DNA from: Dehalococcoidia bacterium
Lineage (GTDB): Bacteria > Chloroflexota > Dehalococcoidia > Plut-88900
Assembly: GCA_965249275.1 (NCBI GenBank)
Contig: CBDFLQ010000007.1
Coordinates: 608,001-672,000 of the forward strand
Direction: 5' to 3'
Length of the DNA: 64,000 bases
How positions within the stretch are numbered: the stretch's first letter is position 1; every line of letters begins with the position of its first letter. Shown here piece by piece: positions 1-64,000 of the stretch. The notes below the pieces were generated by a model. That model was not told where the DNA came from, ran no database searches, and saw only the letters and a program-made list of their open reading frames with translations. The translations under genes and the position numbers were made by a program.

Positions 1-669
1 CAGAGCTTCCTCCGCATCCGACCTCGCAACCCCGCCCCCGGCGAATATCATGGGTATGGATGAGCGAGCTATGACTCCTGCAGCCTCTTTCAGGTCATCC
101 GGGCTAGGCACGATGCGAGAGATACGAGCAGGGTCGCGCAGCTTGATGTCTTCCCGTTCCACGCCCGCTTCCGGCGGCATCTCGATCAAGACGGGGCGGG
201 GGCGACCCATACGCATCTGCCTGAATGCCTCGAAGACGGCATCCGGCACTTCCCGGGGCCTGCTCGCTTGCCGATGCCATTTGGTCACAGGGCGCACAGC
301 GTCGGCCTGATTTGATATCTCGTGAACCGCCCCAAGCCCTTTGCCTATAGCGCCGCGCGGGATCTGACCCGCTATCAGGAGCACAGGCGCCGCGCGGGAA
401 TACGCATTGGTCAGTCCGGATGCGGCGTTATAGAGTCCCGCCCCCGGCACCACCATAGCCACTCCCGGTTTCCCCGATGTGCGAGCGTAGCCGTCGGCCA
501 TATACGTCGTTGCCTGCTCATGCCGAGTGGTGATCATCCGGATGTCCGGTTCGTCTCGCAGCCCGGCGACAATCCCGTACATCTGTATGCCCGGGATTCC
601 GAATACAACCTCAACGCCTTCCTTAACCAGAGACTTGGCAAGGGCTTCACCCCCACTCATTTTGACCAT
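1..669 (-). CDS. Thiamine-diphosphate-dependent enzyme, acetolactate synthase-like (N-terminal 223 aa; runs off window edge)
   Basis: Hand translation from ATG at 669: MVKMSGGEALAKSLVKEGVEVVFGIPG...TTRHEQATTYMADGYARTSGKPGV...PGAGLYNA, the Pyr-domain RHEQ motif. Absent from the ORF track because it has no stop inside the window. Confidence 0.9.
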   Translation of the reverse strand, partial: MVKMSGGEALAKSLVKEGVEVVFGIPGIQMYGIVAGLRDEPDIRMITTRHEQATTYMADGYARTSGKPGVAMVVPGAGLYNAASGLTNAYSRAAPVLLIAGQIPRGAIGKGLGAVHEISNQADAVRPVTKWHRQASRPREVPDAVFEAFRQMRMGRPRPVLIEMPPEAGVEREDIKLRDPARISRIVPSPDDLKEAAGVIARSSIPMIFAGGGVARSDAEEAL

Positions 670-770
670 GATTCACCTACTCAATCCGGTTCTGGGTAAG
701 TTCTCGCCGGCAGGCCCTCTGGCCCCAGGCGGACAACAATAGCGTATTGAAGGTCTTTCGGGCCTGGGGG

Positions 771-1058
771 CTATAAACCTTCTACGACAACAATGTTGAT
801 GCTGGAAGACCTGGTTCGAATATCGTCGAGCGCAGTGTACTCGGGAGAGCTTAACCAAGCATTAGCCTGCTCGAAGCTGCCGAACTCGAGCAAGGCGATG
901 CGCTTGGGAGTCCAGTCGCCAGATATCACGTCCAGCGCGCCGCCCCTTGCAATGAACTTGCCGCCGTGCCCCGCGACGGTAGCAGCCACCTTCTCCAGAA
1001 ACTATCCGTAGAGGTTTGCATCCGTTATCTCTATATCTGTTATTACGTACGCTGACAT
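771..1058 (-). pseudogene. DUF1330-family protein interrupted by an in-frame TAG at codon 19
   Basis: ATG at 1058 with GAGG SD gives MSAYVITDIEITDANLYG*(TAG, 1002-1004)FLEKVAATVAGHGGKFIARGG...LEFGSFEQANAWLSSPEY...IVVVEGL. DUF1330-like on both sides of the stop. Confidence 0.8.
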
Positions 1059-1266
1059 GCTTTCCTCACGGTTATGGGTACGGAGCTCGTATAGATGGTG
1101 TCGCCGGCTCATCTTACCACGCTGATACATTACTCAATGAATATGGTCGACCTGTGAAGCAGTAATACAAGCTAGTTAATTGTTTGACCTATCCAACCAC
1201 TCCAACCCGGTGACTTGCTGGGAATGGCCAACTCCCTGCTTTTGCTCCCATGCTATCATTGCCCCC

Positions 1267-1674
1267 ATGATTACCAAGCTCGCCCACGTCTCCATCCTCG
1301 TCCCCGACCTCGACGAAGCGCTTGACTGGTACACCAATGTTCTCGGCTTGGAGAAGCGCGAGGACGACTCCTCAGTAGTAGCCGGATTCCGGTGGCTCAC
1401 CGTGGCGCCCAAGGGCCAGACCGACCCTGAAATCGTCCTCTTCCTCCCCGGTCCCTTCCAGGCCGAGGAGGACCGAAAGATTCTCCTGAGCCGCGTCGGA
1501 GAGGGCACCATGTGGATGTTCCACACCGACGACTGCGCCGCGGAGTATGAAAGACTCTCGGGGCTGGGCGTCAAGTTTCACCAGACTCCCGAGACCGTGC
1601 CCTGGGGAGTCCAGGCCGTCTTCGAAGACCTCTACGGCAACCAATTCGGGATCCTGGAGCCCGCCAACCTTTAA
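1267..1674 (+). CDS. VOC/glyoxalase-family protein
   Basis: MITKLAHVSILVPDLDEALDWYTNVLG...PWGVQAVFEDLYGNQFGILE. Start moved to ATG 1267, 7 nt after extended -10 TGcTATCAT. Confidence 0.9.
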   Translation: MITKLAHVSILVPDLDEALDWYTNVLGLEKREDDSSVVAGFRWLTVAPKGQTDPEIVLFLPGPFQAEEDRKILLSRVGEGTMWMFHTDDCAAEYERLSGLGVKFHQTPETVPWGVQAVFEDLYGNQFGILEPANL

Positions 1675-1720
1675 TCGCAATACCACGCACTCAAGAGCAA
1701 TATAGCAGGAGGAAACCCAA

Positions 1721-2650
1721 ATGGCCCGACCCACTCAGATGAGCATCCTCGTGCCCACCCACTTCCTCGGTGACCTACCCGCTCCCGCCGACTTCATCAA
1801 ATGGTTCCAGGCTGCAGAAGAGCTCGGATTCTCCTCGATCTGGATTCTCGACCGCATCTACAGCCCATCCAAAGTCCCCGACGCCATGACCATGCTCGCC
1901 TGGGCCAGCGCCGTCACTTCGAGGGTCAGGCTGGGCACTGCGGTCCTTCTCCTTCCCCATCGACACCCCATCCTCCTCGCCAAGGAAGTCTCCACCCTCG
2001 ACTACATCTCCGGCGGGCGCTTGGACCTAGGCATCGGCCTCGGAGGCCGGGAGATCGAGTTCCACTCCCTGGGCATGAAGCTTGAAGAGAGACTTAGGCG
2101 CTTCCGCGACAATCTCGCCGCCATGCGAGCCATCTGGTCAGGCCCCGACGCTGCCTTCGAGGGCCGGTTTGTGAACTTTAGCAACGTGAACATCGAGCCT
2201 CGGCCTGTTCAGAAGGAAAACCTGCCCATCTGGATCGGCGGCGAGGCTGAAGGCGTACTGAAGCGCACCGCGGAGCTCGCCGACGGCTGGATCGGCGGCG
2301 CCCGCAACACCCCCGAAATCCTCGCCGAGAAGATAGGCAAGATAAAGGCCTTCGCGAAGGACAGAGGCCGGGACCCCGACTCCCTTGGCTACGCCAGCCT
2401 CGAATACATGACTATTGATGAAGACGTGGAAAAGGCTCGTGCGCGGAACCGAGGCTTGGCGACGTCCGTCTACGGCCCTGCCTTCGACTCCGACACCTAC
2501 ACCACCTTCGGAGACTTGAACACATGCGTCGCCCGCCTCCAAACCGTGGTAGACGCCGGCTGCAACGAGGTCATCATCTCACCCCCCGACCTGGACATCG
2601 CCCACCTCACCCGCTTAGCAAAGGAAGTCGTTCCTGCGGTCAAGGTGTAA
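1721..2650 (+). CDS. LLM-class flavin/F420-dependent oxidoreductase
   Basis: VTSRVRLGTAVLLLPHRHPILLAKEVSTLDYISGGRLDLGIGLG and PIWIGG motifs; AGGAGG SD. Confidence 0.9.
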   Translation: MARPTQMSILVPTHFLGDLPAPADFIKWFQAAEELGFSSIWILDRIYSPSKVPDAMTMLAWASAVTSRVRLGTAVLLLPHRHPILLAKEVSTLDYISGGRLDLGIGLGGREIEFHSLGMKLEERLRRFRDNLAAMRAIWSGPDAAFEGRFVNFSNVNIEPRPVQKENLPIWIGGEAEGVLKRTAELADGWIGGARNTPEILAEKIGKIKAFAKDRGRDPDSLGYASLEYMTIDEDVEKARARNRGLATSVYGPAFDSDTYTTFGDLNTCVARLQTVVDAGCNEVIISPPDLDIAHLTRLAKEVVPAVKV

Positions 2651-2684
2651 ATCCCCCGAGCCGGTATGATTGGGCCCACACGTT

Positions 2685-3125
2685 TTGAAGATATACACCA
2701 TAGGTTTCACCAAGATTGCCGCATCCGGGTTCTTTAATCTTCTGCGGAAGTCAGGGGCCAAACGTCTGGTTGACGTTCGGCTCAACAACGTCTCACAGCT
2801 GGCCGGTTTCGCCAAGAAGAATGACTTGGAATATTTCCTGAACAATATCTGCGACATGGACTACGTCCATCTCCCCGCACTCGCCCCGACCAAGGAAATG
2901 TTGGACGGCTACAGGAATCAGCACCATGACTGGGCCCGCTACGAGCGTGAGTTCCTAGCCCTGATGCAGGAGCGGCGCATTGAGAAGACGATCCCGAAAA
3001 GGACCATAGCCGACGCCTGCCTCCTCTGCAGCGAGGACAAGCCCGACCAATGTCACCGCCGCCTGGTCGCCGAATATCTCAATCGGCACTGGGGTAACCT
3101 CGAAATCGTACATCTTGGCCAATAG
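2685..3125 (+). CDS. DUF488 domain-containing protein
   Basis: KIYTIGFTK...LVDVRLNNVSQLAGFAK...CLLCSEDKPDQCHRRLVAE; probable TTG start at 2685. Confidence 0.85.
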   Translation: MKIYTIGFTKIAASGFFNLLRKSGAKRLVDVRLNNVSQLAGFAKKNDLEYFLNNICDMDYVHLPALAPTKEMLDGYRNQHHDWARYEREFLALMQERRIEKTIPKRTIADACLLCSEDKPDQCHRRLVAEYLNRHWGNLEIVHLGQ

Positions 3126-3144
3126 ACTAGCCCAACTCAATAAT

Positions 3145-3185
3145 AAAAAGGAGCGGCCCCGACAATGTCGTGGCCGCTCCTTTTT
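3145..3185. terminator. Bidirectional intrinsic terminator
   Basis: AAAAAGGAGCGGCC...GGCCGCTCCTTTTT inverted repeat with A/T tails between convergent genes. Confidence 0.9.
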
Positions 3186-3204
3186 GAGTCTATTTTCTAA
3201 CGGT

Positions 3205-4854
3205 CTAGTGATCGTAGGGCTGGAAGTTCTGGGTCGTCGAGGCGGCCCAGCGGTCCGTGATCACGTTGACAATGGCCGGCTTGCCGGAGTCGAAGGCCCG
3301 CTGCAGAGCAGGTTTCAGTTCTTCCGGCTTAGTGACGTATTCGCCGTGAGCGCCGAGGGCCTCGCCCAGCTTGTCGTATCGCTGTTCAAACCCGAGCTCA
3401 ATGCCCGTCTTAAGCACGTCGTCGCCCTTTCGACCCGAGGCCCAACCGCCGTTCACGTTCACCACGCACACCAGCGGGATGTTGTGTCTCACCGCCGTGT
3501 CTATGTTGATGGCGTTGATCCCGAAGGAGCCGTCACCGTGGATCACCAGCGTCTTCTTGTCCGGCTTGGCCAGTGCCGACGCCAGCCCGAACGGAAGCCC
3601 GACGCCCATGCAACCCGATGCGCCGGAATTGATCCTGTGTCCCGGGTAGTATGTAGGAATAGTCTGCCTACCGAAATTCAGGGTCTCGTGACCGTCGACT
3701 ACCAGCATGGCGTCCCGAGGCAGAAACTCCCTGATTTCCTTCATCATCCTCAGCGGGTGCATCGGCATCTGGTCAGAGTTCAGGATCGGCTGGCTGCGCT
3801 CGTTGTTCGCCGCATCCTTCGCCTGGAGACGGGAGATCCAGTCGGAGTCCTTCTTGTTGGCGAAGTTCTGCTCTTTGGCCTCCTCGGTGAGCTGCCGGAG
3901 CACCATCTTGGCATCCCCGACGATTCCCACTTCCGCCGCCTTGTTGTGCCCGATCTCTTCCCTGTCCGTGTTCACCTGGATAGTCTTCAGGTCCGCAGCA
4001 AACCGTGGGGCCTGCAGGTACTGCCATATCCAGTTGATCCTGGTGCCTACCACCAACGCGACGTCGGCTTCCCTGAACGCCATCGAGCGGGCGGCGGGGA
4101 AGGAGAGGTCGTTGTCTTCGGGGATCACGCCCCGGGACTGTGGTGTCGTGTAGAAGGGGATGCCTGTGGCTTCCACAAAGTCCTGTATCTCTTTCGAAGC
4201 CTTCGACCACATCACACCCGTTCCTGACAGGACCAAGGGCCTCTCGGCCTTCGACAGAAGCTCGATTGCTCGCTTAACTTCGTCCGGGTCACCGAGGATT
4301 CGGGCGTCGGTCCTGGAGTTGACCGGGAACTGTACGTTCGCCTCGTCCACCCGCTCGTGGAGCACGTCGCCGGGAAGGTCCAGGTACACGGGCCCCGGCC
4401 TGTTGCCCCAAGCCTTGCGGAACGCGAAGCTCACCAGCTCAGGCATTCTCTCTGCCTTGTTCACCTGTCCCGACCACTTGGTGATGGGCCGGAATATGCT
4501 CACCTGGTCGATCTCCTGGAAGTCCTCCCAGCCGGTCAGGCTGGAGTTGCTGGACCCGCCCAGTGCCACTATCGGGCAAGCGTCCGTGAATGCGGTGACC
4601 ACTCCGGTGACCAGGTTTGTGGCCCCCGGACCTGAGCAAGCTGCGCACACGCCCGTCTCTCCGGTTGCCCTGCTCCATGCGTGGGCCATCATCGCTGCGG
4701 CCTGCTCGTGCCGCGTGTCATATAGCTTGATACCCTCTTTCTCAGCGTCCAGATAGAAGTTATCCATCGGTCCGCCCGAAAGGAAGAAGAGGTGAGTTAC
4801 GCCTTCGTGCCTTAGTGACTTTGCCAGAAGCCTATTGCCTGTAATGTCGGCCAT
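3205..4854 (-). CDS. ThDP-dependent enzyme, 2-hydroxyacyl-CoA lyase / oxalyl-CoA decarboxylase-like
   Basis: TRHEQAAAMMA, SGPGATN, RPGPVYLDLPGD, GCMGVGLPFG and the GDGSFG...NG ThDP motif. Start ATG 4854 with AGGGAGG SD. Confidence 0.85.
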   Translation of the reverse strand: MADITGNRLLAKSLRHEGVTHLFFLSGGPMDNFYLDAEKEGIKLYDTRHEQAAAMMAHAWSRATGETGVCAACSGPGATNLVTGVVTAFTDACPIVALGGSSNSSLTGWEDFQEIDQVSIFRPITKWSGQVNKAERMPELVSFAFRKAWGNRPGPVYLDLPGDVLHERVDEANVQFPVNSRTDARILGDPDEVKRAIELLSKAERPLVLSGTGVMWSKASKEIQDFVEATGIPFYTTPQSRGVIPEDNDLSFPAARSMAFREADVALVVGTRINWIWQYLQAPRFAADLKTIQVNTDREEIGHNKAAEVGIVGDAKMVLRQLTEEAKEQNFANKKDSDWISRLQAKDAANNERSQPILNSDQMPMHPLRMMKEIREFLPRDAMLVVDGHETLNFGRQTIPTYYPGHRINSGASGCMGVGLPFGLASALAKPDKKTLVIHGDGSFGINAINIDTAVRHNIPLVCVVNVNGGWASGRKGDDVLKTGIELGFEQRYDKLGEALGAHGEYVTKPEELKPALQRAFDSGKPAIVNVITDRWAASTTQNFQPYDH

Positions 4855-4994
4855 TGTTTCCTCCCTGGAATATACTGCCCGGTCACCGAGGCGCCTTACA
4901 CCCGATGCCATTAACGTCGAAACTGAAGGGCCAGCGCAGCAAGCTGCCTTGAAGACGGTTGCTCGAAATCTGGCCCCCCGCAAAGGTCGGCTGA

Positions 4995-5023
4995 ATTATA
5001 GGCGCGACGATTACAAGCGTCAA
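4995..5023 (-). promoter_or_regulatory. Sigma-70 promoter for the HACL-like gene
   Basis: Minus strand TTGACG-17 bp-TATAAT. Confidence 0.75.
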
Positions 5024-5032
5024 CGCGAACGC

Positions 5033-5692
5033 TTATAGCTCTATCTCCCTCAAGTCCGCCGACACCTTGAGTGGGGCATCCGTTACTGACTGAATCTCCT
5101 CAACACTGAGCCCAGGCGCGTGCTCCGTCAACGTAAGCCCATCCTCTCCAACTTCGATCACAGCCATGTCCGTTATGATCATGTTCACGCACCGTACTGC
5201 CGTGAGCGGAGAGGTACACTGCCTCACGATTTTCGGGGTGCCCTTCTTATCCGTGTGCTCCATCGCCGCTATCACACGTTTTGCCCCTGCCACGATGTCC
5301 ATTGCACCGCCAATGCCGCCTATGAGCCGGCCGGGCCTCAGCCAGTTCGCCAGGTCTCCCTTTTCCGACACCTGCATCGCCCCAAGCACCGTGATGTCCA
5401 GGTATCCTCCCCTCACTATCGTGAACGCCTCTACAGTGTCGAATACACTCATCCCCGGCATAGCCGTCACGAAGCCCCCACCCGCGTTGGTCATGTGAAT
5501 GTCTTCTTCCCCATCCGGCGGCGACCCCCCAAACCCGACCGCACCGTTTTCCGTGTGGAACCACACACTCCGGCCCTCCGGTATGTAGTTCGCCGCCAGC
5601 GTCGGAATCCCGATACCCAGATTAACCACATCACCGTCCCGGAACTCCTTGGCCACTCTGAGAGCTATGGCCTCGCGGTCTAGTCTGAACAT
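5033..5692 (-). CDS. 3-oxoacid CoA-transferase subunit B (family I)
   Basis: VNLGIGIPT, catalytic HTENG, LGAMQVSEKGDLANW, GGAMD. Confidence 0.92.
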   Translation of the reverse strand: MFRLDREAIALRVAKEFRDGDVVNLGIGIPTLAANYIPEGRSVWFHTENGAVGFGGSPPDGEEDIHMTNAGGGFVTAMPGMSVFDTVEAFTIVRGGYLDITVLGAMQVSEKGDLANWLRPGRLIGGIGGAMDIVAGAKRVIAAMEHTDKKGTPKIVRQCTSPLTAVRCVNMIITDMAVIEVGEDGLTLTEHAPGLSVEEIQSVTDAPLKVSADLREIEL

Positions 5693-5696
5693 CCCC

Positions 5697-6443
5697 CTAC
5701 TTTCCCCTGAGGTCCCTGGGCCTGCGAACTATCCTGTCCACGTAGATTCCGGGTGTCACAATCCGATCGGGGTCCAGCTCACCTACTTCGACTATCTCGT
5801 CCACTTCGGCAATCGTGACCCGGGCAGCCGTCGCCGAGCTTACGTTGAAATGCCTCATATTGCCTCGGTAGACCAGGTTCCCTGTCTTGTCCGCCCTGTG
5901 CGCCCGGATCAGCGAGAAGTCTGCCTTGATGGCGTGTTCCAGGATGTATTGCACCCCGTCTATCGTCCTAGTCTCCTTACCTTCGGACACCACCGTCCCA
6001 ACACCCACCGGCGACCAGAACGCCGCAATGCCAGCGCCTCCGGCGCGGATCCGCTCCGCCAAGATCCCCTGCGGGTTCATCTCTATCTCTATTGTCCCCG
6101 CTTTCACTCCATCCTCCAGAGGGTTCGGCTGCGGCGCCCCCGGCGCTATTGGGTACGACACTATCGCCTTCGACACTTGTCCGTTCTCCACGAGTACACC
6201 AGGGTCTATCCGCAGCGCCTCCCGTTTAGCCCCGAACACCACCCCTATCCCCGCCGTGTTCCCTACAATGGTCAGGTCCCGCGCTCCGTGGTCCCTAAGT
6301 GCCCGCAGCAAGAGCATTGGCATCCCGCCAGGCCCACCAAAGTGCCCGATAATCACCATCGCCCCGTCGGGTATGTCGGCAACCGCCTCCGCAAATGTCA
6401 CGAAGACCTTGTCGGTTCGGGGCCTGCCCCGGAGCTTGGCCAT
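5697..6443 (-). CDS. 3-oxoacid CoA-transferase subunit A (family I)
   Basis: PQGILAERIRAGGAGI, ADKTGNLVYR, ELDPDRIVTPGIYVDR; start ATG 6443. Confidence 0.92.
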   Translation of the reverse strand: MAKLRGRPRTDKVFVTFAEAVADIPDGAMVIIGHFGGPGGMPMLLLRALRDHGARDLTIVGNTAGIGVVFGAKREALRIDPGVLVENGQVSKAIVSYPIAPGAPQPNPLEDGVKAGTIEIEMNPQGILAERIRAGGAGIAAFWSPVGVGTVVSEGKETRTIDGVQYILEHAIKADFSLIRAHRADKTGNLVYRGNMRHFNVSSATAARVTIAEVDEIVEVGELDPDRIVTPGIYVDRIVRRPRDLRGK

Positions 6444-6445
6444 GG

Positions 6446-7108
6446 TCAAATCTGGACCTCTTTCAACTTTTCGCTGACATTCAGTCGGGCCCCGGTCACT
6501 GACTGCACCTCCTCGGCGCTGTAGCCCGGAGCCGTTTCCAGCAACAAGAATCCTTCCTCCGTGACCTCCACCACCGCGAGGTCGGTTACCACCAGGTTTA
6601 CGCATCCCACACCGGTCAGGAGGTATTCGCACTTTTCCACCAGCTTAGGCTCACCGTCGCGGGTTGTGTGCTCCATGGCGACTATCAACTTCTTGGCTCC
6701 CGTCACCAGCTCCATCGCGCCGCCTATGTTCCCCGAGCCCCGACCCGGCAGTATCCAGTTCGCCAGGTCTCCCTTTTCCGACACCTGGAATGCGCCCAGC
6801 ACCGTTATGTCTACGTGCCCGCCCCTGATCATGTTGAAGGCATCGGCTGAACTGAAGAAGGAGATACCCGGAGTAGCGGTTATGAACTGAGTCCCGGCGT
6901 TGATCAGGTTCGGGTCTCGCTCATCCGGCCCTGCCAGCGGACCGTACCCTAACACCCCGTTCTCCGAATGAAGCCACACCTTCCGGCCTTCCGGCAGGAA
7001 GTTGGAGCACAGAGTCGGGATGCCCGCGCCAAGGTTCACGACATCCCCGTCCTTGAACTCCCGCGCCACACGGAGCGCAATGGTCGTCCTATCGAGCTTC
7101 TGTTTCAT
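6446..7108 (-). CDS. 3-oxoacid CoA-transferase subunit B (second copy)
   Basis: VNLGAGIPT, HSENG, LGAFQVSEKGDLANW; start ATG 7108 or TTG 7117. Confidence 0.92.
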   Translation of the reverse strand: MKQKLDRTTIALRVAREFKDGDVVNLGAGIPTLCSNFLPEGRKVWLHSENGVLGYGPLAGPDERDPNLINAGTQFITATPGISFFSSADAFNMIRGGHVDITVLGAFQVSEKGDLANWILPGRGSGNIGGAMELVTGAKKLIVAMEHTTRDGEPKLVEKCEYLLTGVGCVNLVVTDLAVVEVTEEGFLLLETAPGYSAEEVQSVTGARLNVSEKLKEVQI

Positions 7109-7109
7109 C

Positions 7110-7841
7110 TCAGCCAATCCTGACTCTCGACTCCGGCACGTGCACAACTCTTTGCACGTACACTCCGGGTGTCACTATCTCCTCAGGATCAAGCTCCCCG
7201 ATCTCCACCACCTCCTCCGCCTCCACGATTGTGATGCGCGCGGCCGCGGCCATTATCGGGTTGAAGTTACGGGAGGTGCCCTTGTACACTAGGTTTCCCA
7301 TCCGGTCTGCCTTATGAGCGTGTATAAAGGCAAAGTCCCCACGTAATGGCGACTCCAGGATGTACTCTTCGCCGTCGAACACCCGCTTCTCCTTGCCTTC
7401 CTCCACCACCGTCCCAACCCCGACCCGCGTGTAGAATCCCCCCAGCCCCGCCGCTGCAATCCTCATCCTCTCGGTCATCGTACCCTGCGGCAGCACCTCC
7501 ACCTCGGTCTTCCCTTCCTTCAACAGTGTCTCGAACGGTGAGGGGCTTGAAGGCGATGGCGACACCGGAAATGAAGATATCCCCTTCGCCACCTGACCGT
7601 TACTCACCAACACCGACACGTCGGCGAAGCCCCTCGGCCTGTCCACCTTCGGTGAAGGAGGTCCCACTCCCATGCTGTTGCTCACGATGGTCAGGTTCTT
7701 GGCGCCATGATCCCTCAGTGCCACAAGCAGGTGGCCCGGGTGTCCACCTATACTGCTGAATCCGCCAATCAGCACGGTAACGCCGTCCGGAATGTCGGAG
7801 ACTGCGGATTTGGTGTCTGAATATACTTTGTCGACAGGCAT
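7110..7841 (-). CDS. 3-oxoacid CoA-transferase subunit A (second copy)
   Basis: PQGTMTERMR, ADRMGNLVYKGTSRNFNP, ELDPEEIVTPGVYV. Confidence 0.92.
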   Translation of the reverse strand: MPVDKVYSDTKSAVSDIPDGVTVLIGGFSSIGGHPGHLLVALRDHGAKNLTIVSNSMGVGPPSPKVDRPRGFADVSVLVSNGQVAKGISSFPVSPSPSSPSPFETLLKEGKTEVEVLPQGTMTERMRIAAAGLGGFYTRVGVGTVVEEGKEKRVFDGEEYILESPLRGDFAFIHAHKADRMGNLVYKGTSRNFNPIMAAAARITIVEAEEVVEIGELDPEEIVTPGVYVQRVVHVPESRVRIG

Positions 7842-7985
7842 GGTGGCTCGCTAGTGAGAGATTTTAGCACGCCCAAACCACATCGTAACACCGATGTCCC
7901 GACACCTAATCAACCCGTTAATCCTGGGCCCGTCGAATAACAAACGGCCATATCAGACATGCCTGACTATATATCCACGCTCCCG

Positions 7986-8015
7986 TTGACATATCCCCCC
8001 ACCCCTCCCTACGAT
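7986..8015 (+). promoter_or_regulatory. Sigma-70 promoter
   Basis: TTGACA-18 bp-TACGAT upstream of the amidohydrolase at 8077. Confidence 0.6.
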
Positions 8016-8076
8016 TACATCCGTACCGATCACAAAACCCCAGCACAAACACTCTCAAATCCGAAGGATTCCGCCA

Positions 8077-9213
8077 ATGACCACCAAGATCATAGACGCC
8101 GACAGCCACATTCTCGAACCTCCCGACCTTTGGCTCCAATACCTCGAACCCGAGCTCCAGGAACGCGCCATGCGCATAAAGACCGACTCCCAGGGACTGG
8201 AATACCTGGAAGTCGACGGCAAACCCGCCTCAGGGGTTCGAGGGGGAATGCTCGCCAACATAGCAGGAGCGGGACGCACCGACCTGGAGCATTTCCTCAC
8301 CCCCGGAGCTGTTCCGTATGAAGAGGCCCGCGCCGATGCCCCAGCCTCAGGCGACCCCGACGAGCGGGTCAAATGGTTGGACTCAGAAGGCTCCGACATG
8401 ACGCTCCTGTACCCCTCCCTTGGGCTGGACTGGCCCCAGGACTGCCGAGACCCCATCCTGTCTGCTGCCTATACCAGGGCCTACAACAACTGGCTGATCG
8501 ACTTCTGTTCCGGCCATTCAGACCGCCTCCTCCCGGTCGCCCATGTTTCCCTGTTGGACGTGGAGGAAGGCGTAAAGGAGCTTGTCAGGACCGAGGCCAA
8601 GGGCATGAAGGGCGCATATCCGCCCGTCGTACCGTTCAACGGCATCCCCTACGGCGAACCGCACTATGACCGTTTCTGGGGCACAGCCGAAGACCTGGGT
8701 GTACCCATAAGTCTTCACGTCACCGGCAACGTCCACGGTGTCGGTGGCGACCTCTATCCCAAGGCATACACTGCTCCCTTCTGGTGGTTCCTGGTCACGG
8801 ACATGGGCGACGTTCTAATCGCTTTCACCAGCCTCTTCCAGGGCGGCTTATTTGAAAGATTCCCTGAGCTGAAGATCGCTGTAGTCGAGACCGGCTCGGG
8901 CTGGCTCCCCTACTGGCTCGACAGGATGGACGGCTTCTACGACAAGATAGGTTTCACCACGCCTCTCAAGATGCGCCCCTCCGAGTATTTCAAGCGTCAA
9001 TGCTGGATCGTCGTAGATCCTGATGAAAGGACGGCTGCTTACACCATCAATTTCGTCGGGGCTGACCGATTCATGTGGGGCTCCGACTACCCCCACACCG
9101 AGGGTGAGGCCGGGGCCCTGGACGAGCTGAAGGAAAACATCGCCTCCCTGCCGGAGGATACCCAGGCCCGTGTCTTGGGCGATAATGCCGCCGAGCTATA
9201 CGGCCTGTCCTAG
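8077..9213 (+). CDS. Amidohydrolase_2 family protein
   Basis: IIDADSH, SLHV, VETGSGW and WGSDYPH motifs. Confidence 0.9.
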   Translation: MTTKIIDADSHILEPPDLWLQYLEPELQERAMRIKTDSQGLEYLEVDGKPASGVRGGMLANIAGAGRTDLEHFLTPGAVPYEEARADAPASGDPDERVKWLDSEGSDMTLLYPSLGLDWPQDCRDPILSAAYTRAYNNWLIDFCSGHSDRLLPVAHVSLLDVEEGVKELVRTEAKGMKGAYPPVVPFNGIPYGEPHYDRFWGTAEDLGVPISLHVTGNVHGVGGDLYPKAYTAPFWWFLVTDMGDVLIAFTSLFQGGLFERFPELKIAVVETGSGWLPYWLDRMDGFYDKIGFTTPLKMRPSEYFKRQCWIVVDPDERTAAYTINFVGADRFMWGSDYPHTEGEAGALDELKENIASLPEDTQARVLGDNAAELYGLS

Positions 9214-9231
9214 CACGGGACTAACCGATCC

Positions 9232-10194
9232 ATGGATATCCTCATCTGCAGCGACGGCTTCCCAGCAGTCGTCAGTTCCCTGCAAAAATACCTCCCGTCC
9301 GATAACATCATCCCCTCCGCCATCCCTGACCTTCCTCGCCATCTGCCCAACGCCGATGTCATCATCCCGGCAATGCACCGCGTCGGCCCTGAGGTCATGG
9401 ACGCCACTCGGGCTCGACTGATTAACCAGTTCGGCATAGGTCTGGAGGGTGTGGACATAGATGCAGCCACCGACAGGGGTATCTATGTCGCCAACGTTCC
9501 CGGCTCCCTGGCCACGGGCAACGCTATCTCGGTGGCAGAACTCGCCATCTTTCTAATGCTCGCCCTCGCCCGGAAATATCTCCAGGCACACGCTTCTCTT
9601 CAGGCCGGCGTCTGGGGCCAACCGCAAGGCATGAGTCTGCGAGGCAAGACCGTCGGCATCCTGGGGATGGGTACTATCGGCAAAGCCCTGGCCCGCCGCC
9701 TGCAACCATTCGAGGTTACCCTTTTGGGCATCAAGCGCGACCCCACCACCGGCATCGACGCTGATCTTGACCTGGCTTTCCTCGGCGGACCCTCCGACTT
9801 GCCCAGCGTCCTCTCCCGCTCCGACTTCCTCATCCTCGCCCTCCCCCTCACCCCCGAGACCCGTTCCATCATTGGCAAGAACGAATTTGAGCAGATGAAA
9901 AGCGGCTCCTACATCGTCAATGTCGGACGAGGGGCCGTCATTGACCACGACGCTCTGGTCAAAGCCCTGGCCTCGGGTCACATAGCCGGCGCGGGCCTCG
10001 ATGTCTTCTGGCAGGAACCTGTCGACCCCTCGGACGCCATCTTTGACTACAACGTAATTGCCACACCCCACGTCGCCGGTGTTACGGATACTTCTTACGA
10101 CGAGATCGCCAAGGGTCTCGCAGGCAACGTGGAGCGTATCCGCTCGGGGCTTCCGCCTCTCAACTGTGTCAACCTTTCCGGCATTTCCGGTTAA
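9232..10194 (+). CDS. D-2-hydroxyacid dehydrogenase family protein
   Basis: GILGMGTIG Rossmann motif, NVGRG, AGLDVFWQEP, TPHVAG. Confidence 0.92.
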   Translation: MDILICSDGFPAVVSSLQKYLPSDNIIPSAIPDLPRHLPNADVIIPAMHRVGPEVMDATRARLINQFGIGLEGVDIDAATDRGIYVANVPGSLATGNAISVAELAIFLMLALARKYLQAHASLQAGVWGQPQGMSLRGKTVGILGMGTIGKALARRLQPFEVTLLGIKRDPTTGIDADLDLAFLGGPSDLPSVLSRSDFLILALPLTPETRSIIGKNEFEQMKSGSYIVNVGRGAVIDHDALVKALASGHIAGAGLDVFWQEPVDPSDAIFDYNVIATPHVAGVTDTSYDEIAKGLAGNVERIRSGLPPLNCVNLSGISG

Positions 10195-10778
10195 GGCACC
10201 AACACCTCGTCCTTCCACCCATCTTTTGTCTTAGTGTAGCGGTGCCGGTCGTGAAGCCGCCCCTCCCCCGAGTGCCAAGTCTCGATCTGCTCCGGTACCA
10301 CGTACACTCCCTTCAGCGACTCAGGCAGGGGAATGTTGTCCTTGTCGGGATACCGCTTTTCCAACTCCTCAATTCCTGCGACCAAGTGGTCCCGAGACGG
10401 TACAACGGTGGTCTGCGGTTCAAAGGTCGGGTAGTACATCTCCAGCAACTTGGACCCGTGGCTCTTGTAGTTCCAGAACCGGCGCGCCTCCTCTTCTTCC
10501 ATCGACACCATCCGACCCCTGACCCGGTACTGCCGAGAAACCGTGGGCCAATATATCAGAAGCTCGAACCCCCGCCCCGACTCCAATTCTGCCCATTTCA
10601 CGCTCAGGCCGTTTAGCAGCAGCCCAAATCCTCGATGGTCGACGTCCCGGAGCGAAATCGCCCGCACCGCCCCGCCCCCGTCCTCCGACACCGTAGCCAA
10701 GAAGCAAACGTTCGCATTCAAATCCCCCCTCTCCCGGGCCTTCTCCCTCTCCGAAACTATCTCATCTATCGGGTCCAA
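10191..10778 (-). CDS. Pyridoxamine 5'-phosphate oxidase-like FMN-binding protein
   Basis: FLATVS, YWPTVSRQYRVRG and IETWHSGEGRLHDRHRY (PdxH-like C-terminal motif). Confidence 0.8.
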   Translation of the reverse strand: MDPIDEIVSEREKARERGDLNANVCFLATVSEDGGGAVRAISLRDVDHRGFGLLLNGLSVKWAELESGRGFELLIYWPTVSRQYRVRGRMVSMEEEEARRFWNYKSHGSKLLEMYYPTFEPQTTVVPSRDHLVAGIEELEKRYPDKDNIPLPESLKGVYVVPEQIETWHSGEGRLHDRHRYTKTKDGWKDEVLVP

Positions 10779-10839
10779 GGTTTTTCTCCTAGCTCATGTT
10801 CAATGTTCATGCATTTCCTAGTCGTCGTCATTCTAAAAT

Positions 10840-10868
10840 TGGACACCACCCCTCCCCCCGTGTATCAT
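10840..10868 (+). promoter_or_regulatory. Sigma-70 promoter for the DEAD-box helicase
   Basis: TGGACA-17 bp-TATCAT. Confidence 0.6.
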
Positions 10869-10911
10869 ATCTCTAGTAGAAATTAATATATCACCTCCAG
10901 GACATCGACCC

Positions 10912-12168
10912 ATCACCACAACCCGCAAGCGTTCCGGCCCCTCCGGTCGTCCCCGATATGACAGGAATCGCCCCCGTCCCCACTCCCCTCAGCCCAACGG
11001 GCGTGAGTTAAGCGGAGCCCCACCCCCCACCCCTCGAATTGAGGGCCCGTCCGGACTTTTCGGCAACATCCCCGTCTCCGCACCAATCCTACGCGCCCTA
11101 TCCGAGATGGGATACACTACTCCCACCCCCATCCAGGAACAGACCGCGCCGATTCTCTTCGAACGAAAGGACTTGGTCGGGCAGGCACAGACCGGAAGCG
11201 GCAAGACAACCGCCTTTGGCCTGCCCATGATCGAGGCCGTTGACCCTGACCTCAACCGTATACAGGGCCTCGTCCTGGTCCCCACCCGCGAGCTCGCCCT
11301 CCAGGTCACTGGAGAGGTCAACCGGCTTGCCGCCTACGCCGGTATTCACGTCGTTCCAATCTACGGCGGCGAACCCATTGCACGGCAGTTCCGAGCCCTC
11401 GATAGAGGCGCCCATATCATTGTCGGGACCCCGGGCCGGGTCATCGACCACCTGACTCGCGGCACCATCGACCTCTCTCAGGTCAGGTTCGCCGTCCTCG
11501 ACGAAGCCGACGAGATGCTTGACATTGGCTTCGCCCAGGACATGATCAAGATCCTCCGGCGCACTCCCAGGGCCCGACAGACCGCCCTATTCTCCGCCAC
11601 AGTTCCCACCTTTATCCGCCGCCTCATCTACTATCACCTAAAGGACCCCGTCTGGGTCCGTATCGGCGAGGCTATTGAGACCGTCCCAGAAACCGAGCAA
11701 CTCTATTGCGAAGTCGCCGAGCGGGACAAGCTCGCCGGTCTGTTAGAAGTCCTCGGAGACCCCGACACCCAGGACCACTCCATCATCTTCTGTAGAATGC
11801 AGACCCGTGTTGATCGCCTAGCCAACGAGCTCAACCGGCGCGGCTACGACTGCCGGGGCATCCACGGCGGGTTGCCACAAGGTGAGCGGGACTCGGTAAT
11901 GCGAGGCTTTCGCCAAGGTCGGCCCAAGCTTCTCGTCGCCACCAACGTGGCCGCCCGCGGCTTGGACGTTCCCTCCATCAAGTGCGTAATTAATTTTGAC
12001 ATGCCTGACAACGTCGAGGACTACGTCCACCGCATCGGCCGCACCAGCCGCATGGGTCGGCCCGGAACCGCAGTCACCCTGGTCAGCGAGTGGAACCTCG
12101 AGGCATTCGACCAGATCAAGGAGAAGATGGGCGACCATCTTACCGAACGTCAGTTAAGCCTCTACTAG
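10912..12168 (+). CDS. DEAD-box ATP-dependent RNA helicase (start uncertain; probably non-canonical, upstream of ATG 11107)
   Basis: Q motif (F...GYTTPTPIQ), AQTGSGKT, PTRELA, TPGRV, DEAD, SAT, ARGLD, HRIGRTSR. The frame is open back to 10837 with no ATG/GTG/TTG before 11107. Confidence 0.9.
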   Translation: MTTTRKRSGPSGRPRYDRNRPRPHSPQPNGRELSGAPPPTPRIEGPSGLFGNIPVSAPILRALSEMGYTTPTPIQEQTAPILFERKDLVGQAQTGSGKTTAFGLPMIEAVDPDLNRIQGLVLVPTRELALQVTGEVNRLAAYAGIHVVPIYGGEPIARQFRALDRGAHIIVGTPGRVIDHLTRGTIDLSQVRFAVLDEADEMLDIGFAQDMIKILRRTPRARQTALFSATVPTFIRRLIYYHLKDPVWVRIGEAIETVPETEQLYCEVAERDKLAGLLEVLGDPDTQDHSIIFCRMQTRVDRLANELNRRGYDCRGIHGGLPQGERDSVMRGFRQGRPKLLVATNVAARGLDVPSIKCVINFDMPDNVEDYVHRIGRTSRMGRPGTAVTLVSEWNLEAFDQIKEKMGDHLTERQLSLY

Positions 12169-12196
12169 CCCTTCTCACCGCTCCTGACCTCGTTTC

Positions 12197-12565
12197 TCAA
12201 CCCTCTTCCTTCTTAACTCGGCTCGCGCTTATCGTCGCCCCTGCTGTGGCTAGAATTGTTATGTAGAACACCCCACCCACCGCCGCCCCGATAACCAGGG
12301 CTCCCGTCCCTCCTGAAATCACGCTAGTCACAGATGCCAGTACTACAATGACTAACGCCGCGATGGCAGCCAGCAGTAGCCATAGCACAAACCCGAAAGC
12401 CATACCCGCCGCAAACGCCGATTCCGGCCTTTTCTCCCACCTTCCAATCCCGATGAAACCACCCACGAACGGTCCGATGGGCCCGCTTACAAAGTGCACC
12501 ACTGGAATTAGCAACAGCAGCACGGTCACCGCCAATGCCATTAGGGCTCCGCTGATCAGCTGCAT
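12197..12565 (-). CDS. Small hypothetical membrane protein
   Basis: Three to four hydrophobic segments, GPFVGGFIG motif, basic C-terminus. Confidence 0.7.
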   Translation of the reverse strand: MQLISGALMALAVTVLLLLIPVVHFVSGPIGPFVGGFIGIGRWEKRPESAFAAGMAFGFVLWLLLAAIAALVIVVLASVTSVISGGTGALVIGAAVGGVFYITILATAGATISASRVKKEEG

Positions 12566-12582
12566 AAGTTGATGTTCTTTCC

Positions 12583-13569
12583 TTAGTTACCGGGACCCGT
12601 GACAAGTGCCCCCACCGCTATCGAGTCAAGCCCCGCGTCGATCTGGTCCCAATGTTCTCCACTGTCTCCGCTCACGTAGAGCTTTCCGGAGTCGGTGCCG
12701 GCATAGACCCGGTTAGCATCGTGAGGGTCCCACTCATATGCGATTACCATGTCGTCATCTGCGCCAATGTTCAGCTGTGACCAGCTTTCCCCCGCGTCCG
12801 TCGACATATAAGCCCGTGCCCCCGATCTACGCCCCGCATTGTCCGATACCGACACCAGCACCCTCCGATGGTCCTCCGGCGCCGCCGACACGGGCACCGA
12901 GTACCGATTCGCCAGCCCCGAGTTGACTAGCCGCCACGAGTCGCCTCCATCGTCGCTTCTGTAGGGGCCGTTTGCGGTCGCGGTATAAATGGTTTCAGGC
13001 TGGCTCTCACTGATGTGGATCGTGTGGATGTCCGGGTCCGTACCCCCAAGCTGCTCCCAGGTCGCACCCCCATTCCGGCTCCTCACGATTCCACCCACCT
13101 CGATTCCAGCATATATCGAGTCATGGTCCCCAGGCCGGATTCTCAGTTCCCGCACATGGGACTTCCGAGACCCGTGGAACCCCCACTGCGCCGCTTCCGG
13201 CATACCGGCAAAGCCACGGCACTCCTCCCAAGACTCGCCGCCGTCGGTGGAGCGGTAGAGGGCCGCGGGCTCAGCGCCTGCGTATAACAAGTCTCCGTCC
13301 TTGGGGTCAACGGCCACGCTGTGTGCATACGCCTCGGGGTAAGACTTCAACTCGTGCCACGTGGCCCCGCCGTCATCGCTCCGCCACAACCCTGACTCAT
13401 ACGCCGCCAAATACACGCGCCCCGCCGAAGACCTTGATACTGATACCCGGGCCGCAGCATGGTCCAGCGTCAGCGCTCCAACCCTAGTCACTTCCCCGCC
13501 GTTACTGCCGACGTCCAGCACCCGGATCCCGTTGTGAGTCCCTATGTAAAGCCTTGTCGCTTCTTTCAT
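12583..13569 (-). CDS. BNR/Asp-box beta-propeller protein (glycosyl hydrolase/YCF48-like)
   Basis: Repeated SxDGGxTW Asp-boxes (SDDGGATW, STDGGESW, SRNGGATW, SDDGGDSW, STDAGESW); start ATG 13569. Confidence 0.85.
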   Translation of the reverse strand: MKEATRLYIGTHNGIRVLDVGSNGGEVTRVGALTLDHAAARVSVSRSSAGRVYLAAYESGLWRSDDGGATWHELKSYPEAYAHSVAVDPKDGDLLYAGAEPAALYRSTDGGESWEECRGFAGMPEAAQWGFHGSRKSHVRELRIRPGDHDSIYAGIEVGGIVRSRNGGATWEQLGGTDPDIHTIHISESQPETIYTATANGPYRSDDGGDSWRLVNSGLANRYSVPVSAAPEDHRRVLVSVSDNAGRRSGARAYMSTDAGESWSQLNIGADDDMVIAYEWDPHDANRVYAGTDSGKLYVSGDSGEHWDQIDAGLDSIAVGALVTGPGN

Positions 13570-13593
13570 CGGTTGCCTTCCTCTCAAAGTTCC

Positions 13594-14880
13594 CTAGGGA
13601 CCACTCTCCATCTGCGAGGCCTGGGGCATGGGCCTCGCCGCCTGCAAAGACAATATCCCCACTGCATAGATCACAATCACTACAACGAACCCGATGGCAT
13701 AGCTGCCTCGCAGGTCGTACACCGACCCCATAAGCAGTGGCCCCAGCAACGATGAGGATACCGTAGCCATGGTCACGAATCCATATATCGTGCCGAAGTT
13801 TCGCATCCCCACCGTGTCCTGCACCAGGATCGGCAACGCCGACCCCATTCCCCCGAAACCCAACCCCAGTATCGGCGCGAACAACCACAGCGCCGAATAT
13901 CCCGGCAATGTGATGAGCGCCACCAGACAGATGCCCTGTACGAACAAGCTCAGGCTTAGCACTTTCCTGGACGCCAGCCGCTCCGTCAGGTACCCAAACG
14001 ACACCTTGCCCCCCATCCCGAATACCGCCATCAGGCTGAGAAATGCCGCTGCCTGCTCCTTCGGCAGACCCTCGGCCTCTAGGTGAGGAATGATCTGAGT
14101 CAGCATCGCCGAATAGGCAAAGCTGGCTGCCACCGTTCCGATGGTCATCGCATAGACTACGGGGCTGCGGAATGCCTCCCTCACCGTGGCCCCCTTGTCA
14201 GTGGCCAACAACGGAGCCCGAGACCCGGATACAGCAGGTTCCGGTCCGACCTTCCTCTCCCTCACGAACAGCAGCGCCAGCACCCCCACCAGCCCCGATA
14301 GCGCTCCCAACACCGTGAATCCCCACCTCCAGCTCGTTGCCGTAATCAGCGCTCCTATCGAAAACGGCAATATTATCCCCCCGAAGTTTGCCCCCATCGA
14401 CGACACCCCCATCATCCGCCCCCGAGTCCTTGGAAACCAGCTCCCCACCAGCTTCGGCCCAGCAAGCATCGTTGCCCCGGGAAACGCCACGAAATGCACT
14501 AAGCTCAGCAGGTACCAGTGCCACACGTTCTCCATCAGGGGGCGCAGCCCGAAGGTAAGTGCCAAGGTAAGGATTGACGCTGCCATCACCGGTCTCGCGC
14601 CGAACTTGTCCAGGGCCCGCCCTATCAGCGGCGCTACCAACGACGATACGGCGGCGAACGATAAGGACGCGTTCAACTGCGTCCGGTTCCACTCGAACTC
14701 CTTCTCCAGTGGTTCCACGAACAGTCCGAATGAGTAGTGCGTCCCGCCTATCCCGACAGCCATTCCCAGAAACACCACCCCGATAACCGCCCACCCATAG
14801 TCAGGCCTGATCAAGCGTACACCCGAGACCAGCCCTCTCATGTCGAATGAAGCTTGCGATAGACCCTGCTTGAGGTTCAC
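13594..14880 (-). CDS. MFS transporter (OFA/MCT-like)
   Basis: About 12 TM segments; GRALDKFGAR motif A; WFPRTRG. Confidence 0.88.
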   Translation of the reverse strand: MNLKQGLSQASFDMRGLVSGVRLIRPDYGWAVIGVVFLGMAVGIGGTHYSFGLFVEPLEKEFEWNRTQLNASLSFAAVSSLVAPLIGRALDKFGARPVMAASILTLALTFGLRPLMENVWHWYLLSLVHFVAFPGATMLAGPKLVGSWFPRTRGRMMGVSSMGANFGGIILPFSIGALITATSWRWGFTVLGALSGLVGVLALLFVRERKVGPEPAVSGSRAPLLATDKGATVREAFRSPVVYAMTIGTVAASFAYSAMLTQIIPHLEAEGLPKEQAAAFLSLMAVFGMGGKVSFGYLTERLASRKVLSLSLFVQGICLVALITLPGYSALWLFAPILGLGFGGMGSALPILVQDTVGMRNFGTIYGFVTMATVSSSLLGPLLMGSVYDLRGSYAIGFVVVIVIYAVGILSLQAARPMPQASQMESGP

Positions 14881-14929
14881 GTTCCCCTTCGTAAGACCGC
14901 GTCGAGACCATGAAGCTCGAATGCGGCTA

Positions 14930-15880
14930 TCAATTCTGCGATGGGACCTTCATCAGATTTTCGCTCAGCAAACGGATGTGCTCCGGCCCTATTCCGCAGC
15001 ACCCGCCAATGAGCCGGGCCCCGGCTTCCACCCAGGTTTCCGCCTGCCGTAGATAGTCGCCCGGGGAGATCACCGCATCGAAATTCCAGTTTGGACGGCT
15101 CCAGTACCCCGAGTGCGCGTACGCCCCCATGGGCCCGTCCCAGTTCTCTTTCATAACTTCAAGCGATGGCACTATGTACTCCACCTCCGAGTGCATGACA
15201 ATTACCATGTCTCCACCCAGGGACTTCACGCCGTCCAAGACTTCCTCAAAGGTCAGCCCCTCCACAGTCGAATACTCGGACAGCGCCATTACGGGCTTCC
15301 CCGGCTCGACCATGCTGCTCAAGCCCGACCACACCGGTATCCCGGTTGCCAGTGCCGCTTCCACTATCACGCTGGCCCGCTCCACGTCCCTCAGCATCTC
15401 CAGAAGGAACAGATCGACACCCTCCTCCGCCAATATCTCCGCCTGTTCCCGGTAGCTTTCTTTGAGGAGGTCGAGCGGTGGCGACTCGTGCCCCAGAATC
15501 TCGGTGTAAGCCCCGAACGGTGATATCGATCCCGCCACAAGGACTGTCCTCCCCTCTGATGCCTCATCCACCGCTTGTTTGGCCAGCGACACGGCCATTG
15601 CGTTTATCTCCCGGGTCGCATCACCCTGTCCCGCAGCAGACAGGCTGTGTCTCGCCGAGGAGAACGTGTTTGTTGTAATCACGTCGGCCCCCGCACGAAT
15701 GTAATCCTTGTGCACTTCTAGCAGGGTTTCACTGCCAATCTTGCTCCCAAGCCCCGACCACACCAGCTGGTCCATCGGCACCCCCCGCTTTTCTATCTCC
15801 GTGCTGATCGCGCCGTCGAGGAGCACAACCTCTCCCCCGTCCAATCGTTCTTTCACGATGTCGTAAGCTGCGCTGGCCAT
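14930..15880 (-). CDS. Homocysteine S-methyltransferase family protein
   Basis: LLDGAISTE, AGADVITTNTF, VAGSISP, IGGCCGIGPEHI; start ATG 15880 with GGAGGG SD. Confidence 0.88.
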   Translation of the reverse strand: MASAAYDIVKERLDGGEVVLLDGAISTEIEKRGVPMDQLVWSGLGSKIGSETLLEVHKDYIRAGADVITTNTFSSARHSLSAAGQGDATREINAMAVSLAKQAVDEASEGRTVLVAGSISPFGAYTEILGHESPPLDLLKESYREQAEILAEEGVDLFLLEMLRDVERASVIVEAALATGIPVWSGLSSMVEPGKPVMALSEYSTVEGLTFEEVLDGVKSLGGDMVIVMHSEVEYIVPSLEVMKENWDGPMGAYAHSGYWSRPNWNFDAVISPGDYLRQAETWVEAGARLIGGCCGIGPEHIRLLSENLMKVPSQN

Positions 15881-16008
15881 CTGGCAATTCCCTCCCTGCG
15901 TATGGATTCCACCTACGCACATACCCTTGGCCCCGACAGTATATCCCACCTTCTTAAACCGATGGTCTAGCCCACAAACAGGTGTGATATCACTCCGCAC
16001 CTTCCTCC

Positions 16009-16493
16009 CATCCCGAGGCCTCGCGAGGGATCTCAAACGCCTGCTTGCACAACACAAATGCCTATCCGACCATCCTTGTCCCCCTTCCACCCCCTCCCAT
16101 CATTCCCGACCCCTATCGGGCGGAACGTGCGCCTATGGCGTGAATCCATCCCTTACCTCTCTCGTCATTCTCGTGCCCCGACACGGGAATCCATCCCCGG
16201 TGCGGGGCCGCTCATCCTGAGCTAAGTCGAAGGGTCGAGCGATGGGTGGCCCACCTTAGCCAATTCGTTGCCCGTGCCACCCCCCACCCCCTCCCGTCAT
16301 TCCCGGCCCCTATCGGGAATCCATCCCCCTTCCCCCCCAGTACTGAACTAGAGGGAGACGTTGGCGCGTCTGCGCCAACGTCTCCCTCTGTTCTTATCTC
16401 CCCCTCTCTCTTGAAGGCCCTAAGGGTCGAAGATGTCGTAGATGCGCCTGGGCGTGCGCCCGTGGCGTGAGAGGGGGACAAAAGGGGTGAGGG
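16009..16493. repeat. Island of REP-like palindromic elements of several families
   Basis: CATCCCGAGG..GAGGGATCT (16009-16033). Three (G)TCATTCYCG..GAATCC copies (16100-16147, 16164-16192, 16296-16322). GCTCATCCTGAGC..GTCGAAGG (16204-16241). Perfect 18-bp hairpin (16350-16389). CCCCTCTC..GAGAGGGG..GGGTGAGGG (16400-16493). Confidence 0.8.
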
Positions 16494-16541
16494 TTCCCCG
16501 GTGGGGTTGGGGCGGCGTCCCCTAAAAGTGACACGAACCCC

Positions 16542-16571
16542 TTGACCTCACCTGAACATCCGTGCTATTCT
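16542..16571 (+). promoter_or_regulatory. Sigma-70 promoter overlapped by a LexA-like (GAAC-N4-GTTC) box
   Basis: TTGACC-18 bp-TATTCT with TGn extended -10. GAAC-atcc-GTGC at 16554-16565 is one mismatch from the Firmicutes/Dehalococcoides SOS box. Confidence 0.55.
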
Positions 16572-16577
16572 CCCCAC

Positions 16578-17160
16578 CGTTCGAATACCAACCCAACTAT
16601 CTCAAGGAGGAACCAAAAACCCAGGGAAGCCCACCCGACCCACCAGAGGATTCAACGCCTCAGCCCATCCCAACGGCCTTCGCGCAGGCCCGCGGCACAA
16701 GTGACCGGCGCCATCTCCTTTTCCCATCGGGTCCCGTGCCCCTTTCCCTGGTAGTCAGGCGATGGAAGATGCCTGGACGGCGTCATAGTGGACCGGCCAT
16801 CCTCCGCCGAGACCCCGTCTCGGTGGTCGGTTAGCAGCGAGCTTACGCTTTATCAAGCATGGGGTGGCGGACCGGCTATCCCCGTCCGAGACTCCCTCTC
16901 GGAAGTTGGCCCGCCTGCGAGCTTACGCCATATCAAGCAAGGGGCCGTTGGGCCGCCTAGACCCTCGGGTGGCCCACGCAAATACGATATCTGAGGGGGC
17001 TACAGCCCGATCACTGGCCCCCATCATGCCTGTGGGCATTCAGAGGCGGGGTCACAGCCGGACTATCTCCCCGGAAAGTCCGTGTTTATCATCGAGCGTT
17101 AGGGGTGGCAGGGCTTCCATGCCTCGGAGCAGCCCAACATCCGCCAGCAAAACGGGGCAA
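16578..17160 (+). ncRNA. Candidate large structured ncRNA: closed 5' domain plus tandem pseudoknot array
   Basis: No credible ORF; a promoter lies immediately upstream. Contains a 79-80 nt duplicated module and further stem-loops whose C-rich loops pair with a downstream G run. G-U pairs occur on the + strand. Folded by eye only. Confidence 0.45.
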
Positions 17161-17230
17161 AACCGACCAATCAGCGTCTTCCATCGTCAACCCTCCCAAC
17201 AGACAAAACCCCACCCCACCCCACAATCGA

Positions 17231-17255
17231 AGATGGAACATCCGCCTCTGGAGGA
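17231..17255 (+). repeat. Short dispersed repeat AGATGGAACATCCGCCTMTGGAGGA
   Basis: 24/25 identical to 49269-49293. Confidence 0.8.
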
Positions 17256-17304
17256 CTGAAGAAAAGGCCGGTGTGTCACTAATCTACCGAACGAGTACAC
17301 CCGA

Positions 17305-17333
17305 TTGACAACCGACCAGTCCAAAAGCATACT
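17305..17333 (+). promoter_or_regulatory. Sigma-70 promoter for the LLM-comDE-like operon
   Basis: TTGACA-17 bp-CATACT, followed by AAGGAGG SD before ATG 17384. Confidence 0.7.
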
Positions 17334-17383
17334 CGCCGGGTGTTCCGCCGAGCGCAACGTGCCCCGAGATAAAGGAGGGATTC

Positions 17384-18562
17384 ATGACACTGCCCGACCG
17401 CATGAAGTTCGGCATTTTCATGGCCCCCTTCCATTGGGCCGCCGAAAATCCTACCCTCTCCTTTGAGCGCGACATGGAACTCCTGGAGTGGCTCGACCAG
17501 CTGGGCTACGACGAAGCCTGGATCGGCGAGCATCACAGTGGAGGCTGGGAGACCATCGCTTCCCCGGAGATATTCATAGGCGCCGCCGCCCAGCGCACCA
17601 AGCACATCAAACTGGGCACGGGCGTCCTCAGCCTTCCCTACCATCATCCCCTCATGGTCGCCAACCGCATGATCCAACTAGACCACATGACCCGAGGCAG
17701 AGTGATGATGGGAGTCGGGCCCGGGGCCCTTGTCGGCGACGCCTTCATGCTCGGCATCGACCCTCCTCTCCAGCGCCAGCGCATGGACGAGGCCCTCAAC
17801 ATCATCCTCCGCCTCTGGACCGAGACCGACCCCATCACCTACGAAGCCGACTGGTTTACCCTCAAGGAGGCCACCGTCCACCTTCGCCCATATACTCTGC
17901 CCCACATCCCCGTCGCAGTTGCCGCCTCCTATTCCCCCGCTGGAATGGTCTGCGCCGGTAAATACGGCCTCGCCGTCCTCTCCCTGAACACCATCTCGGT
18001 CCCCGGCGCTGCAGCCCCCGACCTTGCCAAGTTCTGGGACATCGCCGAGGAGACCGCCGACAAGTACGGCAATACCGTCAGCCGAGACGACTGGGGCATC
18101 GTCATTCACGTCCACCTCGCCGAGAGCCGCAAGGAGGCCATAGAGCAGGCCCGAGAGGCCTCAGGCCGCTACCAGAAGGAGTATTTCGAAGACACCCTGG
18201 GCCTGCCAACCGCCTTCGAAGGGCCCCAGGACAAGATCATCGACCACATGGTGGCCACCAATAACTGGTGCGTCGGCACCCCCGACGACCTTGTCGAGAC
18301 CATTCACCGGCTTGAGGAGGAGTCGGGCGGATTTGGAAGACTCCTCATTCAGGCCACCGAGTGGGGAACACGTGAGCAGGTACTCCACAGCTACGAACTC
18401 CTTGCCCGCTACGTAATGCCTCGCTTCCAGGGCTCGGTAACCAGCCTCCACAACTCCCGAGAGTGGTCGGTCAAAAAACGCGAGGAGCTCGTCGCCCTCA
18501 ATATCAAGGCCATGGACAAGGCCAAAGCCGACTACGTCAAAAACGTAGCCGCAGGTCCCTAG
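17384..18562 (+). CDS. LLM-class flavin-dependent monooxygenase (limonene 1,2-monooxygenase-like clade)
   Basis: FGIFMAPFH, DEAWIGEHHSGGWE, LGTGVLSLPYHHP, GVGPGAL, SYELLARYVMP. Confidence 0.9.
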   Translation: MTLPDRMKFGIFMAPFHWAAENPTLSFERDMELLEWLDQLGYDEAWIGEHHSGGWETIASPEIFIGAAAQRTKHIKLGTGVLSLPYHHPLMVANRMIQLDHMTRGRVMMGVGPGALVGDAFMLGIDPPLQRQRMDEALNIILRLWTETDPITYEADWFTLKEATVHLRPYTLPHIPVAVAASYSPAGMVCAGKYGLAVLSLNTISVPGAAAPDLAKFWDIAEETADKYGNTVSRDDWGIVIHVHLAESRKEAIEQAREASGRYQKEYFEDTLGLPTAFEGPQDKIIDHMVATNNWCVGTPDDLVETIHRLEEESGGFGRLLIQATEWGTREQVLHSYELLARYVMPRFQGSVTSLHNSREWSVKKREELVALNIKAMDKAKADYVKNVAAGP

Positions 18563-18601
18563 CCCCGACCCCAAAACCTTAGATTCGGAGATTGCACCTA
18601 T

Positions 18602-19111
18602 ATGCCTAACTGGGCCGAGACCATAGTTGAAGAGCTGAAGAAGAAAGAAGTATCCCTGATAGTCTTCGTCCCCGACATCAGTATCGACAGAGTAACCTCC
18701 TTGCTGGAAAGCGATCCTTATTTCCACGTTGTCGCTGCCACCAGGGAAGAAGAGGCCATCGGTATCGCCTCCGGAGCCTTTGCAGCGGGGTGCAATGCCG
18801 CGGTCTTCATGCAGTCCAGTGGGTTCGGAAATTCCGTAAACGCCATCTGCAGCCTCTGCATCCCCTGCCGCTTCCCCATCCCCATATTCATTAACCTTCG
18901 CGGCGAGGTGGGAGAGTTCAACATCGCCCAGGTCCCTATGGGCAGAGCCACCCGACCTATCCTGGATGTCCTCAACATTCCCTTCTACACGCTCGACACA
19001 GACCGCAACCTTGACAAGACCGTCGGCGGAGGCCTAAAGCTCTGTTACAGCAGCCGAGAGCCCGTCGCCTTTTGCCTTACACCCTTGCTCCACGGAGGCA
19101 AGCTTGCTTAG
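18602..19111 (+). CDS. Sulfopyruvate/phosphonopyruvate decarboxylase-like alpha subunit (ComD-like)
   Basis: FVPD, TREEEAIGIASG, MQSSGFGNSVN, RGEVGE..AQVPMG. Confidence 0.82.
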   Translation: MPNWAETIVEELKKKEVSLIVFVPDISIDRVTSLLESDPYFHVVAATREEEAIGIASGAFAAGCNAAVFMQSSGFGNSVNAICSLCIPCRFPIPIFINLRGEVGEFNIAQVPMGRATRPILDVLNIPFYTLDTDRNLDKTVGGGLKLCYSSREPVAFCLTPLLHGGKLA

Positions 19112-19700
19112 ATTAGACGCCACCAAGATGATCCTGTCCCATCTCAAAGATGAGGTTGTCGTCTCCAACCTCGGACCGACAACCGACGAGCTCTGGATAT
19201 CAGGACACCGGGACCGCAACTTCTACACTTACGGGTCCATGGGCCTCTGCTCCTCCATGGCCCTCGGCATGGCCCTCTCTACCGACGAGAAGATCGTCTC
19301 TCTCGACGGAGACGGCTCCCTCCTGATGAACATGGGCACGCTGGCCACCATAGCCCGCGAAAACCCCAAGAACCTTGTCGTCATCGCTTGGGACAACGAG
19401 GAGTGGTGCCAGACCGGCCACCAGAAAACTCACACCGCCTTCTCCACCGACCTTGAAAAGGTCGCGGCGGGTTGCGGCATCGAGAAAACCGCTACCGTCC
19501 GAGACATGGAGTCGCTGGAAGGCATCTTCGTACGCGCCCTCGCAGAAGACGGGCCCTGGTTTATCAACGCCAAGATCGACGAAGGTGAAGAATACCCCGT
19601 CATGCCAATCGAGCCGGAGGTCACCCTCTACAGGTTCCGCCGGACCTTCACCGACATCCCCACGGGACACCTCACCGCCGCACCCGAAGGCAGACCCTAG
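19104..19700 (+). CDS. ThDP-binding beta subunit (ComE-like)
   Basis: NFYTYGSMGLCSSMALG and the DGDGSLLMN...DN ThDP motif; overlaps the alpha subunit. Confidence 0.85.
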   Translation: MLRLDATKMILSHLKDEVVVSNLGPTTDELWISGHRDRNFYTYGSMGLCSSMALGMALSTDEKIVSLDGDGSLLMNMGTLATIARENPKNLVVIAWDNEEWCQTGHQKTHTAFSTDLEKVAAGCGIEKTATVRDMESLEGIFVRALAEDGPWFINAKIDEGEEYPVMPIEPEVTLYRFRRTFTDIPTGHLTAAPEGRP

Positions 19701-20899
19701 ACCGGAACCACGTACAGGTCCCGATCCTCCTCGGTTAGCACCTCGCAGCCGTCTTCGGTGATGGCTATGGTCTCGCTCAACCCGACTCCAAACTGGCCCG
19801 GGACCCGGTAGGTGATGGGCATATGAAACGTCATCCCCGGCAATAAAGGCTCATCCACTCCCTCCGCAATCCAGGTCAGAGCTTCCGACCATGTCGGCGG
19901 AAAGCCGATACCCACGTTGTAACCGTAAGTCCCCCCAAAGTACGCTACATCCTCTACTTTGCCGTAACCCTTGCGGGCCGCCATCGCCACGTCGTGGCCC
20001 GTGCGTCCGGGCCTCGCCTCCTCGATTATCGTCGAGACCGTCTCTTTCACCGCCTCAGCCACGCGAAGCACCTCCGGTGACGGCTCTCCTATCACCGCCG
20101 TGCGCATCATCGGCGCCGTATACCTCTGATGCGCGCCACCAAACTCCAGGAACACATTGTCCCCGACTTCCAGCGGGACCCGACGGTAGGTCGTGTGCCC
20201 GTAGCTGGTCCTTTCGCCCGAGGATACGATAGGCTGCACCGACATAAACTCGCTTCCCGCCGCGATCATCGCATCGTACCCTACCCTCGCCACGTCGTTG
20301 TCCAGGACTCCGGGCCGTATCGCTTCCAAGGACGCATTTATGGCCACCCTCGTATACCCGGCGGCCTTGCGCAGAAAGTCCATCTCCAACGGGGACTTCA
20401 CCATCCGCACCCGTGCCACGAGGTCCGACGCGTCCATCAAAACCGCAGTGGGCAATGAGCTTCTTAGCGATTCCAGCACGGGCGGCAATAGCCCGTGCCT
20501 CGAGGGCTCGATGCCCAGTCTCCCCGACTCCAGCCCCATCTCCCGTATCATGTCCGCCAATTGCTCCCCGGCCCCTGCCTGACCCCTCCAGTCCGCACTG
20601 ACAATATTCTTCACCCAGGAATTCACCACACCCGCCGCAATTTCCATGGACGTCACCTGCAACGCAGCGTCGCCGTCCAGCGGGAGTATCAGGCAAGCGT
20701 GGTTTCCGACACCGAAAGTGTAGTACCCACTGACGTAGTACAGGTTGCATGGGTACGTGATCAGCAGGGCATCCAGCCCTTCCGCCTCCATCTCCTTCCT
20801 CACCTTACCCACCCGCGTGTGGTACTCCCCTTCCGGGAACGGGACCCCGCTCCTGTGAGAGCTTGCCATCAGGCCTTCTATATACTGCTTAGCATCCAT
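19697..20899 (-). CDS. M24-family hydrolase (creatinase/ectoine hydrolase-like)
   Basis: RMVKSPLE, SGERTSYGH, FLEFGG..RYTAPMMRT, GYNVGIGFPPTW, PGMTFH, GLSETIAIT. Confidence 0.85.
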   Translation of the reverse strand: MDAKQYIEGLMASSHRSGVPFPEGEYHTRVGKVRKEMEAEGLDALLITYPCNLYYVSGYYTFGVGNHACLILPLDGDAALQVTSMEIAAGVVNSWVKNIVSADWRGQAGAGEQLADMIREMGLESGRLGIEPSRHGLLPPVLESLRSSLPTAVLMDASDLVARVRMVKSPLEMDFLRKAAGYTRVAINASLEAIRPGVLDNDVARVGYDAMIAAGSEFMSVQPIVSSGERTSYGHTTYRRVPLEVGDNVFLEFGGAHQRYTAPMMRTAVIGEPSPEVLRVAEAVKETVSTIIEEARPGRTGHDVAMAARKGYGKVEDVAYFGGTYGYNVGIGFPPTWSEALTWIAEGVDEPLLPGMTFHMPITYRVPGQFGVGLSETIAITEDGCEVLTEEDRDLYVVPV

Positions 20900-20989
20900 A
20901 TGCCGCTCCTATTGGATTCCATCATTCCTGGTTCCGGCATTCTACCCCACCCCCGACACGAATCCCGCGTATGCCGCTATAATCAGCCC

Positions 20990-21732
20990 ATGACCGAGTT
21001 GGCAGACACCCTGGCCGGCCCAATGTGGGAAGAGGACGAATCCCAGGTCTTTCTCCGCTACGGCCCCCTCTTCGTTCCTCGGCGCGAGGAGCAAATCGAC
21101 ACGGTATGCCGACTCATCCCCGCAGACTTGGAGGACGAGTTCAACGCCGTGGAGCTCAGGGCGGGAGACGGAGCCCTTGCCTCGACAGTTATGTCATCCT
21201 TCCCTAACTGTCGATACCTGGCTCTGGACGGCTCCGAGATGATGCGGGCTCGGCTGCAGGCGTCGCTCCAATCCAATGAAGGCCGACTCCAAATCGCGCC
21301 TTTTGACCTTGCTGATACCACTTGGCGCACTCGCCTCCCCGAACCTTTGCGTTGCATGCTCGCCTCCCTCATCGTCCACCACCTGAACGCCGACGGTAAA
21401 CGGCAATTGTTCTCGGATCTCGCTTGGAGCCCGACGGGGCATTCATAATGATCGATCTGGTCGAACCTGCGTCTTCCCAAACCAGGAATACTTACGCCCG
21501 ACAGTGGGATGAAGACGCCCGCGCCCGAGTCCAGGCCTCAGGCGAAGACCCCGAGGCCTACGATATATTTCGAAATGACCGTTGGAATTTCTACGCAGAT
21601 CCCACCCCCGACCCCTATGACCAACCATCCCCGCTCGCCGATCAGCTAAACTGGCTCCGTGACGCAGGGTTCTCAAAGGTCGATTGTTTTTGGATGTACG
21701 CAGGCCACGCAATCTTTGGCGGATACAAGTAG
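20990..21732 (+). pseudogene. Class I SAM-dependent methyltransferase, frameshifted
   Basis: N-terminal half (VPRREEQ, ELRAGDG, LDGSEMM, SLIVHHL) is in one frame and the C-terminal half (LEPDGAFIMID...LRDAGFSKVDCFW) in another. The switch is near 21420-21425. Confidence 0.75.
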
Positions 21733-21800
21733 ACTAAAGGCCGGAAGAGTTCCGGAGCCGCCCCTAGGCATTCCTTACAAGCGGCCCGGCCAGGAGGAAC

Positions 21801-23000
21801 GTGATGATAACTAAATTCGGCACCCTTTTCGCAGGGCACGTGGACATGGAGACTGTCGGCTTGGCTGCTCCTGCAGTCAATGACCGCCTATACCCCAACG
21901 AGCACCTGATTACCGCCTTCGACCGGGCCGAGGACATGGCCAAGCTCATGGACGACCTCGGCTACCACACGCTATGGCTCGCCGAGCACCACTTCCAGCG
22001 TGAAGGCTACGAGTGCATCCCCAACATCCTGATGCTCGCCATGCACCTGACCAGCATCACCAAGAAGCTCAAAATAGGCTCCGGTTTCAACATCACCACC
22101 ATGTGGCACCCTCTCCGCCTCGCCGAGGACTACGCCACCGCCGACGTCCTCACAAAAGGCCGTGTCACCTTCGGCGTCGGCAGAGGTTACCACACCCGGG
22201 AGGTCGAAGTCTTCGACGCCCCTCTCCTTGACCAGGACGCCAACCGAGACCTCTTTGAAGAACAGCTCGACATCATCTTTAAAGCTTTCAACAACGAGTC
22301 TTTCACCCACCACGGAAAGTACTACGACATCCCCGCCAAGGTCCCCTACCGCGGCTATGAACTGGAAGAGCTTACTCTCGTCCCTCGGCCCGTCAACCTT
22401 CCCGTCGAGTGCTGGCAGCCCATCGTCAGCGGGAACCCCAGGGGCTTAAATTTCATGGCCAAACACGGCATTCAGGGCGTGATCGGCGGCGGAGTGGCCC
22501 AGGGTGGCGCGTCCAACAAGGTAGTAAGGACCTGGCAGGAGACTCTTGCCGCCCACGGCCGGGAGACCGAGCTAGGCGGCGATCTCCTCATGGGTTTCTC
22601 CTTCCACATCGCCGAGACTCCCGAAAGGGCGATCCAGGAGGCCCGCGACTATTACTACGAGGATATGAAGATGTTTGCCCCGCTCAACATGCGTCGGGGC
22701 ATTACCCCCGAGCAGATCGAGATCCTCGGCGACCCCGCGAAGGCCCCCTTCGCCGACCTGCCGAAGATCGAGGATGATGCTGCACGAGGAGGTTGGCTGT
22801 GCGGCCCACCCGACTTCATTATCGAGCAGCTTATGAAGGTCCAGGAGATGTACCCTGGTCTCGAACGCATCAACGCCGGCAACGCCATCGGCACCCCTCA
22901 CGCGGTCGTGATGGAGCAGCTGGAACGGTTCGGCAAGGAAGTCATGCCTGCCTTCACCAAGCAGGCCGAGGAGCCCGCAGAAAGGGCGGTGGCCTCATGA
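21801..23000 (+). CDS. LLM-class flavin-dependent oxidoreductase
   Basis: LWLAEHHFQ, WHPLRLAEDYATAD, FGVGRGY; AGGAGG SD. Confidence 0.9.
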   Translation: MMITKFGTLFAGHVDMETVGLAAPAVNDRLYPNEHLITAFDRAEDMAKLMDDLGYHTLWLAEHHFQREGYECIPNILMLAMHLTSITKKLKIGSGFNITTMWHPLRLAEDYATADVLTKGRVTFGVGRGYHTREVEVFDAPLLDQDANRDLFEEQLDIIFKAFNNESFTHHGKYYDIPAKVPYRGYELEELTLVPRPVNLPVECWQPIVSGNPRGLNFMAKHGIQGVIGGGVAQGGASNKVVRTWQETLAAHGRETELGGDLLMGFSFHIAETPERAIQEARDYYYEDMKMFAPLNMRRGITPEQIEILGDPAKAPFADLPKIEDDAARGGWLCGPPDFIIEQLMKVQEMYPGLERINAGNAIGTPHAVVMEQLERFGKEVMPAFTKQAEEPAERAVAS

Positions 23001-24778
23001 TCGACCCCATCACTCTCGAAGTCATCCGTCATCGCCTCCAGTCCATCGCGGACGAGATGGAGATGACACTCCTGAAGAGCTCTTACTCCAGCGTGATCAA
23101 GGAGGGCCTCGACGCCTCCACCGCCATCTTCGACATCAACGGCGACACCATCGCTCAGGGCAACTCCATCCCCATACACCTCGGTAGCCTCATCCCTGCG
23201 GTCAAGTCCATCACAGCCACCTATCCCCCCGACACCATGCAGGAGGGCGATGCCTACATCCTCAATAACCCCTACCGCGGCGGCACCCACCTCCCCGACG
23301 TTACCATCATCACCCCCGTCTTCCACAACGGCAAGCCCATAGTTTTTGGCTGCACCATCGCCCATCACCAGGACCTCGGGGGCAAGACACCCGGCAGCAT
23401 CCCCCCCGACGCCACGGAGATATTCCAGGAAGGCCTGATAATACCTCCCCTCAAGCTCTACGAGGCCGGTGTACCCAACCACACCCTCCACGAGATTCTC
23501 CGCAACAATATCCGCATCCCCGACATGGTTATCGGAGACATGCGGGCTCAGCTTGCAGCTTGCCACGTCGCCAAGACCCAGATTGCCTCCCTCCTCACCG
23601 AGTATTCTGAAGAAACCCTGGTCGAGGCCATGGCCGCCTTACTCGACAACTCCGAAAAGGCCACCCGCAAAGTCCTGGAACAGATCCCCGACGGCACCTA
23701 CTCCTTCGAGGATTACCTCGACAACGATGGAATCGAGATGGATATTCGACGGCTGATCAAGGCCACCATTACTATCCGTGGCTCGAACATCACCGTCGAC
23801 TTCACCGGCTCCAGTCCCCAGGTGAAAGGGCCTTTCAACTCCCCTACCGCCTCCACCATGTCCACCGTCTTTTACATCGTCCGCGCAGTCACCGGCTCCG
23901 ACATCATGAGCAACTCCGGCTGCTTCCGACCTATCAACGTAGTCCTTCCCAAGGCCAGCATCGTCAACCCCGACCACCCTGCGCCCGTCAACTCTCGTAC
24001 CGCTACCGTCAAGCGCATAACCGACGTGCTGAACGGCGCTATGGTGCAGGCCGTCCCCGACAGGCTGCCCGCCGCATCCTCCGGCCAACTCCTCGTCCTG
24101 GCCCTCGGCGGCATCGATCCGGCAAATAACAAGCCCTATGTCGCCAGCGAGCTCGGGGCTGGGGGAATGGGTGCCCGGCCCAACGCCGACGGCATAGACG
24201 CAATCGAGACCGACGTTTCCAACTGCATGAACGTTCCCGCCGAAGCCCTTGAAATGGACCACCCTCTCCGTATTCTCAAGTCCAACCTATGGAATGATTC
24301 CGGCGGCGCAGGTGAGTTCCGGGGCGGTCTGGGCCTTGAAAAGGTCTTTGAAGTCGCGCGCGGCGAAGCCACTATCACCTACAGGGGAGAGCGGCACACC
24401 CTGCCGCCCTGGGGCCTGTTCGGCGGCCTTCCTGGCAGTAAGACCAACGCCATGATCATTCGCAAGGACGGCCGGGTGGAGATCGTGCCCCCCAAGGCAA
24501 TCCTCAGACTCAGCGCGGGAGACCAGCTTCACGCCTTCACCGCCGGCGGCGCGGGATTCGGAGACCCCCTGAACCGCCCTCCCGAGAAAGTCCTCCGAGA
24601 CTATCTGGACAGCCGCATTTCTCTAGAGTCCGCCCGCGCCGACTACGGCGTAGTCATTGACCCCTCGGCCAAGTCCGTAGACATCTCCACAACCGAATCT
24701 CTCAGAGAAGAGGTCCGCTCAGAGCGAGGCCCCATAGACTGGACTTATGATCTCGGTGTGGAGCTGGGGCGCGTCTAG
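22997..24778 (+). CDS. Hydantoinase B / 5-oxoprolinase family protein
   Basis: MIDPITLE, PIHLGS, NNPYRGGTHLPD, HHQDLGG, DSGGAGEFRGG, GGAGFGDP; ATG overlaps the upstream TGA. Confidence 0.92.
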   Translation: MIDPITLEVIRHRLQSIADEMEMTLLKSSYSSVIKEGLDASTAIFDINGDTIAQGNSIPIHLGSLIPAVKSITATYPPDTMQEGDAYILNNPYRGGTHLPDVTIITPVFHNGKPIVFGCTIAHHQDLGGKTPGSIPPDATEIFQEGLIIPPLKLYEAGVPNHTLHEILRNNIRIPDMVIGDMRAQLAACHVAKTQIASLLTEYSEETLVEAMAALLDNSEKATRKVLEQIPDGTYSFEDYLDNDGIEMDIRRLIKATITIRGSNITVDFTGSSPQVKGPFNSPTASTMSTVFYIVRAVTGSDIMSNSGCFRPINVVLPKASIVNPDHPAPVNSRTATVKRITDVLNGAMVQAVPDRLPAASSGQLLVLALGGIDPANNKPYVASELGAGGMGARPNADGIDAIETDVSNCMNVPAEALEMDHPLRILKSNLWNDSGGAGEFRGGLGLEKVFEVARGEATITYRGERHTLPPWGLFGGLPGSKTNAMIIRKDGRVEIVPPKAILRLSAGDQLHAFTAGGAGFGDPLNRPPEKVLRDYLDSRISLESARADYGVVIDPSAKSVDISTTESLREEVRSERGPIDWTYDLGVELGRV

Positions 24779-24785
24779 TCGGCTG

Positions 24786-24847
24786 TTCCCTTAGGGAATC
24801 AAGAGGGGCGAAGCCACCATTGCTAGGGTTTGGGGATGTCCCCCAAA
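24786..24847. repeat. REP-like palindromic element between convergent genes
   Basis: TTCCC-TTA-GGGAA, GAGGGGCGAAGCC and TTTGGGGATGTCCCCCAAA hairpins. Confidence 0.55.
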
Positions 24848-27800
24848 CTATTCGTATCGCAGGGCTTCCGCAGGCGCTATCCGGCCCGCACTTCTCGCCG
24901 GAAGGAACGTCGTGAGCAGGGACAGTACGTAGGCTACTACCACTATCAGCAGTACCTGTGCCCACGGCACTACCAGCCTGATGTCAGATTCCTCGTACCG
25001 GATAGAGCTGATCACGTTTATCGAAGTCAGCAGCCCCAGAACCAAGCCAAGCCCGATCCCCAGCAATGCGATAAACGATGACTCCAGGAGGAATGACAGC
25101 TGCACCATCCCTCTCGAATACCCGATGGCTCGCAGCACTCCTATCTGGTGCCGACGCTCTACCACTGCCCTCGCACTGACAACACCCAGCGCCGCAATTC
25201 CTACTACCAGACCCAGGGACATGAAAGCAAGCAACAAGTTTGTAAAGGCGCGGTTGGAACCCTGAAGCCCATCGATCACCTCTTTAATGTCAAGGGTCTC
25301 CATTCCGTTGGTGAAGAACTCCGCCTCGATCTTCTGCGCAGCATCCTCCGTTCCAGGTTCCACGTTGAAGAAGAACTGGTTGGGATCAACGTCCCTGGGC
25401 AACTGGGCATCCAGTAGTCTCGTCGATGTGTATACCGCTACCGGAAGCAGCCCCTGGGACGCAAAGTCGTCGAAAACACCTACAACCGTAAGCTCAACTG
25501 TGGTATTGCTCCTCAGGTCCCGGACCTCTATCTGCACGGGGTCAATGTAGTCGTTTTCCTGGAACAGGCCCTCCACTCCAGCCAGCGTAAACCTTTCCGC
25601 ATCCACGTCGAACTGGAAGTCGCTTCTGGATGGCACCAGGAAGGAATTGACAACCGCCAGCCCAGGTTTCTCTTTGACGTCTCTCCACAGCTTCCGGGTG
25701 TCTACATCTCCATCCTCCAGGTATTCAGGCGCTGACAACATGATCTGGTACAGGTTCGAATCGGCGAAATCGTCGTCAACCCCTGTAAGTATCGTGTCCG
25801 AAAAATCGTCTCCCACTCCATCCGTCAGCCTGGCTTCCGCCTCCCAGATATTTCTCAGTATCCCCACCGAGGGCTTCCCATCCACCCGACTCACGAAGTC
25901 CAGGTCCGGGTTGGCCTCGATGGCCGCGGTTAGGTCGGTGACGGGATTGGTCTCGTTCAGCGAAAACGCCATGACTTGATAGCCGCCGCCCAGCCTGTCC
26001 TCGTCTCCCAGCAGTTCGTTGAACCCCTCGATCACAACGCTCATCACGGTAACCGAATAGATCACCACAGCAAACATCGCTACGGATATCCCCGTCCGGA
26101 ACCCGAACCTGAGCGGGTAAGCAATCGACGACTTGATTATCGGGGCGAATCCCTTTATCCGGCCTACCGTCCGAGAAACTAGCCCCAGCACGAAATCTGT
26201 GTTGTTGACCGTAACCAGCACGGCCCCGAGAACCAGCATCGTACCCGTCACGAAAAACACCGTGAAGTCGCTGCTCCAGTCGTCTCTGATAGCCCTCCCT
26301 ACCGATGGCGGGAGCAGCCACCATATGACGAGCAGAATGCCCGCTCCGGACAACGCCCACCGGCGGGCCACGCCAAAGTATCGCAGGACTATCGCCGCAC
26401 CCAAGACGGCCAGGGAGGGACCCAGCCAGAACCATACCGCGTTTGCGGTGTTGTAACCTGACACCATTATCAATAGGCCGATTACGATTAAAGCTATACC
26501 GGCCGCCAGTGCTTTCTTTGTAGCCCGCGATTGTCGCGGCTCCGGTATATCCCTTATCGCTCTCACTATGTTGATCCGGCTTATCTGCCAGGACGCAAAT
26601 GCCACAGTGATCAGTGTCACCACTGTACCCAGGAAGAACGCAACCAAAACGCTGACCAGCTGAACGTGGGTGCTGAGGCTGAATTCGGATGTAACGTCCT
26701 GGCCGATTGCGCCTGCCGTGGCTTTCACCAAAATGTATCCCAGAACGATACCCACTAAAACCCCGACCACCGACGACCCCAACCCGTAGATCGCCCCCTC
26801 CGCAATGAACATCCTGATCAGATGCCCGCGCTTCATCCCTATGGCCCGGGACATTCCCAATTCCGCCTTCCGCTCCGCGGCCAGCATCGAAAAAATCAGG
26901 AATATCAGCAGCAACCCTACGCCTATGGAAAAGAGTCCGAACACGGTGAAGAAACTCAGGAACAGATTGCCCCACTCATTGGCAAAATCTATGCCCTCTT
27001 GCTTCACGTCGTGCATTTCAAGCCCGTTGTCCACCAAGGCCGGTAAATCACCGTGTCTCCCCACCACCGACTCCGTCAACTCCACTCCCTCTTCATCGTC
27101 CCCCGCGTTGGATACCAGGATGTAAGATAGCCGCCCTTCTTTGTCCAGCAGCTCCTGTGCGCGCCCAAGAGACACCGCCATCACCACCTGGTATTGGCCG
27201 CTATTGAAGAACCACCCGTCCATGACCGCCTTAATGGTCATCTCCCTGAAACTCTGAGGCCCGAGGAACAGCTGCAAAACATCTCCGGCCTCCGCGTCCA
27301 GCTCCTCCGCCCCCTCACTGTCCAGGTAAAGCTCATCATCACCCAGGCTGCCTATGTCCACAGGTGTACCGTCGATATCAAGCACCTCGTCAAAAGTCGA
27401 GGCTCGTGCCGGGTCCAGGCCGGTGATCAGGGCGTTTGCCTCAAACTGCTGCGACTCCAGGTTCACAACTGCCACAGTTTCAGTCACTACGGGCAGCAGC
27501 CCGTCCACATCCGGGTCAGGGTCCAACTCCGACGCTATCGCCGTGAATATCTCATCAGAAAAGTCGTCCGGCACCGCCTGGCTCTGCCACAGGTCTGAGT
27601 CCTCATCCACCCGTATCAGCTCATCCATAGTTCTAAGGCTCTGTATGACGCTGCTCTTGACGCTGTACGTCATCGAGTCCCCTGTGGTAAAGGCACTCAT
27701 TATGATCGCCGTAGCCAGCATCAGACCCACGACCACCAGAATGCCCCTGGCAGGGCGTCTGAACACCTGCCGAAATGCCATCTTCACCAGAATGGGATTA

Positions 27801-27898
27801 CGGAAAAGGATGAACAGCAGTACCGCCGCGAACACTATGAAGACTATGCCGAGCACTACGGCGTAGCGCTCTATTGGGACTCCAAACAGTTCGTCCAT
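24848..27898 (-). CDS. ABC transporter permease, FtsX/MacB-like, two-domain
   Basis: Two FtsX motifs (ERKAELGMSRAIG; ERRHQIGVLRAIG) and C-terminal PAEALRYE. Confidence 0.92.
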   Translation of the reverse strand: MDELFGVPIERYAVVLGIVFIVFAAVLLFILFRNPILVKMAFRQVFRRPARGILVVVGLMLATAIIMSAFTTGDSMTYSVKSSVIQSLRTMDELIRVDEDSDLWQSQAVPDDFSDEIFTAIASELDPDPDVDGLLPVVTETVAVVNLESQQFEANALITGLDPARASTFDEVLDIDGTPVDIGSLGDDELYLDSEGAEELDAEAGDVLQLFLGPQSFREMTIKAVMDGWFFNSGQYQVVMAVSLGRAQELLDKEGRLSYILVSNAGDDEEGVELTESVVGRHGDLPALVDNGLEMHDVKQEGIDFANEWGNLFLSFFTVFGLFSIGVGLLLIFLIFSMLAAERKAELGMSRAIGMKRGHLIRMFIAEGAIYGLGSSVVGVLVGIVLGYILVKATAGAIGQDVTSEFSLSTHVQLVSVLVAFFLGTVVTLITVAFASWQISRINIVRAIRDIPEPRQSRATKKALAAGIALIVIGLLIMVSGYNTANAVWFWLGPSLAVLGAAIVLRYFGVARRWALSGAGILLVIWWLLPPSVGRAIRDDWSSDFTVFFVTGTMLVLGAVLVTVNNTDFVLGLVSRTVGRIKGFAPIIKSSIAYPLRFGFRTGISVAMFAVVIYSVTVMSVVIEGFNELLGDEDRLGGGYQVMAFSLNETNPVTDLTAAIEANPDLDFVSRVDGKPSVGILRNIWEAEARLTDGVGDDFSDTILTGVDDDFADSNLYQIMLSAPEYLEDGDVDTRKLWRDVKEKPGLAVVNSFLVPSRSDFQFDVDAERFTLAGVEGLFQENDYIDPVQIEVRDLRSNTTVELTVVGVFDDFASQGLLPVAVYTSTRLLDAQLPRDVDPNQFFFNVEPGTEDAAQKIEAEFFTNGMETLDIKEVIDGLQGSNRAFTNLLLAFMSLGLVVGIAALGVVSARAVVERRHQIGVLRAIGYSRGMVQLSFLLESSFIALLGIGLGLVLGLLTSINVISSIRYEESDIRLVVPWAQVLLIVVVAYVLSLLTTFLPARSAGRIAPAEALRYE

Positions 27899-27917
27899 CA
27901 GTTAGTTGGTATAGGAG

Positions 27918-28640
27918 CTATGCAGAAGCCCCGTTGCCGTCGTCCTCAATTCGCCCGTCCCTCATGCGGATGGTCCGGTGCGCCAATGCAGCTACCGCCT
28001 GCGAGTGGGTGACAAGAATAAAAGTCTGGTTGTTTTCTCTGTTAAGCGAGGTCAGAAGGTCCATGATTTCCTCGGAGTTCTCCGAGTCCAGGTTGCCCGT
28101 AGGCTCGTCTGCCCATACTATCTCAGGGCTATTCACCAGCGCCCGGGCTATGGTCACACGCTGCTGCTGCCCCCCGGAAAGTTCAGATGGATAGTGGCTT
28201 TCCCAGGCTTCCAGGTTGACTAGCTTCAGGGCCTCTCTGGCCTTATCTCGGGCCTCCCTGGACTTCACGCCCGACACCAGCAACGGCATCTCCACGTTCT
28301 CCAGGGCGGTTAGCACGGGCAGAAGGTTGTAGGACTGGAATACGTAGCCCATCTTGGTCGCTCGGTATCGGGTCTTTTCGTTGTCCGACATCCGCGCGAG
28401 GTCGTTACCCGCTATCTTGATAACACCGTCGTTGATCGCGTCCAGCCCCGAGAGACAGTTGAGGAGTGTAGTCTTGCCGCAACCGCTCGGTCCCATTATC
28501 GCCACCATCTCTCCCCGCACCACCTTCAGGTCGACGCCGTGCAACGCATTAACTTTTACGCGTCCGGTGTCGTAGACCTTGACTACACCCGTGGCGTCTA
28601 TGATTGCTTCAGTAGCGGAATTTCCATCAGCATTTTGCAT
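27918..28640 (-). CDS. ABC transporter ATP-binding protein (LolD/MacB-like)
   Basis: GPSGCGKT, LSGGQQQRV, ADEPTGNLD, VTH. Confidence 0.95.
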   Translation of the reverse strand: MQNADGNSATEAIIDATGVVKVYDTGRVKVNALHGVDLKVVRGEMVAIMGPSGCGKTTLLNCLSGLDAINDGVIKIAGNDLARMSDNEKTRYRATKMGYVFQSYNLLPVLTALENVEMPLLVSGVKSREARDKAREALKLVNLEAWESHYPSELSGGQQQRVTIARALVNSPEIVWADEPTGNLDSENSEEIMDLLTSLNRENNQTFILVTHSQAVAALAHRTIRMRDGRIEDDGNGASA

Positions 28641-28845
28641 GGGTAATTGCGCCTTTTACCTTGCCAGTTTCTCTGGCAATAGTGTACTTTCTCTTTGGTG
28701 AATTATATCACTTGCCGGAATGATGGCCTAGAATCCAGCCGCCTCCCCCACTTGTGCTAAAGTCGGCTAAGTTTGAAAATCCACCATTCATCGGAACGTC
28801 CAGAGACCCTGAAACCTAGCTCTGTCGAGCAATTGAGGAGAAACA

Positions 28846-30060
28846 ATGGCAGGCCCGCTTACTGGAATCAAGGTTGTCGAGGTCGCTAATTTCCTTGCAG
28901 TTCCCTGCTGCGCCGCTTTGATGGCCGACATGGGCGCGGATGTCATTAAGGTCGAGCCCCTTGCCGGCGACCCCTACAGATGGTTGTCCTCCGACGGCAC
29001 CTATGGCGTCGAGTTCCCCATAAACTACGCCTTCGAGATGGACAATAGGGGAAAACGGGGAATATCCGTTGACCTCAATAAGCCGGAGGCGTCCAAAATT
29101 GTCCAACAGTTAACAAACGAGGCCGACGTTTTCGTCACCAATCTTCTTCCCAGGCGGATGGAGAAATTTGGCCTCACCTACGAACAGCTCAGCGCCGATA
29201 ATCCCCGACTCATATACCTTGCATTAAGCGGCTACGGGCCCGTCGGGCCCAAGAAAGACAAGCTCGGCTTCGACCACACCGCCTTTTGGGCTAGCTCCGG
29301 CCTCATGTCGCTGTACAGTGAGTTGGCGCCCGAGCCTATTGATATTCTCAATGGGATGGGCGACCACACCACCGCCCCGACCCTCCTGGCAGGCGTATTG
29401 GCCGCAATCCTGGAGCGTCAGCGCACGGGCAAAGGTCGGCTGGTCACTACTTCGCTCATGAACATGGGACTATGGGTTATAGGCGCCGACGTACAGGAAG
29501 CCTTGGCCTCGAACCGACCCCTTCACCGCCGGTCCCGAGTTGATGCCGTTGACCCCCTCATAAACACCTACAGCGCTTCCGACGGCAAATGGTTCCTCCT
29601 GGTCATGCCCGACAACGATGCCAATTGGGCTAAGCTCTGTAATGCAATCGGACACCCCGAACTCATCGCCGACCCCCGGTTCATTACCCTCGAAGACAGG
29701 AAAAACAGGTCTCCGGAGGCCGTAGCCATCCTCGACGGTATTTTCGGAGAAAAGTCCTTGGCAGAATGGGGGCCCATTCTCGACGACTATGACGTGATCT
29801 ACGCTCCCGTCCGCGAGATGCTCGACGCCCTGAGCGACCCCCAGGTGGAGCTCAACGACATGCTCCGCACAATCGAACACCCGGAGCATGGGCCCTACAA
29901 GATCCTGAATACACCCGTGCACCTGGAAGACACCGACATCGGGCCCAAGAGCGCCGCCCCGGAACTCGGCCAGCACACCGAAGAGGTCCTCCTGGAGCTC
30001 GGCTACTCCTGGGACGACATCACCGGCCTCCAGGACTCGGGTGCCATTACCGGGGGGTGA
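28846..30060 (+). CDS. CaiB/BaiF family (class III) CoA-transferase
   Basis: LMADMGADVIKVE, NRGKRG, SGYGPVGP, MGDHT, APELGQHTEEVL. Confidence 0.92.
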   Translation: MAGPLTGIKVVEVANFLAVPCCAALMADMGADVIKVEPLAGDPYRWLSSDGTYGVEFPINYAFEMDNRGKRGISVDLNKPEASKIVQQLTNEADVFVTNLLPRRMEKFGLTYEQLSADNPRLIYLALSGYGPVGPKKDKLGFDHTAFWASSGLMSLYSELAPEPIDILNGMGDHTTAPTLLAGVLAAILERQRTGKGRLVTTSLMNMGLWVIGADVQEALASNRPLHRRSRVDAVDPLINTYSASDGKWFLLVMPDNDANWAKLCNAIGHPELIADPRFITLEDRKNRSPEAVAILDGIFGEKSLAEWGPILDDYDVIYAPVREMLDALSDPQVELNDMLRTIEHPEHGPYKILNTPVHLEDTDIGPKSAAPELGQHTEEVLLELGYSWDDITGLQDSGAITGG

Positions 30061-30090
30061 GCCGAAGCCCACTAAGGCACAAACTGATTT

Positions 30091-30426
30091 CTATTCGATG
30101 ACAAGGGAGTCGATAGTCGTGTCGAATGCCCTTGCGATGCAGGCCAGCGTGGTAACGGAGCCCGCCTTGCGCCCTCGCTCAATCTCCGAAAGGTGGCTCG
30201 CCGATATACCCGTCTCTTGGGCAAGATCGCGAAGCGTGACTCCTAGGTGAGCTCGGAATGCGGCTATAGGACTTTCTCCGCGAATAATGGCTACGGCAAC
30301 TTTATGAGGGACTCGACTGCCGTCGTCTGCTTCGAATGCGACCAACCTGTCTTCAAGGTCGTTGTTTCGATTGATTAACGCATCGTAGTCAGCGCGGGAC
30401 AGGGTGACGGTTTCTTTGCTAGTCAT
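30091..30426 (-). CDS. XRE-family HTH antitoxin (HigA-like)
   Basis: VTLSRADY...FRAHLGVTLRDLAQETGISASHLSEIERG. Confidence 0.85.
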   Translation of the reverse strand: MTSKETVTLSRADYDALINRNNDLEDRLVAFEADDGSRVPHKVAVAIIRGESPIAAFRAHLGVTLRDLAQETGISASHLSEIERGRKAGSVTTLACIARAFDTTIDSLVIE

Positions 30427-30517
30427 ATGCTTCCCTCCTGTGCCTGACTCTCGAAACCGGCATGGTTACAGCTCCTTCGCGTTCGAAGTCGAAGATTACG
30501 CTGAAATTGCCAGCAAT
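30419..30517 (-). pseudogene. C-terminal remnant of a RelE/ParE-family toxin
   Basis: Hand translation IAGNFSVIFDFEREGAVTMPVSRVRHRREAYD*. Its stop overlaps the antitoxin start (ATGACTAG); the N-terminal part is missing. Confidence 0.7.
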
Positions 30518-32037
30518 CAAGTAGTAGCCGGGGCTCGATCTTCGGTGCCAACCTCCCCCCGCCCCACCCGTCCCTGCACTATCGACAACACAAACGCCAG
30601 CCCCAGGAGCGAACCTGAGACCAGGAACGCCGTTGATAGCCCTGATACGAACGCACTTTTCACTCCCTCTCCCCCTGACCCCGTCACCGCCGATAGGCTA
30701 GGCTCGTATCCCGCCGCTGCCATATAGACCGCAATTACCGTCGTTGATACCGCGATACCCGTCACGTTTCCCGTCGTCCTTGTCAGGTTCAATAGCGCGG
30801 CGGTGATCCCATGCGTACGCCCCGACCGTGAATTGAGGATGTCGCTCGTGTTAGGCGAATAGAACGTCCCCATCCCCGCCCCTGACAACGCCAACGCTAT
30901 CACGGCGTGAATCGGTGATGAGTCCACGTCCAGCGTCGAGAACGTGAACATCGCCGACGCAGCGATCATTATCCCCGCCAGCATCAGCCATCTCGGACCC
31001 AGCCGTTCCGACAACAAGCCACTCACCGCCCCAAACAAGGCCATGGATACCGACGCCGCTGCCGTGATCAAACCCGCCATGTGTGGCGCGTACCCCAATA
31101 CCTGGATCAGGTAGAAGGGCATCAGTATTACCCTTGGGGCACTGGCCAGGAACAGCAGAAACCGTATCCCCACTCCCAGGGAAAAGTAACGGCTGGCGAA
31201 ATACCTGAGGTCGATCATCGGGTGAGGGTTTCGAAGCTCCCACCAAACGAAGAAGCAGAACAGGCCCGCCGCCCCGGCCAGCCCCGCCACGATAGGTCCC
31301 GACCCCCACCCAAACCGGTGCGAGTTCGAAAGGGACAGCAGAAGAATCACTAATGTACTCGACGATGTTGCGGCCCCTACCCAGTCAAACCGTCCCCTCT
31401 CCTCCCCCGGCTCCGAATGCGATGGCCATCCCCTCAGTGCCCACACCGCTGCCCCGATCGCCACTATTCCCAAGGGTACGCTTGCATAGAACAACCACCG
31501 CCACCCGAGCTCTCCGACCAGCAGGCCACCCAGAAATGGCCCTGTCGCCGCCCCTGAGCCTACCGTAGTCGTGTACAACCCGATGGCACGGCCTCGCTCC
31601 CTTTTTGGAAACGCCTCCGTCACTATAGCCATCGCGTTGGCCTGTATACCCGCCGAGGCCAATCCCTGCGCCACCTTAGCCACAACAAGGACCCAAAATG
31701 CCGTTGAGAGTCCCGCCAATACCGCCGTTCCTATGAAACCCACGAAACCAATGGTGTACACCTTCGGCCGGCCCACTATGTCCGAAAGTCTCCCTACCGG
31801 CATAAAGGCCGCGCTGGTGCTCAGCACGTACCCCAGCGTCACCCACTGGACGGCGGGGATATTTACCTTGAATTCATCAGCAATCTCGGGAAGGGCAATC
31901 GCGACTGCCGTCTGCTCCGCGACGGTCAGGAATATCCCGACCGCTATGGCGATGAATGCCGGCCATTTTCGGAGACCGGAGGCGCATACGGGCGTAGTCT
32001 TCTGAGTTGAGTCCACTGCGGCCATTCTTCCCATCAT
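30517..32037 (-). CDS. MFS transporter, DHA2 (EmrB/QacA-like)
   Basis: About 14 TM segments; QWVTLGY, GRLSDIVGR, FPKRERGRAIG, GPFLGG, FDWVGA. Confidence 0.9.
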   Translation of the reverse strand: MMGRMAAVDSTQKTTPVCASGLRKWPAFIAIAVGIFLTVAEQTAVAIALPEIADEFKVNIPAVQWVTLGYVLSTSAAFMPVGRLSDIVGRPKVYTIGFVGFIGTAVLAGLSTAFWVLVVAKVAQGLASAGIQANAMAIVTEAFPKRERGRAIGLYTTTVGSGAATGPFLGGLLVGELGWRWLFYASVPLGIVAIGAAVWALRGWPSHSEPGEERGRFDWVGAATSSSTLVILLLSLSNSHRFGWGSGPIVAGLAGAAGLFCFFVWWELRNPHPMIDLRYFASRYFSLGVGIRFLLFLASAPRVILMPFYLIQVLGYAPHMAGLITAAASVSMALFGAVSGLLSERLGPRWLMLAGIMIAASAMFTFSTLDVDSSPIHAVIALALSGAGMGTFYSPNTSDILNSRSGRTHGITAALLNLTRTTGNVTGIAVSTTVIAVYMAAAGYEPSLSAVTGSGGEGVKSAFVSGLSTAFLVSGSLLGLAFVLSIVQGRVGRGEVGTEDRAPATT

Positions 32038-32121
32038 ACCCCACCCCTCACCCCCTTTATCGACCAGTCGAGGCTTCTGTGATATCGTCCGAACACATCA
32101 AGCTGCAACCAGGGAGAAGAA

Positions 32122-33060
32122 ATGAAGTACCGCATCTTGGGGAATACGGGAGTCAAAGTCTCCGTCATCGGCCTAGGGGCCAACAATTTCGGGGGCCGGA
32201 ACGATGAGCCTAGCTCTTTCCGGGTCCTCGACCAGGCCCTAGACCTCGGCGTCAACTTCATCGACACCGCCGACTTCTACAACCTCGGCAAATCAGAGCA
32301 GGTGATCGGGAAATGGCTCAAAAGTCATAGAGGCCATGTCGTCATTGCCACCAAGTTCGTTATGGCCATGGACGACTACCCCAACAGCAGAGGCGCCTCC
32401 CGCTACCACATTTTCAATGCCGTGGAAGACAGCCTCCGACGCCTCAACACCGACCACATAGACCTCTACCAAGTCCACTGGCCCGACCCCGAAACTCCTA
32501 TCGAGCAGACCCTCCGTGCCCTGGACGACCTCGTAAAGCAGGGCAAAATCCGCTATTTCGGCTCATCCAACTTCTCCGGACTCCAACTCTCGGAAGCACT
32601 GTGGACCTCCCGGTACTTCAACCTGAACAGCCTGGTATCAGAGCAGTGCTACTACAACCTCCTGAAGAGAGGCGTAGAAAGAGAAGTCGTACCTTATGCC
32701 GCCGACAACAACCTGAGCATCATCCCATTCTTTCCGTTGGAGTCGGGCCTACTGACGGGCAAGTACCGTCGCAATGAACCTATACCCGAAGGCACCCGCA
32801 TGGCCTCCGGGGAGTTCTACCAACGCTCCCTGACCGACGAGAATTTTGAAAAGGTGGACAAGTTGTCCGCGTTCGCACAGGAGCGAGGTCACACAGTAGG
32901 AGAGCTGGCACTCGCCTGGCTTTTGGCCAATCCGGCCGTTTGCAGCGTCATCGCCGGGGCCACGAGCCCCGAACAGGTAGTCCAAAACGTGGAGGCCGGC
33001 AATTGGGATCTCTCACCTGACGACCTGAAGGCAATAGACGAGATAGTGCCCCTGTCGTAG
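32122..33060 (+). CDS. Aldo/keto reductase
   Basis: NFIDTADFY, IATK, SLRRLNTDHIDLYQVHWPD, GSSNF, PLESGLLTGKY. Confidence 0.95.
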   Translation: MKYRILGNTGVKVSVIGLGANNFGGRNDEPSSFRVLDQALDLGVNFIDTADFYNLGKSEQVIGKWLKSHRGHVVIATKFVMAMDDYPNSRGASRYHIFNAVEDSLRRLNTDHIDLYQVHWPDPETPIEQTLRALDDLVKQGKIRYFGSSNFSGLQLSEALWTSRYFNLNSLVSEQCYYNLLKRGVEREVVPYAADNNLSIIPFFPLESGLLTGKYRRNEPIPEGTRMASGEFYQRSLTDENFEKVDKLSAFAQERGHTVGELALAWLLANPAVCSVIAGATSPEQVVQNVEAGNWDLSPDDLKAIDEIVPLS

Positions 33061-33071
33061 AACCCCAGGCC

Positions 33072-33212
33072 CTACGACCGCTGCTTGGGAAGCGCCTTCT
33101 CCTTGGCCTTCCGACCGATCTCTTGCAGCAGCGTTTTCAATCCCCGCCCCGACACGCGCATCTTCCGCCGGTTACGACGCTTTTCCTCTCGCCGCTCTTG
33201 CTTGGTGTCCAT
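33072..33212 (-). CDS. Small basic hypothetical protein (46 aa)
   Basis: MDTKQERREEKRRNRRKMRVSGRGLKTLLQEIGRKAKEKALPKQRS*. ATG lies 7 nt after the LLM stop with a GGTGAG SD-like sequence, and the ORF fills the gap exactly. Confidence 0.6.
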   Translation of the reverse strand: MDTKQERREEKRRNRRKMRVSGRGLKTLLQEIGRKAKEKALPKQRS

Positions 33213-33219
33213 ACCACGC

Positions 33220-34281
33220 TCACCCGGATGGACTCATAGCCTTTGCCCGTGGCGCATCCTGGAACTGCGGCATCACGTGCTTCGCAAACAGCTCCATCGA
33301 ACGCAGAACTTTGTCCTGGGACATATCCCCCAGCCAGAAGTCGCAATTTAGGTGGTCCAGTTTAAGCTGTTCCTGGAGCCTCGTCAGCTTTTCCGACACC
33401 GTATCCGGCGTCCCGAACAGGAAGTGCCGATCAACTAGCTCCTCAATAGAGGGCTCGTCCTCTATTGGCACGTCCGTCACCCGACCCCTCTCCACCTGCT
33501 CCCGGCCCAGCCGCAGGCTCAGCGAGACCCGCATGTTCCACAGGCCGTGCTCGGCCATCCTCACCGCCTCCTCTTCAGATTCCGTCACGTATATCTTCTG
33601 TTGAATCCCGAACTGCAGTTGACCTTCGCGGCCGTGCCGTTCCACCGCCTCATCGAATTGGTTCCTGCGCTCTTCGATTCTGCCAACCGGAAAAGCCGCT
33701 CCACCCGTGACCACGTTGAACCCCCGCCGCACCGCCCCATTTATCGACTCCAGGCTCTGGCCCACCACCCAAATCGGGGGGTGGGGCTTCTGGTAAGGCT
33801 TGGGCAGGACAGTCGTCTCGGGGAAGTTGAAGTATTCACCCTCAAAGCTGAATGACTCCTCAGTGAAAGCCCTCGTCAGTATCTCTATCGCCTCTTCCCA
33901 GCGGGCCCGGCTGTCTTTCAGGTCGAGACCCATGCGGCCAAACTCGTACTGCTGGTACCCGCGCCCGAGGCCCAGATCGAACCGGCCCTCGCTGAGCAGG
34001 TCTATCGTCGCAGCCTCCTCGGCCACAACCAGCGGGTGGTGCAGGGGAAGCACGACCACCGCCGTCCCGATGCGTATGCGCTTCGTATTAGCTGCCAGGT
34101 GCGTCGCCATGATCAGGGGCCGGGACAGGTAGCCATAGTTGGAGAAGTGGTGCTCCGCCAGCCAAACACCATCGAACCCCATCTCCTCTGCCGCCTGCGC
34201 TATCTCCACACCGCGGCCATATATCTCCGTGTGCGACCTCACAGACGGCGAAGGCATCAACAGAAACGCCCCGAAGTTCAA
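33220..34281 (-). CDS. LLM-class flavin-dependent oxidoreductase
   Basis: VWLAEHHF, IGTAVVVLPLHHP, LGLGRGY, PKPYQKPHPPIW; probable TTG start at 34281. Confidence 0.9.
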   Translation of the reverse strand: MNFGAFLLMPSPSVRSHTEIYGRGVEIAQAAEEMGFDGVWLAEHHFSNYGYLSRPLIMATHLAANTKRIRIGTAVVVLPLHHPLVVAEEAATIDLLSEGRFDLGLGRGYQQYEFGRMGLDLKDSRARWEEAIEILTRAFTEESFSFEGEYFNFPETTVLPKPYQKPHPPIWVVGQSLESINGAVRRGFNVVTGGAAFPVGRIEERRNQFDEAVERHGREGQLQFGIQQKIYVTESEEEAVRMAEHGLWNMRVSLSLRLGREQVERGRVTDVPIEDEPSIEELVDRHFLFGTPDTVSEKLTRLQEQLKLDHLNCDFWLGDMSQDKVLRSMELFAKHVMPQFQDAPRAKAMSPSG

Positions 34282-34285
34282 TCCA

Positions 34286-35395
34286 CTAACCCCCGTTACC
34301 CCCGAACCCATACAGCGACGCCGCATTCCCGTACACTATCTTCCACTTGTTCTCCTCCGACAGTTCGGCGAACGTCCTCTCGATCACCTCTTGGGAATGT
34401 GGGAACGTACCTTCGTCGTGGGGGTAGTCGCTCCCCCACATCAGCGCCTCCGGCCCGATGAAGTCCAGCATCCGCAGCGCGGCCAGGTCGTCGCTGAACG
34501 TCGTGTGGCCCTGCCGCTTGAAGTACTCGCTCGGCTTCATGTCCAGCTTGGGCTCGATCCACATGTGCTTGCGCTCGTACTGGTCGTCCATCGTGTACAG
34601 CACCCAGGGCAGCCAACCTGCGCCGCACTCCACAATCACCGTGTGCAGGCTCGGGTGACGCGCCAGCACACCTGAGCTTACGAACACCGTGGCCGGAACT
34701 ATCCCCTCGGCCATCGCAGTAACCATGTAGGTCAGGAAACCCCCTTCCTTCTCATCTCCGAGATCTTTCGGCGTATGGTCTTCGCTCCCGGTCACGAAGT
34801 GCAGGCTGATGGGCAGCCCGGTCTCCTCCAGCGCATTCCAGAGTGGTTCGTAGATGGGCAGACTGTACGGCTGGTATTTCAGGTGTATCGGCGCACTGAT
34901 CAGCTTGTAGCCCAACCCCGCCACCCGATGCACCTCTTCCACCGCCGTCTCCACGTCGATCACCGGTACTATCGCCGCCGGTGCAAACCTGTCCGAGTGT
35001 CCGCCAAACAGCTCGATTGCCCAGTCGTTGTATGCCCGTGCAACCCCTATTTGGTATGCGGGGTCCCGTGACCCGAAAAGCGTCAACAACGAGTTCGGAT
35101 ACAGGACCTCCGCCGCTACTCCGTCCCGGTCTTGGTCTTTCACCCTGTACGGGATGTCCGTCCCTCCCGAGGGGTCCTGCCTGAACTCCCGATTCAGATC
35201 GTCTTCGTCTATGTTGGCCTCCGCCAGGTCGAACCGCCTCTTGTTCCGACCCTCCGCCACAAAAAACTGTGCTCCGTCCTCCTCTTCAACAACTCGCGGC
35301 AGTCTCGCCCTGAATTCCTCCGGCACCCGTGTCTCGAACAGTTCCGGTGACTCCTGTACGTGAGAGTCCGCCGATATCGCCTTTAGTCCTGCCAT
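34286..35395 (-). CDS. Amidohydrolase_2 family protein (tandem copy 1)
   Basis: ISADSH, SLHF, VECGAGW, WGSDYPHDEGT; 1110 nt. Confidence 0.92.
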   Translation of the reverse strand: MAGLKAISADSHVQESPELFETRVPEEFRARLPRVVEEEDGAQFFVAEGRNKRRFDLAEANIDEDDLNREFRQDPSGGTDIPYRVKDQDRDGVAAEVLYPNSLLTLFGSRDPAYQIGVARAYNDWAIELFGGHSDRFAPAAIVPVIDVETAVEEVHRVAGLGYKLISAPIHLKYQPYSLPIYEPLWNALEETGLPISLHFVTGSEDHTPKDLGDEKEGGFLTYMVTAMAEGIVPATVFVSSGVLARHPSLHTVIVECGAGWLPWVLYTMDDQYERKHMWIEPKLDMKPSEYFKRQGHTTFSDDLAALRMLDFIGPEALMWGSDYPHDEGTFPHSQEVIERTFAELSEENKWKIVYGNAASLYGFGGNGG

Positions 35396-35485
35396 TCTCT
35401 TTCCCCCCAATCGATCCGTTCCTTTGTTACGGGAGCGGTCCTTCTACAATCGATATTACCAAATGAGACGCCTCCACTCCCCTGC

Positions 35486-36595
35486 CTACGCGCCATTCCC
35501 CCCGATCCCGTACAGCGACGCCGCGTTCCCGTACACAATCTTCCTCTTATCCTCCTCCGAGAGCCCTGCGAAGGTCCTCTCTATTACCTCCTGGGAGTGG
35601 GGGAACGTACCTTCGTCGTGGGGATAGTCGCTTCCCCACAGCAACGCCTCCGGCCCGATGAAGTCGATCATCCGCAATGCAGCCAGGTCGTCACTGAATG
35701 TCGCGTGACCCTGCCGCTTGAAGTACTCGCTCGGCTTCATGTCCAGCTTGGGCTCGATCCACATGTGCTTCCGCTCGTACTGGTCGTCCATCGTGTACAG
35801 CACCCAGGGCAGCCACCCCGCCCCGCACTCAACTATTACGGAGTGCAGGCTCGGGTGCCGGGCCAAAACTCCCGAGCTTACGAACACTGTGGCCGGAACT
35901 ATCCCCTCTGCCATCGCCGTGACCATGTAGGTGAGGAAGCCTCCATGCTGCTCCTCTCCGGCCCCCTCCGGTAGGTGGTCCTCACTGCCCGATATGAAGT
36001 GGAGACTTATCGGGAGACCCGTCTCCTCCAGCACGTTCCACAGCGGCTCGTATACCGGCAGGCTGTACGGTTGGTGCTTCAGGTGTATTGGGGCGCTTAT
36101 TAGCTTGTACCCCAGCCCCGCGACCCGCTTCACCTCTTCCACCGCGGTTGGAACGTCGATTACGGGCACCAGGCCTGCGGGCGCAAACCTGTCGGCATGC
36201 CCGCCGAAGAGCTCTATGGCCCAATCGTTATAGGCCCGGGCCACGGCTATCTGGTACTTCGGGTCCGGCGATGCGAACAGTGCGAGCAGCGAGTTCGGGT
36301 ATAGCACCTCCGCCGTCACCCCATCCCGGTCCTGGTCCTTCAATCTGTATGGGATGTCCGTCCCACCAGAGGGGTCCAGCCTGAACTCCCTTTCCATGTC
36401 GTCCTCGTTGATGTTCTCCGCGGCTATGTCGAAACGCCTCTTCTTCCTGCCCTCCACCACTCGATATTTCGCGCCATCCTCTCCTTCCTCCATGTGCGGA
36501 AGTCGGGGCCTGAACTCCTCCGGCACCCGGGTCTCGAACAGCTCCGGAGCCTCCTGCACATGAGAGTCCGCCGATATCGCCTTTAGTCCTGCCAT
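35486..36595 (-). CDS. Amidohydrolase_2 family protein (tandem copy 2)
   Basis: Same motifs; 1110 nt; AAGGAG SD. Confidence 0.92.
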   Translation of the reverse strand: MAGLKAISADSHVQEAPELFETRVPEEFRPRLPHMEEGEDGAKYRVVEGRKKRRFDIAAENINEDDMEREFRLDPSGGTDIPYRLKDQDRDGVTAEVLYPNSLLALFASPDPKYQIAVARAYNDWAIELFGGHADRFAPAGLVPVIDVPTAVEEVKRVAGLGYKLISAPIHLKHQPYSLPVYEPLWNVLEETGLPISLHFISGSEDHLPEGAGEEQHGGFLTYMVTAMAEGIVPATVFVSSGVLARHPSLHSVIVECGAGWLPWVLYTMDDQYERKHMWIEPKLDMKPSEYFKRQGHATFSDDLAALRMIDFIGPEALLWGSDYPHDEGTFPHSQEVIERTFAGLSEEDKRKIVYGNAASLYGIGGNGA

Positions 36596-36665
36596 GCTCT
36601 TTCTCCTTAAATCAGTCCACTTCCCGGCCAAAGGAGCGACCGTAACTAGCTTAAGCGCCGCTGAC

Positions 36666-37775
36666 CTATGATCCATTCCCCCCGATCCCGTACAGCGACG
36701 CCGAATTCTCGTACACTATCTTCCTCTTGTCCTCCTCCGACAACTCCACGAACGTCCTCTCGATTACTTCTTGGGAATGAGGGAAAGTGCCCTCGTCGTG
36801 GGGGTAGTCGCTGCCCCACAGCAGCGCCTCCGCCCCGATGAAGTCGATCATCCGCAATGCAGTCAGGTCGTCACTGAATGTCGCGTGACCCTGCCTCTTG
36901 AAGTATTCGCTCGGCTTCATGTCCAGCTTGGGTTCGATCCACATGTGCTTCCGCTCGTATTGGTCATCCATTGTGTACAGGACCCAGGGAAGCCAACCCG
37001 CGCCGCACTCCACTATTACGGTGTGCATGCTCGGGTGCCGGGCCAGCACCCCTGAGCTTATAAACACCGCCGCCGGCACTATACCCTCGGCCATCCCGGT
37101 GACCATGTAAGTCAGGAAGCCTCCATTCTGCTCTTCCCCTGCGTTTTCGGGCAGGTGGTCTTGGCTGCCCGTGTGGAAGTGGAGACTTATCGGGAGGCCC
37201 GTCTCCTCCAGCACGTCCCACAGCGGCTCGTATACCGGCAGGCTGTACGGCTGGTATTTCAGGTGAATCGGGGCGCTTATCAGCTTGTACCCCAGCCCCG
37301 CAACCCGCTTCACCTCTTCCACTGCCGTTGGAACGTCGATTACGGGCAGGATGGCCGCGGGTGCAAACCTGTCCGCGTGCCCCCCGAACAGCTCTATAGC
37401 CCAATCGTTATAGGCTCGGGCCACGCCTATCTGGAATTCCGGGTCAGGGGAGGCGAACAGATGAATAAGCGAGTTCGGGTAAATCACCTCCGCCAATACC
37501 CCGTCCCGGTCCTGGTCCCTCAGCCTGTACGGGATGTCCGTCCCGCCCGACGGGTCCTGTCTGAACTCCCGCTCCAGGTCCTCCTCGGTGACGTTCTCTT
37601 CCGCTTTGTCAAAACGCCTCTTACTCCTGCCCTCGATCACTCGATATTTCGCGCCGTCTTCCCCTTCCTCCATCCGTGGCAGTCTCGCCCTGTACTCCTC
37701 GGGGACCCGTTTCTCGAAAAGCTCAGCACCTTCCTGCACGTGAGAGTCCGCCGATATCGCCTTTAGTCCTGCCAC
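36666..37775 (-). CDS. Amidohydrolase_2 family protein (tandem copy 3)
   Basis: Same motifs; 1110 nt; GTG start with GAGGAG SD. Confidence 0.92.
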   Translation of the reverse strand: MAGLKAISADSHVQEGAELFEKRVPEEYRARLPRMEEGEDGAKYRVIEGRSKRRFDKAEENVTEEDLEREFRQDPSGGTDIPYRLRDQDRDGVLAEVIYPNSLIHLFASPDPEFQIGVARAYNDWAIELFGGHADRFAPAAILPVIDVPTAVEEVKRVAGLGYKLISAPIHLKYQPYSLPVYEPLWDVLEETGLPISLHFHTGSQDHLPENAGEEQNGGFLTYMVTGMAEGIVPAAVFISSGVLARHPSMHTVIVECGAGWLPWVLYTMDDQYERKHMWIEPKLDMKPSEYFKRQGHATFSDDLTALRMIDFIGAEALLWGSDYPHDEGTFPHSQEVIERTFVELSEEDKRKIVYENSASLYGIGGNGS

Positions 37776-37993
37776 GCTCTTTCTCCTCAATAGCTAAACG
37801 CCCTCTAGATGCAGAGGTCTCTTCAATTGTCTATGCCCTGATTATAGACTCAACCACACACTGCGAAACAACCCCGCCGGGACATCCGCCCATCGAAAGA
37901 TCGGGCAGGTGTCCGGGTTGGGCTCCCCGCTTCGTGTAAACTACTCCCCAAGTCCTCGATGGTCACGTAGTTTAAGAATGAGGAGATTGCGTC

Positions 37994-38743
37994 ATGGGTA
38001 GGCTGGAAGGAAAAGTGGCCATCATCACCGGCGCAGCCCATGGCATGGGGGCCGTCGACGCCGAGCTCTTCTCCCGTGAAGGCGCCCGAGTAGTCATCTG
38101 CGACATCCTCGACAAGGAGGGCGCCCAGGTCGAGGCCCGAATAAACGAATCCGGCGGCCAGGCACTCTTCGTCCACATGGACGTCACCCGTGACGACGAT
38201 TGGCAGAGGGCCGTCCAGGCCACCGTCGAACGCTTTGACCGCGTGGACATTCTCGTTAACAATGCCGGGATCTCCAGCACCCCTGCTAGCCACGAGGACA
38301 GCACCGAGGACTGGGACCGGCTCCTCGACATCAATGCCAAGGGAGTTTTCCTGGGCGCGAAGTGGACCGTTCCCGAGATGCGAAAGGCGGGAGGGGGCGC
38401 CATAGTGAACATTTCGTCCATCATGGGATTCGTCGGCCTCGGTGTCGGACACTCAGGTTATGTCGCCTCCAAGGGGGCAGTAAGGCTGCTCACCAAGGAC
38501 CTCGCCCTCAAGCACGGCCCCGACGGCATTCGTGCCAACTCCGTCCACCCGGGCTTCGCGCCGCCCATGATCGGCTCCAAGCGGGGCAAGGGCGAAGACG
38601 CCAGGCGCATCGCCGACACGCCATTGGGCCGCCTTACCGCATACGAAGACGTCGCCAACGCCGTCCTATTCCTGGCCTCCGACGACGCCTCTTTCATAAC
38701 CGGCGCAGAACTGGCCGTAGACGGCGGCTACACCGCCCGCTGA
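37994..38743 (+). CDS. Short-chain dehydrogenase/reductase (SDR)
   Basis: TGAAHGMG, NNAG, YVASK, NSVHPG, GAELAVDGG. Confidence 0.95.
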   Translation: MGRLEGKVAIITGAAHGMGAVDAELFSREGARVVICDILDKEGAQVEARINESGGQALFVHMDVTRDDDWQRAVQATVERFDRVDILVNNAGISSTPASHEDSTEDWDRLLDINAKGVFLGAKWTVPEMRKAGGGAIVNISSIMGFVGLGVGHSGYVASKGAVRLLTKDLALKHGPDGIRANSVHPGFAPPMIGSKRGKGEDARRIADTPLGRLTAYEDVANAVLFLASDDASFITGAELAVDGGYTAR

Positions 38744-38767
38744 TTTCGGCCCCGACCGCGCCGCGCC

Positions 38768-40066
38768 TTAGTGCCCATGCCCGTGTTCGTCAGCATGTTC
38801 ATCAGAATGCTCGTGCCCCGTCCTCACAAATGTCTCCCGCTTCCTCAACCTTACCGTCATCAACAGCGCTGCCGCGGCAATCAGTAGCGCGGCCGCATAG
38901 ACGAATACCCAGTCCATTCCCCAATGTTCATATATCAGCCCTGCAAATATCGGCGAGACCCCTCCCATAGCTATCCGCTCGAAGGAAAGGATCCCGAGGG
39001 CCGACCCCTGGCTCTCGGGGTCTACCATGTCCAATACCGCCGCCGTCAATATCGGCTGGTCGCTGTACAGGAAGAACCCCAGCATCGCGAGCAGCGCAGA
39101 GAAAAGTATCCCTTCTCCGTAGGGCGCCAGAAGGAACGTCAGAGCAGTCATCGCCAGCAATGACGGAATTATCACGATCTTCCGGCCTATGCGGTCCGAT
39201 ATGTAGCCCAGCGTGGGTGTCGCCACTATTCCTATGAAGACCAGCATCCCCATGTGGAACCCGACCCAGAACGTGTTGAATCCCAGTTCGTCTGTCATGT
39301 AGCTGGGCAGAAATGTTACCAGCGGCAGGTAGGCCATTCCCCTCAAACCCGCCACCAGCATCACGACCCACAGTGTGACGTTCTTCAGCAGCAGCCGGGT
39401 CATTTGCAGCTGCTCCCGCAAGCCTCTTTCCCGGTGCTTCTCCACCCCCCGAGACCCGATGTCCCTGAACGCCCAAAACACGATGAATGTGAGCAACAGA
39501 GGCACCACCGCATACACGCTTATGATCCCCCGCCAGCTCATGACCGTCAGGATTGCCCCTGTAGCCAATGGCCCGATAAAGTCGCCGAGGTTGCCGCCTA
39601 TACCGTGGAAGGACAGCGCTGTACCTTTCCGGTGTTGGAAGTGGTGTGATAACGCTCCCATAGCCGGCAGGTGCCATATCGAGCTGGCAACGGAGACGAT
39701 TACCATGCCAACCAGGATCACCGGGTAGATCGGCGACAGCCCAGTCAGTATCCACCCGAGCCCGAATACCAACATGCACAGGCTCAGCACGATGCCCCAA
39801 TAGGGGCGGAGAATGTCCAGGATCACCCCGCTGGGGAGCATCACCAGGCCCCCAGCTATCTCCCTCGTCGCCGTTATCGCCCCGACCTGAACCTTGTTAA
39901 GGCCAAATGTCGCTTCGATTTCCGGCAGCATTACCAGGAAGCTCTGGTTAAACCAGTGGAATATGCCGTGTCCCCCACTCAGGCCCGCCAGGATGAAGCT
40001 AGCCGTCTTTCTGACCGGCGTATCTTTCTCGGCATGGTCGAAGGGAGAACCGTGGTGGTGTGCCAT
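38768..40066 (-). CDS. MFS transporter (Fsr-like) with His-rich termini
   Basis: About 12 TM segments; GYISDRIGRK; N-terminal MAHHH and C-terminal HEHSDEHADEHGHGH. Confidence 0.88.
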   Translation of the reverse strand: MAHHHGSPFDHAEKDTPVRKTASFILAGLSGGHGIFHWFNQSFLVMLPEIEATFGLNKVQVGAITATREIAGGLVMLPSGVILDILRPYWGIVLSLCMLVFGLGWILTGLSPIYPVILVGMVIVSVASSIWHLPAMGALSHHFQHRKGTALSFHGIGGNLGDFIGPLATGAILTVMSWRGIISVYAVVPLLLTFIVFWAFRDIGSRGVEKHRERGLREQLQMTRLLLKNVTLWVVMLVAGLRGMAYLPLVTFLPSYMTDELGFNTFWVGFHMGMLVFIGIVATPTLGYISDRIGRKIVIIPSLLAMTALTFLLAPYGEGILFSALLAMLGFFLYSDQPILTAAVLDMVDPESQGSALGILSFERIAMGGVSPIFAGLIYEHWGMDWVFVYAAALLIAAAALLMTVRLRKRETFVRTGHEHSDEHADEHGHGH

Positions 40067-40374
40067 CCTTAACTCTCCATCAATACTCTAAACCCGTGCT
40101 GCTTGCCAACTTGCCTAGTCCGGCTATCCCGCATACCTTCGCAAATCTCTCGTATCGCCTGCCCACCGCCTTCCGTCCGACATGAGGTTCTACCTGTCAG
40201 TCGAGGCCATGGGTGGGATTATAGATGCAAACGCTTGCTGTTGTTAGTGTTCGCAATATCATCGAATAGGCCGTCGGTTTCGAGCCCCTTTCGCCACGAC
40301 ACCTTATCTTTCGGCGCGCTCAATGCTATTATTTGTGCCCGGACTACCGGTCCGAAGCCCGGAGCACGGGTCCC

Positions 40375-40466
40375 GGAGAGGTGCTGGAGTGGCCGAACAG
40401 GCGCGACTGGAAATCGCGTAGGGGGTGAAAGCTCTCTCGTGGGTTCGAATCCCATCCTCTCCGCCA
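40375..40466 (+). tRNA. tRNA-Ser (anticodon GGA)
   Basis: GGAGAGG acceptor stem pairs with CCTCTCC-G-CCA. Anticodon arm CGCGA-CT-GGA-AA-TCGCG, long variable arm, GGTTCGAATCCC T arm. Confidence 0.97.
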
Positions 40467-40520
40467 GTCCCCGTCCCGTTCATTTTGAAGCCAAATTTCC
40501 CTATGCTAGAATGGCCGCGC

Positions 40521-41633
40521 ATGAAAGACCTCAAGTATTGGGTTGCATTCAACAGAATACCCGGCATCGGCAGGGCCCGTTACGCTGCTCTGGAAGCCTA
40601 TTTCGGTTCCCTTGAAGTTGCTTGGACGGCAGGCCCCTCCGCCCTCCGGAAAGCGGGCCTAGACAGCCGGTCCATCACCTCAATCCAGTCCCGCCGCCCT
40701 GCCATCGACCCCGATACGGTCTTGTACGACCTCCTGGCTCGCAACATCGAGCCCCTGACCTGGCACGATCCCCGTTACCCTGACCGGCTCAACCAGATAT
40801 ACGACCGCCCTCCCGTAATCTACGTCCGCGGCGCAATCACCGAACAGGACGATTGGGGCATCGCAGTGGTCGGGTCTCGGCAGCCCACCGCCTACGGGAA
40901 GGAGATGGCCCTCACGTTGTCCACAGAGCTCGCCCGCAACGGAATTACCGTGGTCAGCGGCCTGGCCCGTGGCATAGACTCCGTAGCTCACCGTGCCGTC
41001 CTTGATGCCGGAGGCCGAACACTGGCTATCCAGGCCTGCGGCCTTGACACGGTCTACCCTCCCGAGCACCAGCGCCTCGCCGACGAAATCGCCGAGTCCG
41101 GCGCGGTCATCAGTGACTACCCCCTCGACACCCGGCCCCGCCCCGATTTCTTCCCCAGACGAAACCGAATCATGAGCGGCCTCACCCTCGGCACCCTAGT
41201 TGTAGAGGCAGATGAAAAGAGCGGCGCGCTCATAACCGCCGGCTACGCCCTGGAGCACAACCGGGAGGTCTTCGCCGTGCCCGGCAATGTCACTTCACCC
41301 AAGAGCCGGGGCGCCAACCGCCTGCTACAGGAAGGGGCCAAACTGGTCACGCGCATAGAGGATGTCCTCGAAGAGCTAAACCTCAAACTCGTGCCCGAGC
41401 AGCTAGTAATGCAAGAGTTGCTTGAAGTCTCCGCCCCGGAGGCCGACCTCATCAAGCTCTTGTCCCGGGAACCCATCCACATCGACGAAGTCACCCGCCA
41501 GTGTAACTTGCCCGTATCGACGGTGAGCAGCACTCTGGCTATGATGGAACTGAAAGGAATAGTCAAGCAGGTCGGCGCAATGAGCTATATTAAGATTCGC
41601 GAGGTCCGACCTGCCTATCCTGCCCAAGTGTAA
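40521..41633 (+). CDS. dprA: DNA-processing protein DprA
   Basis: IAVVGSR, VVSGLARGID, FPRRNRIMSGL, SGALITA, VFAVPG; start ATG 40521. Confidence 0.95.
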   Translation: MKDLKYWVAFNRIPGIGRARYAALEAYFGSLEVAWTAGPSALRKAGLDSRSITSIQSRRPAIDPDTVLYDLLARNIEPLTWHDPRYPDRLNQIYDRPPVIYVRGAITEQDDWGIAVVGSRQPTAYGKEMALTLSTELARNGITVVSGLARGIDSVAHRAVLDAGGRTLAIQACGLDTVYPPEHQRLADEIAESGAVISDYPLDTRPRPDFFPRRNRIMSGLTLGTLVVEADEKSGALITAGYALEHNREVFAVPGNVTSPKSRGANRLLQEGAKLVTRIEDVLEELNLKLVPEQLVMQELLEVSAPEADLIKLLSREPIHIDEVTRQCNLPVSTVSSTLAMMELKGIVKQVGAMSYIKIREVRPAYPAQV

Positions 41634-41638
41634 CCCTT

Positions 41639-44143
41639 ATGGCTAAAAAACTCGTAATTGTAGAATCTCCCGCCAAGGCCCGGACCATCGAAAAGATACT
41701 GGGCAAGGATTTTAACGTGATGGCCTCTCTGGGCCACGTCCGTGACCTCCCTCAATACCGGTTCGGCGTCAACGTTGCCGAAGACTTCGCACCTTTCTAC
41801 GAAGTCCCAAAGAACAAGAAGGACACCGTCCAGAAGCTCGCCAAGGCTGCCAAGGGCGCCGATGCCGTCTACCTGGCAACCGACCCCGACAGGGAAGGCG
41901 AAGCCATCTCCTGGCACCTCCTAGAGGCTTCCAACATCAAAGGCATGCCCGTTCAACGGGTCGTCTTCCACGAAATCACCAAGAATGCCATCACCGAAGC
42001 GTTCGACAATCCCCGTGAAATCGATATGGACCTCGTCGACGCTCAGCAGGCCCGCCGAGTCCTGGACCGCGTAGTCGGGTATCGGCTCAGCCCCCTGCTC
42101 TGGCGCAAGCTCGAAAAGGGCCTCTCGGCGGGTCGGGTCCAGTCCGCCGCCTTACGCATGGTCTCCGACCGGGAACAGGAGGTCACTGCCTTCGTCCCGA
42201 AGGAGTACTGGACAATCGAGGCCGACCTCAATAAGCAAAAGGCCGCCAAGAAGACCGCATTTCGAGCCTTGCTCCACAACCAGAAAGGCAAACGCGGTAA
42301 GATTTCCATAGACGACGAGGCCCAGAGTAAGGCCATAGCCACTGCCCTCGAAGGGGCCGCCTACACCGTTGCCAAGGTCGACAAAAAGCAGGCCAAGCGC
42401 AACCCTTCTCCGCCTTTCACCACCAGCACCCTGCAGCAGGAGGCCGGTCGAAAGCTACGGTTTACGGCGAAGAAGACCATGGCCGTCGCCCAGCAGCTCT
42501 ATGAAGGTCTTCCTGTCGGCAACGAGGGCCAGATCGGCCTCATTACCTACATGAGAACCGACTCCCCCTCCGTCTCCAACGAGGCCCGCAACGAGGCCCG
42601 CAGGTACATCTCCGAGAAATTCGGTGCCGCCTACGTGCCCTCCTCTCCCCGCGCATACAGGGCTCGCTCCAAGGGCGCGCAGGAAGCCCACGAGGCTATC
42701 CGACCCACCTCCTGCTATCGAGACCCGGCAGCTATGAAGTCCTATCTCAGCAACGACCAGTCGAAGCTCTACGAACTGATATGGAAGCGAATGGTCGCCA
42801 GTCAGATGAGCTCGGCCCTCATTGACCAGACGACTGCCCACATTGAAACTGCAAGCGGATGGAGGGAAGACGCGTCCCGCAGCGACGAGTTACATGCCAC
42901 GACTATGGGGTCACCTCCAAGTTACCTATTTCGAGCTACCGGTTCCGTCACTGCATTCCCCGGCTTCCTGACTCTCTATCACGAGGACGCCGACGACACA
43001 TCCGATAGCGAGAAGCAACCCCCCCTCCCAGAACTCTCCCCCGGAGAGTCCCTGGAATTCCTGGCCCTTCAACAGAAGCAGCATTTCACGCAGCCTCCCC
43101 CCCGCTACACCGAAGCCTCACTCATCAAGGCCCTGGAGGAGAACGGTATTGGTCGGCCCAGCACCTACGCCCCGACACTCTCAACCATCCAGGACCGTAA
43201 GTACATAAACAAGGAGAAGGGCCGGATACACCCAACGGAGTTGGGCCTCCGAGTCAACGCCCTCCTTAACGAGCACTTCCCCGATATCGTGAACCTTGGT
43301 TTTACGGCCGAGATGGAGCAGGAGTTTGATGAAATTTCCAGGGGCGAGCGTGAATGGGTCCCCGTAATCCGGGAATTCTATGACCCCTTCCAGGAGGCCT
43401 TGGACAAAGCATCCGAGGCAATCCCCGACGAAGCCTCCGGCCTAGTCTGCGAAAAATGCGGCGAGCCTATGACCGTCAAGGCGGGGCGAAACGGCCGTTT
43501 CCTCTCTTGCAGCGGTTACCCCAAGTGTAAAAACGCTAAGCCTCTCCCCGGCCAGGAACCCGAGGAAACCGACATCTTCTGCGAAAAATGCGAACGCCCC
43601 ATGCTCATAAAGGTGGGACGTTATGGCAAGTTCCTCTCCTGCAGCGGCTACCCCGACTGCAAGAACGCCAGGCCGCTCCCCGGCGACGAACGGGAACAAC
43701 CGGAAGAGACCGATGAGGTCTGTGAAAAATGTGAAAGCCCCATGGTCATTAGATCAGGCCGCAGGGGAAAGTTCCTCGCCTGCACTGCCTACCCCAAGTG
43801 CAAGAACACCCGACCCCTTCCGGGTGACGAACGAGAACAACCGGAAAAGACCGATGAGGCCTGCGAAAAATGTGAAAGCCCTATGGTCATTAGATCGGGC
43901 CGTAGGGGAAAATTCCTCGCCTGTACCGCCTATCCCAAGTGCAAGAACACCCGGCCTCTCCCGGGCGAACAGTCTCGCCAGGCGCCGGAAATAATCGATG
44001 AGTCCTGCGATAAGTGCGGCAAACCCATGGCCATAAAATCCGGCAGACGAGGCCGCTTCATAGCCTGCACCGGCTACCCGAAATGCAAGAACGCCAAACC
44101 CTATGCCGCCACTAAAGCCGCCGAGGAACCCGTACCCGCCTAG
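41639..44143 (+). CDS. topA: DNA topoisomerase I with five C-terminal C4 zinc ribbons
   Basis: VIVESPAKA, LATDPDREGEAI, SAGRVQS, catalytic ITYMRTDS, GIGRPSTYA. Confidence 0.97.
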   Translation: MAKKLVIVESPAKARTIEKILGKDFNVMASLGHVRDLPQYRFGVNVAEDFAPFYEVPKNKKDTVQKLAKAAKGADAVYLATDPDREGEAISWHLLEASNIKGMPVQRVVFHEITKNAITEAFDNPREIDMDLVDAQQARRVLDRVVGYRLSPLLWRKLEKGLSAGRVQSAALRMVSDREQEVTAFVPKEYWTIEADLNKQKAAKKTAFRALLHNQKGKRGKISIDDEAQSKAIATALEGAAYTVAKVDKKQAKRNPSPPFTTSTLQQEAGRKLRFTAKKTMAVAQQLYEGLPVGNEGQIGLITYMRTDSPSVSNEARNEARRYISEKFGAAYVPSSPRAYRARSKGAQEAHEAIRPTSCYRDPAAMKSYLSNDQSKLYELIWKRMVASQMSSALIDQTTAHIETASGWREDASRSDELHATTMGSPPSYLFRATGSVTAFPGFLTLYHEDADDTSDSEKQPPLPELSPGESLEFLALQQKQHFTQPPPRYTEASLIKALEENGIGRPSTYAPTLSTIQDRKYINKEKGRIHPTELGLRVNALLNEHFPDIVNLGFTAEMEQEFDEISRGEREWVPVIREFYDPFQEALDKASEAIPDEASGLVCEKCGEPMTVKAGRNGRFLSCSGYPKCKNAKPLPGQEPEETDIFCEKCERPMLIKVGRYGKFLSCSGYPDCKNARPLPGDEREQPEETDEVCEKCESPMVIRSGRRGKFLACTAYPKCKNTRPLPGDEREQPEKTDEACEKCESPMVIRSGRRGKFLACTAYPKCKNTRPLPGEQSRQAPEIIDESCDKCGKPMAIKSGRRGRFIACTGYPKCKNAKPYAATKAAEEPVPA
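43685..43966 (+). repeat. Near-identical 141-nt (47-aa) tandem duplication of a TopA zinc ribbon
   Basis: DEREQPE(E/K)TDE(V/A)CEKCESPMVIRSGRRGKFLACTAYPKCKNTRPLPG occurs twice, starting at 43685 and 43826. Confidence 0.9.
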
Positions 44144-44158
44144 CCACGAGCCACAGCC

Positions 44159-45121
44159 TTGGAACACTACCAGTATCTCAACAAATTCATCCGGTACCTG
44201 GAAGGGGAGCGCAACCTCTCCTCCTACACCGTGCGCAACTACCGGACGGACCTCAATTCCTATTTCGACTTCTTGGAAGACAACGGCATATATGACCTGG
44301 CAGAAATAGGCGGCAAGGAGATCAAAAATCTCCTAAGGAAGTACGTCGCATGGCTCACCACCGAGCGCAGCATCCAAGTCGCCAACAACCAGGTTAAGCA
44401 CGGCCACGACATGCGGAGCGTGGCCCGCAAGATAAGCGTGCTGCGCACCTTCTACCGGTTCCTCGTCCGTGAGGGCTGGCTGGAAACCAATCCCGTGGCC
44501 CGGCTCCGCCTCCCCAAACTCGACAGGAAGTTTCCCAAGTTCCTGTCTCCTCAGGATGCTTCCGCCCTCGTAGAGGCCCCCCTAGACCCCACCCCCCTCG
44601 GACTTCGGGACCGCGCCCTTCTGGAGTTGATCTACGCCACCGGCCTCCGAGTCAGCGAGGTCGTCAGCCTGGACACCGATGATGTGGCCGATGGCAACCG
44701 CGAGCTCCGGGTCCTGGGCAAGGGTTCCAAGGAGCGGGACGTCGTGGTCGGGAAGCAGGCCATTGTTGCCATAGCCCGCTATCTCTCCCACGGCAGACCT
44801 CAACTTTTAACCAACGCCAAGAACCGAGCCTTCTTCCTCAACAACAGTGGCGGTCGGCTCTCAGTCCGAAGCGTCCAGACTCTTGTCCGCAAGTACTCTC
44901 TTGAAAGGGGTCTCCTCGAGCCCGCCCATCCCCACACTCTCCGCCACAGCTTCGCGACTCACCTGTTGGATGGCGGCGCCGACCTCCGTGTAGTGCAGGA
45001 GCTCCTTGGCCACGAGAGCCTCGGCACGACCCAGATCTACACCCACATGACCACCGCCGAGACACGCAAAACCTACGAAAAGGCCCATCCCAGGGCCCAA
45101 GCCCCCAAAGATTCCGAATGA
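44159..45121 (+). CDS. xerC: Tyrosine recombinase XerC
   Basis: YATGLRVSE, GKGSKER, HPHTLRHSFATHLL, LGH..TTQIYTH; directly downstream of topA. Confidence 0.88.
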   Translation: MEHYQYLNKFIRYLEGERNLSSYTVRNYRTDLNSYFDFLEDNGIYDLAEIGGKEIKNLLRKYVAWLTTERSIQVANNQVKHGHDMRSVARKISVLRTFYRFLVREGWLETNPVARLRLPKLDRKFPKFLSPQDASALVEAPLDPTPLGLRDRALLELIYATGLRVSEVVSLDTDDVADGNRELRVLGKGSKERDVVVGKQAIVAIARYLSHGRPQLLTNAKNRAFFLNNSGGRLSVRSVQTLVRKYSLERGLLEPAHPHTLRHSFATHLLDGGADLRVVQELLGHESLGTTQIYTHMTTAETRKTYEKAHPRAQAPKDSE

Positions 45122-45558
45122 GAATACTGGTAGTAAACGGCCCCAACCTCAATCGTCTCGGCAAGCGGGACCCGGCCCAGTACGGGACTACTACTCTCGC
45201 CGACATCGAGACCGCCGTTTCCACACGCGCCTCCGAACTCGGTACAGACGTATCTTTCTTCCAGTCCAACCACGAGGGCGCAATTATCGACTTCCTCCAG
45301 GCCGAGTCCGAAATCGCCGACGGTATAATCATCAACCCTGGCGCCCTAACCCATTACGGCCTCTCCCTCCGCGACTCCCTAGCCGACACCGCCCTCCCAA
45401 TTATCGAAGTCCATCTATCCAACATCCACGCCCGTGAGCAGTTCCGCTCCGTATCCGTCATTGCTCCCATCGCCAAGGGTCAGATCGCCGGTCAGGGCTG
45501 GAGGGGATATCTCTCTGCCCTCGACCTGCTCGTCGACTCGCTCAAGAAAAGCGGTTAG
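45118..45558 (+). CDS. aroQ: Type II 3-dehydroquinate dehydratase
   Basis: NGPNLNRLGKR, FQSNHEG, INPGALTH, EVHLSNIHARE. Confidence 0.96.
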   Translation: MRILVVNGPNLNRLGKRDPAQYGTTTLADIETAVSTRASELGTDVSFFQSNHEGAIIDFLQAESEIADGIIINPGALTHYGLSLRDSLADTALPIIEVHLSNIHAREQFRSVSVIAPIAKGQIAGQGWRGYLSALDLLVDSLKKSG

Positions 45559-45570
45559 GATAGGCAAAAT

Positions 45571-46671
45571 ATGAGCGCATTGGAAAGAACGCAAAAGCTC
45601 AGAAGAAAGCTTGACGCTGAGGGTCTCGATGCCCTCCTAATATCGCAACCCGAGAACCGCTTCTACCTCTCCGGGTTTAGCGGCTCGGCTGGCTTTCTCA
45701 TCATCTCCCGGGACCACGCCTTTATCGCCACCGACTTCCGCTACTACGAGCAGTCCGCCCGCCAGTGCCCCGACTACACGCTGCTCAAGATGGCAGGGCC
45801 CAAACCCTTCGGTTGGTTCCACGAGGCCCTCGCCGAGATCAAACCCCGCCGCCTCGGCTTCGAAGCATCCGACATATCTTTCAGTTTCTACTCGGCCATA
45901 AAACGCTCCATCGCCGACCTTCCTTCCGAGGAGCGCCCCCGCCTCATGTCCACCCGCGGTTTGGTCGAGACCCTGCGGGAAGTAAAGGGACCCGACGAAA
46001 TCGCCGAGATCGGCAGGGCCGCATCCTTCGCCGACCAGGCCCTCGCCCAGATGGTCCCGGCCATCGAGCCCGGCATGACCGAGAAACAGGTCGCCTGGGA
46101 ACTCGAAAAAGCCATGCGCGACGCCGGTGCCGACTCCATCAGCTTCGATACCATCGTCGCTTCCGGACCAAACGGCGCCCTGCCCCACCACCGCCCCTCC
46201 GATAAAGCCATCCAGTCCGGCGAACCCGTGGTCATCGACATGGGCGCCAGGATCAACGGTTATTGCAGCGACATCACCCGCACCATAGTTGTAGGTGCCG
46301 CGGATGAACAGCTGGACAAGGTCTACAACACTGTGCTGGACGCCCAACTCAACGCCATCGACGCCGTGCGCTCCGGCATGACCGGCCACGAGGCCGACTC
46401 CCTGGCTCGCACCGTCATCGATGACGCCGGCTACGGCGAACGCTTCGGCCACTCCCTCGGCCACGGCATCGGCCTGGCCGTCCACGAAGTTCCTGTAGTC
46501 GGGCCGCGGGGCAGCAGCGTACTCCGGAAGGACATGGTATTCACCATAGAACCCGGCATATACATCCCCGGCTGGGGCGGCGTTAGAATCGAAGACATGG
46601 TAGTCTTGGAAAACGGCAAGGTGCGGGTCATTACCAAGACCCCCAAGGGAATCCGCTCCGCCAACAATTGA
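45571..46671 (+). CDS. Xaa-Pro aminopeptidase (M24B)
   Basis: DMGA...YCSDITRT, HSLGHGIGLAVHE, TIEPGIY, GVRIED; conserved aroQ-pepP-efp gene order. Confidence 0.93.
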   Translation: MSALERTQKLRRKLDAEGLDALLISQPENRFYLSGFSGSAGFLIISRDHAFIATDFRYYEQSARQCPDYTLLKMAGPKPFGWFHEALAEIKPRRLGFEASDISFSFYSAIKRSIADLPSEERPRLMSTRGLVETLREVKGPDEIAEIGRAASFADQALAQMVPAIEPGMTEKQVAWELEKAMRDAGADSISFDTIVASGPNGALPHHRPSDKAIQSGEPVVIDMGARINGYCSDITRTIVVGAADEQLDKVYNTVLDAQLNAIDAVRSGMTGHEADSLARTVIDDAGYGERFGHSLGHGIGLAVHEVPVVGPRGSSVLRKDMVFTIEPGIYIPGWGGVRIEDMVVLENGKVRVITKTPKGIRSANN

Positions 46672-46680
46672 GGTGCGCTT

Positions 46681-47238
46681 ATGATTGAGACCGGAGCTAT
46701 CAAGAAGGGAATGACCATAGAGCTGGATGGCAGCCTCTACAAGATTCTGATGCTCAAGCACATCAAGATCGCCCGAGGCTCGGCCCAGGTCAGGATGAAA
46801 ATACGCAACATCACTGAAGGCCACACCATCGAGCGCACCTTCCAGGCAGGCGAGCGCTTCGCCGTCGCCCGGCTCGAGCGGCAGGAGGCCCAGTTCCTAT
46901 ATCGTGACGGTGACCTCTTCTATTTTATGTACACCGACACCTTCGAACAGTCGCCCGTCTCCCATGAGCTCGTCGAGGATGTCGTAGGCTACCTCCTTGA
47001 AGGTATGACCCTCGATCTCATTCTCCACGGTGAAGTTCCCATAGGCGTCGAACTGCCCACGACCGTAGACCTCCGCGTCACCGAAACCGATCCCGGCTAC
47101 AAGGGTGACACCGCCCAGGGCGGCACCAAGCCCGCCACCTTGGAAACGGGCCTAACCGTCAATGTCCCGCTATTCGTCAACGAAGATGACACCGTTAAGG
47201 TAGACACCCGCACCGGCGAATATCAGGAGCGGGTCTAG
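46681..47238 (+). CDS. efp: Elongation factor P
   Basis: PGYKGDTA, KPATLETG, VPLFVNE, VDTRTGEY; tip loop HIKIARGSA. Confidence 0.95.
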   Translation: MIETGAIKKGMTIELDGSLYKILMLKHIKIARGSAQVRMKIRNITEGHTIERTFQAGERFAVARLERQEAQFLYRDGDLFYFMYTDTFEQSPVSHELVEDVVGYLLEGMTLDLILHGEVPIGVELPTTVDLRVTETDPGYKGDTAQGGTKPATLETGLTVNVPLFVNEDDTVKVDTRTGEYQERV

Positions 47239-47271
47239 GCCGGAAACAGAATCCGGCGGGGAGGAGCAGAC

Positions 47272-47910
47272 ATGGAAGGACGTAAGCTGGTCCAGGAGAT
47301 AATGATTCCGGCAGAGTACGGCGCCGCCTACTATGTGAAGAAGGGTCAAATCCAGCGGGTGATAATGATCGATGGCCCCCAGGTCGGCGATTGGACGGCC
47401 TTCAACGCCAACAATTTCAAGGAGCACTACGACTCGTCCCACACCTTCGTCATGAACAGCGCCAAGGGCACAGGTGGCATCAATGGCGTACGGGACTTCT
47501 ACTCCCGACCCCCTCACCTCAACGTTATGTTCACCACCGTCGAGGACACCGTCGGGTTACATTGGACCATGATTGGGGCCAAGTGCACTCCCCAAAGATA
47601 CGAGGTGTGGAACATAGAAGGCGGACATCGTAGCTGCTTCGGCAACCTTGTGGAGGCCCTCGAGCCCCACGGCATCACCCCCGAGGACGTCCCCGACGTC
47701 TTCAATATGTTCATGAACGTCACCTACGACCAAGAGGGCCGATACCACATCCACGCCCCAGCCGCGGGCAAGGGCGGCTACATCGACATGCGCGCCGAGA
47801 TGGACTGCTTGGTCGGCCTCTCCGCCTGCCCCGCCGGAGACGTGTCCTTCGTCAACGGCGATGGTGACGAACAGGGCAACAAGCGCCTCAAAGTCGAGAT
47901 TTGGGAGTAG
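47272..47910 (+). CDS. Urea carboxylase-associated family protein (DUF1989)
   Basis: GPQVGD, DTVGLH...C, HRSCFGNL, FNMFMNV, RAEMDCLVGLSACP. Confidence 0.85.
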   Translation: MEGRKLVQEIMIPAEYGAAYYVKKGQIQRVIMIDGPQVGDWTAFNANNFKEHYDSSHTFVMNSAKGTGGINGVRDFYSRPPHLNVMFTTVEDTVGLHWTMIGAKCTPQRYEVWNIEGGHRSCFGNLVEALEPHGITPEDVPDVFNMFMNVTYDQEGRYHIHAPAAGKGGYIDMRAEMDCLVGLSACPAGDVSFVNGDGDEQGNKRLKVEIWE

Positions 47911-47947
47911 CTATCCCCAATCGGTCCCTACATGAAAGGCGGTTATC

Positions 47948-48256
47948 ATGATCCGCATGGCAATCATCTACAACAAGACTGAAGACAGCACTTTCGACCT
48001 CGATTACTACATCAAGTCCCACATGCCCATGGCCGCCGCCGAGTTCGGCGCATTCAAGTGGGACGTGGACAACGTTGTCAGCGGCGCCGACGGAAGCGAC
48101 TCCCCAATCCACTGCATCGGCTACCTCTACTTCGAAAGCGAGGAGAAACGCCTCGCTGGCATGAACGGCACCACCGTTCCCAAGGTCATTGGAGACGTCC
48201 CCAACTACTACTCGCCCGGCATGCCCGTCGCCATAGTCAGTGAAGTCCTAGGCTAG
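47948..48256 (+). CDS. EthD family reductase
   Basis: FDLDYYIKSHMPM...YLYFES...DVPNY. Confidence 0.85.
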   Translation: MIRMAIIYNKTEDSTFDLDYYIKSHMPMAAAEFGAFKWDVDNVVSGADGSDSPIHCIGYLYFESEEKRLAGMNGTTVPKVIGDVPNYYSPGMPVAIVSEVLG

Positions 48257-48275
48257 CCCCGACCCCCTCGCCCAC

Positions 48276-49052
48276 ATGCTCAACCTCGGCTGGTTCTCCA
48301 CGGGCCGCGGCCCCGGCTCCCGCGCCCTCCTCTCCACCGTCAAGGAGGCCATAACCGACAAACGCGTCCAGGCCAGAATTAGCTTTGTATTCAGCAACCG
48401 GGCCCCGGGCGAGGCTGAAGGTAGCGACCAGTTCTTTGCCCTGGCCAAATCCCTCGGCCTCACCGTCGTACACCGGTCTTCCAGGGCATTTCGCCGCCAA
48501 TGGACCGGCGATCCCTCCCAATGGCGCACCGCCTACGACAAAGAAGTTGCTGAGCTAATCTCCCCCTTCTCACCCGACCTCTGCGTCCTCGCCGGCTACA
48601 TGCTCATCGTTAGCCCAGCCTTGTGCCGGGACTTCCGAATGATCAACCTACACCCCGCCGCCCCCGACGGCCCCGATGGCACCTGGCAAGATGTCATCTG
48701 GCAGCTAATCAAGCAGCGAGCAACTCATAGCGGCGTCAAAATCCACCTCGTCACCGAGGAGTTAGATCGCGGCCCGACCATCGCCTACTGCCGCTACCCC
48801 ATCCGCGGCCAAGCCCTTGATGACCTATGGAGAGAAGCAGACCAGACTTCCATCGACCACCTCCGTCAAAGTTACGGCGAAGAACTGCCTCTCTTCAAAG
48901 CAATACGCAGCGAAGGCGTGAAAAGAGAATTGCCCCTACTAGTCGAGACCCTAGCCACCCTCTCCCACAGCGAAGTCCAAATCACCCCACACAACCCCTC
49001 CCCACCCCAAGACCTCACCCCTCAAATCGAGTCTACAATCAAGCAAACCTAG
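48276..49052 (+). CDS. Phosphoribosylglycinamide formyltransferase-like protein (long PurN-like form)
   Basis: GWFSTGRG, VFSNR, VLAGYMLIV, INLHPA, HLVTEELDRGP. Confidence 0.8.
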   Translation: MLNLGWFSTGRGPGSRALLSTVKEAITDKRVQARISFVFSNRAPGEAEGSDQFFALAKSLGLTVVHRSSRAFRRQWTGDPSQWRTAYDKEVAELISPFSPDLCVLAGYMLIVSPALCRDFRMINLHPAAPDGPDGTWQDVIWQLIKQRATHSGVKIHLVTEELDRGPTIAYCRYPIRGQALDDLWREADQTSIDHLRQSYGEELPLFKAIRSEGVKRELPLLVETLATLSHSEVQITPHNPSPPQDLTPQIESTIKQT

Positions 49053-49066
49053 CGCTTCAACTCCAC

Positions 49067-49293
49067 GTCATTCTCGGGCTTGACCCGAGAATCCATCCCG
49101 CTGCATAAGACCCTTGCATAACGCTGATGAAGGGGATTGGAGGGGAAGTGTCTCATCCCCTCTCCCTCGATGGGAGAGGGCTAGGGTGAGGGTGATTCCA
49201 TCGGGTGGGGCCGCTCGTGCTGAGGCCCTCGAAGTATGAGCGGGGGGGAGGGCCACTCGTGCTGCCGCAGATGGAACATCCGCCTATGGAGGA
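49067..49293. repeat. Second REP-like island with the same families as 16009-16493
   Basis: GTCATTCTCGGGCTTGACCCGAGAATCC (49067-49094); CCCCTCTCCC..GGGAGAGGGCTAGGGTGAGGG (49157-49192); GGGGCCGCTC..TGAG..TCGAAG..GAGCG (49207-49242); 25-mer at 49269-49293. Confidence 0.8.
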
Positions 49294-49342
49294 TCCCGTT
49301 GAGGCGGAAGCCCGCCAAAGTACAAGCGGCGCGGCGCGTAGC

Positions 49343-50122
49343 CTACCGACCCTTGTAGTTCGGCTTCCTCTTCTCCACAAACGCCAGAGGCCCTTCCTTC
49401 GAGTCCTCGGTCTTGTGGATCCGCTGCGACACCAACTCCTCTAACCGGAGCCCCTGCTCCAAAGGCATGTCCATGCCCTGGTAGGCCAGTTGCTTTATCG
49501 CCCGCACCGCCAGTGGCCCGTTCGCGTTGATCTTGTTTGCAAGCTCCTCGGCGGTGGACATCACATCCTCGGGATTCACCACCCGGTTCACGAGACCCAA
49601 GTCGTAGGCCTGCTGAGCGTTGAGCCGATCGCCGGTCAACAGCACCTCCAGCGCCCTGCGGAAGGGTATCGCCCGAGGCAGCCTCTGCGTCCCCCCACCC
49701 CCGGGAATGATCGCTCTAAGAACTTCCGAAAGCCCAAAGTGCGACCTGTCCGAAGCGATAATGAAGTCACACGCCAAGGCCAGTTCCAGGCCCCCGGCAA
49801 GGCAGTAGCCGTCCACAGCTGCGATGACCGGTTTTGTCAGGTCGCTCGTTCGCCAGAACCCCATGGATCGAACCTCGGCCAGCAGTCCCTCGCCCTCTCC
49901 CCTCCTCCTGTCCGACATCTCCTTCAGGTCCGCGCCCGCCGAGAACGCCCTTCCCCCCGCCCCTGTCACGATAGTGCACCAGACATCCGTATCGTTCTCT
50001 ATGTCGTGCCAGGCTGAGTTCAGGCCGTTCACCACTTCAGCGTTCAGGGCATTCATCTTCTCGGGCCTGTTGATGGTAAGGTACGCTATCCGGTCCTTTT
50101 TTTCGAAAATTACCTGCGGCAT
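49343..50122 (-). CDS. Enoyl-CoA hydratase/isomerase
   Basis: INRPEKMNAL, AFSAGADL, GGLELALACD, GLSEV, GGGGTQRLPR. Confidence 0.93.
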   Translation of the reverse strand: MPQVIFEKKDRIAYLTINRPEKMNALNAEVVNGLNSAWHDIENDTDVWCTIVTGAGGRAFSAGADLKEMSDRRRGEGEGLLAEVRSMGFWRTSDLTKPVIAAVDGYCLAGGLELALACDFIIASDRSHFGLSEVLRAIIPGGGGTQRLPRAIPFRRALEVLLTGDRLNAQQAYDLGLVNRVVNPEDVMSTAEELANKINANGPLAVRAIKQLAYQGMDMPLEQGLRLEELVSQRIHKTEDSKEGPLAFVEKRKPNYKGR

Positions 50123-50176
50123 GGGTCCCTCCGGGACAACGTACTAATTCCTTGCGGGCATCCGGTGAGCCCCCGA

Positions 50177-50977
50177 CTACCTGCTCTTGAACTCCGGCTG
50201 CCGCTTTTCGGAAAAGGCCAGAGGCCCTTCTACCGCGTCTTCCGTGGTGCCCAGCAGAGTGCTGAACACCTTTTCGAATTGGAAGGCCTGCGGAAGCGTC
50301 AGGTTGTATCCTCGCTGGACGGATTCCTTGATGGCCCGCACGGCCAGAGGCCCGTTCCGGCATATCTTTTCCGCAATCTCCTCCGCCGTCGATATCACCT
50401 GGTCCGCCTCAACTACCCTGTTGATCAGACCCGTCCTGTGCGCCTCTTGCGCATCGATCCTCCCCCCCGTGAGCAGCATCTCCATGGCTATGCACATGGG
50501 CATCGCCCTCGGCAGCCTGTCGACGCCGCCGCCGCTGGGAATGATTCCCCACCGCACTTCCTGCAGGCCGAACTGCGCATGCTCTGCCGCCACCCTTATG
50601 TCACAGCTGAGTGCAATCTCCAACCCTCCCGCTATGCAGAAGCCGTTTATCGCAGCGATGGCGGGTGTTGCAGTGTACATCTCGTACATGTTCGGCATAC
50701 CTGGGGGATTCTCCACCGAGTAGGAACCTCTCCACGCTTCCGGCCCCTCCTTCGCCACGTCCTTGAGGTCCTGCCCCGTGCAGAATGCCCGCTCCCCTGA
50801 CCCCGTGATGATGATCACCCAAACGTCGGGATCGTCGTCCAGCGCTCTCCACGTATTGGCCAGCTGTTGCCAGTGCGCCTCAGTCAGTGCATTCAGGACC
50901 TCTGGCCGGTTCAGGGTTACATAGGCAATGCGGCCCTTCTTCTCAACCAACAAGTGGGACTTTATGTCTTCGCTCAT
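50177..50977 (-). CDS. Enoyl-CoA hydratase/isomerase (second paralog)
   Basis: LNRPEVLNAL, AFCTGQDL, GGLEIALSCD, GLQEV. Confidence 0.93.
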   Translation of the reverse strand: MSEDIKSHLLVEKKGRIAYVTLNRPEVLNALTEAHWQQLANTWRALDDDPDVWVIIITGSGERAFCTGQDLKDVAKEGPEAWRGSYSVENPPGMPNMYEMYTATPAIAAINGFCIAGGLEIALSCDIRVAAEHAQFGLQEVRWGIIPSGGGVDRLPRAMPMCIAMEMLLTGGRIDAQEAHRTGLINRVVEADQVISTAEEIAEKICRNGPLAVRAIKESVQRGYNLTLPQAFQFEKVFSTLLGTTEDAVEGPLAFSEKRQPEFKSR

Positions 50978-50996
50978 GTTCCGTCCCCCGGGTGTC

Positions 50997-52328
50997 TTAA
51001 GCGGTCTTCTCTATTTCCGGCGGCGCATCCAAGCGCAGGTTGGTCGGGGCCTCGTCCAAGTCCGGCATCACTTCCACGGTCTTGCCGTCGGAGGTCAGTA
51101 GCAAGGGCGATCGTTCCCCGGCTATCGCCTTCTCATCAACGTAGCATTTTTCGACATTATCAATCGAGGGCGCCTGGTACATGGCCTCCATCAAGGCCTC
51201 TTCCAGTATCGACCGTAATCCCCGAGCCCCGGTTTTCAGTTTGACCGCCATGTCCGCCGCCCGTTCCAGGGCCGCATCGGTGAATTCCAGATCCACCCCG
51301 TCCAGTTCGAAAATACGATGGTACTGCTTCACCAGTGCGTTCTTCGGCTGGGTCAGCACCGTAATTAAAGACTCCCGGTCCAGGGCCCCGACCGCCGCCA
51401 TCACTGGCAGTCTTCCTATAAGCTCAGGTATCAGCCCAAATTTCAGCAGGTCCTCGGATTCCACGAGGTTCAGTATCTCCTCCGAGCCCTTCAGCCCGCG
51501 GCCCGTAACTGAGTTGAACCCGATGCTCACTACATCTTTGTTGACCCGCTGCTCAATCAACTCTTCCAGCCCGTCGAAAGCGCCGCCACAGACAAACAGA
51601 ATGTTCGATGTGTCCAGCTGAATGTATTCCTGGTGTGGGTGCTTGCGGCCGCCTTGCGGCGGAACATTAGCCACGCACCCTTCAATGACCTTCAGCAGTG
51701 CCTGCTGAACGCCCTCCCCCGACACGTCTCTTGTTATCGAGGGATTGGCGCTCTTGCGCGAAATCTTGTCTATCTCATCGATATATATGATGCCTCGCTG
51801 CGCCCGATTCACGTCATACTCCGCGGCCTGGATGATGCGTAGAAGAATATTCTCCACGTCCTCCCCGACGTAACCGGCCTCCGTCAGCGTCGTTGCATCC
51901 GCAATGGCGAAGGGGACCTTCAGGATCTTGGCGAGGGTCTGGGCCAGAAGGGTCTTGCCGCATCCCGTGGGGCCGACCAGCAGGATGTTGGTCTTCTCCA
52001 GCTCCACGTCCCCATCCGGACCCCTGCTGTTGTTGATGCGCTTGTAGTGGTTGTATACGGCTACGCTAAGGACTTTCTTAGCCCGCGACTGCCCAACTAC
52101 ATACTCGCTGAGCTTATCGTAGAGCTCTCTTGGAGTCGGAAGCTGATCGAGACCCAGGCCATCGTCCGCCGAGACCCGGTCCTCGTCTATCAGCTGCTGG
52201 CAAAGCGCGACACAGTTGTCGCAGATGTAGGTCTGCTCCTGCCCACCTATCAGTTTCTTGACGTCCGGCGGGCTCTTGGAGCAGAAGGAGCAGGCGTATC
52301 TAGTTCTTGCGTCTCTGTCGTCGGGCAT
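50997..52328 (-). CDS. clpX: ATP-dependent Clp protease ATP-binding subunit ClpX
   Basis: CSFC zinc finger, [25 protein letters not shown] loop. Confidence 0.97.
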
Positions 52329-52357
52329 GTGGCCTCAGTCCGGGCCCGTGGCCCCGC

Positions 52358-52975
52358 TTACTCGGACTTCTTGTCCTTACTCTCCTCTACCGCTCCCACA
52401 ACCTTGTCCACCAACCCGTAATCCCTCGCCTCTTCCGCACTCAGGTAAATGTCCCGGTCGGTGTCCCTGGCAATCTTCTCGATGTCCTGACCCGTGTTCT
52501 CGGACAGAATGCGCCTCAGCTTGTCCTGCAGTCGCAGTATCTCCCTGGCAGCGATCTCAATGTCCGAGGCTTGTCCCTGCGCTCCACCCATCGGCTGGTG
52601 CATGTGTACCGTGGCATTGGGCAGTGCAAACCGCTTGCCCGCTTTTCCTCCGCTCAGCAGTACCGTGCCCATGCTGGCCGTCATGCCGACGCAGATCGTC
52701 GATACGTCACACTGAACAAGCCGCATCGTGTCGTAGATCGCCAGGCCGGCGCTTATCACGCCGCCGGGTGAGTTGATATACAGGTTGATGTCTTTGTCCG
52801 GGTCCTCACGTTCGAGGTACAAGAGCTGCGCCACGATCAGGTTTGCCACGTGATCTGTGATGGGTGTCCCCAGGAATACAATCCGCTCCTTCAGCAGAAG
52901 TGAATATATGTCGAACGCCCTGTCACCTCGGGCGCCGCTCTCGATTATCATCGGTATCACGTTATCCGGTCGCAT
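52358..52975 (-). CDS. clpP: ATP-dependent Clp protease proteolytic subunit
   Basis: [18 protein letters not shown], catalytic ASMG, HQP, DRD. Confidence 0.97.
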
Positions 52976-54317
52976 CTTTCTCCTCGTTTTCGTTAGCGTT
53001 CTCGATAGAAGACTCCGACCCCGCTACCACGAGCGCCGGGCCCTGCTGAGCGATTTCTTTCATCCGGTCCAGGGCTTTTCTCAGCCTGATCCGATTCCCG
53101 ATGTTTGAGCGAACTTCGTCGCTGCGCAGGCGTTGTATGGCCTCCGGGTCAGTTGCGTCGGCCTGCTCTTCCGCTTGTTTGATCTCCTCGCCTATCTCTT
53201 CGTCGCTTGATTCTACTTCCTCCACCTCTGCCAGCCTGTTCAGAATTAGCGACGTCGTAACCCGGTTCTCCGCCGACTCCCTCCGGTCCTCTCTCAGCTC
53301 CTCCGGAGTCTTACCGATGGCTTTCAGATAGCTTTCGAACTGCAGGCCGCTTTGCGCCAGCGCTCGGGCCTCGTCCATTATTATGTGGTCTATTTCTCTT
53401 TCCGTGAGAATCGGAGGAGCCTCGATTGTGGCATTGCCTTTCAGTGCCTCCATGAGGTCTTCCTCGAACTTGCGGTCCGACAAAGCCTGCGCGTGTTCCT
53501 CCATCGCCTCCGTCATCTTCGCCCTGAAGTCCTCCAGGGTCTCGTACTCCTCATCCAGGCTCTTCACGAAATCGTCGTCAAGTGGAGCTGGCAGTTTGGC
53601 CTTCACTTCTTGCACCGTAACGGCGAAACTGCATTCCTTACCCGCTATTTCAGCCTCCCTGAAGCTGTCCGGCAACGTCAGGTTAAACTCCTTCGATTCA
53701 CCTTTGACCATACCCTCCAGCATCGGGGAGAAACCCGGCACCGGAAAGGCTATTTCTGGGCCAGGGCTATAAGAAGCGCCTGTTTCGCTTATGACGGATT
53801 TGCCATCGACTTTTCCGTCCACGTCGATAGTCAAAAGGTCTCCGTATTCCACCGGCCTGTCCACCTGCTCCCAGGGCGCATTCCTCGTCCTCACCGACTC
53901 CATGGCCTCTTCCACCTGTTCCGGCTTCACCTCCACGGGGTCCTGACTGACCCTGATCGACTTGTAGTCGCCCAATTCCACCGTGGGGGGCAGGGGGACC
54001 GTGGCCTTGATGACCATCGTGTCCCCGGTGTCCACATCCACCTCAGGGGTGTCGATTGCATCCAGCCCCTCGTCTTCAATGGCCTTCTGCACAAGCTCTG
54101 GGGCCAGGTCGTGCATCGCCTCGTGAACTACGGCGTCCTTACCGACAAAGCTCTGCAGGACTGCCCGAGGCGCTTTGCCCGGCCTGAACCCCGGCACCCG
54201 AACGCGCTGAGCCAGGTTCTTGTATGTCTTCTTTAGCGAGTTTTCGAGCTCCTCACCTTCGACTTCAATGGTGAGGAGCATGCGGCTTTTGGGTAGTTTT
54301 TCAGTGGTGACTTTCAA
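52962..54317 (-). CDS. tig: Trigger factor
   Basis: [10 protein letters not shown] signature; tig-clpP-clpX gene order. Confidence 0.95.
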
Positions 54318-54403
54318 GGGAGGAGAACTCTCTTAGCGATGAGGAAAATTGGATTCGACTTCGTGAAAAGTATAGCACACCACGCCCTTACACTAGCGCT
54401 TAT

Positions 54404-56197
54404 TCAATCTTCGGTCACGCGCAGATGCAGGTCCTTGAGTTGCTGTAGGCTCACGGGGGCCGGCGCGGCCGTCATCACGTCTATCGCGCTCTGGTTTTTC
54501 GGGAAGGCTATGACTTCGCGGATACTCTCTTCTCCAGCGAGTATAGCCACCAGCCGGTCGATCCCCGGGGCTATGCCTCCGTGGGGCGGGGCCCCGTACT
54601 CAAACGCTTCCAAAAGGTGCCCGAACCGAGCCTGGGCCTCGTCTCCGTTATAGTTCAGCAGTTTGAATACCTTCTGCTGGAGCCCTCGATCATGGATCCT
54701 GATACTGCCGCTGGCCACCTCTTGTCCGTTGCAGACCATGTCGTAGCACCGGGCCCGCACCGACCCCGGGTCGGTGTCCATCAACCCCAAGTCTTCCTCC
54801 CTCGGTGAAGTGAACGGGTGGTGTGTAGCGTCCCACCTGGCCTGGTCGTCGTTCCATTCAACCAGTGGAAAGTCCACCACGAACATGAAGGCCAACTCCT
54901 CCGGGTCCGCTAGTCCCAGCCTCTGACCCATCTCATTCCTGAGCGCCGACAGGGCCGCATTCGTCGACTTCTCGTCCCCCGCAATGATCATTACAAGATC
55001 ACCCATCTCTGCCTTGAGACCGTGAATTATCCCGTTGAGTTCTTCGTCAGAAAGATGTCGGGTGACTCCCGACTTCACGCTCCCCGCCTCCCACCTCCCC
55101 TCCGAATCCGGCGCCCCTTCCAGTGCAATGGTCACCAGCCCCTTGGCCCCCCGCTCCTTCGCGAACTCTATAAGCGCATCAAGCTGTCTGCGGCTGTAAC
55201 CCGAGCAGCCAGGGGCCCGGAACCCCTTTATAGTGCCCCCACTCGCAACCACTGACTGAAAAACCTTGAACCCCGAGTCCTTCACCACGCCCGTCAGCAC
55301 TTCGAGCTCCAGCCCGAAGCGCAGGTCAGGCTTGTCCGTCCCGTATCGCCTCATCGACTCGGCATGGGTCAGACGTGGGAAAGGTTTCGTAAGACCCTTT
55401 TCCGGCGTTACCGTCTCCGCAAGCCCCGTAAACAGGGCCTCGGTGAGGCCCAGCACGTCGTCCTCATCCACAAAGCTCATCTCCAGGTCAAGTTGAGTGA
55501 ACTCCGGCTGTCGGTCGGCCCTCAGGTCTTCGTCTCGGAAGCACCTGGCAATCTGAAAATACTTCTCGAACCCCGAGACCATAAGCAGCTGCTTCAACTG
55601 CTGGGGAGACTGGGGCAGAGCGTAGAAAGTGCCAGGGTGTACCCGGCTGGGCACCAGGTAGTCCCGTGCCCCTTCCGGCGTGCTCTTTATCAACACCGGC
55701 GTCTCGATTTCGAGGAAACCCTCTTCATCCAGGTAGTCCCGAATGTACTTGACGACTCGGTGCCTCAGCGCGATGTTGCGCTGGAGTCTCTGTCTCCTCA
55801 AGTCCAGATATCGATGCTTGAGCCTGAGGTTTTCTTCTACTTCCGTGTCCTCATTGACGTAGAAGGGAGGCGTCAGAGACGAGTTGAGCACTTGCACCAC
55901 CCGAGCATTCACCTCTATCTCCCCCGTCGGAAGGTCCGGGTTCTCAGTGCCGACGGGCCGGGTCCCGACCTGTCCCTTCACCTGTACCACCCACTCATTG
56001 CGAAACTGTGTCCCAGTCTCGTGTGCCTCGGGAGACTCCCTGGGATTGAGCACCACTTGCACGATTCCCGACCTGTCTCTCAGGTCGATGAATATAAGCC
56101 CCCCGTGGTCTCGCCGTCGATGCACCCACCCCGCCAGCGTTACGCCCTTACCTGTGTCTGCAGCCCTGAGCTCTCCACAACCGACACTCTTTAACAA
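54404..56197 (-). CDS. aspS: Aspartate--tRNA ligase, probably non-discriminating Asp/Asn type
   Basis: RRRDHGG, PEGARDY, LPQSPQ, FRDEDLRADRQPEFTQLD, GAPPHGG. Confidence 0.96.
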   Translation of the reverse strand: MLKSVGCGELRAADTGKGVTLAGWVHRRRDHGGLIFIDLRDRSGIVQVVLNPRESPEAHETGTQFRNEWVVQVKGQVGTRPVGTENPDLPTGEIEVNARVVQVLNSSLTPPFYVNEDTEVEENLRLKHRYLDLRRQRLQRNIALRHRVVKYIRDYLDEEGFLEIETPVLIKSTPEGARDYLVPSRVHPGTFYALPQSPQQLKQLLMVSGFEKYFQIARCFRDEDLRADRQPEFTQLDLEMSFVDEDDVLGLTEALFTGLAETVTPEKGLTKPFPRLTHAESMRRYGTDKPDLRFGLELEVLTGVVKDSGFKVFQSVVASGGTIKGFRAPGCSGYSRRQLDALIEFAKERGAKGLVTIALEGAPDSEGRWEAGSVKSGVTRHLSDEELNGIIHGLKAEMGDLVMIIAGDEKSTNAALSALRNEMGQRLGLADPEELAFMFVVDFPLVEWNDDQARWDATHHPFTSPREEDLGLMDTDPGSVRARCYDMVCNGQEVASGSIRIHDRGLQQKVFKLLNYNGDEAQARFGHLLEAFEYGAPPHGGIAPGIDRLVAILAGEESIREVIAFPKNQSAIDVMTAAPAPVSLQQLKDLHLRVTED

Positions 56198-56323
56198 AGT
56201 CTTTCACCTACCTTGAACATTAGCTGGAGGATTATAGGTTAACCCCCAAAGTGATATCAAACGGCCACTTTCTCCAGGAAACAAACGGGTCGCACTATCA
56301 TCTGCACACACCCTATTTGCAGT

Positions 56324-56350
56324 GTCATCCCGAGGCTCCGCGAGGGATCT
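56324..56350. repeat. REP-like palindrome GTCATCCCGAGG..CGAGGGATCT
   Basis: Same family as 16009-16033. Confidence 0.7.
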
Positions 56351-56481
56351 AAAGCGCTTATGTTCCCATCACGCCAAAGTAGCCTTGACACATTCCATCC
56401 TGTCATTACCGTGTAGCACATAGGAATCCACATGTACGAGGGCGTGTCCCCACCCCACGCTCCCCAATTACACACAAAACA

Positions 56482-56512
56482 GGGGTGAAAGCACCCGAGG
56501 CGCTTTCACCCC
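56482..56512 (-). terminator. Intrinsic terminator downstream of the sigma factor
   Basis: 11-bp stem GGGGTGAAAGC/GCTTTCACCCC followed on the minus strand by TGTTTTG. Confidence 0.7.
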
Positions 56513-56547
56513 CAACCAAGTCAGGAGCGCTACAGCTGACTAACCCT

Positions 56548-57585
56548 CTACAGGTAACCCTCCAGAAGCTCCCTCGACGATTTCTTGTTCAGCTTGGCTA
56601 CTGCGCCGCTTTGGATCTGCCGCACCCGCTCTCGGGTAACGCCTAACACCTCCCCGATGTCCTTCAGGGTGTGCTCTCTTCCGTCCTTCAATCCGAACCT
56701 CATCTCCAGCACTTCACGCTCCCGAGGGTTGAGCTCGTCTAGCATCAAGTCCAGGTGTCCTCTGAGCAGTGACAGGGAAAGGGTTTCATCGGGCGAGGGA
56801 GCGTCATGGTCTGTCAACGTGCTGCCCAGAAGCAGCCCCGCGCTCCCCTGAGGCTGGTCCAGCGACGCCGGCTGCTGCCACGCCCTCATGATTCGCTTGA
56901 TCTTGTTGGGGTCTATCCCCGTTGCCTCGGCTACCTCTTCTCCCTGGGGCCGTCTGCCCAACTCCTGGGTTAGGGCTTGAGTAGCCTTCTCCACCTTTGA
57001 TGCAGTCTCGCTCAAGTGCACCGGCAGCCGGATCGTGTGGCCCTTGTCCGTCAGGGCTCTCATAACACCTTGCCGGATCCACCAGGTCGCATAGGTGCTG
57101 AACCGGAACCCTCGCCGGTAGTCGTATTTGTCGACGGCCCTGATCAGTCCCAGGTTTCCTTCCTGAATCAGGTCCAGTAGAGGCAAACCTTTGCCCTGGT
57201 ACTTCTTGGCGATGCTAACAACCAGTCTGAGGTTCGACTCGGTCATCCGACGCCGCGACGACGCCCCAACCTGTACCGCCTGCTCCAAAGACAGGCGACC
57301 GTCCACGTCTGAGCCTCCACCCTCCAGTTTCGCCTTAGCTTCCGCTCCGAATTCGATAGCCCTTGCCAGCGATTTCTCCTCCTCGAAGGTCAACAAGGCC
57401 GAGGCGCCTATCTCTCTCAGATAAGCTTTCAGCGGTTCGTCTACCAGTTCCTGCTGGACATACCTGTCGTCCTCCTCCTCGACAACCGCTGACTTTATGG
57501 CAACGACTGTTTCTTCCTCTTCGTCCAGGCTTTCCAATACCGAATCTATGTTGTATGTTTGAGTCTCCATCTCCTGCCCCACCAA
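56548..57585 (-). CDS. Sigma-70 family RNA polymerase sigma factor (RpoD/RpoS-like, short N-terminus)
   Basis: AYLREIG, NLRLVVSIAKKY, DLIQEGNLGL, FSTYATWWIRQ, IRLPVH, GVTRERVRQI. Confidence 0.93.
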   Translation of the reverse strand: MVGQEMETQTYNIDSVLESLDEEEETVVAIKSAVVEEEDDRYVQQELVDEPLKAYLREIGASALLTFEEEKSLARAIEFGAEAKAKLEGGGSDVDGRLSLEQAVQVGASSRRRMTESNLRLVVSIAKKYQGKGLPLLDLIQEGNLGLIRAVDKYDYRRGFRFSTYATWWIRQGVMRALTDKGHTIRLPVHLSETASKVEKATQALTQELGRRPQGEEVAEATGIDPNKIKRIMRAWQQPASLDQPQGSAGLLLGSTLTDHDAPSPDETLSLSLLRGHLDLMLDELNPREREVLEMRFGLKDGREHTLKDIGEVLGVTRERVRQIQSGAVAKLNKKSSRELLEGYL

Positions 57586-57652
57586 TCTTCTTTCCTTTTC
57601 CTTTCTATAACTGTCTAATATCTATAACGATTTAACGTGTCTTTCGTTGCTT

Positions 57653-57681
57653 AGAATACGAGAATCAAGGCTATTTGTCAA
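57653..57681 (-). promoter_or_regulatory. Sigma-70 promoter of the sigma factor gene with AT-rich UP-like region
   Basis: Minus strand TTGACA-17 bp-TATTCT, preceded by an AT-rich tract (57682-57712). Confidence 0.7.
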
Positions 57682-57774
57682 TTAAATCATATAAAAATAG
57701 TAAAATCTAATGTTGCTGTTCCCGCGTAGGCCCGCAAACTTGATGCATTAGAATTCGGCCCCGTCTCCCTTACG

Positions 57775-58713
57775 CTACGCTCCGGTCGGCACCTTGCTAA
57801 AGGTGGACATTTGACGGACCTGCCTACGCTCTCTCGCCGCTACGGTTGCGGCTTTCAATGTGTTGACCAGGAGCATTGCCACAGTCATGGGTCCCACTCC
57901 ACCGGGGGCCGGGCTGATGACGCTGGCAAGATCCCTTACTCCTTCGAAGTCGACGTCCCCCACCAGGCGGTAACCCTTCTCACTCAAAGGGTCCTCCATG
58001 CGGTGGATACCGACGTCTATGACCACTGCTCCCGGCTTCACCATGTCGGCCCTGATTCCCTTGGGCTTGTCTATGGCGGCCACAAGGATATCGGCCTGCC
58101 TCGTAAGTTCGGACAGGTGTCTCGTCCCCGTGTGGGCCACGGTGACCGTCGCATTGGCTCCCGAGTGCTTCTGCATCAGTAGAGCCGCCAACGGTCTCCC
58201 GACTATCATGCTCCTCCCGCAGATCACTACGTGCTTCCCATCAGTTGTTATCCCCGACTCCAGCAACATACGTTGTATACCGGCCGGGGTGCACGGCACG
58301 AAACGAGGCGCACCTATTAGCAGAAGTCCCACGTTGCCAGGGTGAAGACCGTCCACGTCTTTTGTAGGAGCAACGGCACTTGCCACAATCAAAGAGTCGA
58401 CGTGGTCCGGCAGCGGCAGCTGCACCAGGATACCGTGCACCGAGTCGTCTTCGTTCAGCCCTTTTACCAAATCTATAACATCATCCTGCGTGGCATCCGC
58501 CCCGAGACGCAGGGTCTGAGTGTCGATACCCACGGCCCGGGCCGCACGCTCTTTTGTCCTTACGTATACGTCCGAGGCCGGATCGTTCCCGACCATAACC
58601 ACTGCCAGGTTGGGGACTATACCCGTCTCCTGTCGCAGATGCCCGACTTCCAGCCAGACCTCATCCCTGACAATTGCAGCAATCCTTCTTCCGTCTATAA
58701 TCTCAACAGTCAT
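57775..58713 (-). CDS. folD: Bifunctional methylenetetrahydrofolate dehydrogenase/cyclohydrolase
   Basis: GNDPASDVYV, GILVQLPLP, KDVDG, PCTP, GRSMIVGRP, PGGVGPMT; start ATG 58713. Confidence 0.96.
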   Translation of the reverse strand: MTVEIIDGRRIAAIVRDEVWLEVGHLRQETGIVPNLAVVMVGNDPASDVYVRTKERAARAVGIDTQTLRLGADATQDDVIDLVKGLNEDDSVHGILVQLPLPDHVDSLIVASAVAPTKDVDGLHPGNVGLLLIGAPRFVPCTPAGIQRMLLESGITTDGKHVVICGRSMIVGRPLAALLMQKHSGANATVTVAHTGTRHLSELTRQADILVAAIDKPKGIRADMVKPGAVVIDVGIHRMEDPLSEKGYRLVGDVDFEGVRDLASVISPAPGGVGPMTVAMLLVNTLKAATVAARERRQVRQMSTFSKVPTGA

Positions 58714-58726
58714 CTCGGCAGCGCCT

Positions 58727-58768
58727 TTGTGAAATGTGGAACATAATGCAATGTACCAAATTTCACAA
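58727..58768. promoter_or_regulatory. Pair of Rex-like operator sites between divergent folD and metF
   Basis: TTGTGAA-atgt-GGAACAT and ATGTACC-aaat-TTCACAA, each with one perfect half of TTGTGAA-N4-TTCACAA; together they form one large inverted repeat. Confidence 0.5.
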
Positions 58769-58867
58769 TGCATATCAACTACCCTGCATGACGAATTTCC
58801 CCAAGGGGTTTACTATATGCGCCACGGGAGCCGGTGCAGGCCCTGAATAATCATCGAGGACAGGCAA

Positions 58868-59773
58868 TTGACTAGTTTCCGGGATAAGCTCAATTCGAAA
58901 TCCTTTCTGGTCACCGCCGAGATGACGCCCCCCAAAGGCGTCAACATAGAGCAAAACCTGTCTCTTCTGGAATCCCTGGCGCCCGTAGACGCGGTCAACG
59001 TCACTGACCAAAACGCCTCCGTAATGAGGCTCGGCCCCTTGCCCCTCGGCAAGGTCATCCTCGACCGGGGAATCGAGCCCATCTGCCAATTCACATGCCG
59101 GGACCGCAACAGGATCGCACTCCAGTCCGACCTCCTCGGCGCTCACGTCCTCGGCATACACAACATCCTGTGCCTGACCGGCGACCCCACAGGCACCGGT
59201 GATCACCCCGATGCCAAGCCCGTCTTCGACCTCTCAGTCATCGATCTCCTCCGTGCAGCAACCCAAATGGAGTCGGGTGTCGACATGGCAGGTAACGCGC
59301 TTAACGGCGCTCCCACCTTCTGCCTCGGCGCGGCCGCCAACCCCGGCGCACCGGACGTAGACGTAGAGGTTGGCCGCATGGAACAAAAAGTCCAGGCCGG
59401 TGTCCGATTCTTTCAGACCCAGGCCGTCTACGACCCCGAGCAGTTTGCCCGCTTCATGGACAAGGCCCGCTATCTCAATGTGCCTATCCTTGCCGGAATC
59501 CTCGTCCTGCACTCGGGCCGAGCAGCCCGTTACCTCAACGCCAACGTCCCTGGAATCGAAGTGCCCCAGACTCTGATAGACGAAATGGACACCGCCGAGA
59601 ACAAGCGTGAGAAAGGAATCGAAATCGCCGCCCGGACTATTTCCGAAGTCTCCTCCCTTACCCGTGGCGTTCACCTGATGCCCATGGGTTGGGAGCGAGA
59701 TATCCCCCGTCTCATGCAACTCTCCGGCCTCACCCCACCCGAAGCCGCTCCCGGTGACGCAGGCCCCTCATAG
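58868..59773 (+). CDS. metF: Methylenetetrahydrofolate reductase
   Basis: TAEMTPPKG, NVTD, TCRDRNRIALQSDLLGA, LTGD, FFQTQAVYD. Confidence 0.9.
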   Translation: MTSFRDKLNSKSFLVTAEMTPPKGVNIEQNLSLLESLAPVDAVNVTDQNASVMRLGPLPLGKVILDRGIEPICQFTCRDRNRIALQSDLLGAHVLGIHNILCLTGDPTGTGDHPDAKPVFDLSVIDLLRAATQMESGVDMAGNALNGAPTFCLGAAANPGAPDVDVEVGRMEQKVQAGVRFFQTQAVYDPEQFARFMDKARYLNVPILAGILVLHSGRAARYLNANVPGIEVPQTLIDEMDTAENKREKGIEIAARTISEVSSLTRGVHLMPMGWERDIPRLMQLSGLTPPEAAPGDAGPS

Positions 59774-59811
59774 TGCCACCTCTCTCCCGAGTCCCCATAG
59801 CTCCCTTCCTA

Positions 59812-61059
59812 ATGCTCCGCAACATGGAGGGCTGGAAACGACAGGTGGCCCTGGTCTGTTTAGCCCAGGGTGTCGCCTCCATAGGCTGGTCCTTCATGCA
59901 GCCCTTCTATCCCCTCTTCATCGAGCAGGAGCTTGGCGTCGAGTCCGGGGCAGACGCAGCTTTCTGGGCAGGCGCCTCTTCCGGCGTTTTCGCTCTTTTC
60001 ATGGGCATCGCCGGTCCCTTCTGGGGCCACTTGGCCGACACCTACGGCCGAAAGCCCATGCTGGTGCGCGCCTACACTGCCGGTACCCTTGTACTCATGT
60101 TCTCCGGCCTCATCACCAACATCCCCCAGCTCATCGGTGTGCGAATCTTGCACGGAGGCGTCTCCGGCAGCGTTGGTGCGGCAATGGCCCTGGCCGGCTC
60201 CTACGTCCCCAGCAACCGCCTTCCCCTGGTAGTTGGCCTTCTCCAGTTCACCAGCTACTTCTCGATCACAATTTCACCGTTTATCGGCAGCCAGCTGGTT
60301 GATGCCTTCGGATTTAGGACCACCTACTTCATATCCTCCGGGTTCACCGCCGCCGCCGGTCTCATGATTCTGTTCTTCATCAAGGAGTCCTTCCAGAGGT
60401 CCCCCGACAAAAAAGGGTCCCCCCTCGCCATTTTCTCCGAGACCCGTCAGGTCCTCGCCACAAAAGGCCTGCTTCCCGCTCTCCTTTTCGTCCCCATCAT
60501 CCAGGGCGCCCCGACCGTCCTTCAACCAGTGGCCCCGGGCTTCATCCAGTCGATCACAGACGCCAACCGGGCCATCCTGGACACGGGTCTTGCATTCGGC
60601 GTTCTCGGGTTCGCCTCTGGAGTCAGTGCCATATTCGTTGGAAGGATGGCCGGCAAGTTAAACCTCCGCACTGTTCTAATCATCTCCTGCCTCGGCGCTT
60701 CCCTTGCCCTCCTGCCCCAGTTCTTCAACCACCGGTTTGATGTCTTCGTTCTGCTCTTCGCGCTGTCCGGCCTGTTCAATGGCGCTATGATGACTTCACT
60801 CAGTTCAATCGTCGGTTTGATGCTCCCGAGAAAACACCTTGGCGCGGCCTTTGGCATCCTGAACTCCGCATCCGCAATGGCCTGGGGCCTGGGCCCCTTG
60901 ACCGGAGGCGCGCTCGCCTGGAGCATTGGCCATCGGCGCGTCTTTCTCGTTGAGTCAGTAGTTCTGGCCGTGGCAGCCACGTCCCTGGCCGGTATCTTCA
61001 AGGGAATCCGAGCCCCCGCCCCCAACCCACTGCCAACCACAGAGCCCGCCGAGGCCTGA
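59812..61059 (+). CDS. MFS transporter, DHA1 (MdtG-like)
   Basis: PFWGHLADTYGRKPML motif; about 12 TM segments; start uncertain (59773/59812/59824). Confidence 0.88.
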   Translation: MLRNMEGWKRQVALVCLAQGVASIGWSFMQPFYPLFIEQELGVESGADAAFWAGASSGVFALFMGIAGPFWGHLADTYGRKPMLVRAYTAGTLVLMFSGLITNIPQLIGVRILHGGVSGSVGAAMALAGSYVPSNRLPLVVGLLQFTSYFSITISPFIGSQLVDAFGFRTTYFISSGFTAAAGLMILFFIKESFQRSPDKKGSPLAIFSETRQVLATKGLLPALLFVPIIQGAPTVLQPVAPGFIQSITDANRAILDTGLAFGVLGFASGVSAIFVGRMAGKLNLRTVLIISCLGASLALLPQFFNHRFDVFVLLFALSGLFNGAMMTSLSSIVGLMLPRKHLGAAFGILNSASAMAWGLGPLTGGALAWSIGHRRVFLVESVVLAVAATSLAGIFKGIRAPAPNPLPTTEPAEA

Positions 61060-61063
61060 CGCG

Positions 61064-62284
61064 TTAGCTCTTCTCTATCCCCGCTGCCCGGTCCAGCAGT
61101 ATGTGGGCCACTTCGGCCTTCGGCAGCAGTGGCAGCTCATCCAACACGCCGTCACTGCCAATTATCACCACCCGGTTCGTGTCCGACCCAAACCCACTTC
61201 CCTCGTCAGTGATGTTGTTGGCAACCATCAGGTCGACGCCCTTTCTGTGCATCTTTTTTCGGGCGTTGGTCACTAGGTCCTGACTCTCCGCCGCAAACCC
61301 CACCTTCACCAGCCTCTGCCCGGAGGCCTCAGCCAGTATGTCCGCCGTCTCCCGCAGCTCCAGCGTCATCCCCCCACCCGACTTCTTTATCTTGTGTTCC
61401 GCCTCCGTTGCTGGCCGGAAGTCGGCTACCGCCGCCGCCATTACCAGGATGTCGGCCCCCGGGGCCCGGCCTACCACTTCCTTACGCATCTCCTCCGCCG
61501 TGTCCGCTCGAACGAACTCGACGCCGTAGGGCGCCCTCAGAGATGTCTGCGTCGAGACCAATGTCACGTTCGCTCCCCGGTCCCGCGCCGCCTCAGCTAT
61601 CGCGTACCCCATCTTCCCCGATGACCGGTTCCCGATATGACGCACCGGGTCAATCGGTTCCTGGGTCCCTCCCGCCGTCACCACCACCAACTTGCCCGCC
61701 AAGTCTCCCTCTCTGCCCAAAACCTGTTTCAGGCCACCGATGATGTCCTCCACAACGGCCAACCGCCCCCGACCCACCAGCCCCGATGCCAATCTCCCCT
61801 CCCCCGGCCCAATCACCATCCACCCTCGCCCAACCAACTTTGAAACGTTCTCCTGCGTGGCCGGATTTTCGAACATGTACCCGTCCATCGCCGGGGCCAG
61901 AACCACAGGCCTCCGGGTTGCGAGAAGCATACAGGTAAGCAGGTCGTCGGCCAGCCCGTTCGCTGCCTTGGCCATGACGTTAGCCGTAGCCGGCGCTACC
62001 ACTATAGCGTCGCAGTTTTCCGCCAATGCTACGTGCTCTATCCCCGCGTCCGAGGCCGGGTCAAAAAGTTGGTGCAGCACGGGCCTGTGCGTCAGGCTCC
62101 GAAACGTGAGCGGCGTAACGAAGTTCATCGCCCCCTCGCTCATCACCACGTCCACCAATGCGCCCTGCTGGACCAGTTTGCTGGTCAGGTCCGCCGCCTT
62201 GTAAGCCGCGATGCTTCCCGTAACCCCCAGAACTATCCGCTTCCCCTTCAGCCCCCTGCCCCCGACTTTGCTCTCTTCGCTCAT
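61064..62284 (-). CDS. coaBC: Phosphopantothenoylcysteine decarboxylase/ligase
   Basis: GVTGSIAAYKA, APATAN, TAGGTQEPIDPVRHIGNRSSGKMG, AAAVADFRP, VGFAAE. Confidence 0.96.
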   Translation of the reverse strand: MSEESKVGGRGLKGKRIVLGVTGSIAAYKAADLTSKLVQQGALVDVVMSEGAMNFVTPLTFRSLTHRPVLHQLFDPASDAGIEHVALAENCDAIVVAPATANVMAKAANGLADDLLTCMLLATRRPVVLAPAMDGYMFENPATQENVSKLVGRGWMVIGPGEGRLASGLVGRGRLAVVEDIIGGLKQVLGREGDLAGKLVVVTAGGTQEPIDPVRHIGNRSSGKMGYAIAEAARDRGANVTLVSTQTSLRAPYGVEFVRADTAEEMRKEVVGRAPGADILVMAAAVADFRPATEAEHKIKKSGGGMTLELRETADILAEASGQRLVKVGFAAESQDLVTNARKKMHRKGVDLMVANNITDEGSGFGSDTNRVVIIGSDGVLDELPLLPKAEVAHILLDRAAGIEKS

Positions 62285-63048
62285 CGTGGGTTCATCTCGT
62301 GGATCAGTTTTAGCCCTTCCATGGTCAAGTCCGGGTCCACCGCATCCAGAACGTCAGTCTCACTGGCAATCGTCCCTGCCAGCCCTCCCGTCGCCACCAC
62401 TTTCACACCCGGCCCCATTTCCTTCTTGAATCGTGCAACAAGCCCCTCTATAAGACCCACATACCCAAATATCAATCCCGACTGCATGCTCGCCGCCGGA
62501 GTGCGTCCTATCGCCTCCTGAGGCGCTGTAAGCTCCACCCTGGTAAGCTTCGATGCCCTCGCCACGAGGGCATCCGCCGCAACCCCCACTCCCGGAGCTA
62601 TCGCCCCACCTAAGTACTCACCATCCTTGGATACCGCGTCGAACACCGTCGCCGTGCCAAGGTCCACCACTATCACCGGCCCCCCATATTTTTGATAGGC
62701 CGCTACGGCATCGGCCACCCGGTCCGCGCCCACATCCCTCGGGTTTTCGTACAGTATCCTCATCCCCGTTTTCACCCCCGTCCCAACAACCAACGGCTTC
62801 AACCCGAAGTGGCTCTGGCAAAACTCCTCAAACACGCCGGTCAGCGGAGGCACTACGCTGCAGACAACTATCTCCGTGATCGTCGACTCCCGCATTCCAC
62901 GATTCTGCAACAACCCGTTGAACAGCACCGCATACTCATCGGCCTGCTTGTTCACGTCCGTCGAGATCCGCCACGTCGCGACCAACAACTCCCCGTCGTA
63001 CACACCGAGCGTTATGTTCGTGTTCCCGATGTCGATAGCTAGAAGCAT
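62281..63048 (-). CDS. coaX: Type III pantothenate kinase
   Basis: LAIDIGNTN, GADR, VDLGTAT, GGAIAPG, ATGG. Confidence 0.96.
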   Translation of the reverse strand: MLLAIDIGNTNITLGVYDGELLVATWRISTDVNKQADEYAVLFNGLLQNRGMRESTITEIVVCSVVPPLTGVFEEFCQSHFGLKPLVVGTGVKTGMRILYENPRDVGADRVADAVAAYQKYGGPVIVVDLGTATVFDAVSKDGEYLGGAIAPGVGVAADALVARASKLTRVELTAPQEAIGRTPAASMQSGLIFGYVGLIEGLVARFKKEMGPGVKVVATGGLAGTIASETDVLDAVDPDLTMEGLKLIHEMNPR

Positions 63049-63059
63049 ATAGACCCAGC

Positions 63060-63458
63060 TTAGTTCGGCTTTACTGGCACGAGTGCAATCCCGTCCACGT
63101 ATTCAAAATGTCTGTCGGCAGAAACCAGGTCAGCCCCCGTTTCCAAGGAGTGAGCAGCTATCCACATGTCGTTCGTCGGAATCGGCCTACCCTTCGCCCT
63201 TTGAGATGCAGCTATTCTGGAATATCTGTCCGCCGTCGTCATGCTTATGCTCAGTAATGTGACGTTCGGCGATTTAAGAAACGAGCGCAGAGTGTCCAAA
63301 TTACGCTCGAAGTGTCGCCCAAGCCGATAACCAAACAATAGCTCTCCCGCTACAATGGGGGAGAATAGAACTTTTTCAGCCTCGCGTGCTAGGTCCGCCA
63401 CTTGCTGATGTCCGCGTACGAGCTTCGAATAGGCATTCGTATCCAGCAAGATTTTCAT
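63060..63458 (-). CDS. VapC-family PIN-domain toxin
   Basis: ILLDTNAYS, GELLFG, PIPTNDMWIAA, ADRHF. Confidence 0.92.
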   Translation of the reverse strand: MKILLDTNAYSKLVRGHQQVADLAREAEKVLFSPIVAGELLFGYRLGRHFERNLDTLRSFLKSPNVTLLSISMTTADRYSRIAASQRAKGRPIPTNDMWIAAHSLETGADLVSADRHFEYVDGIALVPVKPN

Positions 63459-63721
63459 CGCCACATCGACTCATCGATTTTCTCGAATTCCTCTTCTATC
63501 ACAGTCTCCAGTTCATCCGCCTCTTCCCGGCTCATTGAACCAATGAACCAATCCAGAGAAGACCCCACCTTACTCCCCCCTTCTTTTCCATCCATCATCC
63601 CCGCCCCCTTCTTAAGAAGCTTCACCGCCGCCCGATTCAGGGAAATGCCTTCTCGCTCCGCTAGTTGGCGAATGGTCTCATTAAGCTCATCATCGAATCC
63701 CCTAATCGTCAATTGGTTCAT
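63455..63721 (-). CDS. Ribbon-helix-helix antitoxin (FitA/VapB-like)
   Basis: MNQLTIRGFDDEL...AEREGISLN, acidic C-terminus, ATGA overlap with the toxin. Confidence 0.85.
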   Translation of the reverse strand: MNQLTIRGFDDELNETIRQLAEREGISLNRAAVKLLKKGAGMMDGKEGGSKVGSSLDWFIGSMSREEADELETVIEEEFEKIDESMWR

Positions 63722-63737
63722 ACTTCACCACCCTGCC

Positions 63738-63765
63738 GAGTCAATGTATGAGTCATTATGACCCA
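63738..63765. promoter_or_regulatory. Probable autoregulatory operator of the TA module
   Basis: GAGTCA direct repeat and TGAGTCA-TTA-TGACCCA palindrome just upstream of the antitoxin. Confidence 0.45.
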
Positions 63766-63810
63766 ACCAATGCCTCATATCAACTCTGCAATGCCGGGCA
63801 CCCCTCACCC

Positions 63811-64000
63811 TCACCCCACCCCTCGTATCGCCCTCGGCAACAGAGGCAACAGGTCGCTCGCCAACAACCCCGCCTCCCCGACCTCCTCCCGACCCATCTC
63901 TCCCGCCAACCCGTGCAGATATACACCCGCCATTGCCGCCTCCCATGCCCCGAGCCCTTGCGCCAGGAGTCCCGCAATAGTCCCCGCCAGCACGTCGCCC
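63811..64000 (-). CDS. NAD(P)H-hydrate dehydratase (YjeF/Nnr) C-terminus, partial
   Basis: GDVLAGTIAGLLAQG...AGVYLHGLAGE...GLLASDL. Confidence 0.88.
   Translation of the reverse strand, partial: GDVLAGTIAGLLAQGLGAWEAAMAGVYLHGLAGEMGREEVGEAGLLASDLLPLLPRAIRGVG

Follow-up and report, generated by a model that had tools for sequence, protein, structure and literature searches.

The stretch at 16790-17160 of the window (the whole 64,000 nt of Dehalococcoidia DNA that was analyzed) probably belongs to a family of noncoding cassettes that is restricted to one genus, and forms the exchangeable middle part of one of its members. The original prediction took this region for a free-standing array of six pseudoknot modules, about 370 nt long. 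Instead, it is enclosed by a long helix within a larger noncoding cassette (approximately 16527-17300, or about 0.75 kb), which has its own promoter and is dispersed in many copies. The cassette and its surroundings have these features:

16277..16523, + strand: upstream "U-module," with a perfect 18-bp hairpin (16350-16367 / 16372-16389) followed by TTCTTATCT; terminator-like on the + strand
16527..16534, + strand: left 8-nt inverted repeat, AGTGACAC, whose partner GTGTCACT is at 17273-17280
16542..16571, + strand: the cassette's own sigma-70-type promoter, TTGACC, 18-nt spacer, TG-C-TATTCT (extended -10)
16604..16751, + strand: 5' frame of the RNA, with an AAGGAGG box, two pairings, and one hairpin
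16758..16772, + strand: closing helix, 5' arm, GGCGATGGAAGATGC
16788..16866, + strand: unit 1, with P1 (16791-97 / 16826-32), P2 (16807-13 / 16817-23), a GCG-AGCTTA-CGC hairpin, and a AUCAAGCA-GGGG tail
16867..16946, + strand: unit 2, a diverged duplicate of unit 1; it has P1 (16867-76 / 16905-14, including an A.C mismatch) and P2 (16885-91 / 16897-903)
16949..16976, + strand: unit 3 hairpin, TGGGCCGCC / GGTGGCCCA, moderately conserved
16995..17039, + strand: unit 4, with GGGGGC...GCCCCC (16995-17022, invariant) and the hairpin ATGCC-TGT-GGCAT (17026-17039)
17059..17105, + strand: unit 5, an H-type pseudoknot with the stem CGGACT / AGTCCG (17059-64 / 17077-82) and the loop CCCC (17069-72) pairing with GGGG (17102-05)
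17111..17159, + strand: unit 6 as proposed, GGGCT / AGCCC with TGCCTC pairing with GGGGCA; conserved in the window's own clade only
17174..17188, + strand: closing helix, 3' arm, GCGTCTTCCATCGTC
17189..17300, + strand: 3' frame, with GGAGGACTGAAGAAAAGG, GTGTCACT (17273-80), and the terminal motif CCGAACGAGTACAC (17287-17300)
17305..17333, + strand: promoter of the host gene, outside the cassette, TTGACA, 17-nt spacer, CATACT
17384-18562, + strand: luciferase-like monooxygenase gene (Pfam Bac_luciferase, E = 2.5e-47)

The genome that contains the window (G000; 2.9 Mb and 87% complete) has 54 of these cassettes, and about fifty per genome are present in some uncultured Dehalococcoidia. The 5' module of the family is found in all 9 genomes of the genus and in none of 292 other genomes of the class; the nine genomes have about 450 family members. 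All 79 exact matches to a 29-nt box in the species collection were in entries titled "MAG: Dehalococcoidia bacterium." The copies are 70-98% identical to each other.

We propose that a complete cassette would have a sigma-70 promoter close to consensus, which may be preceded by a hairpin module resembling a terminator. A conserved 5' frame, starting with a Shine-Dalgarno-like box, would come next, and then a long helix that encloses the hairpin-rich central domain and is followed by the conserved 3' frame. The stem of the U-module is a perfect 18 to 20 bp in 19 of 26 motif matches in G000, and its sequence varies from copy to copy. An older, partial copy of this module lies at approximately 16080-16276, and the left boundary of the cassette is blurred by further repeats (15957-16526). 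The left inverted repeat retains GTGACA in most of 13 copies (alignment A1); judging from its sequence, the AGTGACAC / GTGTCACT pair may be a terminal inverted repeat or a protein-binding site.

The cassette's promoter matches 9 of 12 hexamer positions and includes the TG. Its core (TTGA of the -35 box and CTA of the -10 box) is invariant in 30 aligned copies from G000, and it points into the element in all 30. The transcript would start near 16578, and transcription of the + strand would yield a structured RNA of about 0.7 kb.

Several pairings are possible within this putative RNA. In the 5' frame, the Shine-Dalgarno-like AAGGAGG (16604-16610) is invariant and is able to pair with CUCCUU (16715-16720). 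RNAalifold predicts the AGGAG/CUCCU pairing, which is intact in 29 of 29 copies but shows no sequence variation. Also, CCAGGGAAG (16621-16629) can base-pair with UUUCCCUGG (16743-16751), and the GGGAAG/CUUCCC pair of the 5' frame becomes GGGGGAA/UUCCCCC in other copies. A hairpin at about 16673-16697 retains its pairing while its stem sequence varies: by eye (alignment A4), we saw GGCCU/AGGCC, GGGCGGC/GCCGCCC, GGUCGC/GCGAC, and GAGCGGC/GCCGCUC. (RNAalifold reported just 16 pairs in the 5' frame, and we did not take these as the structure.) The central domain is then enclosed by the 15-bp closing helix (16758-16772 / 17174-17188), both arms of which are present in all 54 copies in G000. These arms are complementary at an average of 14.8 of 17 positions. 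The inner part covaries: 15 copies have GACGC/GCGTC, 12 more have it with a bulge, and 11 have GGTCC/GGACC. Three compensatory pairs distinguish the two main types of arms.

Within the central domain, the sequences quoted in the original prediction are where it placed them, to within 1-2 nt at most, and unit 2 is indeed a diverged copy of unit 1, 79-80 nt long: Tandem Repeats Finder reported 16790-16944 with a period of 79, 1.9 copies, and 79% matches. The idea that all six units have one architecture did not survive, as only units 1 and 2 are copies of each other. Across 39 elements we counted 87 such units, with two units in 30 elements and three units in the other 9. A covariance model identified 91 units in 8 of the 9 genomes of the genus, always in arrays of two or three and never outside the larger cassette; in G000, just the window's two units were found (E < 0.3). 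Among the central domains of the 54 cassettes in G000, no long-period tandem repeats were found besides those in the window's copy. Thus, a module of 79-82 nt (P1, P2, a 3-bp hairpin, and the AUCAAGCA-GGGG tail) would have been duplicated in tandem, and slippage or unequal recombination would be the simplest route between two and three copies.

Real and accidental pairings could be told apart only by comparing 39 copies of the central domain. These are 39 of the 41 elements of the window's domain type; those near 883,300 and 1,122,000 in G004 were left out. The pairings that hold across these copies are the stems of units 1 and 2, the hairpins of units 4b and 5, and the pseudoknot of unit 5, so the claim that selection acts on base pairing is supported: the stems covary. 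P1 of unit 1 is paired in 97% of the alignment's cells and P2 in 90%. P1 of unit 2 is paired in 95% of cells (19 of 39 copies have a mismatch at its middle pair), and one pair of its P2 is A-U in 14 copies and G-C in the other 25. When the units are pooled, 5 of the 10 pairs of P1 change on both sides, and one pair of P2 is A-U in 48 distinct units and G-C in 31. The unit 4b hairpin (17026-17039) has two pairs that switch from A-U/U-A (22 copies) to G-C/C-G (17 copies), and its median predicted pair probability is 0.90. In unit 5, three pairs of the stem show two-sided changes, and the loop is paired with the tail in all 39 copies (100%), with an outer pair that is G-C in 18, G-U in 15, and C-G in 6. 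This compensatory change bears out the predicted pseudoknot of unit 5.

The other proposed pairings fared less well. The C4 and G4 runs of units 1 and 2 are nearly invariant and could pair in 88-100% of cells, but there is no covariation to favor this pseudoknot. Against the nested mini-pseudoknot (GCUU/AAGC) are 13 distinct units that do not have a standard pair at G62-C85; most of these have an A at both positions. For unit 3, the stem is moderately conserved (85% of cells are paired; one pair is C-G in 22 copies, G-C in 8, and unpaired in 9), whereas the pairing of its loop with GAGGG did not stand out (87% paired, versus up to 83% in slid controls). Unit 6 is limited to the window's clade: its stem is paired in 66% of cells, and the two halves of its pseudoknot are paired in 47% and 91% (22 full-length rows). 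Also, the pattern of a C-rich loop and a downstream G run, which had drawn attention to the region, is not a signal in a single sequence. We counted hairpins of at least 5 bp whose loop could form at least 4 bp, including at least 3 G-C pairs, with a segment 5-35 nt downstream. The region has 9 of these, and so does its - strand; 200 dinucleotide shuffles had 7.83 ± 1.12, and 54 of the shuffles reached 9. The shuffles and the - strand indicate that the pattern alone is not above chance in G+C-rich sequence.

These results make it very unlikely that the stretch is a stand-alone array of H-type pseudoknots, whether it is read as a nuclease-resistant scaffold, a set of aptamers in tandem, or a series of HDV-like units that cleave themselves. 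In favor of such an array, the duplication of units 1 and 2 is genuine and the units have structure, their C4 and G4 runs hardly vary and are able to pair, and the unit 5 pseudoknot has its compensatory change. Yet the stretch is enclosed in the cassette and never found outside it, only two of its six units are homologous, and unit 6 is not conserved. Furthermore, no ribozyme or aptamer in Rfam matches even at E ≤ 10, and a C run might just as well pair with the G run of another unit: on the alignment of 39 copies, RNAalifold predicts a different fold, which we did not adopt, in which the repeated strands are cross-paired and the C run of unit 1 pairs with the last G run. With nearest-neighbor energies, partition-function folding supported neither the P1 stems nor the alternative pairing between units, each with a median probability of 0.00 (22 of the 39 central domains, the 17 rows that are incomplete at the 3' end being left out). 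Because P1 has a probability of 0.00 and RNAalifold chooses other partners, the fold of the array is unsettled.

One pair of P1 is G-U in 64 of 80 distinct units, and P1 has 185 G-U cells in total. On the opposite strand, G-U pairs become C.A mismatches, which places the structure on the + strand, as the original prediction had argued from the wobble pairs. Similarly, when we folded 16780-17170, none of 100 shuffles was as good as the + strand (z = -2.41), while 16 of 100 were as good as the - strand (z = -0.94).

We also considered whether the cassette might be a repeat at the DNA level only, similar to a MITE or a REP element, so that its hairpins are sites for a transposase or a nucleoid protein, or form cruciforms, and any transcript is incidental. 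This seems unlikely in view of the heavy reliance on G-U pairs, the folding advantage of the + strand but not the - strand over shuffles, and the near-consensus promoter, with its invariant core, that points inward in 30 of 30 copies. Many internal helices that are far from the ends also covary, although hairpins in single-stranded DNA of the top strand would still be compatible with this. On the other hand, a DNA repeat would account for dispersed, multicopy elements that are present or absent at orthologous loci, for the short inverted repeat (AGTGACAC / GTGTCACT), and for the closing helix, which at the DNA level is an inverted repeat of 12-15 bp. G000 also has 22 genes for rve-type transposases, and several of these adjoin cassettes.

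It is even less likely (indeed, we would be surprised) that the element descends from a protein-coding gene, now decayed or shortened, such as a remnant of a phage large terminase, whose frame has been kept partly open. The claim that the region has no credible ORF does not hold as worded, as there are ORFs of 131 amino acids (16864-17259) and 68 amino acids. Even so, the region appears to be noncoding. When we compared 16 ORFs from the window and its relatives to Pfam, there were no matches at E ≤ 1, and 10 ORFs compared to PHROGs gave nothing better than E = 0.27. The 68-amino-acid ORF had a single weak match in PHROGs (E = 0.35), to a family without a known function. Some copies do have long open frames, with 235 amino acids in L017 and 240 in L026. 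For the 16 of 54 copies in G000 that match a 29-nt motif with at most 4 substitutions, the longest open frames had a median of 143.5 amino acids, which is within the range of shuffled sequences (median of 120 and 95th percentile of 195). Also, the copies vary by units of 79-82 nt, which is not a multiple of 3, and by indels of 1-2 nt. As for the terminase, we rejected it because Terminase_6C (PF17289) was silent in the six-frame translation of all of G000 at E ≤ 10, while control genomes were positive; the Pfam and PHROGs comparisons covered the ORFs of the window's domain type.

Comparison of sister genomes shows how the cassettes are placed. In G003 and G001, the syntenic site has the promoter of the monooxygenase gene but no cassette, and the locus is 80-100 bp instead of about 1.35 kb. 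Conversely, a locus by an enoyl-CoA hydratase gene (L011) has a cassette in G001 and is empty in G000. At both of these loci, homology resumes 4 nt upstream of the -35 box. More broadly, of the 21 canonical 3' ends in G000, 14 have TTG downstream at +4/+5, as compared to 5.8% of random positions. We suggest that cassettes settle directly upstream of host promoters and end 4 nt before the -35 box.

The presence or absence of a cassette at one locus in sister genomes implies that the cassettes spread as DNA, with an enzyme supplied in trans. In being multicopy, dispersed, and polymorphic at orthologous loci, they resemble MITEs. However, the inverted repeat near the ends is only 8 nt, and its right copy is 20 nt inside the conserved 3' end. 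Each junction has a CAC, but a deletion also distinguishes the flanks, and we saw no clean target duplication. G000 has three rve families of insertion sequences. The insertion sequence that adjoins L010, L011, and L017, the one family that we compared, has an end that is unlike those of the cassettes (by eye), and this comparison identified no transposase with matching ends. TnpB (PF07282) and the Y1 transposase (PF01797) had no matches in G000 at E ≤ 0.01, and control genomes were positive; nor did the reverse transcriptase (PF00078) or the DEDD recombinase of IS110 (PF01548) have any matches in this 87%-complete genome. Selfish spread of the cassette would explain its copy number.

Alternatively, the cassette might be a portable promoter with a long structured 5' leader that is read through into the host gene, giving these genes a common control at the RNA level, with the units as regulatory modules in cis. 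We sought a terminator-like site on the + strand of the 3' frame (17189-17300) and onward to the next gene and found none, so the RNA may simply be a leader. The ends of the cassettes, 4 nt before the host's -35 box, also fit with this, and the cassette is co-oriented with the downstream gene at 14 of 16 paralogous loci checked with Pfam, some of which are orthologs of each other. In addition, one contig from an RNA library spans 17241-17365 and thus bridges the 3' frame, the host promoter, and the 5' UTR. Nevertheless, a leader is improbable, for five reasons. First, the host genes keep their own promoters, which stand without the cassette in sister genomes. Second, the downstream genes do not share a pathway: they encode a monooxygenase, FolD, an enoyl-CoA hydratase, a tRNA synthetase, a peptidase of family S58, spermidine synthesis, and FAD synthetase. 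Third, 2 of the 16 loci are convergent, and a crude, noisy rule based on ORFs gave the same orientation for 32 of the 54 copies in G000 and the opposite orientation for 22. Fourth, independently evolved leaders would not be expected to share 70-98% identity. Fifth, a lone contig with a depth of 2.2 does not prove a single transcript.

Other contigs from RNA libraries (three runs from two studies) cover 16652-17032 at 96-99% identity; they carry no strand, and they could derive from DNA. The upstream gene (15600-16205) is covered by contigs from another run, X1, whose kind of library is not recorded, rather than by those from the three RNA-library runs, and this gap carries no weight. In X1, the joints that skip 16121-17227 and 16327-17230 have 24-28 other nucleotides between the two sides, which indicates that these are replacements from other copies or organisms rather than clean empty sites.

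The central domain is exchanged at orthologous loci of sister genomes, while the frame is kept. At three loci (amidohydrolase, GlnRS-type, and CoA-transferase-type), G002 or G005 shares its flanks and the frame with G000 (about 90% identity), but the central domains cannot be aligned. The central domains in G000 form 10 similarity clusters, with the window's type as a singleton, and they range in length from 311 to 543 nt across the cassettes; we found no inverted matches between the central domains of different copies. The domains would be swapped between copies, probably by gene conversion, with the frame as the homology arms. Our best guess, reached purely by inference, is that the RNA acts as a stable molecule in which the conserved frame holds out a domain, variable and multivalent, for a protein to bind.

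A more ambitious reading, which we hold to be unlikely, is that the cassettes are a new class of mobile RNA genes. These would be protein-less, would home to sites 4 nt upstream of -35 boxes, and would carry an insulating terminator and a promoter. They would express an RNA of about 0.7 kb whose conserved frame displays exchangeable cargo, which in the window's copy would be a variable-number array of pseudoknotted hairpin modules. The RNA, or the structure of its gene, would aid in targeting promoters or in titrating a transcription or translation factor, and the domain types (at least 10 per genome) would be functional rather than the result of drift.

The cassettes do not match known families of RNAs. 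Across the whole window, Rfam 15 at the gathering threshold yielded one tRNA, at 40375. At E ≤ 10, the only hits within 16000-17500 were weak, chance matches to miRNAs and lncRNAs (16099-16535), with none in 16790-17160, as the original prediction had anticipated. The models covered include HDV-type ribozymes, HEARO, OLE, GOLLD, ROOL, raiA, the group II intron, and the T-box. In the parts of the literature reached by full-text search, we found no relevant paper on such cassettes. We rejected a retroelement (a group II intron or a retron), as G000 had no matches to PF00078 and there was no Rfam match to group II introns. A riboswitch or T-box-like leader was rejected as well, as there is no coherent downstream regulon and no Rfam match.

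Some known systems do share features with the cassettes. The BOX elements of Streptococcus pneumoniae (boxA-boxB(n)-boxC) are less than about 300 bp and are predicted to fold as RNA. Like the cassettes, which have two or three units, they are dispersed intergenic repeats with a variable number of tandem modules between conserved flanks. To our knowledge, though, BOX elements have neither a promoter of their own nor a long closing helix; the cassettes are about 0.75-1 kb, have their own promoter, and come with any of at least 10 types of central domain. Among the non-autonomous elements that are mobilized in trans are MITEs, mobile insertion cassettes, and Correia-type elements, some of which have promoters. 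The cassettes resemble these in lacking proteins, in being multicopy and present or absent at orthologous sites, and in having a short inverted repeat and a promoter. They differ in that the inverted repeat is just 8 nt, no target duplication has been established, no matching transposase was found, most of the element is covarying RNA structure, and they lie at a fixed distance from -35 boxes.

Among large RNAs, OLE, GOLLD, ROOL, and raiA are mostly encoded by single- or few-copy genes, and their functions are not known. The cassette RNA would be similar to them in length (over 500 nt), in its many covarying helices, and in having one or more pseudoknots, but it matches none of their Rfam models, it has about 50 copies per genome, its middle domain can be exchanged, and in the genomes that we searched it occurred in one genus only. 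HEARO and omega RNAs, which are found on PATE elements derived from IS200/IS605, are multicopy, mobile, and structured, and they lie at the border of the mobile element. The cassettes are likewise multicopy, mobile, highly structured, and noncoding, and they adjoin the flanking DNA; in contrast, there is no gene for TnpB, Y1, or an IS110-type recombinase (Pfam, G000) and no Rfam match, and the RNA would be 3-4 times longer. HDV-like ribozymes are self-cleaving nested double pseudoknots with P1.1 and a catalytic cytosine. The resemblance of the units to them, which had been suggested because of the nested stems and a loop proposed to pair downstream, was not upheld: P1.1 is missing by the original prediction's own account, no HDV-type model in Rfam matches, and the pseudoknots of units 1 and 2 do not covary. 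Finally, STAB-SD is a 5' stabilizer of the cry3A mRNA of Bacillus thuringiensis. The cassette also has a Shine-Dalgarno-like box near the 5' end of the RNA with no start codon behind it (16604-16610), but this box is predicted to pair internally with the invariant CUCCUU.

If the cassettes do produce a functional RNA, then a single, undescribed family of large structured RNAs would account for about 1.3% of these genomes (54 copies, each about 0.72 kb, in a genome of 2.9 Mb). We know of no other family that combines mobile-like spread, a fixed landing distance from promoters, and a conserved frame with interchangeable structured domains. With one frame, at least 10 inserts, and two versus three modules, the cassettes are a natural series for studying large RNAs, and they could show how such RNAs grow by duplicating modules and swapping domains. 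They could also reveal how selfish DNA recognizes promoters. More practically, the cassettes break assemblies and leave long, seemingly "empty" intergenic regions, and they should be masked or labeled when MAGs of Dehalococcoidia are annotated.

The stretch at 16790-17160 sits within a 1.3-kb intergenic gap between two genes:

14930-16090, minus strand: homocysteine S-methyltransferase-type gene, flanking the gap on the left
17384-18562, plus strand: luciferase-like monooxygenase gene, flanking the gap on the right

The original prediction described this stretch as an array of six pseudoknot units, and the sequence strings that it quoted were all found in place. Tandem Repeats Finder recovered the 79-nt tandem pair that makes up units 1 and 2 (16790-16944, 79-nt unit, 1.9 copies, 79% matches). 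Rfam searches gave no match within the stretch at either the gathering score or E ≤ 10. The plus strand of 16780-17170 folds better than shuffled sequences (z = -2.41, with 0 of 100 shuffles as good), and folding of the minus strand is not above shuffles (z = -0.94, 16 of 100 as good). The claim that there is no credible open reading frame needs qualification: ORFs of 131 and 68 amino acids overlap the stretch, but Pfam gave no match to either and PHROGs gave a single weak match (E = 0.35). We rejected a protein-coding reading, as the open frames, measured in 16 copies of the element, are no longer than expected by chance. The supposed hallmark of the array, a hairpin whose loop pairs with a downstream run, is ordinary for this composition: there are 9 in the stretch versus 7.83 ± 1.12 in 200 dinucleotide shuffles, 54 of which reach 9.

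Overall, the region is a real, structured, and undescribed RNA-like region, but a part was taken for the whole. The stretch is probably the exchangeable central domain of a multicopy cassette that is restricted to the genus, is driven by its own promoter, and lies next to host promoters. With 16780-17180 as the query, blastn found matches in 7 of the genus's 8 other genomes (1-13 per genome) and in 0 of 52 genomes outside the genus. In an extended comparison, similarity among the copies spans about 16527 to 17231-17300. The 5' part (16536-16790), taken by itself, matches at 54 sites in the window's 2.9-Mb genome, each over at least 100 nt. It was found in all 9 genomes of the genus and in 0 of 292 other genomes of the class, in a survey that scored two candidates per genome. 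All 54 copies in the window's genome have both arms (GGCGATGGAAG... and ...CTTCCATCGCC), which enclose 311-543 nt. A search of the species collection for an invariant 29-nt box gave 79 exact matches, every one in a record titled "MAG: Dehalococcoidia bacterium." The portions of the literature that we searched hold no description of the family. We also considered a terminase origin for the cassette, but terminase similarity was absent from the window's genome with the Pfam model and from the ORFs of this domain type with Pfam and PHROGs.

Alignments of 13 and 30 cassette copies place two elements near the ends:

16542-16571, plus strand: cassette promoter (TTGAC, 17-18-nt spacer, TG-n-TAnnnT), core residues invariant
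17287-17300, plus strand: terminal motif of the 3' frame, CCGAACGAGTACAC

The 5' frame contains an invariant AAGGAGG box that no start codon follows; the box can pair with an invariant CUCCUU. A second helix changes from GGGAAG/CUUCCC to GGGGGAA/UUCCCCC between subfamilies, and in a variable hairpin the stem sequence is wholly different among copies with pairing retained (by eye, in the alignment of copies). The remaining parts are the closing helix, the central domain, and the 3' frame. Across the 54 copies, the arms of the closing helix are complementary at a mean of 14.8 of 17 positions. Its inner five pairs have two main versions, GACGC/GCGTC (15 copies, and a further 12 in which one base is bulged) and GGTCC/GGACC (11 copies), which are three compensatory changes apart. 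No terminator-like site was found after the 3' frame. Many cassettes have an upstream module, a perfect 18-20-bp hairpin and then a U-rich tract, which looks like an intrinsic terminator on the plus strand. This hairpin lies at 16349-16390 in the window and at 19 further sites in the same genome, with conserved flanks (CAGTACTGAAyT ... GTTCTTATCTCCCCCTCTC); the 26 motif matches comprise 22 distinct hairpins, and 19 of the 26 have a perfect 18-20-bp stem.

The central domains of the 54 copies fall into 10 similarity clusters (sizes 13, 12, 10, 6, 4, 3, 2, 2, 1, and 1). The window's domain forms a cluster by itself and is the only one of the 54 with a long-period tandem repeat. We compared three orthologous loci (upstream of amidohydrolase, GlnRS-type, and CoA-transferase-type genes) between the window's genome and two others of the genus, G002 and G005. 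At each locus, identity is about 85-92% over the flanks, 5' frame, and 3' arm. What lies between the arms cannot be aligned: G002 and G005 have the unit-array domain and the window's genome has another type. The exchanged segment is bounded by the closing helix, and the simplest explanation would be gene conversion between copies.

A profile search found 87 tandem units in 39 elements, with two units in 30 elements and three in 9; units 1 and 2 are a recently duplicated module, present in 2 or 3 copies depending on the element. A covariance model built from these units found 91 units in 8 of the 9 genomes of the genus, all in arrays at known elements; in the window's genome, it found the two window units and three weak matches (E = 0.3-0.7) in other cassettes. 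In the 87-unit alignment (80 distinct rows), the outer stem P1 is paired in 94% of cells, with changes on both sides in 5 of 10 pairs, and contains many G-U pairs (at one position, 64 rows have G-U and 16 have G-C). In the inner hairpin P2, 48 rows have A-U at one pair and 31 have G-C. Since the units repeat one another, a strand of one can also pair with a strand of the next, and RNAalifold chose such pairing for the array. Partition-function folding of 22 complete domains favored neither version of P1 (median 0.00) and gave a median of 0.83 for P2. Thus, hairpin P2 is solid; P1 has the support of the comparative data and not of the energy model. The pseudoknots proposed for units 1 and 2 are possible. 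The C-run/G-run pairing is 88% paired and essentially invariant, and GCUU/AAGC is 93% paired. The 3-bp hairpin is invariant as well. The G62-C85 pair of GCUU/AAGC is G-U in 12 rows and nonstandard in 13, mostly A opposite A.

The remaining units were scored in 39 copies. The stem of unit 3 is 85% paired with limited covariation, and its proposed loop pairing is 87% paired versus up to 83% in controls slid by 2 columns. In the hairpin at 17026-17039, two pairs are A-U/U-A in 22 copies and G-C/C-G in 17; the hairpin at 17059-17082 has three covarying pairs. In the H-type pseudoknot predicted for unit 5, the CCCC loop and the GGGG at 17102 are paired in 100% of cells, and the outer pair (18 copies with G-C, 15 with G-U, and 6 with C-G) shows one real compensatory change. 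Unit 6 did not hold up: it is restricted to the window's clade, its stem is 66% paired, and one pseudoknot half is 47% paired.

RNA-library contigs from three runs in two studies match parts of the cassette (16759-17032, 11 differences in 274 nt; 16734-16941, 11 differences in 208 nt; 16652-16822, 1-3 differences). Since these contigs carry neither strand nor ends and might derive from DNA, they are compatible with transcription but do not prove it. Another contig (run X16, record 10, depth 2.2) spans 17241-17365, from within the 3' frame across the host promoter into the monooxygenase 5' UTR, and weakly hints that transcription reads through from the cassette.

At the window's locus, two other genomes of the genus, G003 and G001, have just 80-100 bp between both genes, without the cassette; they keep the same monooxygenase promoter, and homology restarts just before TTGACA. 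At an enoyl-CoA hydratase locus, where G001 has the cassette and the window's genome does not, homology restarts at TCCG-TTGTCC, likewise 4 nt ahead of the -35 box. In the window's genome, TTG lies at +4/+5 after 14 of 21 canonical 3' ends, versus 5.8% of random positions. The downstream genes are functionally unrelated. Orientation and the left boundary are less well supported. Of 16 loci checked with Pfam, some of them mutual orthologues, 14 have cassette and downstream gene co-oriented; by a crude ORF rule, this is so in 32 of all 54 copies. Further repeats fill 15957-16526 and blur the left boundary.

Short REP-like repeats lie between the upstream gene and the cassette (16080-16120, 16277-16317; 16139, 16184, 16314). 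One of them is CCCCTCCCGTCATTCCCGGCCCCTATCGGGAATCCATCCCC, with a 6-bp hairpin inside, and similar sequences occur upstream of the empty enoyl-CoA hydratase site. Upstream of the monooxygenase promoter, the native sequence (15934-15956) is CCGACAGTATATCCCAC, which G003 and G001 also have at their empty sites. It resembles the terminal motif CCGAACGAGTACAC, which could reflect a common protein-binding site or be a clue to target choice.

Pfam models found no TnpB, Y1 transposase, reverse transcriptase, or IS110 recombinase in the window's genome (87% complete), which contains 22 rve genes. In three loci from two genomes, an rve-type insertion sequence (IS) lies at the same spot, 7 nt upstream of the -35 box of the cassette itself. 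Its insertion point is between GTGACA and CGAxCCCC-TTGAC (cassette loci L010:2120-3400, L017:3-1283, and L011:1-1236). Either this IS targets the site, or the IS and the cassette both favor promoter-upstream DNA. Several rve genes of the window's genome adjoin cassettes (contig positions C7:460031/460852, C7:521651/522219, C7:510553/509931, and C6:525070/526183). An IS of about 1.06 kb has at least 12 copies in this genome (C6:57256, 65046, 282701, 524509; C7:169748, 347823, 452109, 999576; C3:8894; and others). Most are about 98% identical to a copy in G002 and two are at 90%, which points to recent transposition activity in the lineage.
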